Shown: positions 1 through 64,000, counted from the stretch's first letter. The stretch: DNA of 64,000 nt from an uncultured delta proteobacterium (GCA_963771175.1 CAVYSY010000001.1:192001-256000), one strand, 5' to 3'. The notes: generated by a model not told the origin, from the letters alone. Translations and numbers: made by a program.

Positions 1-102
1 TCGGGTTGAGAACAGGGTCCGTGCGGCGGTGAGGATAGCGGCGCGCGTGCGATCGGCATCACGCTGGCGCATCGATTTCTTGGGCTCGGAAGGGCCGGAC
101 AT
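1..102 (-). CDS. TetR/AcrR family transcriptional regulator, N-terminal part (runs off the window)
   Basis: Manual translation from the ATG at 102 gives [34 protein letters not shown], a typical TetR helix 1 (RxxILxAAxxLF). Divergent from the monooxygenase. Not in the ORF track. Confidence 0.8.
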
Positions 103-147
103 GTACACGACCGTTTACTTACGACAGCGATTGAGTTAAGTCCAGCG

Positions 148-167
148 ATGTACACAGCTGTGTACAT
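148..167. promoter_or_regulatory. Perfect 20-bp palindrome, probable TetR operator
   Basis: ATGTACACAG|CTGTGTACAT in the divergent intergenic region; a degenerate copy ATGTACACGACCGTTTACTT lies at 101-120. Confidence 0.75.
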
Positions 168-196
168 ACGCCACGGCTGTCAGGTCGAAAGGACGT

Positions 197-2021
<1,825 letters not shown>

Positions 2022-2025
<4 letters not shown>

Positions 2026-3681
2026 TGCCGCGATTCCTCTCCAAGACCCTGGCGGCCGGGCTGCTGCTGGTGAGCGGCCAGGCTCTTTCCGCCTCTCCAC
2101 CTGCCTATCGGCAGGAGGTGGTGGTGGCCGGCTCTCCCTTCCAGGGCGTCCATGGGCTGGCGCTCGATGGCAAGGGGCACCTGCTGGCCAGCAATCTGCT
2201 CGGCCAGTCGGTCCACTCCATCGACTTGAACACGGGTGCGGTGACCACCCTGGTGGGACCTCCGCTGGGCGGCGCGGATGATGTGACCCTGGGCCCGGAT
2301 GGCTCCATCTACTGGACCGGTTTCTTCTCCGGCCGGTTGATGCGGCGCACCCCGGATGGAAAGACGCGCGTCATCGCCAAGGATCTGCCGGGGCTCAACT
2401 CGCTGGCCTTCCGCCGCGACGGCAGGTTCTACGTCACCCAGCTCGGCCGGGGCGATGCGCTGTGGGAGGTGGATCCGAGCGGGCACAAGCCTCCGCGTCA
2501 GATCCTCTCCGGGCTCGGCTTCCTCAATGGCTTCGAGTTCGGCCCGGACGACCGGTTGTACGGCCCGCTCCTGCTCAAGAGGCAGATTGCCCGCGTGAAC
2601 GTGGATACGGGGGCTATCGAGGTTGTGGCGGAGGGCTTCGCGATGCCGACCGCCGCCAACTTCGATTCGCGCCGCGAGAACCTCTACGTGGTCGACGCGG
2701 TGCGGGGCGAGCTGGTCCGTGTCCGGGTGGCCACGGGAGACAAGGAGGTCGTCGCGAAGCTGCCCACGGGGCTCGACAACCTGACGGTCGGTCCCGACGA
2801 CCAGGTGTACGTGTCCAACATGGTGGACAACGACATCCGCGTGGTCAATCCCGCGGATGGCTCCATCCGGCCGCTCGTCGAGGCGCGCTTGAGCGTGCCC
2901 TCCGGCCTCGCCGTCGCGCCGGATGATCCGGACGAGAACCTGTACGTGGCGGATGTGTATGCCCTTCGCCGGGTGGGAGGGCGGGATGGGAAGATTTCCC
3001 AGACGACCCGTGTGCTCTCCACCCGGATGACCTTCCCGATGCAGGTGAGCCTGGGCGCGAAGCACGTGGTGCTGAGCAGTGCCTACCTGGGGAACGTGCA
3101 GGTCCTGGATCGGGACTCCGGAGAGGTGCTGCGGACGATTCCCAACACGAATGGCGTCCAGGGCGTGCTCGAGCTTCGCCGATGGCACGCTGCTCGTCGC
3201 CGAGGCCACCACGGGCCGGCTCGTGCGGGTGGATGGCGCCGAGCCCGCGGGGACCACGGTGCTGACGGAAGGCCTGGAAGGGCCGGTGGGACTCGTGGCC
3301 GACACGGAGGCGGAGGAGCCGGGGGTGTATGTCACGGAGGTTCGCTCGGGGCGGGTGACCCGGGTGCGCCTGTCGGATGGGGCGCGGCGCACGGTGGCCA
3401 GGGGCCTGAAGGCACCGGAGGGCATCGCCCGGCATCCCGACGGTGGATTGATCGTCGCCGAGGTGGGCCGCAAGCGGCTGGTGCGTATCGAGCCGGCCAC
3501 GGGACGCTCCACCGTGCTCGCGAGTGGCTTGCGCATCGGTCTGCCCGAGAGCGAGGGCCTGCCGCCAGGGTACCTCCCCACGGGGGTCGCCGTGGGCGGC
3601 TCGGGGACCATCTATCTGTCGTCTGATGTCGAGAGCGCCGTCTATCGGTTCGTCCCCGCACCAGGGAGAGCACAGCCATGA
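2022..3681 (+). CDS. Secreted SMP-30/gluconolactonase/NHL-type beta-propeller protein (frameshift ~3175)
   Basis: Signal peptide; repeated blade motifs ([43 protein letters not shown]); ATGA overlap with the upstream gene. Confidence 0.7.
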
Positions 3682-4487
3682 AGGTCCAAAACAAGATCGT
3701 CGTCGTGACCGGCGGCGGAAATGGCATGGGCAGGGAGCTCGTCCTCGCTCTTCTGTCGAGGGGCGCGAGCGTCGCCGCTGTTGACATCAACGCGTCTGCC
3801 CTTGAGGAGACCGTCGCGCTGGCGGGGATGAACCGAGGCAACCTGGCCACCTACACCGTGAACATCACGGACCGGGCCCAGGTGGAGGCGCTGCCGGAGC
3901 AGGTCATCTCCCGCTTCGGGGCTGTCGACGGCATCATCAACAACGCGGGCGTCATCCAGCCCTTTGTCCGGTTGAAGGACCTCGATTACGCGGCGATCGA
4001 CCGGGTGATGAACGTCAACCTGTTTGGAACGATCTACATGACCAAGGCGTTCCTGTCGCACCTGCTCGCACGCCCGGAGGCGCACATCACGAACATCTCC
4101 AGCATGGGTGGCTTCCTGCCCGTGCCGGGACAGACCATCTACGGAGCATCCAAGGCGGCCGTGAAGCTGCTGACGGAAGGTCTGAGTTCGGAGCTGCTGG
4201 GGACGAACGTGCGGGTCACGGTGGTCTTCCCGGGGGCGCTGGGAACGAACATCGCGGAGAACTCGGGGGTGATGATGGACAGCGCGCAGGTGAAGGGCGG
4301 GCAGGCGCGGATCAAGATGCTGGCCCCAGACAAGGCCGCGCGGATCATCATCGACGGCATCGAGCACAACCGCTACCGCGTTCTGGTGGGTGCCGACTCC
4401 AGGCTCATGGACGCCGTCTACAGACTGAACCCCCAGCGCGCGGCGCGGTTCATCCTCAATCAGATGAGCGGTTTGTTGCCGCAATAG
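3678..4487 (+). CDS. SDR family oxidoreductase
   Basis: [12 protein letters not shown] and YGASK motifs. Confidence 0.92.
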
Positions 4488-4511
4488 GAACGACCCCCAT
4501 GCTAGTGGAGT

Positions 4512-5438
4512 GTGGGCATGAGCGAGCGGCGTGGTGCGGATGCGTTTTCCTTCCAGGTGATGGTCGTCCTCTGCATGACCTGGGGTCTGCAGCAGGTGGC
4601 GATCAAACTGGCGGCGGCGGACATCGCGCCGATCATGCAGGCGTCCACGCGCTCCGGCATCGCCGCGCTGCTGGTGGCCCTGCTGATGTTCTGGCGCGGG
4701 GGCTGGGAGGGACTCCGTCAGGGCACCTGGCCCGCGGGCCTGCTGTCCGGCGTGCTGTTCGCCCTGGAGTTCCTGCTGATCGCCCTGGGACTGGAGCGCA
4801 CCACCGCCGGGCACATCGCGGTGTTCCTCTACACCTCGCCCATCTTCTCCGCCCTGGGACTGCACCTGCTCCTGCCCGGCGAGCGCCTGCGCCGCATGCA
4901 GTGGCTGGGCATCGGCCTGTGCTTCATCGGCATCGCGGTGGCGTTTGGAGGCGGCATCTCCCTGGCCCGGATGGATTCACGGATGCTGCTGGGCGATGCC
5001 CTCGGGCTCATGGCGGGAATGGCCTGGGGCGCCACCACCGTGGTGATACGGGCCTCGAAGCTGTCGGAGGCACCGCCGGGCCTGACGCTGTTCTACCAGC
5101 TCGCGGCCGCGTTCGTGCTGCTGCTGCTGATCGCCATCGTGAACGGACAGGTCGGCCACTTCCACCTGACCCCGCTGGCGGTGGGCAGCGTGCTGTTCCA
5201 GGGAGTGGTGGTCTCCTTCGTCAGCTACCTCATCTGGTTCTGGCTGTTGCGCCGCTATCGGGCGTCGAACCTGGCGGTGTTCTCCTTCATGACCCCGCTG
5301 TTCGGCGTGACCATGGGAGTGCTGATCCTCCACGAGCCCTTGTCGTTGAACTTCGTCGGGGGCGCCGTGCTGGTGCTGTTGGGCATTACCCTCGTGAGCG
5401 GTGAATCCTGGTTGAGACGGTGGATTCAGTCGCGTTGA
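4512..5438 (+). CDS. EamA/DMT family transporter
   Basis: About 10 hydrophobic helices in two EamA-like repeats. Confidence 0.88.
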   Translation: MGMSERRGADAFSFQVMVVLCMTWGLQQVAIKLAAADIAPIMQASTRSGIAALLVALLMFWRGGWEGLRQGTWPAGLLSGVLFALEFLLIALGLERTTAGHIAVFLYTSPIFSALGLHLLLPGERLRRMQWLGIGLCFIGIAVAFGGGISLARMDSRMLLGDALGLMAGMAWGATTVVIRASKLSEAPPGLTLFYQLAAAFVLLLLIAIVNGQVGHFHLTPLAVGSVLFQGVVVSFVSYLIWFWLLRRYRASNLAVFSFMTPLFGVTMGVLILHEPLSLNFVGGAVLVLLGITLVSGESWLRRWIQSR

Positions 5439-5580
5439 AGGCCATCCAACCGGCCTTGCGGCGATGCCTGCGCTCGGTCCTCGGGTCGCCCCTTCATTGC
5501 CGTGGCGCCCGCTCGTTCCCACCCTCTTGAGTGTGCACTCCCGCGGGCCATAGGGCCATGCCTGGGCGGGGGCGGCGGAG

Positions 5581-6990
5581 GTGACTCACATGGCGGGCAC
5601 CCAGGCACGCACACGCATGGAGGCGCGGCTCGACTCCCCGCGTCGCGCACGACCGCGTGACGTCCAGCCGTTGCGCTGGTGGGTGCGGCACAGGCTGTGG
5701 CTGCAGCCCGTGCTGGGCGCGGTGGTGGGCGCCTGCCTGGGCGTGTTGCTCGTGGCGCCCCCCTGGCCCCTCGCCCGGGTGATGGGCGGGGTGGCCTGGC
5801 AGGCCACGGCGGCGGAGGCTCGGAGCATGCTCGCCACGGCGCTGGGCATCGCGGTGTCCTCGCTGAGCATCGTCCTGTCCCTGTCCATGCTCGTGGTGCA
5901 GAACGCCGCCGGGCAGTACTCGCCACGCCTGCTGCGCCTGTTCCTGCACAGCGCGGGCATCCGCGTGGTCATCCCGGTGTTCGTTGCCACCAGCGTCTTC
6001 TGCCTCGTGGCCGCGCACGAGTTCGGGTTCGTCTCCGGAGCCGAGCGCGCGCCGCGCCCGGCGCTCAGCGTGACCATGCTGCTGCTTGTTGCCTGTGAGG
6101 GGGCGCTGATCTTCCAGGTGCTCGACGCCCTCCAGCTCATGCGCGTGGAGAACCTGGTCCGGCAGGTCCGCCGGGACACGCTGCGCGTCGCGCGGGCACT
6201 GGAGCACTCCCGGCGCGGGGACATGGAGACGCCGGCCGTGGTGCCGGCTCGCGCTGGTGGGGCATGGCCGCTTCGGGTCCACAGGGATGGTTTCGTCGTC
6301 GCCGTGAATGCACGGGCGCTGCTGGCGGTGGCCACGGCGCGGGGGCTCGTCGTCCATGTGGACCGTGCCATCGGCGAGCCGGTGATTCAGGGCGGAGAGG
6401 TGGGCTGGGTCGAGGCCGCGGGCCACCGTCCCTCCGCGTCGCGCGAAGCCTCCGAGCCCCTCCTGCTCCGCGCCATCCTCCTGGACCGCTGGCGGAACGA
6501 GGACGCGGACGTCGCCCTGGGCGTGCGGCAGCTCGTGGACATGGCCATCAAGGCGCTATCTCCAGGCATCAACGACCCCTATACAGCCGTGGAGGTGGTG
6601 GATCAGCTCACCTTCTTGCTGTGCGAGCTGAGCCAGATGCACCTGGGCCCCCGGGTGCTGGCAGATGAGGCGGGGCGTGCGCGCGTCTTCCTGCGTGCCC
6701 CCTCGCTGAGCGACTACCTGGAGCTCGCAACGGACCAGATCCTCCGTTACGGCGGCGGCGAGCCTGCCGTGGTGTTCCGGTTGCTGCGGCTGGCGGGGGC
6801 CAGCGGACAGCGCGCGCGGGACGCGCGAGACCGGCAGGCGGCTCGCGAGACGCTGCACCGGGTCCTGGCGGAGGCGGAGCGGGCCCACGCCGACTCCCCG
6901 TGGCTCGAGTCACTCCGCCGGCATGCGGAGGCCCTGGAGCTCGCATTGGATGGCGGACCGCTCCCACCGCTGCCAGCCATTGGCTTCTGA
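5581..6990 (+). CDS. DUF2254 family membrane protein
   Basis: QYSPRLL and QLVDMAIKALSPGINDPYTA signatures; N-terminal transmembrane helices. Confidence 0.85.
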   Translation: MTHMAGTQARTRMEARLDSPRRARPRDVQPLRWWVRHRLWLQPVLGAVVGACLGVLLVAPPWPLARVMGGVAWQATAAEARSMLATALGIAVSSLSIVLSLSMLVVQNAAGQYSPRLLRLFLHSAGIRVVIPVFVATSVFCLVAAHEFGFVSGAERAPRPALSVTMLLLVACEGALIFQVLDALQLMRVENLVRQVRRDTLRVARALEHSRRGDMETPAVVPARAGGAWPLRVHRDGFVVAVNARALLAVATARGLVVHVDRAIGEPVIQGGEVGWVEAAGHRPSASREASEPLLLRAILLDRWRNEDADVALGVRQLVDMAIKALSPGINDPYTAVEVVDQLTFLLCELSQMHLGPRVLADEAGRARVFLRAPSLSDYLELATDQILRYGGGEPAVVFRLLRLAGASGQRARDARDRQAARETLHRVLAEAERAHADSPWLESLRRHAEALELALDGGPLPPLPAIGF

Positions 6991-7148
6991 GACTCCATTC
7001 GGGGGTGAGCTGCTCGCTCAAGCAGTCCGGCGGGCACCGGCGGAGGGCCCTGGGAGCGGACGGCAAGTCCCCCGCGAGGGGTCCGCTTGTCCCGGGCGAG
7101 TGTCGGCCTAGCTTCACTTGTACACCGACGGAAGGGACGGGTGGGTTG

Positions 7149-8105
7149 ATGGGAAGCGAGCGACACGCGGGGCCCGTCGAGGCGCTTCGCAACCTGGCCT
7201 TGTCGTTGGAGCGTATGGTGGCGAGCGAGGCCGCGAGCGGCGCGGTGCGCGGTGCGGCCGACGGGCTGCGCAAGGAGGTGCCGGAGCTCGACGGGCAGCT
7301 GCGCACGCTCGTCCACGACGCACTCACGGTGCTCGCGCGGCTGACGCATGAGGCGGCCGAGCGCGAGGGCGCGGAGCCGGGGTCCTCGGCCCACGTGCTG
7401 GCGGCCGCGGCCATGCAGGGGGTGCTGGAGGCGCTGGAGCGGGAGCGGCGGGAGGGCGGCTTGCCCCTCCATGCCTTCATGGATCGCCTCAACCACCTCT
7501 TCGACGACATGGTGGAGTACGCCCGCTCCCGCACCGATGAGATTCGCACCCCGGGGCCGCGGGCCCGGATCATTGTCCGGAGCATGGTGACAGAGGCCGC
7601 GGACCAACTGCATGAGGTGATGCCGGCACTCGCGGAGGACGCGCGGGTGCTGGCCCCGCTGGGGGCGGAGGTGGCCTCGAAGGTGGGGCGGGGGCTCGTC
7701 GAGGGCATCGGGTCGAAGCTCCACGAGGACTCCGACGCTCTCGTGGGCCTGCTGGAGCGCGTCGGCCGGGGCCTGGTGCGGGGACTGGCCGCGGGCCTCC
7801 GCGAGGAGCTGGCGTCCAGCCCGGTGGCCTCGGGCGAGGCGCTGGGCGCCTCCCTGGAGAAGCTCGCCGAGCGCACCGCCGCCGCGACCGTCCGGGGCGC
7901 GGGCGGGGCGCTGGAAAGCCAGGGGCGCCGCTGGCGAGACTCCCTGCGGAGTGAGGGGGCGCTGCGGCATGCGAGCCGGGAGCTTACGGCGGGCGCGTTG
8001 GAGGCGCTCGGGGCGGGCCTGCGCCGTCCCCTGCTGGCGGTGGCGGGCGCGGGCAGCGCGCTCGTGTTCCTCTCCGTGCTGGCGGTGCGCTGGCGCGGCG
8101 CCTAA
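7149..8105 (+). CDS. Hypothetical helical protein with C-terminal membrane anchor
   Basis: Long ORF with myxobacterial codon bias; Ala/Leu/Glu-rich helices; hydrophobic C-terminus. Confidence 0.6.
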   Translation: MGSERHAGPVEALRNLALSLERMVASEAASGAVRGAADGLRKEVPELDGQLRTLVHDALTVLARLTHEAAEREGAEPGSSAHVLAAAAMQGVLEALERERREGGLPLHAFMDRLNHLFDDMVEYARSRTDEIRTPGPRARIIVRSMVTEAADQLHEVMPALAEDARVLAPLGAEVASKVGRGLVEGIGSKLHEDSDALVGLLERVGRGLVRGLAAGLREELASSPVASGEALGASLEKLAERTAAATVRGAGGALESQGRRWRDSLRSEGALRHASRELTAGALEALGAGLRRPLLAVAGAGSALVFLSVLAVRWRGA

Positions 8106-8149
8106 GGAGGTCCGCCGCCCAGGGGTGTTCGAGGATTGCGATCGGTCGT

Positions 8150-9076
8150 TTAGAAACGATAGTTGAAGATGATCCAGAGATTGTTTCCGCGCACGATGTC
8201 GTGGGCCGCGAACTCCCAGTGTGCTCGAACCCGAAGCGTGAGCGGATCGAAGAGCGACAGACTGGCTTCGGGTCCGACTCCGAAGAGCCGGTAGCGGTCG
8301 TCATCAGTCCCAGGAGGCCCGCCTTCCTGTGCTGTGATTTGCCACACCCCGAAACCAGAAAGACCGACGTCGAGTTGATGATCGGCCACGCGAAACATTC
8401 GACCCGCGCCCCAGTCGACGACGAGGTCGGCGCCCGGTTTGATCCCGGAGCCGCGCTGCTCGAAGTTCTGCTCGATGCGCGCGACGGCAGAGATGCTCCA
8501 CGCAGCTCGGTCTCCGCCCGGGTAATAGACCCCACCCAGGGAATAGACGAGCGCCCAGAAGCCAGTGCCGCGGTTACTGGCCGACCCCGGCGAGAACCTT
8601 CCCGATGGCGTCCATACCGTGAACTGGATCTGGTAGTCGAACGAGGTGCTTTTGCCATAGAGGGAAATCGGCGTGACCAGGATGTCCCCAAGGCCGAATC
8701 CGGACTCGCCCGCCGGTGAGGAAAGATCGCCGGTCGCGAACGGGATTCCGGCGAGCGCTCCGTATCGGAATCCGAGGAACTCCCAGTCCGTCGTCCACGT
8801 GAACATGCTGATGTTGGCGTAGCGCAGTTCATCGATCTCCTGCACCGGTGTGCCGGATGCCCCGACGAGCTGGAGGTTGGTGAAGAACCGGCTGAAGTTC
8901 GTGTACGCGAACCCCGGGTCGGGCGTACTTGCGCCCCGAATGCCCGACTGCCCCGGAGGGTAGTGTCCGGTGACCGGCGTCTGCATCTGCGCGAGAGCCT
9001 CGGGCCCGATGCACACGCTCAGGAACAGGAACAGGAGTTGCCCCGAAGCTCCTCTTCGAAGAGAACGCAGTAACAT
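8150..9076 (-). CDS. SphA/MetA-pathway (phenol degradation) family outer-membrane transporter
   Basis: Signal peptide, GHYPPG N-terminus, GLGDILVTP, C-terminal YRF; RBS GAAGGAG before the ATG at 9076. Confidence 0.75.
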   Translation of the reverse strand: MLLRSLRRGASGQLLFLFLSVCIGPEALAQMQTPVTGHYPPGQSGIRGASTPDPGFAYTNFSRFFTNLQLVGASGTPVQEIDELRYANISMFTWTTDWEFLGFRYGALAGIPFATGDLSSPAGESGFGLGDILVTPISLYGKSTSFDYQIQFTVWTPSGRFSPGSASNRGTGFWALVYSLGGVYYPGGDRAAWSISAVARIEQNFEQRGSGIKPGADLVVDWGAGRMFRVADHQLDVGLSGFGVWQITAQEGGPPGTDDDRYRLFGVGPEASLSLFDPLTLRVRAHWEFAAHDIVRGNNLWIIFNYRF

Positions 9077-9285
9077 CTGCACTCCTTCTTCGAACCAAAC
9101 CAACGGGTAACCGCTCTCCCGTCAGCACGCCCAAATGAGGGAATGCCTCAGGCCGCGGTCCCATCAGGCTGTCAAATAGCCAGGCGAGTGCTGGGCCGAT
9201 GCTCCCTACTCGTCCTGTCCAAGATGCCATCGACATCCGAGAGCCAGCCCTTGGCAGCGGACTCCACCAAACCTAACTCTCCGAT

Positions 9286-9819
9286 ATGGAGATCAAACCC
9301 AAGGCCGTCGCGATCCCGAAGTCGACCGACCACCTCGAGAAGGGGAAGTACGGCCCGATCTTCCCCAAGACGCCCGCGTGTTACGGGTTCACCATCATCG
9401 CGAACGTCAAGCCGGGCAGGGCGGAGGCGATGCGCAGCTACGGCGAGAGGCTCGCGAAGGCGCTCGAGGCCGACCCCCACGTCCTCGCGCCGCTCAAGCT
9501 CCACTACCTGCGCTGGGTGCTCTTCGATAACGACACCCGGTTCATGTACCAGGGGATCTTCGACACGGACTTCGACAAGTACACCGAGGACGCGGTCGTG
9601 CTCTTCCGGAAGGTCGGCATCGACACGGCCTTCGAGAACCTCGAGGGCTTTCCGACGGACTGGAAGACGAACACGCCTGCGTTCGTCAAGTTCATCCGCG
9701 ACCACCAGTGCCAGAGCTTCCTCGAGTACGGGGAGTATCCCTATGTCACGAGCGACGAGATCAAGAAGGCCCTGAAGATCAAGGCCGCCCTCGCCGAGAT
9801 GCTCGAGCAGATGCAGTAG
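9286..9819 (+). CDS. Conserved hypothetical protein, first gene of the DyP operon
   Basis: Clean 177-aa ORF; LHYLRWVLFD..MYQGIFDTDFDKY resembles peroxidase-associated alpha+beta barrel proteins. Confidence 0.7.
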   Translation: MEIKPKAVAIPKSTDHLEKGKYGPIFPKTPACYGFTIIANVKPGRAEAMRSYGERLAKALEADPHVLAPLKLHYLRWVLFDNDTRFMYQGIFDTDFDKYTEDAVVLFRKVGIDTAFENLEGFPTDWKTNTPAFVKFIRDHQCQSFLEYGEYPYVTSDEIKKALKIKAALAEMLEQMQ

Positions 9820-9828
9820 GAGGCCGCC

Positions 9829-10906
9829 ATGAGCGAAGCGAAGACCGCGCGGACGTACAACCAGGACCACAAGGCCGCGGAAGTACGCCAAGGGCCGCCG
9901 GCGGGTCAGCGTCTACATCGCCTGGAGCTATCCCGGGGAGGCCAACCGAGACCCGACGGAGCTCGACAACCGCTTCTCGACGATGACCGAGGTGCGGCGG
10001 GTGCTCTGGCCCGACTACGAGGCGCCGCAGTGGGCCGACCCGCTGAGGTTCCAGCAGGGGATCGCCGGCTCGCTCGAGCTGTTCTTCTGGGCGTGGGTGA
10101 AGTTCCAGCGCGTCGTCGACGAGGTCACCGGGCACGTCGTCCCCATGTTCCAGCGCGTCGACCAGGCGGGCTTCACGCTTCCGCTCGACGAGCGAGTCCT
10201 CGCCGACACCGACACGCTGTTCGTCTTCGGTCTCGACCACATGGTCACCGAGCAGGTGCGCCGCTCCCGAGGAGATCGAGGCCGTTCGCGAGTTCCTCAA
10301 GCGCGAGGGGACCTGCCTCGTCATCGGCCCGCACCACGACGTCGGGCACTCGCCGGACATGAAGGAGCGCGACATGGAGTACCGCCACCACGGCGACGCG
10401 CTGGTGCCGCGCCAGCAACGCTTCGGCGGGTACACGCGTTCGCTGATGAAGGGACTCGGGATCCCCGTCGAGAATCGGTGGGGCCTTCGCCCCGCGGTCA
10501 TCACCGATGGACCGCGCCGCGACCGCCGCGAGCCTGGAAGTCGCGATCGGGACCACCGCGACGACCAGTCGAATCGCTCCGCTGACCGTCGTGAAGGACC
10601 TGGACACGCGCGGCTGGCTCACCGGCGTCCGCAACTTCAACTTCCACATGCACCTGCCGCACTACGCGGTGACGACGGAAGACACGCGCGTCCATCCACG
10701 TCCTGGCCCGACAGCCGATCGACCTGTCGAGGCCGCATCCCTTCACGAACGCGGGAAACAAGGAGTTCAACGCGCTCGTCTGGATGCCGCCGGGCGGCGG
10801 CAGGGCCGGCGACGTGCTGGTGGTCGACTCCACGGTCTTCAGCACGTTGTTCGGCAGCGACGAGAGCCTGGAGCGCTTCTGGAAGAACATCGCCACGGCC
10901 CAATAA
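9829..10906 (+). CDS. Conserved hypothetical His-rich protein (several frameshifts)
   Basis: Stitched from frames: ...GPHHDVG..EYRHHGD..NFHMHLPHY..FWKNIATAQ, stop TAA at 10904-10906; RBS AGGAGG upstream. Confidence 0.6.
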
Positions 10907-10907
10907 C

Positions 10908-12228
10908 GTGCTCGAGCTCGACGACATCCAGAGCGGCGTCCTGCGCCCCCGGCCCGCTCCGTACGCGGCGACCTACATCCTGCTCCGCATCGACGACCGC
11001 GCGAGCAGGACGGGAGCTGATGGGGCGCCTCGGCAAGCGTCGTGGCCTCGGCCGCCCACCCGACGAGCCCGGCGGCCGACACCTGGGTCAGCGTCTCGCT
11101 CACGTACCAGGGCCTCAAGGCGCTGGGCGTTCCGCAGGACTCGCTCGACAGCTTCGCGTGGGAGTTCCGGCAGGGGATGGCCGCGCGCGCGAAGGCGCTC
11201 GGCGACACCGGCGAGAGCAGCCCCGAGCACTGGGAGACGCCCACTCGGAACGAGCGACGTCCACGTCGTGCTCACCGCCGCTCTCGCCGGACCAGGAGCA
11301 GCTCGAAGCCGCGCTCGAGCGCGCCCGCAAGGCCTTCCGGGACCTTCCAGGCATCGAGGCGATCTGGCGCCAGGACTGCCATGCGCTGTCCACCGGCAAG
11401 GAGCCGTTCGGGTTCAGGGACGGAATCGGCTATCCCGCCGATCGAGGGGAGCGGTATTCCCGGCACCAATCCCCACGAGCAGCCGCTCAAGGCGGGCGAG
11501 TTCGTCCTCGGCTACCCCGACGAGACGGGCGGCTTCCCGCCGATGCCTCGCCCCGAGGTCCTGGGCCGCAACGGCACCTACGTCGTCTTCCGCAAGCTCC
11601 ACCAGCGCGTGGCGGCGTTCCGCCGGTACCTGAAGGAGAACGCGAGCAGCCCCGAGGAAGAGGAGCTGCTGGCGGCCAAGATGATGGGGCGATGGCGCAG
11701 CGGCGCTCCCCTGGCGCTCTGCCCGCTCCACGACGACCCGGAGCTGGGCGCCGATCCGCAGCGCAACAACGACTTCGTGTTCGCGGACGACCCGACGGGC
11801 TACAAGACGCCGCCCGGCGTCGCACATCCGGCGAGCGAACCCGCGCGATGCTTCCGTCGCCGGCGTCGTCCGGCTCCACCGGATGATCCGCCGCGGGACC
11901 GCCTACGGGCCCGAGCTTCCCGAGGGCGTCCTCGAGGACGACGGCGTCGATCGCGGGCTTGATGTTCGCCTTCGTCGGAGCGCACCTCGGGCGGCAGTTC
12001 GAGTTCGTGCAATCCGAGTGGGTCAACGGCGGTGACTTCCTCGGGCTGGGCGACGTGAAGGATCCGATCGCGGGTGCCCACGACGGGACCGGCGCGTATT
12101 CCATCCCGAGGCGGCCGATTCCACAGCGCCTGCGAGGTCTGCCGCGGTTCGTCGTCACGCGCGGTGGCGAGTACTGCTTCATGCCCGGACTGCGCGCGCT
12201 GCGCTGGCTCGCCGAGCTTCGGACATGA
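10908..12228 (+). CDS. Dye-decolorizing (DyP-type) heme peroxidase (frameshifted)
   Basis: LELDDIQ start, EPFGFRDG (GxxDG), GEFVLGYPD, AHIRRANPR (proximal His), HRMIRRG, QFEFVQSEW, TRGGEYCFMPG. Confidence 0.85.
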
Positions 12229-13653
12229 AGCCCGCGACCGTGGACGTCCTCGTGGTCGGTGGCGGACCGGCGGGTCTGCTCGCCGCGCTCCGCGCCGGAG
12301 ACCTGGGCGCCCGCACCACCCTGGTCACGCGCGGCGAGTTCGGCGGCATGGCCGCCCACGACGGGCCGGTTCCCGTGCGGACGCTGGCGCACGCGGCCCG
12401 GCTGATCCGCGACGCGCGGCAGCTCGGTCGGTACGGCATCGCCGTGCCGCGAGCCGGTGCTGGACTACCCGCGGCTGCTCGCGCGCGTGCGCGAGGTGGT
12501 GGGCGACGTGCGCGCCCACGCGGCGTTGCGCGAGCAGATCGATGCCGCGGGCGTCACCGTCCACGAGCGGGCCGGCGTCGCGCGCTTCGTGGACCCACAC
12601 ACCGTCGAGACCGCAGAGCGGGCTGCGACTTCGCGCCGAGAAGATCATCCTCTGCACCGGCGGGAGCCAGCCGGCGCCTCCCGGTCCCCGGATTCGAGCT
12701 GACGGCAACGCACAGCGATGCCTGGAGCCTGACGTCGGTTCCGCCGACGATGCTGGTCATTGGCGGGGGCGCGACCGGCGTGCAGGTCGCGTCGATCTTC
12801 AGCGCCTTCGGCACGCGCGTGGAGCTCTTCCAGGCGGCCCCGCGCATCCTGCCGACGGAGGACGAAGACGTGTCCGCGGCCGTCGCGGAGTCCTTTCGCA
12901 GGGCGGGCATCGGGGTGCACGAGGGCTTCGGCTCGATCGAGTCCTTCGAGAAGACGCCGAGCGGCGTGCGGATGATCTTCTCGAAGGACGGCGCACGAGC
13001 CAGCGCCGAGGCCGCGCTCGTGGTCGTGGCGGTGGGCTGGACGGCCAACACGGCCGCGCTCGGCCTCGCGACCGCCGGCGTCGAGACGGATCCCCGGGGA
13101 TTCGTGCGCGTCGACGCTCACCTGCGCACCTCCGCGCCGCACATCTTCGCCGCCGGAGACGTGACCGGCCGACTGATGCTCGTACCGCAGGCGTTGCAGG
13201 ACGGCTTCGTGGCCGCGACCAACGCCGTGCGAGGGCCAACGATGGCGACCGCAGACACGGTGTCGCCCGATCGGGAGCTTCACCGACCCCGAGTATGCGC
13301 AAGCGGGCCTGACCGAGGCGAAGGCGCGTGAAACGCACGACGTCGTGGTGGCGGTGGTGCGCTTCGACTCGACGACGCGCACGATCATCGACGGGCGAAC
13401 GACCGGCTTCTGCAAGCTGATCGTCGACCGCGCGACGCGCACGATTCTGGGTTGCCACGTCGTCGGCGAGCGTGCGGTCGACATCGTGCAGACGGCCGCG
13501 ATCGCCATCGCCGCGGGAATGCGCGTGGACGAGCTCGCGCGCGTTCCGCTTTCGTTCCCGACCTACACGGGTATCCTGGGTCGCGCCGCAGCAACCGCCG
13601 CTCGCCAGCTCAGTCGGGATGTTGGCCGAGGTCGCTTCGCGGAACTGCTATGA
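12225..13653 (+). CDS. Pyridine nucleotide-disulfide oxidoreductase-like flavoprotein lacking the redox cysteines (frameshifted)
   Basis: GGGPAG, GGGATG and GD motifs, dimerisation domain; GGMAAHDGPVP in place of GGxCxxxGCIP; FPTY in place of HPT. Confidence 0.8.
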
Positions 13654-13674
13654 CCGCTAGCGAGAACGCTACAT

Positions 13675-13879
13675 AGCGCTTGAGCCAGAAGTACACCGAG
13701 GGTCGGCTCAACCCCGTCACATGCGCTGCCTCGGCCAGCGTACGGCCCTCGGCCACGAGCAGCAGGGCCTGTGCGCGCCGGTACACGAGCACATCCTCCG
13801 CGTGCTGAAGCGCTCGCTGGAGCCGGACGCGGTCGTACCTGGTCAGCCCCCGCTGGGCGGGGCCCTGTGCCTTCCTCAT
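13675..13879 (-). mobile_element. IS630-family transposase N-terminal HTH fragment
   Basis: RVRLQRAL..VYRRAQALLLVAEGRTLAEAAHVTGLSRPSVYFWLKRY matches the IS630 HTH pattern; truncated, no DDE domain. Confidence 0.7.
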
Positions 13880-13950
13880 CGGCGCACCGTCGGCCCCGCC
13901 GCACTATTGTGTCAGGAACTTTTGCCTACCTACTTGGTCCCCGCGCAACG

Positions 13951-15102
13951 TCAGAACAGGAGCTTGCCGAGCGACACCACCACCAAGAGGAAGCGCCGGT
14001 CGATGAAGAGCAGGGGCAGCATTGGCGCCATGGCCGCGCAGAGGATGGCCAGCACCGCGCGGAGGCTCACCGGGAACCAGCGCATGCGGCGCGCGGCGTC
14101 GAAGGTAGTGTCCAGGTCCGTGAGGGAAGAGAAGTCGGGGGCGCCCAGCGGCTCCTGCTCGGTGGCCTCCTCGCGGTGGAACCACCGGCGCTCGAAGTGC
14201 CGCGAGTGCCAGGCCGCCAGGACCGAGAAGTCGTAGTCCCCGCGTCGCTTCGCCGCCAGGAGCTGGGGGGAGAAGGGGAGCAGCGGGGCGAACAGGATGA
14301 AGAAGGAGACGATCGCGACGGCGAGCAGGCGGATGGCGATAGTGTTGAGGTCTCCGCTTGGGTGGCGCTGCAGGTACTGCGCGGTGAGCGGGCATGACAC
14401 CGCGAAGACGATGACGGAGAAGCTGGCCTGGCAGGTGCTGAGGAAGTACAGGCCGCCCGTGGCGTCGGGATGGGTTGGCAGAAGGGCCAGCGGCAGCCGG
14501 GAGACCCTGAACAGGAAGACAGTCCACAGGGCGCTCCTCCACAGCCACCGCAGCAGCAGGAACCGCAGCAGGGGCAGGCTCAGCCAGAGGTACCACCACC
14601 CGGCCAGGGAGAGCCGGCCGCCGGGCTCTGTCAGGAGCCAATCCGGGCTCGCCTGGAGGGGCACGTCCACGAAGGACAGGGCATAGGCGGCCAGCAGCAA
14701 TCCGGCCTCGACGGAGGCCTTTTTCCGCAGCCGCATCACCCCGCGCGCGATGTCCTCGAAGGCGGCCAGGTGCTTCGCGCCAATCAACTTCGAGGAGACG
14801 AACTGGCGCACGGCCGTCGCGAGGCTTGCATCGATGTAGGGCTCGGCCGCGATGAGCATCGGCAGGGACACCAGCAACCGGACCTGGAGTAGGACATCGA
14901 GCAGAAAGGCGCGAGTCACCGCGGGCCCGCCGTGAAGCAACGACAGGACGAGGAGCGGCAACCAGCTCACCAGCAATACGAAGAGGATGCGCCGGAGCAG
15001 GGAGGGACGGCGCGGGCGGGCGAGGTGGCGCCACCGTCCGAGGCGGACGAGCGGGTCTCCTCGGACGAGCGAGAAGTCGAGTAGCGAGGCGGGGACGTCC
15101 AT
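13951..15102 (-). CDS. Hypothetical integral membrane protein
   Basis: Multiple transmembrane helices; PTHPDATGGLYFL and PDFSSLTDL motifs. Confidence 0.7.
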   Translation of the reverse strand: MDVPASLLDFSLVRGDPLVRLGRWRHLARPRRPSLLRRILFVLLVSWLPLLVLSLLHGGPAVTRAFLLDVLLQVRLLVSLPMLIAAEPYIDASLATAVRQFVSSKLIGAKHLAAFEDIARGVMRLRKKASVEAGLLLAAYALSFVDVPLQASPDWLLTEPGGRLSLAGWWYLWLSLPLLRFLLLRWLWRSALWTVFLFRVSRLPLALLPTHPDATGGLYFLSTCQASFSVIVFAVSCPLTAQYLQRHPSGDLNTIAIRLLAVAIVSFFILFAPLLPFSPQLLAAKRRGDYDFSVLAAWHSRHFERRWFHREEATEQEPLGAPDFSSLTDLDTTFDAARRMRWFPVSLRAVLAILCAAMAPMLPLLFIDRRFLLVVVSLGKLLF

Positions 15103-15126
15103 GGACGCCTCAAAGACCGCGCAGCC

Positions 15127-15795
15127 TCAGAGGCGCACGCCGAGGATGAACGGCAGGTACATGCCGTTGGCCCGCCGCGAGCCGCTCGGCGTGTCGAACT
15201 TCGGGCCGAAGACATAGTGGTAGCGGGCCTCCACGAAGACGCGCAGGGGGCCCGCGTACCGCAGCGTGACGCCGACGCCCACGTTGAGCCCGAGGTCCGT
15301 GGAGCTGATGGAGCCCAGGGTCTCTCCCACGGGGACGGCGCCGCTGAAACAGGTGAAGAGCCATGGGTCGCAGAAGGGTGCGGAGGTGACGCCCTCGATG
15401 CGGGTGATGCGCACCCGGCGGTAGTACAGGCCGGGCCCACCCATGGCGTAGATGCCCACGCGGCGCTCGGGCAGGAGCTGGAAGACGGCGTCGAGGCCTC
15501 CGTACCGCATGGTGTGGTCGCCCTGGACGTCGTTCGCCTCCAGCACGTCCGACTTGACGGTGTACGTGCTTTGGAAGATCTCTCCCTGCAGGGCCACGCG
15601 GTCCGTGAACTCATACCCGGCCGTCACCTGGAGGCCACTCCCCGTCTCGAAGCGGCCGCCCGCGTCGGAGATGGGCAGGATGACGCTGCCTCCGGCGCTG
15701 AAGGTCAGGGGGACGTCCGGTTCTTCACTCGCCCACGCGCTCCTCGCGCTCACGAGCAGCAGCAGGGCCACGGGAATCGCGGAGCCGAGGCGCAT
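15127..15795 (-). CDS. Outer-membrane beta-barrel protein (OmpA-like/porin)
   Basis: Signal peptide from the ATG at 15795; alternating beta-strands; VEARYHY; Cys-x5-Cys loop. Confidence 0.75.
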   Translation of the reverse strand: MRLGSAIPVALLLLVSARSAWASEEPDVPLTFSAGGSVILPISDAGGRFETGSGLQVTAGYEFTDRVALQGEIFQSTYTVKSDVLEANDVQGDHTMRYGGLDAVFQLLPERRVGIYAMGGPGLYYRRVRITRIEGVTSAPFCDPWLFTCFSGAVPVGETLGSISSTDLGLNVGVGVTLRYAGPLRVFVEARYHYVFGPKFDTPSGSRRANGMYLPFILGVRL

Positions 15796-15997
15796 GGGGC
15801 CCCTCCTTCGAAGCAGCGGTGCATGAACGGTAGTGGCTCCGGGCCCGGGCGACCAGCACCCGGGACTCCGAGGCACGTGGGCTTCACCCACGTGACACAG
15901 GGGCTGCTCGCGCGCGACTGTCGGGAGCGCGACGGGATCACCGGCTCCCAGGGAGGGTCGGCGGGGGGCGCACGGATGCGCAGCTTGCGCCGGGCAC

Positions 15998-17141
15998 ATG
16001 TCTCCGGTTCTTCCCCCACGGCATCGGGTATCCATGGTGGTGCTCGCGGCACTCCTCTCGGCATGCGCCACGCTGAGTCCGCCCCGCTCGGAGCTGACCG
16101 AGCGCGTGGGGCGCTCGGACCTGGACGTGAGCGCGCTGCGGGTCCGTGTGCGCGACATGGCCCGGCGCTTCTCCGGCCTGCTGGAGGCGATGGCGGATGG
16201 CCTTGCCTCGCACTCGGATTCGCCCGAGGTGGCGCGGGCGATGCTCACGTTCAAGGCGAACGCGGTGCCCGCCATGCAGGGCGCGCTCTTCCAGTCGGAC
16301 CCGGTGGCCGCCCTGGTGGATGCCTGGGCGCTGCTGGCCCAACTCCAGGACGTGCTTCCGAAGCGGGCGGAGCTCGCCCCCCCGGAGTTGCAGGCCGAGG
16401 CCCGGCGCTCACTGGGCGACATGGAGTCACAGGTGGAGGCGCTGTGGCGCGAGCTCACGGGGCGCGAGGACGTGTCCTCCGCGCGGAGGCTCATCCATGA
16501 ATGGGCCGCCGCGCACCCGCTGACCGGAAACCTCGTCGCGCGCGAGTCCACCGCGCCACTGCTGGCCTCCGTGTCGGAGGTGTCGGGCGGCGGTCTGCTG
16601 AAGAGGGCGGCGGGTCTCCTGGAGGGAACTCGCGACATCATCCGCGCGGGTGGACCTCTATGCGTCCAGCCTCCCTCGTCAGGTCCGCTGGCAGGCGGAA
16701 CTCCTGGCCGCCGATGCCATGAGCGCGCCCACCCTCCAGTCCGCCACGGCCGAGCTGGCGCGCACGGTGGACATCCTCGATCGCGTGGGAGGCATGGCCG
16801 CGAACGCGCCCGCGCTGGTGGCCCGTGAGCGCTCGGCGGTGCTGGAGGCGCTGGACCAGGAGCGGCGGTCGCTCCAGGACTACATCTCCGGTGAGCGGCA
16901 GGCCGTCATGGCGGGGGTGGGGCAGGAGCGCGCGGCGGTGCTGGGCGCCCTGCATGCCGAGCGCGTGGCGACGCTCCAGCAGCTCGACGGCCTGGCCCTG
17001 GGCTGGGTGGACCACGCGTTCGACCGGGCGGGGCTCCTGGTGGATCGCGTCTTCCTGTGGCTGCTGGGGCTGGTGGGCCTGGGGCTGGTGGGCGGGCTCG
17101 TCCTCGTGGCGCTGCTGGCCCGCGTTTGGCGGCGCACGTGA
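15998..17141 (+). CDS. Helical lipoprotein with C-terminal transmembrane helix (frameshift ~16645)
   Basis: Lipobox LLSAC; DPVAALVDAWAL; second part continues in ORF 16650-17141. Confidence 0.6.
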
Positions 17142-17439
17142 GAAAGGCGCTGAGAGGGGTCAATGTCTCCATGGAGAGCCGCGCTCCGCGTCACGGCTTC
17201 GCGGGGCTCCACCAACGCTCATGACGCAGCCGCGGCTTCGCCAGGCGAGTGATGGCTACCTGCTGATTCGCTCGCGGGCGGTGAGGCGCACGGTGACGCC
17301 GCCGGCGCGGATGGCCTCGCCCTGCGTGAGCCTCCTAAGCGGGTTTGCGCCCGACGAGCTGCACCACGGCGGCCTGGCCCGTGTGCAGGGAGCCCTCGCG
17401 CACCTCGCGCGTCAGCTCACGCAGCACGCGTCGAAGGCC

Positions 17440-18276
17440 TCACTGCGCGTGAGGCGATGCGGAGACCGCGGGCGTCGCGTACTCACCGCCCAGCTGCGTC
17501 AGCGCATCCCGGTTCTTGTAGAGGATGAAGACGCCCATCACCACGAGGAAGGCCGAGAAGGCACGCTTGAGGGCCGCCTGCGACACATAGTGGGACGCCC
17601 AGGTGCCGGCGAAAATCCCGGCCACCGCGATGGCCGTGAAGATCCCCAGGTAGCTCCAGGGCACCTCGACGTGGCCGAGGTAGCCGGCGAAGCCCACGAA
17701 GGAGTTGAGGGCAATGACGAGCAGGCTGGTGCCCACCGCCTGCTTCATCGGCAGTCCCACCAGGAGCACCAGCGCCGGGACGATGAGGAAGCCGCCGCCC
17801 ACCCCGACCAGTCCCGTGAGGCCGCCCACACCCAGAGCGGCCGCGGCCATCACCGGGAAGGAGGCCTTGTGCGGCTCGGGCACGTGTGCGTCCTCCTTCC
17901 GCGCCGCCAGTGCGGCCTCCTTGCGGCCATTGCGGAACATGAAGAAGGCGGCCACGAGCATCACCGCGGCGAAGAGCAGGAGCTGCGCGGCGCCCGAGAT
18001 GAAGACGGACAGGCGCGCCCCGGCGTACGTGCCCGCCATCGCCACCGTTCCGAAGATCAGGGCCGCCCGGAACTGGAGATTGCCCTTGCGCCAGTGGCCC
18101 ATGGCACCAAAGAGGCTGGTAACCCCCACCACCGCCAGTCCCATGGCGATGGACTCCTTGGCTCCGAAGCCCAGGACGTACACGAGGATGGGGACGGTGA
18201 GGATGGAGCCGCCGCCGCCGAGAAGACCGAGCGACAGTCCAATGAGAGCCGCGAGGGAGAAGCCGAGGAATGGCAT
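17440..18276 (-). CDS. Sulfite exporter TauE/SafE (TSUP) family
   Basis: GLLGGGGSILTVP and GLVGVGGGFLIVP repeats; AVGTSL. Confidence 0.92.
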   Translation of the reverse strand: MPFLGFSLAALIGLSLGLLGGGGSILTVPILVYVLGFGAKESIAMGLAVVGVTSLFGAMGHWRKGNLQFRAALIFGTVAMAGTYAGARLSVFISGAAQLLLFAAVMLVAAFFMFRNGRKEAALAARKEDAHVPEPHKASFPVMAAAALGVGGLTGLVGVGGGFLIVPALVLLVGLPMKQAVGTSLLVIALNSFVGFAGYLGHVEVPWSYLGIFTAIAVAGIFAGTWASHYVSQAALKRAFSAFLVVMGVFILYKNRDALTQLGGEYATPAVSASPHAQ

Positions 18277-18303
18277 GGTATCCGTTCTTGTCCGAGCGCG
18301 CGC

Positions 18304-18630
18304 TCAGCCCTGGGGACGGGCGGCGGGCGTCTCGTTCACGGCGAGCATTCCGCCCGCCAGGTTGTAGAGGTGTTTGAAGCCACGCAGGGCGAGTGCCTGC
18401 GCGGCCCTCGCGGAGCGTGCGCCCGAGCGGCAGATGAGCAGTAGCGGCACCTCGCGTGGCCAGGAGGCGGAGGCCGCCTCCAGCGTGCCCAGCGGGACGA
18501 GCTCCGACCCGGGCAGGTGGCCCAGGGGACCGGTGAATTCATCCTGCTCGCGCACGTCGATGCGCCGCACTTCGGGGCCGAGCGCATCGAGCTGGGCGGG
18601 GGTGATGTCCTGGTAGGGTTGAGAAGTCAT
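18304..18630 (-). CDS. Single-domain rhodanese (sulfurtransferase)
   Basis: IDVRE, GHLPG, active-site CRSGARS, NLAGGM. Confidence 0.92.
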   Translation of the reverse strand: MTSQPYQDITPAQLDALGPEVRRIDVREQDEFTGPLGHLPGSELVPLGTLEAASASWPREVPLLLICRSGARSARAAQALALRGFKHLYNLAGGMLAVNETPAARPQG

Positions 18631-18660
18631 GGTCGGGCCTCCTGGGTGAGGGTAGGGGGC

Positions 18661-18816
18661 TCAGGCCCCTTGCTGTGAGGGCGCCGTGTGCCCGCAGGCG
18701 CGGTTGGCCGGGACGGCGATGTCGAGCTTCTTGGGCTTGGGCAGGTTGAGGTTCTCCATGATGTGGATGAACTCCTCACGGCTCTTGCCGGCCAGGCGCG
18801 GGTTGTGCCGCTTCTC
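18661..18816 (-). pseudogene. C-terminal remnant of persulfide dioxygenase (ETHE1/PDO-type MBL hydrolase)
   Basis: Manual translation [42 protein letters not shown]...stop matches the ETHE1-type C-terminus; the N-terminus is missing and an AGGAG (18822-18826) abuts the fragment. Confidence 0.8.
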
Positions 18817-18833
18817 GAGGACTCCTGCCCGTG

Positions 18834-18860
18834 AGAGCCCGGGTCGGGGAAAAGGATTCA
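18834..18860 (-). promoter_or_regulatory. Putative ECF-sigma promoter for the PDO-rhodanese-TauE operon
   Basis: TGAATCCTTTTC-N9-GGCTCT, identical in both boxes and spacing to the divergent motif at 19041-19067. Confidence 0.7.
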
Positions 18861-19040
18861 GGACGATCGCCTCCCTCCGGAATCCGCGCGGAAGCAGGCG
18901 CTTCCTCCTCTCTCCGGTATGGGGGCGGCCTGCTCCTGCCTTCCTCGGACTCTGGATTTCAGGGCGGCCCGAAGGAGCCCGGGTGCTGAGCAGGTGATGC
19001 GGCGAGACTGCCCTGCGCGTATGCTCCGTGAAATCCCTCG

Positions 19041-19067
19041 TGAATCCTTTTCTGAGAGTCTGGCTCT
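19041..19067 (+). promoter_or_regulatory. Putative ECF-sigma promoter for the yeeE pair
   Basis: TGAATCCTTTTC-N9-GGCTCT ending 8 nt before the ATG at 19076; no SD sequence, so possibly leaderless. Confidence 0.7.
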
Positions 19068-19075
19068 AGCAAGAC

Positions 19076-19501
19076 ATGAATTCTTCCATCCTCTTTCCTC
19101 TCCTGGGCGGGGCGCTCATCGGGTTGAGCGCCTCGCTCCTCCTCCTGGCCAATGGCCGGGTGGCTGGCATCAGCGGTGTGGTGGGCTCGCTGCTGGCCCC
19201 CGTGCGCGGCGACATCGCCTGGCGCGCGCTCTTCTTGGGGGGACTGCTCACCGGCGGCCTGTTGCTGGTGTGGCTGCGCCCCGTGTCCTTCTCGGCCCCG
19301 GCGCCCTTGAGCGCGGGCGGGGTCGGGCTGCTGGTGGCGTCCGGGTTGCTGGTGGGCTTCGGCTCGCGGCTGGGCAACGGCTGCACCAGCGGGCATGGCG
19401 TCTGCGGCATCAGCCGTGGCTCCGTCCGCTCCATCGCGGCCACCGTCACCTTCATGGCCACCGGTGCCCTCACCGTCTTCCTGGCCCGCCACGTCTTCTA
19501 A
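19076..19501 (+). CDS. YeeE/YedE family sulfur-compound transporter subunit
   Basis: GRVAGISG and [10 protein letters not shown] motifs. Confidence 0.92.
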
Positions 19502-19514
19502 CGGGAGTTCCCCA

Positions 19515-19976
19515 ATGCGTTCCTTCATCAGCGCGTTTCTCAGCGGCCTCATCTTCGCCATCGGCCTGGGCCTCAGCGGCATGACGGATCCGGCCAACGT
19601 CGTCGGCTTCCTCGACATCGCCGGCAACTGGGACTTCCGGCTCGCGTTCGTGATGGGCGGTGCCATCGCCGTGCACGCGGCGCTGCGGCCCCTCATCCTC
19701 AAGCGGGAGCGGCCCCTGTTCTCCGCGAAGTTCCCCTCCTTCCCCGTCAGCAAGTTGGACCCGAAGCTCCTCGTGGGCGCGGCCCTCTTCGGCGCGGGCT
19801 GGGGACTCGGCGGCTATTGCCCCGGCCCCGCTCTCACCTCACTCGCCAGCGGCGCGCCCCAGTTGCTCGTCTTCGTGCCCGCCATGTTCGCCGGCATGTA
19901 CCTCGCCCAGGTGTTCCAGGCGCGGCGCGATGCGAGCGCGCGGACTTCGAGCCTGGGCGCGATGCCCTCGCCGTAG
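19515..19976 (+). CDS. YeeE/YedE family sulfur-compound transporter subunit
   Basis: [14 protein letters not shown] and [11 protein letters not shown] motifs; ATG at 19515 with RBS GGGAG. Confidence 0.9.
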
Positions 19977-20177
19977 TACCGGCCTTCCGGATCGCCGGCC
20001 CCGAGCCGGCGGTCCCGGGATCGCTTCCGTGGGACGTGGACCCAGCTGTCCATATGTCCGCCAGCACCGACATCGGGCGCCCAGTATATTTTCCCAGGGT
20101 GGACCGTCAGGAGGCATTCTGGCGACCGAGCGTTCCCCAACAGGGGCGTGACAGGTGAGTGAGGAGGCGACCTGGTA

Positions 20178-20987
20178 ATGGCGAGTCGAACCGATGAGCA
20201 GTTGGTGGAGGCCGTGCGCTCGGGCGAGAACAAGGCCCTGGATGAGCTCCTCGCCCGCCACGAGAAGCAGGTGTACCGCTTTGGCCTGCGCATGTGTGGC
20301 TCGGAAGAGGACGCCAAGGAGGTACTCCAGGAGACGCTGATCGCGGCGTTCCGCGGCATCCACGCGTTCCGGGGCGACGCGGAGCTGTCCACGTGGCTGT
20401 ACCAGGTGGCCCGCACGCACTGTTTCCGCTTGCGTCGCCGGCGCGTCGGAGCGCCCGAGGAGTTCCATCCACTCGACTCTCCCGCGGCAACCCACGTTGC
20501 CTCGGCGGAGGCGACCCCGGACATGGCCTCCCAGGCGCGGCAGATGGGGGAGGTCTTACAGGCGGCCATCCTCGCGCTGCCGGAGGCCTACCGCGAGGTG
20601 CTCATCCTCCGGGATGTGGAGGGTCTCTCGGCCGAGGAGGCGGCGCAGGTGGTGGGGATCGAGGTGGGGGCGCTCAAGAGCCGACTGCACCGCGCGCGCC
20701 TCCAGTTGCGCGAGCACCTCTCCACCCTCATGGGGGAGGGCGCCCAGGGCGAGGCCCAGTCGTGCCCGGAGCTGGCGCAGGAGCTCTCGGAGTTCGCCGC
20801 GCAGGAGGTGGATCAGTCCACCTGTGTGCGCCTCGAGGACCATCTGTCGCGCTGCCCGCGCTGTGCCCAGGCGTGCGACTCGCTCAAGCGCACGGTGTCC
20901 CTGTGCCGGCGTATCCCCGGGGATGAGGTACCCGCGGCGGTGCGCGCGGCGGTGCGCCAGGCGCTGTCACGAGCGTTGCCTGCCTGA
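20178..20987 (+). CDS. ECF RNA polymerase sigma factor with fused C-terminal zinc-binding anti-sigma (zf-HC2/ZAS) domain
   Basis: Sigma2 (FRGDAELSTWLY), sigma4 (KSRLHRAR), then C-x19-C..HLSRCPRC (Hx3Cx2C). Confidence 0.9.
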   Translation: MASRTDEQLVEAVRSGENKALDELLARHEKQVYRFGLRMCGSEEDAKEVLQETLIAAFRGIHAFRGDAELSTWLYQVARTHCFRLRRRRVGAPEEFHPLDSPAATHVASAEATPDMASQARQMGEVLQAAILALPEAYREVLILRDVEGLSAEEAAQVVGIEVGALKSRLHRARLQLREHLSTLMGEGAQGEAQSCPELAQELSEFAAQEVDQSTCVRLEDHLSRCPRCAQACDSLKRTVSLCRRIPGDEVPAAVRAAVRQALSRALPA

Positions 20988-20997
20988 GTCGTGGGCG

Positions 20998-21041
20998 CCG
21001 CAAAGGCTGCGTGCCTGCTGACCGTGCCGCAAGGCTTGCGT
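20998..21041. promoter_or_regulatory. Tandem enhancer-binding-protein boxes (CCGCA-N5-TGCGT x2)
   Basis: CCGCAAAGGCTGCGT at 20998 and CCGCAAGGCTTGCGT at 21027, 29 bp apart, upstream of a sigma54 site. Confidence 0.65.
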
Positions 21042-21072
21042 TCCTCGGGGCCGTTTCCCGGTGGATTTCAGG

Positions 21073-21088
21073 TGGCGTGCTTCTTGCC
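21073..21088 (+). promoter_or_regulatory. Sigma54 -24/-12 promoter
   Basis: TGGCGTGCTTCTTGCC (GG-N10-GC), 50 bp before the ATG at 21139. Confidence 0.7.
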
Positions 21089-21138
21089 CCGAGAAGGTTC
21101 CATCGACGGCCTCCGTCACGGTGTAGAGGGTTGTCATC

Positions 21139-21966
21139 ATGTCCCACCTTCGCAGGACGTTCCTCGTCGTCCTCTTGCTCCTCCTGGCGGCTCCCGCCGG
21201 GGCGGTGGAGCCCGGCAGTCCCCTCGGTATCCAGCCGCCACCCAAACCCCGCCCGGTGGCCACCCCGCCCGCGCCCCGGTCCGTCGAGCTGTCCCGTTTC
21301 CTCGAATCGCCCGGGCGCGAGGAGGCCTCGCTCCGACTGTGGCTGCGCTTCAATCGGGAGGCGCACGGCCTCGAGCTGGGCGTCCGGGACTTCCTCGATA
21401 CGCTGGGGCGCCTCGCCGCACAGGTGCCCGCGGGGGTCGTCCTCGCCCATGAGCACGTGCAGCTCGACGCCGAGTTGCTCGCCGCGGAACAGGAACTGGT
21501 GACCCTGGAGGAGGCGCGGAGGCTGCTGCTCGAGGAGCTCGGCCGGAGCGACCCGGACAACGCCATCCTCGAAGGGGAGCTGCCGCCCCCCTGGTCCCCG
21601 GATGGGATGCTCGACCGGGATGCCCTGGTGGGGCTCGGCTTCGCGCGCTCGGGCAAGGCCGGGCCGCTCGGACCAACCGTGGAGAGGCTGCTCGCCCGCC
21701 TGGGCTCGCTGGACCGGCGCCTGGCCTCGATGGAGGTGCTCCTGCTGCCCGCTGCGGAGGAGGCCCTGGGGGCGACGCTCCTCGCGCTCTCCTCGGGCGA
21801 GGCGAGCATCCTGGAGGTCGTCAACGGCCTGCGGTTCCTCAAGCAGCAGCAGCGGGCCCGGCTGGAGCTGCGCACGCAGCGGGAGCTCCTCCTATTGGAA
21901 CTCGCCCGTCAGCTCGGCTGCACGGTGGAGCAGCTTCCCTGGTCCTCGGCTACCCCTCAGGGTTGA
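21139..21966 (+). CDS. Exported TolC/outer-membrane efflux-like helical protein (short, divergent)
   Basis: Signal peptide; C-terminal ...[11 protein letters not shown]...LARQLG resembles the OEP repeat end. Confidence 0.5.
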
Positions 21967-22039
21967 GTTGCGGGCAGAAGAGGAGAGAAAACCCCTCTGC
22001 TGTCCGACGCTGGCCGCGCTAAGAAGATCCATCGCACTC

Positions 22040-23206
22040 ATGGCGGAGACCTTGTTCGAAGAATTGAAGAGATACGTGGACTTCGGGCCGGAGGACGAGC
22101 AAGCGCTTCGTTCCCTGCACGAGGTATCCCAACAGCACTTCACCGAGATCGCGCACGTCTTCTACACGCGCATCCTGGAGCACGAGGGCGCGCGCAGCGC
22201 GCTGGCGGGCGAGAGCCAGGTGGGCCATCTCAAGGTCACGCTGCAGGCCTGGATGGAGCAGCTCCTGCGCGGACCCTGGGATGAGGCCTACTACCAGCTC
22301 CGCTGCCGCATCGGCCGCATGCACGTCCGCATCGCGTTGCCCCAGCACTACATGTTCGGCGCGATGAACACCCTGCGGCAGGAGTTCAACCGCATCATCG
22401 ACGAGCACTACGCCGACAATCCCACGGCGCTGCGAGCCACGCGGGTGGCCCTCGGGAAGCTCCTCGATCTCGAGCTGGCCATCATGCTGCACACCTACCG
22501 GGAGGATCTGCTCGCCCAGCAGGCGCGCAGCGAGCGGTTGTCCACCTTCGGGCAGCTCGTGGGCTCCATCGGGCACGAGCTGCGCAACCCGCTGGGGGTC
22601 ATCGAGACGTCGCTCTTCATCCTCAAGGGGCGGCCCCTGGCCACCGACGAGCGCGCCACCAAGCACCTGGATCGCATCGGCGAGCAGGTGGTGCTGGCCA
22701 ACCGCATCGTCACGGACCTGCTGGACATGATCCGGGATCGCCCGCTCAAGCGTGAGCCCCTGCGGCTGGAGGAGGTGTGGAAGGACGCGCTCACCTCGGT
22801 GCAGTCGCCCGAGGGCGTGTCCATCCGCGCCGAGGGCCTGGCCGAGCTCCCCACGCTGCAGGGCGATCCCGGGCAGATGCGCCAGGTCTTCGTCAACCTG
22901 CTGGAGAACGCCGTCCACGCCGTGGGCGAGAAGGGCACGGTGTCCCTGGTGGCATCGACGGGTCCGCGCATGGTGGAGCTGGTGCTGGAGGACTCGGGGC
23001 CCGGGGTCAATGACTCCATCCGGCGCCGGCTCTTCGAGCCGCTGATGTCCACCAAGGCGCGCGGCATCGGCCTGGGCCTGCCTCTCGTCAAGCGCATCCT
23101 CGAGCGCCATGGCGGCTCCATCACCTACGAGCCCCACGAGGGCAGCGGCGCGCGTTTCGTCATGAGACTTCCCGTGTCTCCCCCCTCCACGGAGGCCACG
23201 GTATGA
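22040..23206 (+). CDS. nmpU: Globin-coupled (protoglobin) sensor histidine kinase, AfGcHK/NmpU-like
   Basis: [17 protein letters not shown] (distal Tyr), RIGRMHVRI (proximal His), GHELRNPL H-box, N/G boxes. Confidence 0.88.
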
Positions 23207-23919
23207 GGAACTACCTGCTGCTCGATGACAACGAGGCCTTCGCCGAGAACCTGGCGGAGATCCTCCGCGATTGCGGCGACGAGGCCACGGTGGTGACGGA
23301 CGGGGCGCGGGCGCTGGAGCTGGCGCGCTCGACGCGTTTCGATGTGCTCCTCACCGACATGAAGATGCCCGGCATGAGCGGGGCCGCGGCGGTCCACCAC
23401 ATCCGCAAGGTGGACCCGGGGCTCGCCGCCGTCGTCATCACCGCCTACCCCGGCGAGGACGATCTGGAGACGGCCCGGCGCGAGGGGCTGCTCGCGGTGC
23501 TGCCCAAACCCGTGCCCATTCCCACGCTCGTCTCGCTGTTGTCCGGGGCGCGCCGGGACGGGCTGGTGGCGCTCGTCGACGACGATCTGTTCCTCTGCGA
23601 CAACCTCACCGAGGTGCTGCGCGCCCGCGGCTTCTCGTGTGTCACCGCGAGCTCGGTGCTGGATGCCGACCAGCTCGCCACGGTGCGGCCCTTCGCCGCG
23701 CTGGTGGATCTGAGGTTGCCGGGCGGGCCGGATGGCGAGGCCCTGCGCCGGCTGCGGGCGCGCTTCCCGGAGCTGCCGGTGTTCGTGATGACGGCCTTCC
23801 CGGAGGCGGTATGCCCCATGCCCGAGCACGCGGGCATCTTCTCCAAACCCTTTGACACGGAGAGGTTGCTGGAGGCGCTGGAGCGCGCTCACGCCTCGTG
23901 CCGGGAGCGGGCGGCATGA
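23203..23919 (+). CDS. nmpT: Tandem-receiver response regulator, NmpT-like
   Basis: Two REC domains (LLDD..LTDMKMP..KP; LVDDD..LVDLRLP..KPF), no output domain. Confidence 0.85.
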
Positions 23920-25022
23920 GCGCTCCCCAACCCAAACCTCCCCGCGTGCTCGTCGTCGACGACAACGCGTCCTTCCTCGACAACCTCCACGAGCTGCTGG
24001 GTGATGCCGGCTACTCGGTGGAGGGTGCGACGAGCTGCCGTCAGGCCCGCGAGCGCGCCGGGGGTGGTTTCGACGTGGCCCTGGTGGACCTGCGGCTGCC
24101 GGACGGGGAAGGGACGGCACTCGCCCGCGAGCTGAAGGAGAGGGTGCCCGAGTCCGAGGTGGTGCTGCTCACCGGCTTCGCCACGCTGGAGACGGCCGTG
24201 GAGGCGGTGCGCGCGGGGGCCTGCGCCTACCTGATGAAGCCCTGCGCTCCCAATGAGCTGCTCCTCACGCTGGAGCAGGCCATGCGCCAGGTGCGCCTGC
24301 AGGCCGAGAAGCGCGAGCTGGCGCGCCGGGCCCAGGTGACGGAGAAGCTCGCCGCGGTGGGCACCATGACGGCGGGGCTCTCGCACGAAATCCGCAACCC
24401 GCTCAACGCGGCGGCCCTGCAGCTCTCGGTGCTGGAGCGGCGGGTGCGGCGGCTCTCGGAGGAGCTGCAGCCCAACCTGCTGGATCCCCTGCTGCTGGTG
24501 CGCGATGAGATCCGCCGGTTGGATCACATCCTCGAGGACTTCCTCCAGTTCGCTCGCCCGCGCGAGTTCCGCCCGGAGTCGTTGGAGGTGAGGACGCTGC
24601 TGCGGCGGGTGGTGGATCTGCTGGGAAATCAGGCGGACGCGCGCCGGGTGCGGCTGGAGCTGGACGGGGACGGGGGCGCGCAGGTGCCTGCCATCTGGGG
24701 CGAGGAGGAGCGGCTGCGCCAGGTGCTCATCAACCTGACCCTCAACGCGCTCGAGGCCACGCCGGTTGGCGGGCTCGTGCGCGTCGCCGCGGGCCGTGAG
24801 GGCGACATGGCGTGGATCACCGTGGACGACACGGGCCCGGGCGTTCCCCCGGAGGTTCGCGATCGGCTCTTCGAGCCCTTCTTCACCACCAAGGCCCAGG
24901 GCTCGGGCCTGGGTCTGTCCATCGTGCATGCCATCGTGACGCAGCACGGGGGCACGCTGGAGGTGGGCAGCTCGCCCGAGGGCGGGGCGCGGTTCTTCCT
25001 GCGCCTGCCCCTGGCCCGCTGA
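23916..25022 (+). CDS. nmpS: Hybrid REC-histidine kinase, NmpS-like
   Basis: N-terminal REC, SHEIRNPL H-box, FTTK..GSGLGL. Confidence 0.85.
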   Translation: MSAPQPKPPRVLVVDDNASFLDNLHELLGDAGYSVEGATSCRQARERAGGGFDVALVDLRLPDGEGTALARELKERVPESEVVLLTGFATLETAVEAVRAGACAYLMKPCAPNELLLTLEQAMRQVRLQAEKRELARRAQVTEKLAAVGTMTAGLSHEIRNPLNAAALQLSVLERRVRRLSEELQPNLLDPLLLVRDEIRRLDHILEDFLQFARPREFRPESLEVRTLLRRVVDLLGNQADARRVRLELDGDGGAQVPAIWGEEERLRQVLINLTLNALEATPVGGLVRVAAGREGDMAWITVDDTGPGVPPEVRDRLFEPFFTTKAQGSGLGLSIVHAIVTQHGGTLEVGSSPEGGARFFLRLPLAR

Positions 25023-25023
25023 G

Positions 25024-26451
<1,428 letters not shown>

Positions 26452-26518
26452 GGTCTTCACAACCTAACAAGCAACCGCCCGGGAGGGGGGATTTCCCGAC
26501 CCGCGGTGCGGCCCGACC

Positions 26519-27058
26519 TCATACGCCGCTTTCAGATTCCCAGCCGGCTGCTTGCTCCCCCTCCCGTCGACGCCAGTTCAGGTCGTAGCGGCGGTTCTCC
26601 TCCAACGCGGCCGCGTGCTGCTCGTCCCAGGTGTCGATGAAGGGCTCGATGCGCGGGGTGAGCCGCAGCATGGAGCTGGGGAAGCAGCGCTCGGGCAGCT
26701 CGTCGAAGATGCGCCGGGCTGTTCGGGCCTCCTCCTCTCCTCGCACGGCCACGTGGGGACGGACGATCAGGTCCGTATAGTGGGGCTGGCCGCCTGGGCC
26801 ATCCACCCGGCGTGCTACCGCGGAACTCTGGTAGAAAAGAACCTCCACACCCTGGGCATTCGCCTGCTCCAGGAAGGCCAGCAGGGTTCGCCCTTCCACC
26901 GCCCCCACCAGCAGGGTCTCGGGGTTCCACCGCTCATCCAGGGCGCCCGAGGGCCCACCCAGGGGGAGGGTCGGGGCCCGCTCTCCGGCGAGGAGTGCCC
27001 CGGATTCATTCCGCCACTGGAGCCGCGTCTCGAACTCGGTGATGGGAACGTAGGTCAC
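26519..27058 (-). CDS. OsmC/Ohr-like protein lacking the first catalytic Cys
   Basis: WNPETLLVGAVEGRT where OsmC proteins have NPEELL.AA..C; second Cys retained (ERCF); GTG start with RBS GGAGG. Confidence 0.7.
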   Translation of the reverse strand: MTYVPITEFETRLQWRNESGALLAGERAPTLPLGGPSGALDERWNPETLLVGAVEGRTLLAFLEQANAQGVEVLFYQSSAVARRVDGPGGQPHYTDLIVRPHVAVRGEEEARTARRIFDELPERCFPSSMLRLTPRIEPFIDTWDEQHAAALEENRRYDLNWRRREGEQAAGWESESGV

Positions 27059-27179
27059 AGCACACCTCCGGGGTGTCACATCCACGGAGAGACCTTCAAT
27101 GTGCGTGCCGCGGAACCCCAAAGGTGAGGAGTTCCGCCCCTTTACGAGCGATGGGGCAGGGGGCTGGCCGCCCCTCTGC

Positions 27180-28520
27180 TCATTCGGGTCTGACGAGCAG
27201 CACCGGCCGGGTGCTGCTCTGGAGTACTTCCTGCGCCACCGAGCCGGCCAGGGCCTTGGTCAGCCCCGAGCGCCCGTGGGTGGCCAGGCAGATGACATCG
27301 CAGCCGAGCCGCTCCGCCGCCTGGTTGATGGCCTCGGACACCTTGCGGCCGTGGACCACCTCCACCCGGGTGGAGATGCCGCGGACGGCCGCCTCGGGAG
27401 GGATGAGGCCGCGCAGCTCCTCGGCGATGCGCTCCTGCTCGGGCGAGTGGACCACGGAGCTCGGGGGCGAGATGTACTGGGCGTAGAGGGGGGGCGTGCC
27501 ACCCAGGGGCTCCAGGACGTGCAGCAGGTAGACGGTGCCTCCGGCCGGCACCACCGAGTAGGCATGCCGGATGGCGCGGACGCCCACCTCGGAAAGATCC
27601 GTGGGGGCCAGCACCCGGCGCACCACGGGGATGGTGACCGCGGCCACCGCGCTGGAGGGGACGCACAGGACGGAGATGGGGGACTCGTGGGTGACGCGCT
27701 GGGATACCGAGCCGTACCACCACTTGCTCGCCCCGGTGCGTTGGTGGGTCCCCACCACGATGAGGTCCGCCTCCTCCTTGCGCGCGAGCGCCACCAGCGA
27801 GTCCGAGGGCCGACCCAGGCCCGGATCCAGGTGGACCCACACCGCGCCGTTGCCGGGCATGTCACCCAGGCGGGCCGTCAGGTCGCGCCGCAGCGCCTCC
27901 TCCACCTCCGGCGTCACCTCGGACTCGGGGGAGAGGGGGACGCCGTAGCGCACATGCGCGTCCGCGCCCCAGTAGTGGTGGGCGGCCACCACCTCGCAGG
28001 TGCCGAGCGAACGCAGCTTGCGCACCCAGGCCACCGCCGCGTCCGAGGGAGGCGAGAAGTCCAGGCCCAGGAGGATGCGCAGGCTGCGCTCCCCGCGGGC
28101 CCAGGCCTCCAGGGGGCCCGCCGAGCGGATGACGAGCACCGGGCATCGGGCCGCCTGCACCACCCGCTCCGCCACGTTGCCGATGCGCCAGCGCGGCGCC
28201 CGCTGCCCATGGTGGGACACGACGAGGAGCGAGGCGTGAACGAGCGCCGCGTGCTCGACGAGGACCTCGTCCGGAGCGCCCTCCAGCAGGTGGACCTCCA
28301 CCCGGGCGTCCCCGATGCGCAGCTCGGCGGCCTGCGCCTCCAGGCGGGAGGTCAGCTCGCGGCGCAGGGCCTCATCGGTGGCGGTGGTGCGCCCCACGTT
28401 CCCATACTCGGTGATGTGGACCAGGTGGAGTACTTCACCACTCCGGCGGGCGAGCGTCGCCGCCGCTCGCCCGGCCGTCATCGCCCGTTCCGAGAAGTCC
28501 GTTCCGAAGACGATCGACAT
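27180..28520 (-). CDS. Universal stress protein (three USP domains)
   Basis: GTDFS, GLDFS and PTDLS starts, each followed by a G(S/N)V(A/S)..V...P(V/I) USP tail. Confidence 0.9.
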   Translation of the reverse strand: MSIVFGTDFSERAMTAGRAAATLARRSGEVLHLVHITEYGNVGRTTATDEALRRELTSRLEAQAAELRIGDARVEVHLLEGAPDEVLVEHAALVHASLLVVSHHGQRAPRWRIGNVAERVVQAARCPVLVIRSAGPLEAWARGERSLRILLGLDFSPPSDAAVAWVRKLRSLGTCEVVAAHHYWGADAHVRYGVPLSPESEVTPEVEEALRRDLTARLGDMPGNGAVWVHLDPGLGRPSDSLVALARKEEADLIVVGTHQRTGASKWWYGSVSQRVTHESPISVLCVPSSAVAAVTIPVVRRVLAPTDLSEVGVRAIRHAYSVVPAGGTVYLLHVLEPLGGTPPLYAQYISPPSSVVHSPEQERIAEELRGLIPPEAAVRGISTRVEVVHGRKVSEAINQAAERLGCDVICLATHGRSGLTKALAGSVAQEVLQSSTRPVLLVRPE

Positions 28521-28540
28521 GGTGCTCCCCCGTGGACTGC

Positions 28541-28978
28541 TCAGGTCTCGTACTCGGCCGCGAGGCTCCGGCGGTCCAGGTCCTCGATGAGGTGCTGGGC
28601 GAAGCGGACCATGTCCGCCTCGGTGAGGATGCCGAGCAACTCGCCGTCCGCCCCCACCACGGGCAGACAGCCATACTTGTTGTCCAGCATCTGCTTCACC
28701 GCGTCCCGGGTGGGCGTGTCCGAGCGCACCGTCTTCACGTCACGCACCATCACGTCCGAGGCCCACAGCGGCTGCTTCGCCGGATCCGCTCCGCCGCGCT
28801 GCGCCGCGGCCTTCAGCAGGTCCCTATGGGTGACGAGCCCGACGAGCTTCCCATTGCGCACCACCGGCAGGTGACGGATGCGGTGCAGGCGGAGCAGATC
28901 CTCCGCCGCGGCCAGGTTCTGGGTTTCCGTGAGCGTGACCAGATTGCTGCGGGTCATCAGCTCTCCAACGGTCTGCAT
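28541..28978 (-). CDS. CBS domain pair protein
   Basis: IRHLPVV..GLVTHRD and GCLPVV..GILTEAD; ATG at 28978. Confidence 0.9.
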   Translation of the reverse strand: MQTVGELMTRSNLVTLTETQNLAAAEDLLRLHRIRHLPVVRNGKLVGLVTHRDLLKAAAQRGGADPAKQPLWASDVMVRDVKTVRSDTPTRDAVKQMLDNKYGCLPVVGADGELLGILTEADMVRFAQHLIEDLDRRSLAAEYET

Positions 28979-29028
28979 ACGTGGCTCCGGTCCTTTGCTT
29001 TGGAAGGGTGTGTCCTGAAAGAAGCTAT

Positions 29029-29044
29029 TGCAGGTTTGGTTCCA
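29029..29044 (-). promoter_or_regulatory. Sigma54 -24/-12 promoter of the CBS-USP-OsmC-nmpR operon
   Basis: Minus strand TGGAACCAAACCTGCA (GG-N10-GC), 50 bp before the ATG at 28978. Confidence 0.6.
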
Positions 29045-29099
29045 GGGCGTGCTCCCTTTGAAGCTCGCCATGCTGGCAGTCTCACCTCAGGGCCACTCA

Positions 29100-29144
29100 G
29101 CGCAACGTTTTCATTCACGAAGGGGCCCGCCGCAGATGCTGCGT
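29100..29144. promoter_or_regulatory. Tandem enhancer boxes (one good, one degenerate)
   Basis: CCGCAGATGCTGCGT at 29130 and GCGCAACGTTTTCAT at 29100, 30 bp apart; same motif as 20998-21041. Confidence 0.55.
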
Positions 29145-29227
29145 TGCCCACCCATCTGATTCTTGACGGACAGGGAGCCCTCCAGGCGGTTGAAGCCCGG
29201 TCCCTCGATGGGCTACACCCTCGCCCT

Positions 29228-29320
29228 GTCGCTAGGGGTGCCTCCGAGAGAGGCTGAGACGGCCGTGGAGCGGCCAACCCTTGGAACCTGAACCGGTTAG
29301 GACCGGCGGAGGGAAGCGGC
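29228..29320 (+). ncRNA. TPP riboswitch (THI box)
   Basis: AGGGGTGC..GGCTGAGA..ACCCTTGGAACCTGA-ACCGG-TTAGG-ACCGG-CGGAGGGAAG directly upstream of thiC. Confidence 0.92.
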
Positions 29321-29368
29321 GAGCGCTCCACGCCTCGCCTGTCCCTCCCGTGGGATGAGGAGGAGTGA

Positions 29369-31257
<1,889 letters not shown>

Positions 31258-31395
31258 GGACTCGCTGACTCGTGAGGTCCCCCTCCCACCCCCCCCTCGC
31301 GATGCCGCAACGTGACATTTGCCCGGGGAGTGGGGGAATATGGGCGCGTCAGGGCGCGGCTTGACGCGCCCAGTCGTACTTGGAGGGGAACTTCA

Positions 31396-31767
31396 ATGGA
31401 GCAGCAGGGTCAGCAGGTCAGCTCGTTCATCACAGGTTCATCGATGCCGACGCAGGATGAGAAGACGTGGGGGATGCTCTCGCATCTGAGTGGTCTGTTG
31501 CTGGCCTTCATCGGCCCGCTCATCATCTGGCAGACGAAGGGCAAGGAGTCCGCCTGGGTGGAGCGTCAGGCCATCGAGGCGCTCAACTTCCAGATCACCA
31601 TCGCCATCGCGTTCGTCGCCTCGTTCATCCTGACGTTCGTGGTGATCGGCGCCTGCCTGATGCCGCTGGTGGGGCTCGGTGCGCTGGTGCTCTCCATCCT
31701 CGCCGGCATCAAGGCCAACAACGGTGAGGTCTACCGCTACCCGGTGACCCTCCGGCTGATCAAGTAA
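31396..31767 (+). CDS. DUF4870 membrane protein
   Basis: EKTWGMLSHLS..GPLIIW..EALNFQIT..YRYP. Confidence 0.85.
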   Translation: MEQQGQQVSSFITGSSMPTQDEKTWGMLSHLSGLLLAFIGPLIIWQTKGKESAWVERQAIEALNFQITIAIAFVASFILTFVVIGACLMPLVGLGALVLSILAGIKANNGEVYRYPVTLRLIK

Positions 31768-31793
31768 CCCCACCCGCGTAGGGTCGTCGCATC

Positions 31794-31836
31794 ACGGGCG
31801 AGGCGGGCCTCCACGAGGGGTCCGGTCCTCGCCCGT
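31794..31836. terminator. GC-rich hairpin between convergent genes
   Basis: ACGGGCGAGG...CCTCGCCCGT inverted repeat. Confidence 0.55.
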
Positions 31837-31850
31837 CGTGTTTCCGGGGC

Positions 31851-32849
31851 TCAGCCGCCGATGCCCATCATGGACAGCAGCGAGGCCCCGGCGCCGGGTT
31901 CGGTGAAACGGTGGCCGTCGGGTTTCTCACCGAGGGCGTGGCGGATGGCCAGGGCCAGGTCCGTGTCCGTGGCACCGTTGCGGATGAGCGCGTGCAGCGG
32001 CGCCTGGGCACGCCCGCCGAGGCAGCTCCGCAGGTCTCCGTTGGAGGCCACGCGCACGCGGTTGCAGCCGCCGCAGAAGTTCTGGGTGAGGGGCGAGATG
32101 AAGCCCACCAGCCCCCGGGGGGCTCGCCAGTAGCTCGCCGGGCCCGAGGTGGCATCGTGCTTCGCGTCCTCGGGGACGAGGGAGATGCCCGAGGCCTGGA
32201 GCCGCTCCACCAACTCCGCGGTGGGCACTGGCGTCCCCTGGCCGAAGGGCATCAGCTCGATGAAGCGCGGCACCATGCCTCGGGCATGGGCATGGGCGAT
32301 CAGCGCTGGCACCTCGAGGTCGTTCACCCCGCGCATGACGACGACGTTCAGCTTGAGGGAGGCGTAGCCCGCCTCCACCGCCGCGTCGATGCCACGCAGG
32401 GTGGCGGCGAAGTCTCCCTGCTTGGAGATGCTCCGGAAGGTGGCCTCGGACAGGGTGTCCAGGCTGATGTTGAGCTGGGTGACACCCGCCTCGCGCAGCG
32501 GCACGGCCAGCCGCTCCAGGTGGCTCGCGTTGGTGGTGATGGCCACCCGCTCCACCCCGGGCACCGCGGCGATGCGCCGGGACACCTCGATGATGTCCGG
32601 GCGGATGAGGGGTTCGCCCCCGGTGAGTCGGACCCGCCGGATGCCCATGCGCGCGAAGACGGAGGCGATGCGCTCGAACTCCTCGGCTGTCAGGAGATCC
32701 TTCTTCCCACCCCAGCTCGCCGGCGAGCAGTACGTGCAGCGAAAGTTGCACCGGTCCGTCACGGACAGGCGCAGGTACGTCATGACCCTTCCCTGGGCGT
32801 CGAGTAGGGGAGGGGTCAGGGGATCCCTGGGTGGGGGAGCAAGCGTCAT
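31851..32849 (-). CDS. moaA: GTP 3',8-cyclase MoaA
   Basis: YLRLSVTDRCNFRCTYC, C-terminal CGGCNR..C, terminal IGG. Confidence 0.95.
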   Translation of the reverse strand: MTLAPPPRDPLTPPLLDAQGRVMTYLRLSVTDRCNFRCTYCSPASWGGKKDLLTAEEFERIASVFARMGIRRVRLTGGEPLIRPDIIEVSRRIAAVPGVERVAITTNASHLERLAVPLREAGVTQLNISLDTLSEATFRSISKQGDFAATLRGIDAAVEAGYASLKLNVVVMRGVNDLEVPALIAHAHARGMVPRFIELMPFGQGTPVPTAELVERLQASGISLVPEDAKHDATSGPASYWRAPRGLVGFISPLTQNFCGGCNRVRVASNGDLRSCLGGRAQAPLHALIRNGATDTDLALAIRHALGEKPDGHRFTEPGAGASLLSMMGIGG

Positions 32850-32982
32850 TAATGGCCTCGACTATCAACCACCATGGCCTCCATCCGGCATCCCCGCAAG
32901 TCGGTTTTTCCTGCTCGGCCAGGCCTCAGGCACGTCTGGTTGAGCAGATTCGGGGCCACTTCTGGTCGACCAGAAGTGACTC

Positions 32983-34299
32983 TCACTCGCGCGGGTTGCC
33001 TTGACGTCCACCCGCCAGCACCGAGAGAACCACGGGCTGCTGGGCCGGGGTAGAGGAGGCGGAAGGGGCGGGAGGATGCGCGGCGCGAGTCGCGGGACCC
33101 TGTCCGCCAGTTCCCGTTCCCGGGTTGCCAGGACCCGGGATGGTCTGGTCGATATCGTCCAGATCATCGCCGAGCCGGGCGAGGGTGGCCTCGGCCTCCT
33201 GGGCCTGCGCCTCCGCCTGCACCAGGGTCAGCTTCCGGTTGTGCATGTCCTCGCGGATCTTGATGAGCGCCTGCTCACCGATATCGAGGAAGGCCCGGAC
33301 GACGTCGCGGTCGAACTGCGTCCCCGCGCAGCGGTTGATCTCCGCGATCGCGTTGGCGAACGTGGTGCCCTTGCGGTAGGGCCGGTCGCTCGTCATCGCG
33401 TCCAGGGTGTCCGCCACGGCGAAGATGCGCGCGCCGATGTGGATCTCCTGACCCCGGAGGTTGCGCGGGTAGCCCTGGCCGTCCCAGCGCTCCTGGTGCG
33501 ACAGCACGATCTGCGCCGGCGTGGCCAGGAAGGGGATGTTCTGGATCATCTGGAAGCCGATGTCCGGATGCTTGCGCATCTCCTGCCACTCCTCCGGGGT
33601 GAGCTTCCCCGGCTTGAGCAGCACGGCATCCGGCACGCCGATCTTTCCGATGTCATGCAGCAGGGCGCCCCGGCCGATCTCCTCCAACTCCTGGCCCTTG
33701 ATGCTCAGGCGCTCGGCGATGGCGTTGGTGTAGCTCACCACGCGCTGCGAGTGGTCCGACGTCTCGTGCTCGCGGGCGTCCAGGGCCGCCACCAGTGCCA
33801 GCAGGGTGGACTGGTAGGTGTGGGCGATGTCCCGGAGCGCGTTGCGCAGCTCGGTCGTGCGATCCCTCACCTTGCGCTCCAGCTTCTTCTGGTAGCGCTT
33901 GCGTGCCAGTTCGATGCGGCGCTTGGCGAGAGCCCTCTCGATGGCGCGGATGAGATCCGTCAGCTTGGGCGGCTTGAGGAGGTAGTCCACGGCGCCGCGG
34001 CGCAGGCAGTCCACCGCGGACTCGGTGTCGCCATAGCCCGTCAGCATGATGACCGAGGTGTCCGGGTAGCGCTCACGCAGGTTCTCGAGCAGCCACAGGC
34101 CGTCCTTGCCCGGCATCTTCATGTCGCTGATGACCAGTGGCGTCTCTTCCTGCCCGGCGACGTCCAGGGCCATCTCGGCGCCACTGGCGACCACGCAGTT
34201 GTAGCCCTCCTCTCTGAGGAGGACGGAGATGACGTCGCGCACGGAATCGTCGTCGTCGACGATCAGAATCCGAGGAGGTACGGGAGGAATGGCTTCCAC
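32983..34299 (-). CDS. REC + HD-GYP cyclic-dinucleotide phosphodiesterase
   Basis: Receiver domain, HDIGK, HQERWDGQGYP, DAMTSDRPY; probable GTG start at 34299. Confidence 0.9.
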   Translation of the reverse strand: MEAIPPVPPRILIVDDDDSVRDVISVLLREEGYNCVVASGAEMALDVAGQEETPLVISDMKMPGKDGLWLLENLRERYPDTSVIMLTGYGDTESAVDCLRRGAVDYLLKPPKLTDLIRAIERALAKRRIELARKRYQKKLERKVRDRTTELRNALRDIAHTYQSTLLALVAALDAREHETSDHSQRVVSYTNAIAERLSIKGQELEEIGRGALLHDIGKIGVPDAVLLKPGKLTPEEWQEMRKHPDIGFQMIQNIPFLATPAQIVLSHQERWDGQGYPRNLRGQEIHIGARIFAVADTLDAMTSDRPYRKGTTFANAIAEINRCAGTQFDRDVVRAFLDIGEQALIKIREDMHNRKLTLVQAEAQAQEAEATLARLGDDLDDIDQTIPGPGNPGTGTGGQGPATRAAHPPAPSASSTPAQQPVVLSVLAGGRQGNPRE

Positions 34300-34411
34300 G
34301 GTCGGCGATTCTAGGAGGATCAGGCTCCGGAAGGCCAACCCAACTCGGTTTTTCGAGATTCTCGTCCGTCCGAAAGTGGGACGGGGGGGTAGGGAATTCC
34401 CCCCTGCCTGC

Positions 34412-35521
34412 TCAGCGACGGGGGAAGCGATCAAAACGGAACGGGGCGAGGTCCACCGAGGGAGACTCGCCGAGGACCACCTGGGCCATGAGCTTCGCGG
34501 TGATGGGAGCCAGGAGGATGCCGTTGCGGAAATGTCCAGTGGCCAGGAAGAGGCCGGGCAGGGGCCCCGTCCCCAGGATGGGCAGGTGATCCTCGGTGTA
34601 GGGCCGCAGGCCCGCCCACGTCTCCTGCACCGGCGCCGAGGCCAGCGCGGGGCAGATCTGCATGGCCAGGGAGAGGATGCGGTGCAGGCCCTCGGCGGTG
34701 ACGTTCTTCTCGAAGCCGGCGAACTCCAGGGTGCTGCCGGCGATGATGCGCCCGTCGGCCCGGGGGATGACGTAGCCCTTGTTGGAGAAGATGACGTGCG
34801 AGAAGAGCGGCAGCCGGGTCTGGAGCTGCACCATCTGCCCGCGCGCCGGGCGCACCACGCGCGGATCCAGCGCGATGCCCTGCACCAGACCGGACCAGGA
34901 GCCGGCGGCGATCACCACGGCATCCGCGCGCAGCGTGTCCCCATCCAGATCCACGCCCACCGCGCGGCCGTGCTCCTCCACCACCCCTCGCACGTAGCCG
35001 GTGCGGAAGGTGACGCCCACCTTCGCGGCGGCCATGGTGAGGGCCCGCGCCAGCAGCCGGTTGTCGACCTGATGGTCATCCTGGAAGCGCGCGGCGGCCA
35101 CCACCTGGGGCGAGAGCTGGGGCTCCAGGGCGCGCACCTCGGCCGTGGCGAGCAGCTCCGCGCGCAGGCCCAGGGCGCTCTGCCAGCCCACGGTGGCCTC
35201 CAGGCGCTGGGCCTCGGCCTCGTCGAAGGCCAGGTGCAGCAGGCCGCTGGGCAGGTAGTTCACGTTGACGCCGGTGAGGGCGAGCAGCTCCGCGGCGAAG
35301 TCCGCGTACATGCCCCGGCTGCGCAGGCCCAGCTCGAGGAAGGGCCCCGGCCCCTCGGACTCCTGCTGGGGCGCGAGGATGCCGCCCGCCGCGCTGGAGG
35401 CCTCGGCCCCGGGGATGGAGCGCTCGAGCACCGTCACCCGCGCGCCGGCCTGGCGCAGCCGCAGGGCGATGCCACACCCCATCAATCCGCCCCCTACGAT
35501 GACCACGTTCATGTCACGCAT
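34412..35521 (-). CDS. thiO: Glycine oxidase ThiO
   Basis: GGGLMG, ASSAAGGIL, WAGLRP, GHFRNGILLAP. Confidence 0.88.
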   Translation of the reverse strand: MRDMNVVIVGGGLMGCGIALRLRQAGARVTVLERSIPGAEASSAAGGILAPQQESEGPGPFLELGLRSRGMYADFAAELLALTGVNVNYLPSGLLHLAFDEAEAQRLEATVGWQSALGLRAELLATAEVRALEPQLSPQVVAAARFQDDHQVDNRLLARALTMAAAKVGVTFRTGYVRGVVEEHGRAVGVDLDGDTLRADAVVIAAGSWSGLVQGIALDPRVVRPARGQMVQLQTRLPLFSHVIFSNKGYVIPRADGRIIAGSTLEFAGFEKNVTAEGLHRILSLAMQICPALASAPVQETWAGLRPYTEDHLPILGTGPLPGLFLATGHFRNGILLAPITAKLMAQVVLGESPSVDLAPFRFDRFPRR

Positions 35522-35613
35522 CGGTGGCGCTTGTGCTCGCTTGGGGTGGGTTTTGGCAAGTGCGCGGTGGGTTGGGTTGACGGCACGGGGGCTTTTCCGT
35601 TACCAATGGACTC

Positions 35614-35697
35614 GTGCTTTTCGCGTCCGTTCATCACCACCATGCGCATCATCGGCCGGCCCCGACGGGACCGCTCGCCGTGCGCATGTTCGGGTGA
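35614..35697 (+). CDS. hisL: his operon leader peptide (27 aa)
   Basis: GTG-started (M)LFASVHHHHAHHRPAPTGPLAVRMFG, 6 His codons in 7, 112 bp upstream of hisG; below the ORF-track cutoff. Confidence 0.8.
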   Translation: MLFASVHHHHAHHRPAPTGPLAVRMFG

Positions 35698-35741
35698 AAG
35701 CGTCCAGACGCCCCCCCCAATGAACCTGCCGCAGTGACCGG

Positions 35742-35776
35742 AAGCCCGTCCAACCCAGGACGGGCTTTCTTCGTTT
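35742..35776 (+). terminator. Attenuator terminator of the his leader
   Basis: Stem AAGCCCGTCC / GGACGGGCTT with a 6-nt loop, then TCTTCGTTT. Confidence 0.8.
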
Positions 35777-35809
35777 CCGAGCCCGTCTCCCACCTCACCG
35801 AGTACCCCA

Positions 35810-36665
35810 ATGCTGAAAATCGCCCTGCCCAACAAAGGTCGCCTCTCCGAGGAGGTTCGTGAGCTCTTCAACGATGCCGGTCTGGAGGTCCGTGCCCGGG
35901 GAGAGCGGGCCCTCACCGCGTCGCTCGGCGGCGAGTTCGAGGCCATCTTCGTGCGCGCCCAGGACATCCCCGAGTTCGTCGCCGATGGCGCGGCGGACGC
36001 GGGCGTCACCGGGTGGGACCTGGTGTGCGAGTCCGGCCGCGAGCTGGAGCTGCTGATGGACCTGGAGTTCGGCAGGTGCCGGCTGGTGGTGGCCGCCCGC
36101 GAGGAGAGCGGCATCCAGAAGCTCGAGGACATCCAGGACGGGGTGCGCGTGGCCTCGTCCTTCACGCGGCTGACGCAGGAGTTCTTCGCGAAGCGCGGCC
36201 AGAAGGTGACGGTGGTGCCGGTGTCGGGCGCCACGGAGATCGCCCCGCACCTGGGCATCGCGGACATCATCGTGGACCTGACCTCCACGGGCTCGACGCT
36301 GAAGATGAACGGCCTGCGCGAGGTGGGGACGGTGGTGCAGTCCAGCGCCCGGCTCATCGCTCGCAAGGGCCACGCCCCCGAGGCGGCGGCGAAGCTGGAC
36401 GGAGCTGCGGCAGGCGCTGGGCTCGGTGCTGGCGGCCCGGGGCAAGCGCTACCTGATGGCCAACGTGCCGCGCCGCGTGCTGCCCAATGTTCGCGAGGTG
36501 CTGCCGGGCCTCAACGGCCCCACCGTGGTGGACGTGCAGGGCGGTGACTTCGTGGCCGTGCACGCCGTGGTGCCCGCCAAGAGCATCTATCGCACCATCT
36601 CGGCCCTGAAGTCCCTGGGCTGCGAGGGCATCCTCGTCACCCGCATCGAGAGGTTGATGCCGTGA
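35810..36665 (+). CDS. hisG: ATP phosphoribosyltransferase, long form (frameshift ~36400)
   Basis: IALPNKGRL, GATEIAP, DLTSTGSTL, C-terminal ACT-like domain. Confidence 0.95.
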
Positions 36666-37964
36666 GCGCCCCCACGCTCAAGTACCAGGGCCGGCTGAAG
36701 GACCTGTCCCCCGAGGCGCGCCGCCGCCTGCTGGAGCGCACGGGCGAGTCGGATGCCCGCGTCGCGCAGCGCACCGCGGATCTCATCGCCCGCGTGCGCC
36801 GGGACGGGGACAAGGCGCTGCGCGAGATGGCGCGCGAGTTCGACCGCGCGGAGCTCCAGTCGCTGGAGGTGCCGCGCTCGGTGTGCGAGGCGGCGCTGGC
36901 ATCGCTGGAGCCGAAGCTGAAGGACGCGCTGGCCCGCGCGGCGCGCAACATCGCCAAGGCGCACGCGGCGCAGAAGCCCCAGGCCACCGAGGTGGAGACG
37001 GAGCCGGGCATCCTCGTCGGGCGCCGGCCGGATCCGCTCGGGCGCGTGGGCGTGTACGCGCCGGGGGGCCGGGCCGTGTACCCGAGCAGCGTGCTGATGG
37101 GCGTGGTGCCGGCGAAGGTGGCCGGGGTGGGCGAGGTCATCGTCTGCTCGCCGCCAGGCCCGGACGGGAAGCCCTCGGCGGGCGTGCTGGCGGCGGCGGC
37201 GCTGGCGGGAGCGGATCGCGTCTTCGCCCTCGGTGGGGCGGGCGCGGTGGCGGCCATGGCCTACGGTACGGAGAGCGTGCCCCGGGTGGACCGCATCGTC
37301 GGCCCGGGCAATGCCTACGTGGCCGCGGCCAAGCTGCAGGTGGTGGAGGCGGTGGCCATCGACGCGCCGGCGGGCCCGAGTGAGATCCTCGTCGTCGCGG
37401 ATGGTTCGGCGGACCCCGAGGCGGTGGCGCGGGAGATGCTGGCCCAGGCCGAGCACGACCCGGATGCCTGCTGCGTGACGGTGGCGGTGGGCGATGCGTT
37501 GGCCCGGGCGGTGTCGAGGCGGTGGGCCGGGCGGCGGCGCGGGCACAGCGCCAGGAGATCGTCGCGAAGGCCCTGGGCGAGCGCGGCGCCGTGCTGAGCG
37601 TGGACACGCTGGAGGAGGCCTGGCCCTTCGTGGCGGACTTCGCTCCCGAGCACCTGCTCATCGCCACCCGGTCTCCGCGTGGAGGACCTGCCGAAGGCTG
37701 CGCAACGCGGGCACGGTGTTCGTGGGCCAGTACGCCTCGGTGGCCTACGGCGACTACATGACGGGCGCCAACCACGTGCTGCCCACGGCGGGACTGGCCC
37801 GCGCGTACTCGGGACTGAGCGTGCTCGACTTCTACCGGTGGACCACGTACCAGCGCGTGGAGCGCGATGCGGCGGCGCGGCTCGCCGATGATGTGGGCCT
37901 GCTCGCCGACAGCGAGGGCCTCTTCGCCCATGCCGACGCCGCGCGCGGCTGGAGGAAGCCATGA
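36662..37964 (+). CDS. hisD: Histidinol dehydrogenase (frameshifted)
   Basis: GVYAPGG, GPGNAYV, AGPSE, QAEHD, GANHVLPT. Confidence 0.95.
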
Positions 37965-38999
37965 ACCTGCCCTCTCGCGCCTCCTACCGGGACATCCCGC
38001 TGTACTCGCCCTCCAAGGTGAAGTGCGGCGTGGACCTGAGTGACAACACCAACCTCTTCGGCATGCCCCCGGCCGCCGAGCGCATCCTTCGCGAGACGGT
38101 GGCCTCCCAGGTCTCCAGCTACCCCGTGGGCTATGCGCCAGGACCTCAAGCGGGCCGTGGCCGCCTACACGGGCGTGGAGCCCTCGCGGGTGACCACCGG
38201 ATGCGGCTCGGACGACGTCATCGACAGCACCCTGCGGGCCTTCCTGGAGCCGGGCGAGCTCATCGCCTTCCCGGACCCCACCTTCGTGATGATGTCCTAC
38301 TTCGCGAAGGTGAACGGGCTGCGGTACGCGCCGGTGCCGCTCAAGCCGGACTTCGACATCGACGTGGACGGGCTGCTCGCCACGGGCGCGAAGCTCATCT
38401 ACGTGTGCTCGCCCAACAACCCCACGGGCACGGTGGCCTCGCGGGCCGCGCTGGAGCGGCTGGTGGACAACGCCCCGGGCATCGTCCTGCTCGACGAGGC
38501 CTATGCCGAGTTCGCTCGGGAGAGCCACCTGGACCTGGCCTCGCGGCCCAACGTGCTCGTGACGCGCACGCTGTCCAAGGCCTTCGGGCTGGCGGGCCTG
38601 CGGGTGGGCTACGCGGTAGGCAACCCCACCCTGGTGGCCGAGGTGGAGAAGGCGCGCGGGCCCTACAAGGTGACGGGCCTGTCCGAGCGCATGGCCGTCG
38701 CGGCGCTGCTCGAGGACGTGCCGTGGATGAAGGCGCGGGCGGCCGAGTCGCTGGCCATCCGGGAGCGGCTGGTGGCCGAGCTGGAGAATCTGGGGCTGAA
38801 GTCGTTGCCGGCCGAGGCCAACTTCGTGATGGTGCCGCTGCCCGGCGCGCTCGCGGTGGCGGAGCGGATGCGGCAGCGGGACGTGAATGTGCGGGCATTC
38901 CAGGGACTGACGGTCGTCGGGGACGCGCTCCGGATCGGTTGTGGCCCGTGGACCCTGATGGAGGCGGCGCTGACGGCGCTGCGAGAGGCTCTGCGATGA
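37961..38999 (+). CDS. hisC: Histidinol-phosphate aminotransferase (frameshift ~38135)
   Basis: SPNNPTG, DEAY, RTLSKAFGLAGLRVG. Confidence 0.95.
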
Positions 39000-39589
39000 G
39001 AGTGACGCTGTTCGACTACGGGGCGGGCAACCTGCACTCACTGGCCAAGGCACTGGCCACGGTGCCGGACGTCGAGGTGCGCGTGCAGGAGGATCCGATT
39101 CGGGCTCTCGACACGGACTTGCTGGTGCTGCCGGGCGTGGGGGCCTTCGGCGCGGCGGCGGCGCGGCTGGAGCCGGGGCGCGAGAAGATGCGGCGCGCGC
39201 TGGAGGACGGCCTGCCGTGCCTGGGCATCTGCCTGGGCATGCAGCTCATGTTCGACACGAGCGACGAGGGCGGAGGCTGGGGCCTGGGCGTCTTCCGCGG
39301 CCAGGTGACGAAGCTGCGCTCCCAGCGCGTGCCCCACATCGGGTGGAACTCGGTGGAGGAGGACACCGCTCTGAAGAGCGCGAAGCTGGGCACCGTCTAC
39401 TACGCGCACAGCTACGTCTGCCGCGCCGAGGAGCTCAACGTCGTGGTGGGCTGGACCACGCACGAGGAGGACCGGTTCCCCGCGGCGGTGCGGCGCGGGA
39501 ACGTGCTCGGGGTGCAGTTCCACCCGGAGAAGAGCTCGGCGGCCGGCGTGCGCTTCGTGCAGGCCTTCCTCGAGGAGGTGCGCAAGTGA
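38996..39589 (+). CDS. hisH: Imidazole glycerol phosphate synthase, glutaminase subunit
   Basis: DYGAGN, GICLGMQ, QFHPEKS. Confidence 0.95.
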   Translation: MRVTLFDYGAGNLHSLAKALATVPDVEVRVQEDPIRALDTDLLVLPGVGAFGAAAARLEPGREKMRRALEDGLPCLGICLGMQLMFDTSDEGGGWGLGVFRGQVTKLRSQRVPHIGWNSVEEDTALKSAKLGTVYYAHSYVCRAEELNVVVGWTTHEEDRFPAAVRRGNVLGVQFHPEKSSAAGVRFVQAFLEEVRK

Positions 39590-40299
39590 TCGCCATTCCG
39601 GCAATCGACCTTCGGGAGGGCGCCTGCGTGCAGCTCGTGGGCGGCTCGTACGCCGACGAGCGGGTGCGGGTGAAGGACCCCATGGACGCACTCAAGCGCT
39701 GGCGCGCCCACGGCTTCAAGAGCTTCCACGTGGTGGACCTGGACGCCGCGCTGGGCAAGGGCTCCAACGAGGGCCCCATCGGCAAGCTGTTGAGCCATGA
39801 GCCGGGGCTCAGCTTCTCGGTGGGCGGTGGCGTGCGGAGCACGGCGAAGGTGGAGGCGGTGCTCGCACTGGGTGCCGCCTACGTGGTGGTGGGCACGCGG
39901 GCCATCGAGGACGGGGTGTGGCTGCGCGAGGTGGCCGAGCGCTTCCCAGGCCGCGTGGTGGTGGCCGCGGACGTGAAGGGTCGCGAGGTGGTGACGCGCG
40001 GCTGGACGGCGGGCAGCGCCCGGGACATCGGCGACGTGCTCAAGTCGCTGGAGCCGCTGCCCCTGGGGGGCCTGCTGGTGACGGCGGTCCACAAGGAGGG
40101 ACAGATGGAGGGCGTGGACCTGCCGCTGATGGAGGAGGTGGCCCGGACGAGCCGCCACCCTCTGTACGCCTCGGGTGGAGTGACGACGGTGGAGGATCTG
40201 CGGGCCCTCGGGCGCGTGGGCGCCTTCGGGGCCGTCATTGGCATGGCGCTGTACACGGGCACGCTGGACGCGGCCGCGGTGGCGAGGGAGTTCGCATGA
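39586..40299 (+). CDS. hisA: ProFAR isomerase HisA
   Basis: IPAIDLREG, HVVDLDAA, GGGVR, ASGG. Confidence 0.93.
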   Translation: MIAIPAIDLREGACVQLVGGSYADERVRVKDPMDALKRWRAHGFKSFHVVDLDAALGKGSNEGPIGKLLSHEPGLSFSVGGGVRSTAKVEAVLALGAAYVVVGTRAIEDGVWLREVAERFPGRVVVAADVKGREVVTRGWTAGSARDIGDVLKSLEPLPLGGLLVTAVHKEGQMEGVDLPLMEEVARTSRHPLYASGGVTTVEDLRALGRVGAFGAVIGMALYTGTLDAAAVAREFA

Positions 40300-40833
40300 C
40301 GACCATCGTTCGGGAGACGAAGGAGACGAAGGTCACGGTCGAGATTGCCCTGGGCAAGGGCGTGGCCAAGGTGGACACGGGCCTGCCCTTCTTCGACCAC
40401 ATGCTGTCCACCTTCGCGCGTTACGCGGGGTTGGACCTGACGCTGCACGCGCGCGGCGACTTGCGGCACCACCTCATGGAGGACGTGGCCATTACCCTGG
40501 GCACGGCGGTGCAGAAGGTGATTCCCGCCACCGCGGCCCGCTACGGCGAGCGCACCATCCCCATGGACGACGCGCTGGTGCAGGCCTGCATCGACGTGGC
40601 CGGGCGCTTCTATTACCGGGGGCCGCTGCGCAACAAGCTCTACGAGCACGTCATGCGCTCGTTCTGCGAGCACGCGAAGGTGACGCTGCATCTGCGCATC
40701 CTCCGCGGCAAGGACAGCCACCACGTGACGGAGGCGGCCTTCAAGGCGCTCGGCATGGCGCTGCGCGACGCGATGGTGGACTCGGGAGTGGTGTTCAGCA
40801 CGAAGGGCGCGGTCGCCCTGGAGGTGAAGTGGA
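40296..40833 (+). CDS. hisB: Imidazoleglycerol-phosphate dehydratase, monofunctional (stop codon disrupted, probably by an indel)
   Basis: RETKET, FFDHML, HHLMED, PMDDAL, DSHHVTEA, STKG. Confidence 0.92.
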
Positions 40834-41592
40834 ATGCTCACGCGGCGACTGATTGTGTGCTTGGACGTGAAGGGCGGGCGCGTGGTGAAGGGCGTCCAGT
40901 TCGAAGGACTGCGCGACGTGGGCGATCCCGTGGAGCTGGCCATGCGCTACGAGGAGGCGGGCGCCGACGAGGTGACCTTCCTCGACATCTCCGCGAGCAA
41001 CGAGGAGCGCGGCACCCTGTGGGACCTGGTGCAGCGCACGGCGGAGCGGCTGTTCATCCCGCTGACGGTGGGCGGCGGCGTGCGCACGGTGGACGACGTG
41101 GGCCGGGCGCTGCGGGCGGGCGCGGACAAGGTGAGCATCAACTCGGCGGCCGTGGCCCGGCCCGAGGTGCTCACCGAGTGCGCCGAGCGCTTCGGCGCCC
41201 AGTGCGTGGTGGCGAGCATCGACGCCAAGAGGGACGGCGACCAGTGGCGCGTGTACACCCACGGCGGCAAGCGGGCCACGGAACTGGACGCGGTGGCCTG
41301 GGCGCGCGAGTGCGTGAAACGTGGAGCAGGTGAAATCCTCCTCACGAGCATTGACCGGGACGGAGCCCGTTCGGGGTATGACCTGGAGCTGACGCGGACA
41401 ATCGCCGAGGGGGTGGCTGTCCCAGTCATCGCCTCGGGGGGCGCGGGCAACGCGGAGCACGTTCGGGCCGCGCTGAAGGAAGGTCAGGCGGACGCGGCGC
41501 TGGTGGCGGGCATCCTCCACGACGGCGTCACCACTGTTGGAGCGATCAAGACGCTGCTCCAGGAGAGCGGCCTCAAGGTCAGGAGCCTCTGA
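40834..41592 (+). CDS. hisF: Imidazole glycerol phosphate synthase, cyclase subunit
   Basis: CLDVKGGRVVKG, TSIDRDG, ASGGAG. Confidence 0.96.
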   Translation: MLTRRLIVCLDVKGGRVVKGVQFEGLRDVGDPVELAMRYEEAGADEVTFLDISASNEERGTLWDLVQRTAERLFIPLTVGGGVRTVDDVGRALRAGADKVSINSAAVARPEVLTECAERFGAQCVVASIDAKRDGDQWRVYTHGGKRATELDAVAWARECVKRGAGEILLTSIDRDGARSGYDLELTRTIAEGVAVPVIASGGAGNAEHVRAALKEGQADAALVAGILHDGVTTVGAIKTLLQESGLKVRSL

Positions 41593-42368
41593 ATGGACGC
41601 GCAGTCGGCGATGCAGGCGGTGGAGCAGGTGGCGCGCAGGTCCGGAGACGTGGCGCTCGGCTTCTTCCGGAAGGGCATCCAGGTGCACACCAAGGGGGAC
41701 GGGACGCCGGTGACGGTGGCGGACCAGACCGCCGAGAGGACGGCGCGCGAGTGGATTGAGTCCCACTTCCCCGAGGACGGCATCCTCGGGGAGGAGTTCG
41801 GCGAGACGCGGCCTGGAGCGAAGCGCCGGTGGATTCTGGACCCGATTGACGGCACGAAGTCGTTCATCCGCGGCGTGCCGCTGTGGGGCACGCTGGTGGC
41901 GCTGGCGGAGGGGAGCGCATCCTCGCGGGCGCGGCGTACTTCCCGCCGGTGGGGGACATGCTGGTGGCGGCGCCGGGGCAGGGGTGCTGGTGGAACGGGA
42001 AGCGGACGCGGGTGTCGGAGGAGGCGGACCTGTCCAGGGCGACGGTGCTGGCCACGGACGAGCGCTTCCGGGTGTACCCGGAGCGCGGGGCGAAGTGGCG
42101 AGCGCTGACGGCGAAGGCGCTCATCTCGCGGACGTGGGGAGACTGCTACGGCTACCTGATGCTGGCCACGGGGCGGGCGGAGGTGATGATCGACGAGGAG
42201 CTGTCGCCCTGGGACGCGGCGGCGCTGCAGCCCATCATCGAGGAAGCGGGTGGAGTGTTCACGGACTGGACGGGGACGAGGACCTCGTTCGGCGGCAACG
42301 CGATCGCGACGAATGCCGCGCTCGCGGACCAGGTGCGCGAGCTGCTGGGCGCGACGAAGAGGGCATGA
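41593..42368 (+). CDS. hisN: Histidinol-phosphatase, inositol monophosphatase family (frameshift ~41910)
   Basis: PVTVAD, GEEFG, WILDPIDGTKSF, WDAAA; position inside the his operon. Confidence 0.88.
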
Positions 42369-42989
42369 TGCTGGACCTGTCGAAGCTGGACTTTGCCAAG
42401 GGCAACGGGATGGTGACGGTGGTGACGCAGGACGCGCACACCGGTGACCTGTTGATGGTGGCGCACGCGGATCGCGAGGCGTTGGAGAAGACGCTGGAGA
42501 CGGGCGAGAATGTACTACCGCTCGCGCACGCGCGGGCTGTGGCACAAGGGCGGGACGAGCGGGAACGTGCAGCGGGTGGTGTCGCTGACGGCGGACTGCG
42601 ATGGAGACGCGGTGCTGGCGCGGGTGGAGAAGGCGGGCCCGGCGTGTCACACCGGGGCGGAGACCTGCTTCGACATCGGTCCGGTGGACGCGCTCGTCGA
42701 GCTGGACCGGACCATCACCCAGCGGGCGGCGAAGGCACCGGAGGCGGGGGAGAAGCCGAGCTACACGCGGCGGCTGCTGGACGACCGGAACCTGCGGCTG
42801 AAGAAGATCGGCGAGGAGGCGGTGGAGCTGGTGACGGCGTGCGCGGACGGGGACAAGGAGCGCGCGGTGGAGGAGGCGGCGGACGTGCTCTACCACCTGC
42901 TCGTGGCGGTGCGCCCGCTGGGCGTGACGCTGGACGACGTGAAGGCGGTGCTCGCGCGCCGTGCTGGAAAGACCGTCTCCCTCCGATGA
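42365..42989 (+). CDS. hisIE: Bifunctional PR-AMP cyclohydrolase / PR-ATP pyrophosphatase (frameshift ~42510)
   Basis: [29 protein letters not shown]. Confidence 0.93.
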
Positions 42990-44152
42990 AGAGCCTCGGG
43001 AAGCGCGGGGTTCTGGCGCGTGTGGCCCGGTGGACGGGACTGCTGGTGGCAATCGCAGGGGTCGCCATTGCCGCCGACGCGTGGACCGCGCTGGGCCGGC
43101 GTGCCGACGGAGCGCGACGCGTGCGCATGGAGCGCTCGCCGCAGTGGCAGGACGGGCACTTCGAGAACCCGCAGCCGCTCTTCAACGACTGGCGGGGCTC
43201 GCTGATGGCCATGTTCAAGGCGAGCCCCGACGTGGGCCCCGCCGAGCCGCTGCCCACGGTGCCGGGCGACCGTCGCGGGTTCGAGACGCCGCCGAGCACG
43301 GGACTGCGCGTCACCTGGCTCGGGCACTCCTCGGTGCTGATCGAAATCGACGGACACCGTGTCCTCACCGACCCCATCTGGAGTGAGCGTGCCTCGCCGC
43401 TGAGCTGGGTGGGCCCGAAGCGCTGGTATGCCCCGCCGATTCCGCTCGCGGAGCTGCCGCCCATCGACGCGGTCGTCATCTCGCACGACCACTACGACCA
43501 CCTCGATTACCCCACCGTCTCGGCGATGAAGGACTGGGACACCACCTTCGTGGTGCCGCTCGGCGTGGGCGCGCACCTGGCGTCGTGGGGCGTGCCCGAG
43601 ACGCGCATCGTCGAGCTCGACTGGTGGGAGCGCACGCGGGTGCGCGGGCTCGAGATCGTCGGCACGCCCGCGCGCCACGCGTCGGGACGGACCGGCCTCG
43701 ACAAGGACGCGACCCTGTGGGCGGGCTTCGCGCTCCTCGGCCCCCAGCACCGCGCGTATTACTCGGGGGACACGGGGCTGTTCCCCGCGATGAAGGACAT
43801 CGGCGCGCGCCTCGGGCCCTTCGACGTGACGATGATCGAGGTGGGCCAGTACCACAGCGCGTGGCCCGACTGGCACATCGGGCCCGAGCAGGCCGTCCTC
43901 GCCCACCGGATGGTTCAGGGCCGCGTCCTGCTGCCCGTGCACTGGGGGCTCTTCACCCTCGCCGTCCACGGCTGGACCGAGCCCATCGAGCGCGTGCTCG
44001 CCGCGGCCGAACAGGCCGGCGATACCGTCGTCGTCCCCAAGCCCGGACAGAGCATCGAGCCCGCGGCACCGCCCGCGCGCGAGCGCTGGTGGCCGAACCT
44101 GCCCTGGGAGACCGCGGCGCAGCATCCCATCGTCTCCACCCAGTTGAACTGA
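42986..44152 (+). CDS. MBL-fold metallo-hydrolase (NAPE-PLD/RomA-like)
   Basis: [35 protein letters not shown]-terminal transmembrane helix. Confidence 0.88.
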
Positions 44153-44248
44153 AGCGCGCCAGGGCTCGAACCGGGGATGACCTGACGCGTGTCCGTGGCG
44201 TGGGATAGCATCCGGACGCCTCTTCATCATCCCTGGGGGGATCTCCAC

Positions 44249-45445
44249 ATGACTGTCCGGTTGAACCTCTTCGCGCCCGAGTTCCGCGCCAACCCCTATC
44301 CGTTCTTCGCCGAGCTGCGGCGCCAGCCCACGCTCGCCCAGGTGGACCTGCTCGGCTTCTGGGCCGTCTCCCGCTACGCCGACGTCCTGCACGTCTTGAA
44401 GAATCCCCAGCTCTTTTCCTCCACCGGCCATCGCGCGCCCTCGGAGCCCGAATGGCTGGGGCGCGGCAACCCGATCGCGGACTCCATCGTCATGATGGAT
44501 CCGCCCAAGCACACCCGCCTCCGGGCGCTCGTCAACCGCGCCTTCGGCTCCACCGCCTTGAGCCGGATGGAGCCGCGCATCCGCGCCTACGCCGAGCAGG
44601 CCGCCGCCGAGCTGCCTCTCGGCCGCCCCGTGGACTTCGTCGAGTCCTTCGCCCTGCGCGTGCCTGCCTCCGTCATTGGCGAGCTGCTCGGCCTGGACGC
44701 CTCACATCACATGCGCTTCAAGCGCTGGACGGACGACATCAACAACACCACCGCCACGCCCCCGGATGCCCATGAGTGGCACGCCCAGATTCGGGGCACC
44801 TACGCGGAGATGGAGCAGTACCTGAAGGAGGTCATCGCGGACCGCCGCCGCTCCCCCCGCGAGGACATGGTGAGTGAGCTGATCGCCGCCCGAATCGAAG
44901 GCGAATCCCTCACGGATGCGGAGTTGATGGGCTTCCTCTTCCTGCTGCTCGTCGCCGGCCTGGAGACCACCATCCACCTGCTGGGCCACTCCGCCCTGGT
45001 ACTCGCCGAGCGCCCGGACGTGTTCGCCCGCCTGCGCGCGAACCGCTCGCTGATTCCCCTCTTCATCGAGGAGGTGCTGCGCTACGAGCCCGTCGCCCAG
45101 ACGCTGCTGCGGCTCACCACCGCCGAGACGGAGCTTGGCGGCGTCCGCCTGCCGGCCGGCTCGCACGTGATGCTGTTGCTGGGTTCCGCCTGCCGCGACG
45201 AGGCGCAGTTCCCCAACAGCGAGCGCTTCGACCTCGACCGCGAGGGCCAGCAGAACATGCCCTTCGGCCACGGCATCCACTTCTGCCTCGGTGCCCCCCT
45301 GGCCCGCCTGGAGGCGCGGCTCGCCCTGGATGCGCTGCTCGACCGGTGCGGCGGGCTGGTTCGCGACGCCGCGCCCGTGCAGTGGCACCCCTCGATTGTC
45401 GTTCGCGGGCCCACGGTGCTGCCGCTCACCGTGCTGCCGGGTTGA
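44249..45445 (+). CDS. Cytochrome P450
   Basis: AGLETT, EEVLR (ExxR), FGHGIHFCLG heme motif. Confidence 0.95.
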   Translation: MTVRLNLFAPEFRANPYPFFAELRRQPTLAQVDLLGFWAVSRYADVLHVLKNPQLFSSTGHRAPSEPEWLGRGNPIADSIVMMDPPKHTRLRALVNRAFGSTALSRMEPRIRAYAEQAAAELPLGRPVDFVESFALRVPASVIGELLGLDASHHMRFKRWTDDINNTTATPPDAHEWHAQIRGTYAEMEQYLKEVIADRRRSPREDMVSELIAARIEGESLTDAELMGFLFLLLVAGLETTIHLLGHSALVLAERPDVFARLRANRSLIPLFIEEVLRYEPVAQTLLRLTTAETELGGVRLPAGSHVMLLLGSACRDEAQFPNSERFDLDREGQQNMPFGHGIHFCLGAPLARLEARLALDALLDRCGGLVRDAAPVQWHPSIVVRGPTVLPLTVLPG

Positions 45446-45460
45446 GACACCTGGGGCGGC

Positions 45461-47356
45461 TCACCCGGCGAGCGCGAGCTCGATGCGGCCGAGGTTCTCG
45501 TCGGTGGAGGCCACGCGCACCCGCAGCGGCATGCCGATGGTGAAGGTGCGCGCCCGGCCCACGAGGGACGTCTCCCTCGGGTCGGGCTGGTAGGGCCCGT
45601 CCGGCAGCGTGTCCGCCGGGAGGTAGCCCTCCACCAGCATGCCGTCGAGCTGGACGAGCACGCCGAAGGGCTTCACCCGGGTGATGCGCCCCGTGAACTC
45701 CGCACCCACGTGTGCGGCCATCACCCGTGCCTCCAGCACGCGGTGGCGATCCTTCTCGGCGCGGTGGGCGGTGCGGGAGCGCTCGTTGACGTGGACCGCG
45801 AGCTCCTCGACGGCGGGGTCCTCATGGACGAAGTCGCGCCGGCCCCGCAGGTACTGCTTGAGGGCGCGGTGGACGGAGAGGTCCGCGTACCGCCGGATGG
45901 GGGAGGTGAAGTGGACGTAGGCTCGCGCCGCGAGGCCGAAGTGCATGGCCGGCACCACGGTGTAGCGCGAGGGGCCCAGCGAGCGTCGCAGCACCGAGCG
46001 CAGCGCGGGCTCGGAGGTGCAGCCGGCGATCTGCCGGTCGAACGCGGCGAGCGCGAGCGGGGTGAGCCTGCGGCCGAAGCCCGCGGCGAAGCCCGAGTGG
46101 TGCGCGAAGGCGGCCAGGTCGGCCACGCGCTGGGGATCCGGCTCGTCCTGGACGCGGAAGAGGGCGGGGACACCCCGATCGAGGAGCCATCCCGCGAGGG
46201 CCTCGTTGGCGGCCACCATGAAGCGCTCGATGAGGGCGTGCGCCGTGGTGGGCCGCACGGCCTCGATGCCGGAGACCTCTCCCGTCTCCTCGTCGAAGGT
46301 GAAGCGGGCCTCCTCGCGCGCCATCTCGATGCCACCGCGCCCGGCCCTCGCCACCGCCAGCCGGGCCGCCGCCGCGCGGAACCACGGCAGGGCTTCGCGC
46401 ACTGTCGCCATCGGCTCGGACACCTCGCCCTTGTCGAGGTAGTCCGCCACCTCGGTGTAGCTCAGCTTCGCCCACGAGCGGATGAGGCTCTCGTACACGT
46501 CCATCGCGGTGACGTGCCCCTCCGGGTCGATGCGCAGCTCCACCGTGAGGCACAGCCGCTCCTCGCCGGGCACCAGGCTGAGCCAGTTCGTGGAGAGCTC
46601 CTCCGGGAGCATCGGCAGCATGGCTCCGGCGAGGTACACACTGCTCGTCCGCTCGCGCGCCACACGGTCCAGCGCCGAGCCCTCGGGGACGAACTCCGCC
46701 GCATCGGCGATGGAGATGAACACGCGCAGCGCACCGTCCGCCCCCGCGGGCAGTACGGAGACGGCGTCGTCGATGACGCGCGTCGAGGCAGAGTCCACGG
46801 TAACGGTGGGCACCTGGCGCAGGTCTCGCCGCGCCCCGAGCGCGTGGGGAATGGCGAGCACGCGCCGCACCTCGGCCAGGGCCTCCGGGTCGAAGTCCCG
46901 GCGCAGCCCGTGACGCACGATGATGCGCTCCAGCGAGCGGTCCGCGCCCGGCTCGAGCTTGCGCAGGAGCCACGCCTTGCCGTCGGCGACGCGGGCCACC
47001 ACCGCGTCACCCTGCTGCACGTCGACACCGGCCGTCTCCAGCGGCCAGTCGCCATTGCCCAGTTCGCGATCGATGCGCAGGTGCGGGGCTCCCTTGCGCG
47101 TCACCAGTTCGCCGTAGACCTCCTGGCGCGGACGCTTCAGGAGGGACAGCCCGCTCGCGCTCCAGCGTCCGTCAGCCGAGGCCGTCACGGTCGCGGAGAC
47201 GACGTCATCGGCGAGGTAGGGGTTGAGCTCGGGCGGAGGGATGAACGCGGAGAGCACCTCGTCGGAGCCGGACGGGTGCACGATGAGGAAGCCGTAGCCG
47301 CGAGGGTGGACGTCGATGCGGCCGGTGACGGTGCGCGAAGGGGCGGGCGTTTCCAT
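45461..47356 (-). CDS. RNB-domain exoribonuclease (RNase II/R family paralogue)
   Basis: Cold-shock GYGF, TVDSASTRVIDDA, HFTSPIRRYADL, C-terminal S1 domain. Confidence 0.9.
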   Translation of the reverse strand: METPAPSRTVTGRIDVHPRGYGFLIVHPSGSDEVLSAFIPPPELNPYLADDVVSATVTASADGRWSASGLSLLKRPRQEVYGELVTRKGAPHLRIDRELGNGDWPLETAGVDVQQGDAVVARVADGKAWLLRKLEPGADRSLERIIVRHGLRRDFDPEALAEVRRVLAIPHALGARRDLRQVPTVTVDSASTRVIDDAVSVLPAGADGALRVFISIADAAEFVPEGSALDRVARERTSSVYLAGAMLPMLPEELSTNWLSLVPGEERLCLTVELRIDPEGHVTAMDVYESLIRSWAKLSYTEVADYLDKGEVSEPMATVREALPWFRAAAARLAVARAGRGGIEMAREEARFTFDEETGEVSGIEAVRPTTAHALIERFMVAANEALAGWLLDRGVPALFRVQDEPDPQRVADLAAFAHHSGFAAGFGRRLTPLALAAFDRQIAGCTSEPALRSVLRRSLGPSRYTVVPAMHFGLAARAYVHFTSPIRRYADLSVHRALKQYLRGRRDFVHEDPAVEELAVHVNERSRTAHRAEKDRHRVLEARVMAAHVGAEFTGRITRVKPFGVLVQLDGMLVEGYLPADTLPDGPYQPDPRETSLVGRARTFTIGMPLRVRVASTDENLGRIELALAG

Positions 47357-47419
47357 GGGGCGCAGACATGCTACCGCCTGACCTCGCGGCGCCGCCGGGC
47401 AATGTGACGCCGATGGCTT

Positions 47420-48166
47420 TCAGGGGATGCGGTAGGGGACGAGCTCCTTCCCCTGGCGCCGCAAGGTCCTCGGAAGGGTGGAGCGGACCTGGGCGGGGGC
47501 TCCCTGCTCCTGTCGCTCCACCCGGATGGCCTCATCCTCATGGATGACCGCCCACCGTGTACCGGTGGAGTCTCGGACCTCGAATGCGTTCTCCGCGGGC
47601 TGCTCGGGTGGGCGTTCCTGGGGTGCCTCCTTGGGGGGGCTCCAGGTCCGGCCTCCGTTTCGAGTGACGAGCGCGCGGGGACGGGACTTCTCCTCGTTCG
47701 CGTCCACCAGCCACACCGTGCCGTTCTGGCCGTCCTTCCAGACGATGTATTCCGGCCACTCGGACCAGACGGCCTTGGGCAAGGTGCTCCGGCGCTTCCA
47801 CGAGGCTCCACAGTCCGAACTCGCGTAGAGCGAGAGCTCTCCCGGTCCTTCCGTACTCCAGCCCACCAGGGCGCGCCCCTCGCAGCCCAGGAAGTCGAGG
47901 AACAGCACCTCGCTGTCGCTCACTCGCGGGAGCACCTCGGTCCAGTGGGCCCCGCCGTCGGTGCTGCGCAGCAGCAGGGCTCGCACCGGACGGGCCGAGG
48001 TGGAGAGTGCGCCGTACAGGTAGATGCCGGCCTCCGCACGGGTGGGGACCGAGAGCCCGGAGACTCGCAGGGTGGCGATGTCATCGGGCTCGATGTCCCC
48101 CGCGCGCAGCTTCACGGGCAACTCGGGGGAGGAGGCGAGCAGCGCGCAGAGGAACAGCGGGAGCAT
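47420..48166 (-). CDS. Exported BNR/Asp-box repeat protein
   Basis: STDGGAHW, SSDCGASW and TRNGGRTW Asp-boxes; hydrophobic N-terminus. Confidence 0.7.
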   Translation of the reverse strand: MLPLFLCALLASSPELPVKLRAGDIEPDDIATLRVSGLSVPTRAEAGIYLYGALSTSARPVRALLLRSTDGGAHWTEVLPRVSDSEVLFLDFLGCEGRALVGWSTEGPGELSLYASSDCGASWKRRSTLPKAVWSEWPEYIVWKDGQNGTVWLVDANEEKSRPRALVTRNGGRTWSPPKEAPQERPPEQPAENAFEVRDSTGTRWAVIHEDEAIRVERQEQGAPAQVRSTLPRTLRRQGKELVPYRIP

Positions 48167-48190
48167 CGGGGGGTCCTCGAGTGGGGAAGA

Positions 48191-48223
48191 CCCTCAGCCT
48201 ATCCCCATCCCATGGGAGAGGGG
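48191..48223. repeat. REP-like intergenic element (degenerate copy)
   Basis: CCCTCAGCC..TCCCATGGGAGAGGG, related to the copy at 57662. Confidence 0.5.
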
Positions 48224-48233
48224 ACACCCACGT

Positions 48234-49043
48234 TCACGGCTTCGAGCTGCCCCGTTCGAACAGCGACACCAGATCCGCCTGCACGCCCACGAGCGCGAAG
48301 CCGAAGTTGCCCCAGTTGTAGATGTCCCGGCTCTTCACGTCCGCGCCACCCCCGAGCAGCCGCAGCCGCGCGTACGCGCTCACGTCTCCCTTCGAGTTCA
48401 GCGGAACGCCCAGCGTCAGTGCCACGTCGTAGATGCCGCCCGACGTGTTGCCGAGCAGCCCGAAGGTGGACAGCGCGTCGGCTTCGAGCCCCGCCCACAC
48501 GCGCGAGGGCAGCTCGTAGCGCAGCCGCGTCTTCAGCGCCCCCACCACGCCGATGTCGCTCTCCTTCGCGTAGCGCGAACCGTCCACCGCGCTCAGGTCC
48601 ACCAGCGCGTTGCGGATCTGCACGCTCGCGCCGATATCCCAGGTGAAGCGCTCGCCGTCGATGAGCCGGTAGAGGTAGCTGGCCCGGTAGCCCTCGAACA
48701 GATAGCGGCTGTCCACCACCGTGCCCGTCGGGAACACCGTCCCCCGGAAGTCGATGTCCTTCGACAGCGTCGCGCGCGTGGTGATGTCGAAGGGGGCCCA
48801 CAGCAGGATGATGCCGTGGCGCTCTCCCAGCCGCGCCTCGAGCGCGATGCGCTGGGTCCGGTACAGGTTGCTCTTCTGGTTGAGGTCGTCGGCCTCGAAG
48901 TCCGTGCCGGTCGGGCCGTAGCGCCCGTCGTTCTGGAAGATGTAGCCAGGGCCCGTCTCATACTCGGCGACGAGCGCGGACAGAGGGCTTTCGGCCAGGG
49001 CCGGAGTGGCCACCAGGGTCAGTGCGAGCAGAGGGATTTTCAC
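48234..49043 (-). CDS. Hypothetical outer-membrane beta-barrel protein
   Basis: Signal peptide from the GTG at 49043; aromatic/Gly-rich beta-strand pattern. Confidence 0.6.
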   Translation of the reverse strand: MKIPLLALTLVATPALAESPLSALVAEYETGPGYIFQNDGRYGPTGTDFEADDLNQKSNLYRTQRIALEARLGERHGIILLWAPFDITTRATLSKDIDFRGTVFPTGTVVDSRYLFEGYRASYLYRLIDGERFTWDIGASVQIRNALVDLSAVDGSRYAKESDIGVVGALKTRLRYELPSRVWAGLEADALSTFGLLGNTSGGIYDVALTLGVPLNSKGDVSAYARLRLLGGGADVKSRDIYNWGNFGFALVGVQADLVSLFERGSSKP

Positions 49044-49052
49044 GGCCCCGCT

Positions 49053-49072
49053 TGGATGCGGATCCGCATCCA
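49053..49072. promoter_or_regulatory. Perfect 20-bp palindrome
   Basis: TGGATGCGGA|TCCGCATCCA, 10 bp upstream of the GTG at 49043. Confidence 0.5.
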
Positions 49073-49102
49073 GCGTTGCGCGAAAATCCCCGGGTCTTCC
49101 GC

Positions 49103-50254
49103 TCACCGCGTTCCGCGGGGTTCCATCTCACTCAGCGTGAGCTTGCCCTTCTCGGGGAACACGCTCAGTGCTTCCACGGTGAGCAGCGGCACCGGAAGCG
49201 AGCAGGCCTCCCACTGTCCGGTGCCACGGAAGCGGCAGGCCACCGGGAGGACGAAGCTCGTCTGCGAGTCTGGATCGCTCATGCCCAGATCTCCCTCGGT
49301 GCGGACGACGGCTCTCACGGTGCCCGGCCCGCTGGCACGTACGCGCAGCGCCGAGAGCGCTGTCACCGGCGGCTCGAACACCGCGCTCAGTGCTCCGTCC
49401 TTGTCCCAGCGGGGCGCCTGGGGGGTCGCCGTGAGCTCCACACCCGTGGTCTCCTGGCCGTCGAAGGCTTTCTCTCCGCCCTGGGCGCCCACGAGCCGGC
49501 TCGGCTTCAGCACGGCGCTCTCACCGGCCGGCTTCGCCTGGACGAGCTGGGCCAGCGCGGGCACGCCGCCCTGCACCACGGCCGCGTTGAGCACGTTCGC
49601 GGGGAGTTGTCCCGCGCGTGCACACGCGGGAGCGAGCTGTCCGAGTACCGCCTTCTGCACGTCCGTCAGCGTGTCGTTGGGGATCGCCGCTGGCGCCAGC
49701 AACGAGCGCACCACCTCGGCGCAGGCGATGGGGGTTCCCGGCCCGGCGTGCTCCAGGTTCCACTGCAGGGCGGCGGGGTCGGCCGATCTCCCCACGGCGA
49801 GCCCCATTACCGCGCGTGTGACCTGGCCGGCACACGGGTTGGTCGCGGCCGGACAGCGTTGGCACAGTGCGTCTAGAAGCTCCCGCAGGGGGGACGTCCC
49901 CCCATCGACGCCAGTGCGGGCCTCCAGGGCCGCGCCCAGCTCACAGGCGCGCGCTGGAAGCTCGGGGCAGGTGTCGAGCTGTTGCCGGGCCCTCGTGAAG
50001 GCGGCCGGGTCGGTGGGGGCTCGGATTGCGGCCTCCAGGGTGCGATCCAGGGTACGGCAGGCCTGCTCGCCCGTGGGGGAGCCGGGCTCCGGGCTCCGAG
50101 GGGTCACGTCGATGACCCGCTCGTCCGGCTTCGCCGGGGCAGGGGCGGAGCTCTCGGCCTGACGCCTGGTCGTATGGGTGATGTAGTACAGGCGCAGGAA
50201 GGCCAGCAGCGCCAGCGTCATCAGCAACAGAGTTCGGAGCGGAAATCGGCGCAC
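49103..50254 (-). CDS. Hypothetical membrane-anchored Cys-containing protein
   Basis: MRRFPLRTLLLMTLALLAFLRLY anchor, paired cysteines, beta-rich C-terminus. Confidence 0.65.
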   Translation of the reverse strand: MRRFPLRTLLLMTLALLAFLRLYYITHTTRRQAESSAPAPAKPDERVIDVTPRSPEPGSPTGEQACRTLDRTLEAAIRAPTDPAAFTRARQQLDTCPELPARACELGAALEARTGVDGGTSPLRELLDALCQRCPAATNPCAGQVTRAVMGLAVGRSADPAALQWNLEHAGPGTPIACAEVVRSLLAPAAIPNDTLTDVQKAVLGQLAPACARAGQLPANVLNAAVVQGGVPALAQLVQAKPAGESAVLKPSRLVGAQGGEKAFDGQETTGVELTATPQAPRWDKDGALSAVFEPPVTALSALRVRASGPGTVRAVVRTEGDLGMSDPDSQTSFVLPVACRFRGTGQWEACSLPVPLLTVEALSVFPEKGKLTLSEMEPRGTR

Positions 50255-50330
50255 GGTGCAAACTCCTTGATTCCAGCCGGGATGGGTGGTTATCAGCGCC
50301 GCGCGAGTACATCCACCCACGGAGGCGTTC

Positions 50331-51734
50331 GTGGCTGAGACTTTCGACGTGGTGATCATCGGTTCGGGCCCCGGCGGGTACGTGGCGCCATCCGCGCCGG
50401 GCAGCTCGGTCTGAAGACGGCCATCGTCGAGCGCGACAAGCGCCTGGGCGGCACCTGCCTCCACCGCGGCTGCATCCCCACCAAGTCGCTGCTGTGGACC
50501 GCCGCGCTGCTCCACCACATGCAGGAGGCCGCGGACTTCGGCGTCGAGGTCCCCAGCCCGATGGTGAACTGGGCCAACGCGGTCCAGGAGCACAAGGACA
50601 AGGTGGTCACCAAGGGTGCCAACGGCATCGACTACCTGATGAAGAAGAACAAGGTGACCGTGGTCAAGGGCCACGGCCGCATCGCCGGCAAGGGCAAGGT
50701 CGAGGTCACCGCCGAGGGCGGGGCAAGCAGACGCTGGACACCAAGAACATCATCATCGCCACCGGCTCGGTGCCCAAGTCGCTGCCCAACGTCGCAGGTC
50801 GACCACAAGCGGTCCTCAACAGCGACTCGATCCTGGAGATCCATCGACCGCATCCCCAAGAGCATCATCGTGCTCGGCGCGGGCGCGGTGGGCTGCGAGT
50901 TCGCTTCCGTCTTCAACCACGTGGGCAGCAAGGTCGTCCATCGTGGAGTACATGCCCAACCTGCTGCCCATCGAGGACATCGACTGCTCGAAGGAGCTGG
51001 AGAAGCACTTCAAGAAGCGGAAGATCGACGTGCACCTCGGCGCCAAGGTGGAGAAGGTCGAGAACACCGACACGGGCGTGAAGCTGACCATGACCGTGGG
51101 CAGCGAGACCCGCACGATCGAGGCGGAGATCGTCCTGTCGGCGGTGGGCCGCGCGCCCGTCACCGAGGACATCGGGCTGGAGCTGACGAACATCAAGCCC
51201 GATCGCGGCTTCATCAAGACGGACAGCATGATGCGCACCACCGAGCCGAACGTGTACGCGATCGGCGACGTGATCCCCACGCCGATGCTCGCCCACGTGG
51301 CCAGCGCCGAGGGCGTGCTCGCCGTCGAGCACATCGCGGGCAAGAACCCGGCGCCCATCAACTACGACCTCACGCCGTCCGCCACCTACTGCTACCCCGA
51401 GGTGGCCTCGGTGGGCCTCACCGAGAAGAAGGCCAAGGAGCGCGGCTACGACGTGAAGGCCGCCATCTTCCCGTTCACCGCCGTCACCAAGGCCTCCATC
51501 TCCAACGAGGGCTTCGGAATGATCAAGGTCGTCTCCGACAAGAAGTACGACGAGGTGCTCGGCGTCCACCTCGTGGGCCCGCACGCCACCGAGCTGCTCG
51601 CCGAGGCCTGCGTCGCCATGCGGCTGGAGATCACCACCGAGGAGCTCGCCCACACGATGCACGCGCACCCGACGCTCTCCGAGATCATCAAGGAGGGCGC
51701 CGAGGCCACCCTGGGTCACCCGATCCACATCTGA
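50331..51734 (+). CDS. lpdA: Dihydrolipoyl dehydrogenase (frameshifted)
   Basis: GSGPGGY, GGTCLHRGCIPTK, GAGAVG, HPTLSE. Confidence 0.93.
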
Positions 51735-51762
51735 GTCGCGACCGGGACTCCGGTTGCTTCAG

Positions 51763-52556
51763 TCAGGCCGTTCGAGACTCTTCTGTCTCGGACGGCCTTC
51801 GCATTTCGGGCGGTGGGTGCACCGGCACGTGGCCCAGCAGCTCCGCCAGGTCGAAGGCGTCCAGCAGCGCGTGCCCGTGCAGGTCGTTGTTGAAGTAGAC
51901 CCAGGCCGTGCGGCCCTTGCGTCTCCACCTGTCCAGGTCGCGCGCCACCGGCCACAGCGCCTCGCGGCCGTAGCGCCCGGCGTAGCGCGAGCGTCGCCCC
52001 GTGGAAGCGCAGGTAGCGGAAGCCTCCCGTGAGACGCGGTGGAGGTACCGGCACGAGGTCGTGCTCGCACACGGCCACGCCCGTGGCGGTCGAGCACCTC
52101 GCAGCACCTCCTCGTGGTACCAGGCCGCGTCGCGGAACTCGAAGACGGCCTGGACGCCTCGGGGCAGGGCGGCGAGGAAGCGATCCACCCGCTCGGGGTC
52201 CGGCTTCTTCATGTGCGGCGGCAGTTGCCACAGCACCGGACCCAGCTTCGGGCCCAGGCGGAGGATGACGCTGAAGAAGCGCTCCAGGCCCTCGCCCACG
52301 TCCGTCAGCCGCTTCATGTGCGTGAGGTAGCGGCTGCCCTTGCACGCGAACCGGAAGCCGCGCGGGCATCTGCTCGCCTCCAGCCGTCCACCGCGTCCGC
52401 CGTGGGCAGCCGGTAGAAGGGCGCGTTCAGCTCCACCGTGGCGAAGACGCGGGCGTAGTAGGGGAGCCAGCGGCTGGCTGGCAGCTTGGGCGGGTAGAAG
52501 TGTCCTCGCCAGTGCTGGTAGACGTAGCCGCTCGTCCCCAGGTGGATGGCCCTCAT
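51763..52556 (-). CDS. DUF72 family protein (frameshifted)
   Basis: GTSGYVY..W..FYP, VELNAPFY, LWQLPP, EFR, YLRFHG, YFNND. Confidence 0.88.
51765..51798. terminator. Hairpin at the convergent lpdA/DUF72 junction
   Basis: AGGCCGTTCGAGAC...GTCTCGGACGGCCT. Confidence 0.5.
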
Positions 52557-52779
52557 GCGCTCAAGCATGCGCACTCCGGCCGCTCCTGGTGGCCGGCTCA
52601 TCCCTTGCCCAAGCTGTGCTTAAAGGGCACTCGGAAGGGGTCCTGCTTCCCGGCGTACCCGGATGATGCCGCACTCCGTGTCGGCGTTAGATCGGGTGAG
52701 GCGATCCGAGCTGACGCCTCGCGTCAGGGCTTCTCCCTTGACCCCTGCTTTCACCCCACCCGTAGAAGGCCCGCGACCC

Positions 52780-53722
52780 ATGGCAACTCCCGATCGCTTC
52801 CCGCTCCCGCAGGTCACCGACACCACCCGCAAGCCCGAGTGGCTGAAGGTGCGCCTGCCGCACGGGGAGGGCTACGAGCGGGTGAAGGCCATCGTGAAGC
52901 CGCACCAAGCTCGCCACGGTGTGCGAGGAGGCCCGCTGCCCCAACATCGCCGAGTGCTGGGGCGGTGGCACCGCCACGGTGATGCTGATGGGCGAGGTGT
53001 GCACCCGCGCGTGCCGCTTCTGCCACGTGAAGGTGGGCGCGCCCCCGCCGCTGGATCCGATGGAGCCCATCCACCTCGCCCAGGCGGTGAAGGAGCTGGA
53101 CCTCGAGTACATCGTGGTCACCTCGCGTGAACCGCGACGATCGGCCGGACGGCGGCGCCAGCCACTTCGCGCGCGGCCATCCGCGAGCTGCGCCGCCAGA
53201 GCGCCCAAGACGATGGTCGAGGTGCTCATCCCCGACTTCAAGGGCGTGGAGAAGGACCTGGCCACGGTGGCCGACGCCGGCCCGCACGTGGTGGCCCACA
53301 ACGTCGAGACCGTGGAGCGCCTCACCCCCACCGTGCGCGATCGCCGCGCCACCTACCGCCAGTCGCTGCGGGTGCTGGAGTACCTGAAGAAGCGCCCCGA
53401 GGGGCTCTACACCAAGAGCTCGGTCATGGTGGGCCTGGGCGAGACGGACGAGGAGCTGGAGCAGACCTTCCGGGATCTGCGCGAGGTGGGCGTGGACGTG
53501 CTCACCCTGGGCCAGTACCTGCAGCCCAGCCAGTACCACCTCCGGGTGCAGCGCTTCGTCACGCCCGCAGCAGTTCGAGGACTACAAGCAGCTGGCCGAG
53601 TCCTACGGCTTCCTGTACGTGGCCAGCGGGCCGCTGGTGCGCTCCAGCTACCGCGCGGCCGAGTTCTTCATGAAGGGCCTCATGGACGCGCGAGCGCCTG
53701 GGTCCGGCAGCGCACGGCCTGA
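52780..53722 (+). CDS. lipA: Lipoyl synthase (frameshifted)
   Basis: [37 protein letters not shown]. Confidence 0.94.
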
Positions 53723-53772
53723 CGCGCTTCTCAACCCTCAGCACTTCCGACGGAAGACGGACCCGACCGCGA

Positions 53773-55052
53773 ATGGCGACCTTTGAATTCAAGCTGCCCG
53801 ACCTCGGCGAAGGCGTGGTCGAGGGCGAGATCGTCAAGTGGCTGGTCAAGGCCGGCGACACCGTCGAAGGAGGACCAGGTCGCTCGTGCGAGGTGATGAC
53901 CGACAAGGCCACCGTCACCGTCCCCGCCCCACGGCGGGCAAGGTGCGTGCAGGCGCACGGCAAGGAAGGCGACATGGCCAAGGTCCACCAGCTCGCTGCG
54001 TGACGCTCGAGATCGAGGGCGCCGCGCCGGTCCAGGCCTCGGGTCAGGCGCGCCCGCCGCCGCCGCGCTGCCGCGGCCGCGCCGGCCACGTCCGCCGCAG
54101 GGCGACGGCGCGCAGGCTCGCGACACCAAGGTGCTCGCCACGCCGGTCACCCGCCGCATGGCGCGTGAGCACGGGCTCAACCTCGCGGAGATCTCCGGCA
54201 TCGGGTCCCCAGGGCCGCGTGACCAAGGCGGACGTGAGGCGGCCCTCGCGGGCGCCAGCGCCGCCCCGCGCAACCGAGGTGGCCGCCTCGCCGCTGCGCA
54301 GGCCCGCCCGGCCGCGCCCTCGGGCTACCGGGCCGGGCGACGAGCGCATCCCGCTGCGCGGGCCTGCGCAAGAAGATCGCCGAGAAGATGGTGCGCTCGA
54401 AGTACACCGATGCCGCACTTCGGCTTCGTCGAGGAGGTGGACTGCCACCGAGCTGGTCGCGCTCCGCAAGCGCCTCAACGACGAGCCTGGCCGCCTCGGG
54501 CGAGAAGACGAAGCTGTCGCTTCCTGCCCTTCATCATCAAGGCCGTGATCGCGGCGATGAGGAAGTTCCCGCACCTCAACGCGAACTTCGACGAGGCGGC
54601 GCAGGAGCTCGTCGTCCGCGGCGAGTTCAACATCGGCATCGCGGTGGCCACCGACGACGGCCTCACCGTCCCGGTGATCAAGAACGCGGATCGGCTCACC
54701 CTGCGGGAGCTGGCGGACGAGGTCGTCCGTCTCGCGCAACGCGGCGCGCGACCGCAAGCTGAAGATGGAGGAGCTGACGGGCGGCACCTTCACCATCACC
54801 TCGCTCGGCCAGACCGGCGGCATCTTCGCCACGCCCATCATCAACCACCCCGAGGTGGCGATCCTCGGCATCCACCGCATGCGCAAGCGCCCCGTGGTGG
54901 ACAAGGACGACGAGATCGTGGTGCGCGAGATGATGAACGTCTCCATCTCGGCCGATCACCGCGTCATCGACGGCCAGGTCGCCGCGGACTTCGTGTACGA
55001 GGTCATCAAGTACCTGGAGCATCCGGAGATGCTGTTCCTCGAGATGGCCTGA
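53773..55052 (+). CDS. 2-oxoacid dehydrogenase E2 dihydrolipoamide acyltransferase (frameshifted)
   Basis: Lipoyl domain TDKA, E3-binding [15 protein letters not shown], catalytic DHRVIDG. Confidence 0.92.
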
Positions 55053-55137
55053 CGGCCGGCCACCTGCCGGGGGCGCGTGCCTCGCCGGGAGCGCTCGCGC
55101 ACCGCGCTCCCGGCCTTCGAGGAGGTTACGCTGCCCC

Positions 55138-56555
55138 ATGGCCGAGAACGTTCGCGACGTCATCCGCGCCGCCCAGGCCGCGGAGCTCGGGGGAGACAAG
55201 CCCCGGGCGATCGAGCTGCTGCGCCGCGCCGCCACCATGTACCGGCGCGCGGGCAGCTTCACCCGTGCCGAGCAACTCCTGCGCTATGCCCTCCGGTTGG
55301 ATTCCTCGCTCACCGACGAGCTGGAGGAGGAGATCCGCCGTCTGTCGGAGGTGACGCAGGCCACCTCGGACGTCCAGGCGTGGGCCGGGGAGGAGTCGTC
55401 GCCGGATACGTCCGCGCCCGCCCCCGATGAGGACCCCGAGAGTGGGGTGTGGGTGCATCGAGGAAGACCCCTCGTCCGGCGCCCTCCAGAGGGCCCTGCG
55501 CGAGGCCGAGCTGGCCGTGGGCCTGCGCACCGACCCCGTGACCGTCGCCGTGGAGGCCGTGCGCACCACCGTGCTCAGCATGGAGGTGTCGGCGGTCGCG
55601 GCTCGGATGGAGGAGCCCCCACCTGTGGAGGAGCCCCCGCCTGATCCGGTCCCGGAGGCGGAGGGGGCCTTCATCGAGCGGGGGCCGACGCGGGCCGATC
55701 CCTCGCTCGATGCGTGGTGCTCCTTCTGCTGCCGGCCTCGCTCCGAGGTGGGGCCGCTCGTCGCCGGTCCCGCCGGTGCGTTCATCTGCTCGGCCTGCAC
55801 CGGTGAGTCGAGCACGCTGCTCGGCGGTGTGGCTCCAAGTGCTCCCGCGCGCAACCGGGCCGCGGCCCGGGGGCCCGTCACCTTCGAGCTGGTGGGCCAG
55901 GAGGCGGCCCGTGAGCAGCTCGAGCGCGCATGGGAGGCGCGGCGTGCGCCATGTGCTGGTGCTCGGACCCGAGGGCTCCGGCAAGAGCACCTGGATGCGG
56001 GCGCTCGCGGAGCAGGGGAGGGGCGTGCTCGGCCTCCCCGAGGCCCTGGACCGCGCTCCCCTGGAGGCCGCGCTCCTCGTGGAGGACGTGGACCGGCTCC
56101 CGCCCGCCGAGCAGGCCTCGCGCTGGGCGCCTTCCTGGCCCGTCATCCCGAGCGCACCGTGCTGATGACGGCTCGGGGCACTCCGGCGGCTCCGGGAGTG
56201 GTGCTCCTGTCGGACTCCGGCCGTCTGCCCATGCTCACCACCGCCGCGCTCTCCGAGGCCGTACAGGGGCGCGCTGCCCGTCGCGCTGCTGGAGCGGGTG
56301 CAGCTCCTCGTTCCGCTCGAGCGGCCGAGCATCGAGGCACCTGGTGGAGATCGCCCGGCGCGGGCTCGCCTCACGCGAGGATTGTCACCTCTCCGACGAG
56401 GTGCTCGTCGCCCTCGCCACCGAGGCGGCCCGTTCGCCCCGGGCCGGACACGAGCTGCGGGCCCTCCTGGCCCGCGTGCCTCCGGGCACGTGGCGTCTGG
56501 AGGTCAAGAAGGGGAAGGCGAAGCCGGCCCGTCGCGGTCGGCGAAAGGGGAAGTC

Positions 56556-56559
<4 letters not shown>
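55138..56559 (+). CDS. TPR-like + ClpX-type C4 zinc finger + degenerate AAA+ protein (frameshifted)
   Basis: CSFC..LVAGP..FICSAC, Walker A GPEGSGKST, LLVED, basic C-terminal tail. Confidence 0.7.
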
Positions 56560-57649
<1,090 letters not shown>

Positions 57650-57661
57650 TCGCGGGGGCGA

Positions 57662-57707
57662 CCCCCACCCGCATTCCCTCTCCCATCGGGAGAGGGCGGA
57701 GTGGGGG
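57662..57707. repeat. REP-like palindromic intergenic element
   Basis: Inner stem CCCTCTCCC-ATC-GGGAGAGGG with outer CCCCCAC..GTGGGGG arms, between convergent genes. Confidence 0.6.
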
Positions 57708-57713
57708 AGGGGA

Positions 57714-58559
57714 CTAGAGCTTCAGGGTGTCCCGCTCCACGGCGGCGATCACCTCGGGACGGTGCTTGCGCACCTCCTCCACGAAGCGATCCATCGCATC
57801 GTCGTCGCGCGTCGGCTCGTGGTGGAAGAGCACCAGCGTCTTCACCTTCGCCTCGTCGGCCGTCTCGCACCGCGCGCCTCCCAGGTGGAGTGGCCCCAGC
57901 CGACCTTCGAGGCGCCCACGCGGCCGTCGTACTCGTCCTCGGTGTACATCGCGTCGTAGATGAGGACGTCCGCGTCCCGCGGCGAACTCGACCAGGTCCT
58001 TGTCCCGGTCGCAGCCGTGCTCGACGTCCGTGGCGTACACCACCGACTTGCCGCCGAACTCCACCCGGTAGCCCAGGTTGCCGCCCGGGTGGTTCAGCTC
58101 GAGTCGTGCGCGATCCTCGCCGGACCCAGCTCCAGCTCCTGTCCCGAGCGCAGCGCCTCGTAGGTCGAGCTGGGCGCGGAAGATCAGCTCCGCGGTCACC
58201 GGGAAGTAGGGCTGCATCATCTGCCCCGTCCAGCACCTCCTTCACCGAGCGCCCGTCCGCGGCCGCGCCGTAGACCGTGAAGGCGTGCTTGCGCGGATCG
58301 AAGATGGGCGTGAAGAACGGCAGCCCCTGCAGGTGATCGTAGTGGTAGTGCGAGAGGAAGATGGACGCACGCGCCGGTCCGCCCGCCGCGCAGGCAGCTC
58401 GTCGCCCAGCACACGCACGCCGGAGCCCAGGTCGAAGATGAGCAGCTCGTCGCCGCAGCGCACCTCGACGCAGGGCGTGTTGCCCCCGTAGCGCTGCGTC
58501 TTCGGTCCCGGGGCAGGGATCGAGCCGCGCACTCCCCAGAAACGAACCTGGAAGGGCAC
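57714..58559 (-). CDS. MBL-fold metallo-hydrolase (RNase Z/phosphodiesterase-like, frameshifted)
   Basis: [41 protein letters not shown]. Confidence 0.85.
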
Positions 58560-58590
58560 GCTCGCCGGCGTCCCTCCTGCTTGCTCGTCG

Positions 58591-59263
58591 TCAGCCGACC
58601 TTCGCTTCCGTGTCGTCGTCGTCCTCGGCGAAGAGCTCAATGAGGTGCCCCGTCCGCTCGCGCTTCGTCCTCAGGTACTCGACGTTATGCGGATTGTGCT
58701 CAGTACGCGAGGGAATGCGTCGCCGCACGGGGATTCCCTCTTCCACCAGGCCCGCAATCTTCAGCGGGTTGTTGGTGATCAGGTCCACCGACCGCACGTC
58801 CCAGGGTGCGCAGCATCTCGGCCGCGACGTCGTAGCTGCGCAGGTCGTCCGGGAAGCCCAGCTGCCGGTTGGCCTCGTAGGTGTCCAGGCCCTGGGCCTG
58901 CAGCGCGTAGGCCTTGATCTTGTTGCCCAGGCCGATGCCCCGGCCCTCCTGCCGCAGGTAGAGCACCACGCCGCACCCATTCTGGGCGACGAAGTCCAGC
59001 GCGCGGTCGAGCTGCTCGCGGCAGTCGCACTTCAGGCTGCCGAACACCTCGCTGGTCAGGCACTCGGAGTGGACGCGGACCGGCACGCCCTCCTGCCCCT
59101 GGACGTCGCCCATCACCAGCGCCACGTGCTCTCGCCCGTTGCGCTTGTCGCGGAAGACGACCGTGCGCAGCACCCCTCGGGGGGTCGGCACGTCCGCTTC
59201 GGAGAACTTCTCCAGGAGAGAAGAGGTCTTTCGGGCCGGGAGAACCTGGGGTGTATCGGACAT
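58591..59263 (-). CDS. ribA: GTP cyclohydrolase II (frameshift ~58800)
   Basis: [26 protein letters not shown]. Confidence 0.94.
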
Positions 59264-59330
59264 GATGATCCCTTCTCTCGCACAACATCTGGGCGGCACA
59301 AGTTGGATGCGAACCGCCGGAGTTCGTTCT

Positions 59331-60557
59331 TCATGCCCTCCAGGACAGAGGAAGCAACTCCACTTTGTCTCCATTAGTTAATCTGCTGGCCGAAAGTGGA
59401 AAGTGGAGCAGGTGTGTGGCCGAGGCCGCCGAGCGCAGCACTCCCGACGTCTGGGTGGACAAGGGCCTGGCCCACAGCTCGCCGTCCTCCCAGGTGGCCG
59501 TCACCCGGATGTAGTGGGCCAGCCCGGGGGCCTTCTTCAGCTCGCCCGCCAGCCGGCCGCCCACGCTCGGTGGCTCCACGTCCGGGTGCCCCAGCATGCG
59601 GCGCAGCGCCGGGCGGACGAAGAGCTCGAAGGTGACGAGCGAGGAGGTGGGGTTGCCCGGCAGCCCGAAGTAGACGGTGCTCCCCTTGCGCCCCACCGCC
59701 AGCGGCTTGCCCGGCTTGATGGCCACACGCCAGAAGTCCTGCTCGACGCCCAGCCTCGCAAGGGCCTCGCGTACGAAGTCGTGTTCGCCCACGGACATGC
59801 CCGCGCTCGTCAGCACCAGATCGTAACCCTCGGCCGCCGCGAGGTGCGCGGAGACGTCCTCCAGCGTGTCCCGGGCGATGCCCAGCACCGAGGGCACTCC
59901 GCCCGCGCGCAGCACGGCCAGGGAGAGGGCGGGGGCGTTGGCGTCCACGATGTGGCCCTCGGCGGGCGCATCCGCCCGGCACAATTCGTCGCCGGTGGAG
60001 AGGATGGCCACCCGGGGGCGGCGCGGCACCGGCACCGACAGCATCCCCTGGCTCACCAGCAGCCCCAGCTCCGGAATTCCCAGCGGCGTGCCCCGCGCCA
60101 GCAGCACCTCGCCCTCCCGCGCGTCCTCGCCCCGGGGCCGTACGAAGTTCCCCGGCCCCACCGGTTCCAGGATGTCCACCTCGCTCCCGTCGGGCTCCAG
60201 CCGCGTCCGCTCGCGCATCACCACCGCGTCCGCTCCCGCCGGCAGCGGGGCGCCCGTCATGATCCGCGCGCAGGTGCCCGATCGGACCTCCTCGCGGGGC
60301 GTCTGGCCGGCGTAGATCGTCTCCCGCACCTGGAGGCGGATGGGCGGCGGGCCCGAGAGATCGGCGCTGCGCACCGCGAAGCCATCCATGGCCGAGTTGT
60401 CCCAGGGCGGCAGGGTGCGTTGCGCGCGGACGTCCACCGCCAGGGCGCGCCCGAGGGCCTCCTCCAGCCGCACCCACTCCAGCGGCAGGGGAGCGGTCAG
60501 GGCGAGCGTGCGAGCACGCGCATCCTCCACGGGTAGCAGAGCGGCTTCTTCCTTCAT
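59331..60557 (-). CDS. moeA: Molybdopterin molybdotransferase MoeA
   Basis: [31 protein letters not shown]. Confidence 0.94.
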
Positions 60558-60793
60558 GGGTCGGGCTCCCTCGGGATGATCTCCCAGGACAGATTGGCGT
60601 TGCCCCGGGCGAAGCGAAACAGGCGTGTAGCGACGGGTTGTTTTTGGGATCAAAGTCCCTAGGAATTTCAAGACTTTGTTTGACAGACCTGCTGATCATC
60701 GTTACAAGCCGTGGTGATCGCGAGACCCGATATCCGGTCGGGGGAATGCGCCAACCCGTTGAGATGACACGGGATTTCAAGGAGACAGCGTCG

Positions 60794-62200
60794 ATGGCCA
60801 AGCCCAGGTCCGGGGCCAAGAAGGCGACTCCCGCTGCGAAGAAGGTCAAGTCGACGAAACCGGGTGCTCTCAAGACCGCGTCCAAGCGTGTGGCCAAGGC
60901 GGCCGCGAAGCTGGCGACGAAGGCCGCCGGAGCCGCGAAGGCGGTGAAGAAGGTGGCGAAGGTCCAGAAGCCCGCGCCGACTCCCGCTGCCGCGAAGAAG
61001 ACCGCGGCTCCAGCGAAGGTCGCGGCGAAGAAGAGCGCCGCCCAGGTAAAGGTGAAGGAAGTGGCCGCCAAGGCGACGACCGCGGCCGCCAAGGCGACGA
61101 CCGTGGCCACCAAGGCGACGACCGTGGCCACCAAGGTCGCGGCGAAGGCGGTCACCAAGGTGAAGGAGGCCGCCTCCAAGGCGGCGGCCGTCGCGGTGCC
61201 GGCGGTCGAGAAGCCGAAGCCCCGCGCCACCAAGCTGCCCCCCGCGGGCGAGCCCCTCAACAAGCGCGACATGGAGCAGTTGCTCACCGCGGGTGCGGGC
61301 CGTGGCGTGACGGGGGAGGGCAGCCTCAAGGGTCGTCTGGTGGTGACGGATGGCATGCCGAACCTGGTGGTGATCGGCCGCGACAAGCGCGAGCTGACCT
61401 TCCTGCTCCAGGGGCCGGATCAAGAGGTGCTGCCGGCCTACATGGACCACAAGGTCTCCGTCAGCGGCCTCATCAAGAAGACCACCAACTACGGCGGCAC
61501 GGTGGACGTGCGGAAGTTCTCCGCCAAGAAGCCCGAGGTCGAGGAGCCCGTGGTGGTGCCCGCGGAGCCGGAGACGAAGCTGCGCTTCCTGTCTCCCGGC
61601 GAGGTGTCCCAGGTCAGCTCGGCCGGCATGGGCGCGGGGATGAAGGGCTTCGCCGCGCTGCGCGGCAACCTCGAGATGACGGGCGACGAGTTCGTGCTGG
61701 TGGTGTCCCACGGGGGTACCCGGCAGCAGGTGTCCTTCATCCTCGAGGGCAAGGGCGCCAAGGGGCTGCGCAAGTACCTGGGCCAGACGCTCATCGTCAC
61801 CGGCGTGGCGGACAAGTCCTCCGGCTGGGGTGGCCGCATCGAGGTGGAGAGCGTGGAGCCGCGCCCCGCCGAGTCCCGCCCCATGTCCCGCGAGGGCATG
61901 GAGAGCGTCCACGTGGAGGGCGAGCAGTCCACCCACGTCGAGGTGAAGCTCAACCACGCCTTCACCGTGCGGCTGCAGGAGCAGCCGGGCTTCACCTGGG
62001 CCATCGAGCCCACGGTGGCCAAGCGTGTGGGCCTGCGAGAGGCCAACTTCGAGCCGGGCCCCGACGGCCAGGCCACCCGCGAGTTCTTCTTCGTGCCGCG
62101 CAACCCCGGCGCCACGGAGATCGAGTTCTTCCTGGCCAAGGCCTTCAACCCGGGCCAGGTGGAGCGCTCGTTCAAGCTCAATGTGACGGTCAAGCCTTGA
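60794..62200 (+). CDS. Lys/Ala-rich (histone H1-like) protein with C-terminal chagasin/I42-like domain
   Basis: About 140-aa AKK/PAA-rich N-terminus, two similar beta modules, then VRLQEQPGFTW..PG.TEIEF..FKLNVTV. Confidence 0.7.
   Translation: MAKPRSGAKKATPAAKKVKSTKPGALKTASKRVAKAAAKLATKAAGAAKAVKKVAKVQKPAPTPAAAKKTAAPAKVAAKKSAAQVKVKEVAAKATTAAAKATTVATKATTVATKVAAKAVTKVKEAASKAAAVAVPAVEKPKPRATKLPPAGEPLNKRDMEQLLTAGAGRGVTGEGSLKGRLVVTDGMPNLVVIGRDKRELTFLLQGPDQEVLPAYMDHKVSVSGLIKKTTNYGGTVDVRKFSAKKPEVEEPVVVPAEPETKLRFLSPGEVSQVSSAGMGAGMKGFAALRGNLEMTGDEFVLVVSHGGTRQQVSFILEGKGAKGLRKYLGQTLIVTGVADKSSGWGGRIEVESVEPRPAESRPMSREGMESVHVEGEQSTHVEVKLNHAFTVRLQEQPGFTWAIEPTVAKRVGLREANFEPGPDGQATREFFFVPRNPGATEIEFFLAKAFNPGQVERSFKLNVTVKP
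61061..61136 (+). repeat. 21-bp tandem repeat x3.6 (VA(A/T)KATT)
   Basis: G(T/C)GGCC(G/A)CCAAGGCGACGACC units starting at 61061, 61082, 61103 and 61124. Confidence 0.85.
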
Positions 62201-62318
62201 GGGCCTGCCTGGCTCTTCGAAGCCAGGACGTCACCTTCTCCCGCCCGGGGGTCCCCAGTGGGACCTTCCGGGCTTACTTTTTTCAGGGCCCGTTGGGCTC
62301 CCTCCGCTGGGACCTCTC

Positions 62319-64000
62319 GTGACCGAACTTCCTCAGAGATCTGAAGCGTCATCTGGCCGAGTCCAAGCACCCGCTTGGGGTGAAAGAGCTTCTCAAGCTC
62401 ACCGGCCTGCACCCTGGGCAGCAGACCCAGATCAAGCGCGTTCTCCGGGACATGGTCCGCCGGGGCGAGTTGCTCAAGGAGGGCAAGCGCTTCTTCCTGC
62501 GGAGCGAGCGGCCATCCCCGAACCGGGGCGAGGGTGATGGGCGGGGGCCTCCTCCCCACGTCCGGCGCCGGCCCGGACCCGAGGAAGCGGCTCCCGGGAG
62601 CTCGCCGGGGCCCGAGCGCGAGGAGCGCCGGTTCGGTGGCCCGAGCGAGGGCACCCGCGAGGAATCCCGTCCCGCGCCGGACGCGCGCTTCGCACCGCGG
62701 GGCCGTTTCGCGCGGGAGGAGCGTCCCGAGCCTCGGGGTCGCTTCGTGCGCGAGGGACGCGTGGAGACCGGTGGCCGTGCCCAGGGACCTGGTGCCGAGC
62801 CTCGTGGCCCCGAGCCTCGTGGCCCCGAGCCTCGTGGCCCCGAGCCTCGTGGCCCTGGTGCCGAGCAGCCCCGGGGGCGTTTCGCCCGGCAGGTGAGGCC
62901 CGGTGGAGAGCGCTTCGAGTCGCGAGGCCCCCAGCAGCCGGGTGGGCGTCCTGGCCAGCAGCAGCGGCCCGGTGGCGGTCGCGTCGAGGTGCGCGGCCCC
63001 GAGCCCCGAGGTCGCTTCGCCCGGGACGAGCGCCGGCCCGGTGGCGGTCGCGTCGAGCAGGATCGTCGCTCCGGACGCGGGGGACGTTTCGCGCGGGAGG
63101 AGCGCTTCGAGCCGCGCGGCCGTGGAGGCCGGCGCGGGGCGGAGCAGGGGCAGGAGACCCTCACCGTCGAGGGCATCCTCCACGTCCACCGCGACGGCTA
63201 CGGCTTCGTCCACCCCAGCTCCGGCGAGGGGGACAACATCTTCCTGCCGCCCCAAGAGGCCGCGCGGGCGCTCGACAATGACCGCGTCGTCGTGGAGGCC
63301 TGGGGTCGTCCCGGCCGCATGGAAGGGCGTCTGCTCAGCGTGCGCGATCGCGTGCGGCAGCTCGCCGTGGGCACCTACATGGAGCGCGGCCGGCGCGAGG
63401 CCCTGGTCGTTCCCCACGACAAGAACCTCCAGACGCAGGGCCCCATCCGCGTCCCGCCCTCTCAGATGGCTCGTGACGGGGACGTGGTGAAGGTGCGACT
63501 GGGCATTGGCGCGGAGCTGCTGGAGCCCGGCGAGGGCCTCTACGGCGAGGTCGCCGGCTCCATTGGCAAGCCCGGAGACCCGAGCACCGAGGTGCTCTCC
63601 ATCGCCTACTCGCAGGGCTTCTCCGACGAGTTCCCGCCCGAGGTCATGGACGAGGCGGATCGCATCCGCACGGTGGTGAGCGAGGAGGAGGCCCGCGCCG
63701 AGGGCCGCCGCGACTTGCGGGAGATGGCGCTCGTCACCATCGACGGCGAGGACGCCCGCGACTTCGACGACGCCGTCTACGCGGAGCGGCACCCGCGGGG
63801 CTGGCGGCTGGTGGTGGCCATCGCCGACGTGACGCACTACGTCCGCGAGCACACGCCGCTCAACGCCGAGGCCCTGCGCCGCGCCACCTCCGTCTACCTG
63901 CCGGACCGGGTGCTGCCCATGCTCCCCGAGCGGCTCAGCAACGGCATCTGCTCGCTGCGTCCCGACGAGGACCGGCTGTGCATGGTGGCCGACATGGTGC
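62319..64000 (+). CDS. rnr: Ribonuclease R, partial (runs off the window; probable indel near the start)
   Basis: Manual translation of the frame from 62341: HTH (HPLGVKELLKL), RG-rich insert, HRDGYGF cold-shock domain, TIDGEDARDFDDA, RATSVYLPD..PMLPE.LSNG.CSL. Confidence 0.92.
62797..62856 (+). repeat. 15-bp tandem repeat x4 (EPRGP)
   Basis: GAGCCTCGTGGCCC(C/T) x4 inside rnr. Confidence 0.9.

Follow-up and report, generated by a model that had tools for sequence, protein, structure and literature searches.

The PDO, rhodanese, TauE, YeeE, and SQR-like genes of bacteria belong to the regulons of CstR, SqrR/BigR, and FisR, which are a CsoR-like repressor, an ArsR-family repressor, and a sigma-54 activator, respectively. 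In mycobacteria, SigH-RshA pairs an ECF sigma factor with a soluble zinc anti-sigma factor that acts as a thiol switch. SigR-RsrA of Streptomyces coelicolor is built in the same way, and the chemistry of RsrA has been described (PMC12754779). Zinc fingers fused to the C-terminus of the sigma factor itself are described for the actinobacterial groups ECF48, ECF52, and ECF53, e.g., SCO4117 (PMC8999054, PMC5826349), where extensions reach up to 400 residues and include one or two membrane helices, proteolysis being the presumed mode of activation (PMC8999054). CorE and CorE2 of Myxococcus xanthus (ECF238, formerly ECF44) also lack a separate anti-sigma factor and are described as regulated by a Cys-rich C-terminal extension; the CorE tail, a metal sensor, is ~20 aa long and is accompanied by a CxC in the sigma-2/sigma-4 linker (PMC7826278). 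The catalogue of Casas-Pastor et al. 2021 records a fused soluble ZAS domain in ECF270s2 (Supplementary Text S2, PMC7826278) and lists the deltaproteobacterial ECF276s3 with a C-terminal extension and predicted promoters of low information, given as "AAC in -35 and TCT in -10." Its entries for ECF270 and ECF276 give no conserved genomic context and no function, and that for ECF270 gives no conserved promoter motif (PMC7826278).

Here, we analyzed a 64,000-nucleotide stretch of DNA (the window) from an uncultured delta proteobacterium, in which an ECF sigma gene with a fused ZAS domain follows two divergent operons of sulfur genes. All of the genes described in an initial annotation of this locus were recovered at the same positions. 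The minus-strand operon ends in a TauE/SafE-type sulfite exporter (17440-18276; PF01925, E 6.2e-50). Before it lie a single-domain rhodanese of 108 aa (18304-18630; PF00581, E 1.5e-11), which is 84-86% identical to its counterparts in the same-genus loci L035 and L038, and the remnant of an ETHE1-type PDO gene (18661-18816, codons 183-233 and the stop codon). Relatives have the same gene order, PDO-rhodanese-TauE. The remnant is real, as had been claimed: its 51 codons (18664-18816, minus strand) correspond to residues 183-233 of a 233-aa PDO and show 86% identity to a relative's intact protein over those residues by tblastn. When the DNA is aligned to the relative's gene, two blocks of similarity remain, the promoter/5'UTR and the 3' end, separated by a gap; ~547 bp have been lost from near the start codon, between the kept promoter/5'UTR and codon 183. 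We read the deletion junction for a start codon, and there is none.

On the plus strand, two YeeE/YedE half-transporters are encoded at 19076-19501 (YeeE1, 141 aa; PF04143 Sulf_transp, E 1.9e-6) and 19515-19976 (YeeE2, 153 aa; PF20398 DUF6691, E 1.3e-41), the latter start being picked to agree with orthologues. The sigma gene follows at 20178-20987, and a search of the interval between YeeE2 and the sigma gene in the window found no terminator-like site. This interval includes a block (20101-20138, plus strand) that is conserved genus-wide in an alignment of nine upstream regions and holds an imperfect palindrome, CCAGGA..TCCTGG in relatives. In agreement with the earlier statement that no separate anti-sigma gene adjoins, the gene that follows, at 21139-21966, encodes 275 aa without a Pfam match; tblastn did not find it beside 8 same-genus and 12 further orthologues of the sigma gene.

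The 269-aa protein is an ECF (group 4) sigma-70 factor. Its core (20178-20750) consists of Sigma70_r2 at residues 24-89 (E 2e-14), a linker, and Sigma70_r4_2 at residues 126-177 (E 4e-16). It also matches Sigma70_ECF (E 1.2e-5), has no further sigma domain in Pfam, and scores 95.6 bits on NCBIfam TIGR02937 against a cut-off of 42.9. CsoR-like, ArsR-type HTH, and sigma-54 activator domains are absent from the protein by Pfam, which sets it apart from CstR, SqrR/BigR, and FisR. The last 78 residues (192-269; 20751-20987) form the ZAS-type C-terminus seen in the initial annotation, with HLSRCPRC and six Cys (C196, C216, C226, C229, C233, and C243). The putative ligand pattern, C196-x25-H222-x3-C226-x2-C229, is that of a class-I ZAS domain, which has H-x3-C-x2-C and a further Cys/His ligand ~25 residues upstream; here, a Cys stands exactly 26 residues ahead of the His. 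We aligned 83 divergent full-length cluster representatives with the query. Among these 84 sequences, C196, H222, C226, and C229 are kept in 76, 81, 80, and 79, respectively, and each of nine Cys/His positions is kept in 69 to 83. Within sigma-2, position 40 is Cys in 83/84 and position 82 in 81/84, and most unfused relatives keep both. The zf-HC2 match (residues 196-230; E 3.5e-4, 21.1 bits) falls slightly below the Pfam cut-off of 22.2 bits; a paralogue in locus L042 scores 30.2 bits, and many orthologues have a precomputed PF13490 match. Compared with solved chains, the tail best matches RsrA (5frf, E 9e-4 over 68 residues); RsiW and RslA come next.

A model of the complex predicts that the ZAS tail clamps sigma-2 (residues 25-59) and sigma-4 (residues 120-182). 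The model scored 0.69 in all three runs, as opposed to 0.18 for the best of three controls, with a partner pLDDT of at least 78 and at least 95% of contacts common to the runs. Of 157 solved complexes, 116 reached the mark used, as did 2 of 215 mismatched pairs, but because sigma/anti-sigma complexes have already been solved, the pass may reflect likeness only. The pTM of the monomer model is 0.49, so the domain arrangement in that model is uncertain.

The protein shares with SigR-RsrA an ECF core and a class-I anti-sigma domain (C-x25/26-H-x3-C-x2-C), but it is one polypeptide rather than the product of two genes, and it has extra conserved Cys at positions 216, 233, and 243 of the tail and 40 and 82 of sigma-2. 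It resembles ECF48, ECF52, and ECF53 in its C-terminal fusion; however, its short tail aligns in its entirety with a soluble anti-sigma domain. CorE is likewise a myxobacterial ECF factor that works without a separate anti-sigma protein, but the tail here is 78-85 aa long and homologous to anti-sigma domains, and no Cys lies between residues 83 and 195, so the CxC of the CorE clade is absent; we therefore do not place the protein in ECF238. Its predicted targets, sulfur and thiol genes, also differ from those of a metal sensor. A claim that the architecture is new would be overstated, since it is already catalogued as ECF270s2 or ECF276s3 (PMC7826278); judged by the text descriptions of these subgroups, its architecture and taxon fit both. 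We found no function or regulon for the fused architecture in the literature. What is new here is a shared promoter-like motif upstream of the divergent operons and of other sulfur and thiol genes in the genome.

This motif is bipartite and ECF-promoter-like, TGAATCCTTT-N-GGCTCTCAC. Its exact 12-mer, TGAATCCTTTTC, has two copies in the window, in opposite orientation, one before each divergent operon, and 0 of 100 window shuffles gave any exact match. The first copy, P1 (18834-18860, minus strand; TGAATCC-N14-GGCTCT, then CAC), faces the PDO remnant, rhodanese, and TauE. The second, P2 (19041-19067, plus strand; TGAATCC-N14-GGCTCT), ends 8 nt upstream of the YeeE1 ATG, which would leave its transcript with little or no leader. 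At eight sampled sites of relatives, YeeE1 starts 7-10 nt past the motif, and the relatives' intact PDO genes have it 21-22 nt upstream. The motif is not palindromic, is always oriented as its downstream gene, and lies 7 to 64 nt upstream of the start codon. Its spacer is 15 nt at 39 sites and 14 nt at 11 sites. Conservation extends to positions outside the search pattern, with TT past the -35 block and, after GGCTCT, C in 40/50, A in 47/50, and C in 38/50 sites. From these sequences, we infer that the motif behaves as a promoter, and it resembles the promoter predicted for ECF276s3 in the catalogue text. Genome-wide, the strict pattern has at least 6 sites, compared with 1 control match; those elsewhere in the genome precede the Sox operon, an MBL/PDO-like gene, a thioredoxin gene, and a Tll0287-like gene, and a variant site with 1 mismatch precedes OsmC. 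The conserved block directly 5' of the sigma gene is only a loose match to the motif, so direct autoregulation in this genus would depend on read-through.

We then asked how far the association with sulfur genes extends. Conserved synteny, as expected in the initial annotation, held within the genus, where 7 of 8 loci have both YeeE halves no more than ~6.5 kb from the sigma gene. Outside the genus, tblastn with the window's own genes found YeeE, TauE, or PDO in 0 of 12 loci and gave two weak rhodanese matches, so the expectation, taken literally, fails there. At the level of gene families, it stands: sulfur or thiol genes (OsmC, DUF302, YeiH, rhodanese, MBL/PDO, thioredoxin, MsrB, YeeE, or cysteine desulfurase) adjoin the sigma gene in 10 or 11 of these 12 loci. 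The motif ties the fused protein to such genes across two phyla. In 80 named loci, picked by the sigma protein alone from Myxococcia and Polyangia (Myxococcota) and Vicinamibacterales (Acidobacteriota), a relaxed motif had 48 matches in 31 loci, mostly adjoining the sigma gene, versus 0 in reversed sequences. The first ORFs after these motifs (n = 41) encode thioredoxin (8), rhodanese (6), YgaP (6), MBL/PDO (4), DUF302 (3), YeeE/TauE (3), OsmC (2), YeiH (1), and a Mo-oxidoreductase (1), with 7 other or none. A sample of 201 genomes of the order gave 181 motif matches versus 24 for a reversed control pattern. Sixty of the order sites were sampled for their downstream genes: PDO, rhodanese, YeeE, TauE, SoxB-like, YeiH, YgaP, or CoA-disulfide-reductase-rhodanese genes follow 38 of them; thioredoxin, OsmC, or flavoprotein disulfide reductase genes follow 7; the sigma gene itself follows 1; and 14 are other or unknown. 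The layout motif-gene-sigma, suggestive of autoregulation, is present in L084, L088, L102 (where the gene is a rhodanese), L127, L131, L159, L165, and L186, and L097 has the motif directly upstream of the sigma gene.

A sigma gene behind its own putative target promoter and a thioredoxin gene among the predicted targets are marks of SigR-type autoregulated thiol-stress regulons, and both are seen here. The protein may be a general sensor of thiol oxidation (disulfide stress) that responds to diamide-like oxidants, electrophiles, or peroxide, with sulfur-oxidation genes recruited in some lineages only and sulfane sulfur not the specific signal. We consider this unlikely, though it is the strongest competitor. 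RsrA is the tail's closest solved relative, thioredoxin is the commonest gene after the motif across phyla, L051 has MsrB and thioredoxin beside the sigma gene, and a general disulfide-stress regulon would just as typically contain thioredoxin, OsmC, and MsrB. Targets of the PDO, YeeE, and Sox types come mainly from Myxococcaceae. However, rhodanese, YgaP, DUF302, PDO, YeiH, YeeE, and TauE genes together are more numerous than thioredoxin and OsmC genes in the order sample (38 versus 7 of 60) and in the named loci alike, and these sulfur targets include loci of Polyangia and Vicinamibacterales, such as the MBL-rhodanese fusion in L155. No motif was seen to precede a catalase or AhpC-type peroxiredoxin gene. 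The predicted regulon differs from that of SigR-RsrA in consisting mostly of sulfur-transfer, sulfur-oxidation, and export genes.

The presence of the motif also follows that of the sigma gene. In the same genus, there are 13 matches in 5 sigma-bearing genomes and 1 in 5 genomes without it; the latter have PDO with a sigma-54-type promoter and no motif in the three of three upstream regions that were read. Among the 150 matches listed for the order sample, 129 are in sigma-bearing genomes and 21 in others, and 41, spread over 28 genomes, are no more than 12 kb from the sigma gene. Against the association stands one family in which almost every genome (65 of 68) has the sigma gene but 29 of 68 have a strict match; several of these matches share an identical sequence and resemble coding matches. 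The linkage of motif and sigma gene could reflect the sigma factor being a member of the island and not its regulator. Another explanation, which we regard as quite improbable, is that the motif is read by another factor (a split ECF and ZAS pair, another sigma factor, or an activator), the fused sigma being a co-regulated passenger with other targets. L035 and L036 have a separate ECF gene (30-33% identical) directly after YeeE2, with its own zf-HC2 anti-sigma gene (E 7e-8), and L117 has a sigma-like gene after YeeE; a split pair that adjoins YeeE in relatives could read the same promoters, and the block just 5' of the fused sigma gene in the genus is a poor copy of the motif. However, this genome has its strict sites although a search of it gave no orthologue of the split pair (best 35-39% identity; assembly 81.7% complete). 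The loci of three classes were picked by the fused protein alone, yet the motif abuts the fused gene in them, often within 50 bp of a start or stop, and the same-genus genomes without the fused sigma are near-empty of it. The predicted regulon link between the fused sigma and the motif-bearing genes is well supported by comparative genomics.

Least plausible is that the tail senses neither redox state nor sulfur and is instead a CorE/CorE2-like metal sensor, or a constitutive inhibitor that proteolysis or a partner protein removes; a second metal or an Fe-S cluster might then be bound by the eight conserved Cys. Cys-rich tails serve Cu, Cd, or Zn in the Myxococcus CorE-type sigmas described in PMC7826278, proteolysis is thought to activate other fused ZAS sigmas (PMC8999054), and the highly conserved Cys of the tail and sigma-2 exceed the need of a ZAS domain. 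However, the whole tail length aligns with anti-sigma domains and is not a ~20-aa Cys-rich tail, the linker (residues 90-120) has no Cys, metal-efflux genes are absent from the sampled targets except for two outer-membrane efflux proteins of 41, and inspection of the sequence by eye found no hydrophobic segment past the anti-sigma domain.

We favor, as reasonably probable, a one-polypeptide ECF sigma/ZAS switch that is triggered by thiol-reactive sulfur and drives the motif-bearing sulfur and thiol genes. Having its own ZAS domain and adjoining sulfide/persulfide-detoxifying genes with a shared motif, the protein probably acts as a sensor complete in itself and switches these genes on. At rest, the RsrA-like C-terminal domain would hold Zn via C196, H222, C226, and C229. 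The cysteines would be modified by thiol-reactive sulfur species, with sulfane sulfur or persulfide the likeliest and other thiol oxidants perhaps acting as well; Zn would be lost, the clamp would open, and the sigma factor would bind core polymerase. It would then read promoters of the form TGAAYCCTTT-N(10-12)-GGCTCTCAC, with transcript starts expected 6-9 nt downstream of GGCTCTCA. Predicted targets in this genome are YeeE1-YeeE2, probably with read-through into the sigma gene, the operon of the deleted PDO, rhodanese, and TauE, the Sox operon, a type-II-like PDO, thioredoxin, and, through its variant site, OsmC. In relatives, motif-driven operons that end in the sigma gene would provide positive autoregulation. 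Overall, such a response would clear sulfide, persulfide, and sulfite and repair thiols.

Soil RNA libraries contained only short contigs of relatives. The predicted target set is of the same kind as those of CstR, SqrR/BigR, and FisR, and the genome also has a conventional module elsewhere, in which a FisR-like bEBP and a sigma-54 promoter appear to drive another PDO-TauE pair; the fused sigma would therefore not be the sole sulfide regulator of this bacterium.

The genes of interest lie in a region of ~70% G+C within a host assembly of 9.8 Mb (58 contigs, completeness 81.7%). Every gene listed in the initial annotation is present: TauE (17440-18276) and rhodanese (18304-18630) on the minus strand and, on the plus strand, YeeE half-transporters 1 (19076-19501) and 2 (19515-19976) and the 269-aa ECF sigma factor (20178-20987). 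The remnant of an ETHE1-type persulfide dioxygenase (PDO) is also real, spanning 18664-18816 on the minus strand and encoding the final 51 of 233 residues at 86% identity to the full gene carried by a same-genus relative. Alignment at the DNA level shows that ~547 bp are absent, from near the PDO start codon to codon 182, and that the promoter region and ribosome-binding site are retained; the rhodanese and TauE genes therefore still stand behind the original promoter. Soil RNA libraries from two studies contain contigs that match as far as 18816 and run on into letters fitting an intact PDO, so the deletion is particular to this genome or its lineage. These libraries cover small shares (0.05-0.13) of the stretch with contigs that are 90-99% alike, come from relatives and are uninformative on transcript starts or co-transcription. 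The contigs fall where the PDO remnant and the rhodanese and YeeE genes are conserved, leaving most of the sigma gene uncovered.

The sigma factor has its sigma-2 domain at residues 24-89 and sigma-4 at residues 126-177. Its tail carries the zinc anti-sigma (ZAS) signature C196-x25-H222-x3-C226-x2-C229 and three further cysteines, C216, C233 and C243. The Pfam zf-HC2 model falls just under threshold on this protein (21.1 bits versus 22.2), and an NCBIfam search returned generic sigma names alone, under their cut-offs. Among all solved chains, the top match of the tail is RsrA, a thiol-switch anti-sigma factor (E 9e-4 over 68 residues), and RsiW and RslA rank next. We aligned the query with 83 divergent full-length cluster representatives and found nine Cys/His positions conserved in 69-83 of the 84 sequences. 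These include C40 and C82 (window 20295-20297 and 20421-20423), both within sigma-2, which are near-invariant in the fused family and mostly present also in unfused relatives of ~190-210 aa. Such a cysteine pair within sigma-2 is unusual among ECF sigmas, and its conservation suggests a second redox or metal site.

Next, we predicted a complex of the core (1-188) with the tail (192-269). The score was 0.69 in all three runs and 0.18 in the best of three controls; since sigma/anti-sigma complexes have already been solved, it measures likeness to those and is not proof that this copy binds. Of 157 solved complexes, 116 reach the mark used for this score, as do two of 215 mismatched pairs. The partner had a pLDDT of 78 or more, and the runs agreed on at least 95% of contacts. 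In the modelled complex, the tail contacts both sigma-2 and sigma-4, with C243 located on sigma-4. The packing in the AlphaFold monomer was set aside (pLDDT 81 but pTM 0.49). The absence of a separate anti-sigma gene was borne out, as the next gene (21139-21966) has no family hit and is absent beside the orthologues in 20 loci searched with tblastn. Further downstream, 22040-26460 encodes a protoglobin-coupled histidine kinase (22040-23206), a double-receiver response regulator, a hybrid kinase and a minus-strand NtrC-type sigma-54 activator. These genes were not found adjoining sigma orthologues in the loci searched and are therefore probably unrelated to the sigma factor.

Two copies of an exact 12-mer, TGAATCCTTTTC, occur in the window at 19041 (plus strand) and 18860 (minus strand), each facing one of the divergent operons. 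GGCTCT stands 14 bases after each copy, giving the bipartite sites 19041-19067 and 18834-18860 with the pattern TGAAYCC...GGCTCT. An initial count allowing two mismatches gave two hits and was not significant alone (at least two hits in 9 of 100 shuffles); the exact count was significant, with no exact match in any of 100 shuffled windows. The bipartite pattern has four further sites in the same genome, with downstream genes classed by Pfam. One precedes a Sox operon headed by cytochrome c, molybdenum oxidoreductase and dihaem cytochrome genes and continuing with SoxY, SoxZ, DsrE, SoxA, cytochrome c and a weak metallophosphatase match. The others precede an MBL/PDO-like gene (297 aa), a thioredoxin gene and a Tll0287-like gene, and a one-mismatch variant lies upstream of an OsmC gene.

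The motif is non-palindromic and always oriented towards the downstream gene. Among 50 distinct sites, the spacer is 15 nt at 39 and 14 nt at 11, and conservation extends outside the search pattern, with TT following TGAAYCC-T and C (40/50), A (47/50) and C (38/50) following GGCTCT. The distance to the start codon is 7-10 nt for YeeE (leaderless-like), 21-22 nt for PDO and ~60 nt for one rhodanese. These features fit an ECF promoter better than a dimeric operator. Similar promoters, with "AAC in -35 and TCT in -10", are described for ECF276 in Supplementary Text S2 (PMC7826278). A sigma factor reading the motif would place transcript starts 6-9 nt past GGCTCTCA. At two same-genus loci, the motif leads into about a dozen initial PDO codons (MIFHQLFD..) and no more, with YeeE1 directly next; the island has thus been reshuffled by deletions more than once, each module keeping its own promoter copy.

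Of 41 close and order-level relatives, 25 have the fused full-length protein, as do 146 genomes in a 201-genome sample of the order, a tally that counts one genome marked as unpublished. Across the 201 genomes, the strict pattern gave 181 hits versus 24 for a reversed control pattern. Among the 150 hits listed of these 181, 129 are in sigma-bearing genomes and 21 in the remainder, and 41, from 28 genomes, share a contig with the sigma gene and are no more than 12 kb from it; by chance, such a 24-kb window in a genome of 3-13 Mb would hold well under one hit. Within the genus, five sigma-bearing genomes have 13 strict hits, mostly adjoining the sigma gene. Five sigma-less genomes have a single hit, whose sequence is found identically in a sigma-bearing genome. 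The sigma-less genomes do have a PDO, of the type that is 63-67% identical; all three of its upstream regions read show a sigma-54-like promoter and lack the motif.

We then examined 80 named public loci selected solely on similarity to the fused protein. Named proteins nearly identical to the fused sigma come from Archangium, Cystobacter, Corallococcus, Myxococcus and relatives, which places the organism in the Myxococcaceae. In the 80 loci, the fused form extends to Polyangia (Sorangium, Polyangiaceae, Kofleriaceae, Sandaracinaceae and Nannocystaceae) and to Acidobacteriota (Vicinamibacterales). With a relaxed motif, 31 of these loci yielded 48 hits and the reversed sequences none, and many hits lie no more than ~50 bp from the sigma gene's start or stop. 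The association of motif and sigma gene is non-random and spans two phyla.

The initial annotation looked to conserved synteny with sulfur genes. Outside the genus, direct tblastn over 12 loci found two weak rhodanese matches and no YeeE, TauE or PDO; because direct synteny failed there, we used family-level annotation and motif analysis. Within the order we took 60 strict sites, selected on the pattern with a T following its first block and without regard to gene content, and classed the first one or two ORFs downstream by Pfam. PDO, often followed by rhodanese or TauE, stands behind 13 sites, rhodanese followed by a SoxB-like metallophosphatase/5'-nucleotidase or the sigma gene behind 11, and YeeE1 then YeeE2 behind nine. 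Thioredoxin and Pyr_redox_2 flavoproteins follow three sites each and YgaP-like genes two, with one site each for OsmC, YeiH, a SoxB-like gene then YeiH, a CoA-disulfide-reductase-rhodanese fusion and the sigma gene itself. The remaining 14 sites precede other or unknown genes, among which the topoisomerase, glycoside hydrolase, TPR protein and sigma-54 activator (bEBP) sites are probably chance hits, their number being about that predicted from the control rate.

At the named loci, 41 first ORFs could be called from the 48 sites: thioredoxin (8), rhodanese (6), YgaP-like (6), MBL/PDO (4, one a rhodanese fusion in a Vicinamibacterales genome), DUF302 (3), YeeE/TauE (3), OsmC (2), outer-membrane efflux (2), YeiH, molybdenum oxidoreductase, Tll0287-cytochrome c and radical SAM (1 each), and no family (3). 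The genes behind the motif are biased to sulfur and thiol functions. At no fewer than nine loci, the motif precedes the sigma gene directly or an operon containing it, and a motif-driven operon with its own sigma gene is the usual ECF autoregulation. In the window, a sigma-70 promoter and terminator scan of 18600-21200 returned one minus-strand promoter-like site without clear meaning and no terminators. With none between YeeE2 and the sigma gene, read-through from the YeeE promoter is likely the equivalent of autoregulation here.

The regulon proposed initially is thus supported by the motif, its co-occurrence with the sigma gene and the sulfur/thiol bias of the downstream genes, and the comparative evidence linking it to the fused sigma goes well past simple synteny. 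We favor, as fairly probable, a one-polypeptide ECF/ZAS switch with a motif-read sulfur/thiol regulon, activated by thiol-reactive sulfur. The motif would be the promoter read by the fused sigma, the tail would inhibit the sigma in cis, and cysteine modification, as the hypothetical sensing chemistry, would lift this inhibition. The least secure step is what the protein senses. PDO, rhodanese, YgaP, YeeE, TauE, Sox, SQR-like and persulfide-reductase-like genes are classic equipment for handling sulfide, persulfide and sulfite, and such targets favor reactive sulfur species. A general thiol-oxidant (disulfide-stress) sensor like SigR-RsrA, the mechanistically closest system, would also be compatible with thioredoxin, OsmC and MsrB; we consider this reading unlikely. 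That another factor reads the motif, in place of the sigma that co-occurs with it, seems to us quite improbable. Control of the tail by metal or proteolysis, instead of cysteine modification, is more doubtful still.

More tentatively, the thiol-reactive switch may be a dedicated sulfane-sulfur sensor. Per- or polysulfide bridges would link the six tail cysteines, of which C243 sits at the sigma-4 interface in the model, and might take in the conserved sigma-2 pair C40/C82 as well, expelling Zn and freeing the sigma within one polypeptide. The switch and its portable promoter would date from the ancestor of Myxococcota and be shared with Vicinamibacterales, and thioredoxin, rhodanese/YgaP, DUF302, PDO, YeeE/TauE and whole Sox operons would form a single reactive-sulfur regulon. 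The currently known sensors of reactive sulfur species are a few repressor families and one sigma-54 activator; beside CstR, SqrR/BigR and FisR, such a protein would be a fourth mechanistic class.

Unlike CorE, the fused sigma has no CxC in the linker and has a long anti-sigma-like tail, and it differs from the ECF48, ECF52 and ECF53 fusions, which are membrane-anchored. ECF270 is placed among uncharacterised groups in a review (PMC8999054). Our literature search, mostly outside subscription journals, found no paper tying an ECF or anti-sigma factor to persulfide, sulfane sulfur, PDO or rhodanese/sulfide sensing, and no such regulator described for ECF270 or for Myxococcus and persulfide. If correct, a sigma factor with a built-in thiol-zinc sensor would solve reactive-sulfur sensing in a different and very compact way, and a group listed as uncharacterised in the current classification would gain a function, a promoter and a regulon. 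The prediction is unusually concrete, as it specifies the promoter motif, the genes and the cysteines, and it is testable in cultivable myxobacteria, where near-identical proteins occur; named carriers include Archangium, Cystobacter, Corallococcus, Myxococcus stipitatus and Hyalangium strains. A context of sulfur/thiol stress would also follow for poorly understood families behind the motif, namely DUF302, YgaP-like, YeiH, Tll0287-like and small Cys-rich ORFs. The latter are zinc-ribbon ORFs at four loci, FmdB-type and starting MPIYEYAC or MPIREYKC, with in addition a 59-aa MCRAITCGKCKRP.. ORF; Pfam gave Zn_ribbon_8 at L074 and no hit at L140, and the rest were read from the DNA.

Natural tail-less orthologues, 56-60% identical with matches stopping near residue 185, occur at L097 and in six genomes of one genus, and could be naturally deregulated copies. 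At L097, the 215-aa gene begins 9 nt past the motif and no ZAS ORF follows. Two same-genus loci (L035:12760-13993 and L036) have a paralogous ECF gene (30-33% identical) directly after YeeE2, overlapping a separate zf-HC2 anti-sigma gene with a ~253-aa product; no orthologue of this split pair was found in the 81.7% complete assembly of the window's genome.

Immediately upstream of the sigma gene, a block at 20101-20138 (plus strand) is kept across the genus regardless of the upstream gene and, in relatives, includes the palindrome CCAGGA-N5/6-TCCTGG. As a copy of the motif it is poor (about half of positions match); it may act as an operator or basal promoter or form an RNA structure. Finally, the genome holds a second, conventional sulfide module outside the window (contig C56, 134500-139000), with a 441-aa sigma-54 activator, repeated GTTTCAC boxes, a TGGCACGGCGCTCGCA sigma-54-type promoter, a full-length PDO and TauE. 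This PDO is 64% identical to the motif-type PDO, and same-genus genomes without the ECF-ZAS fusion have just this type.
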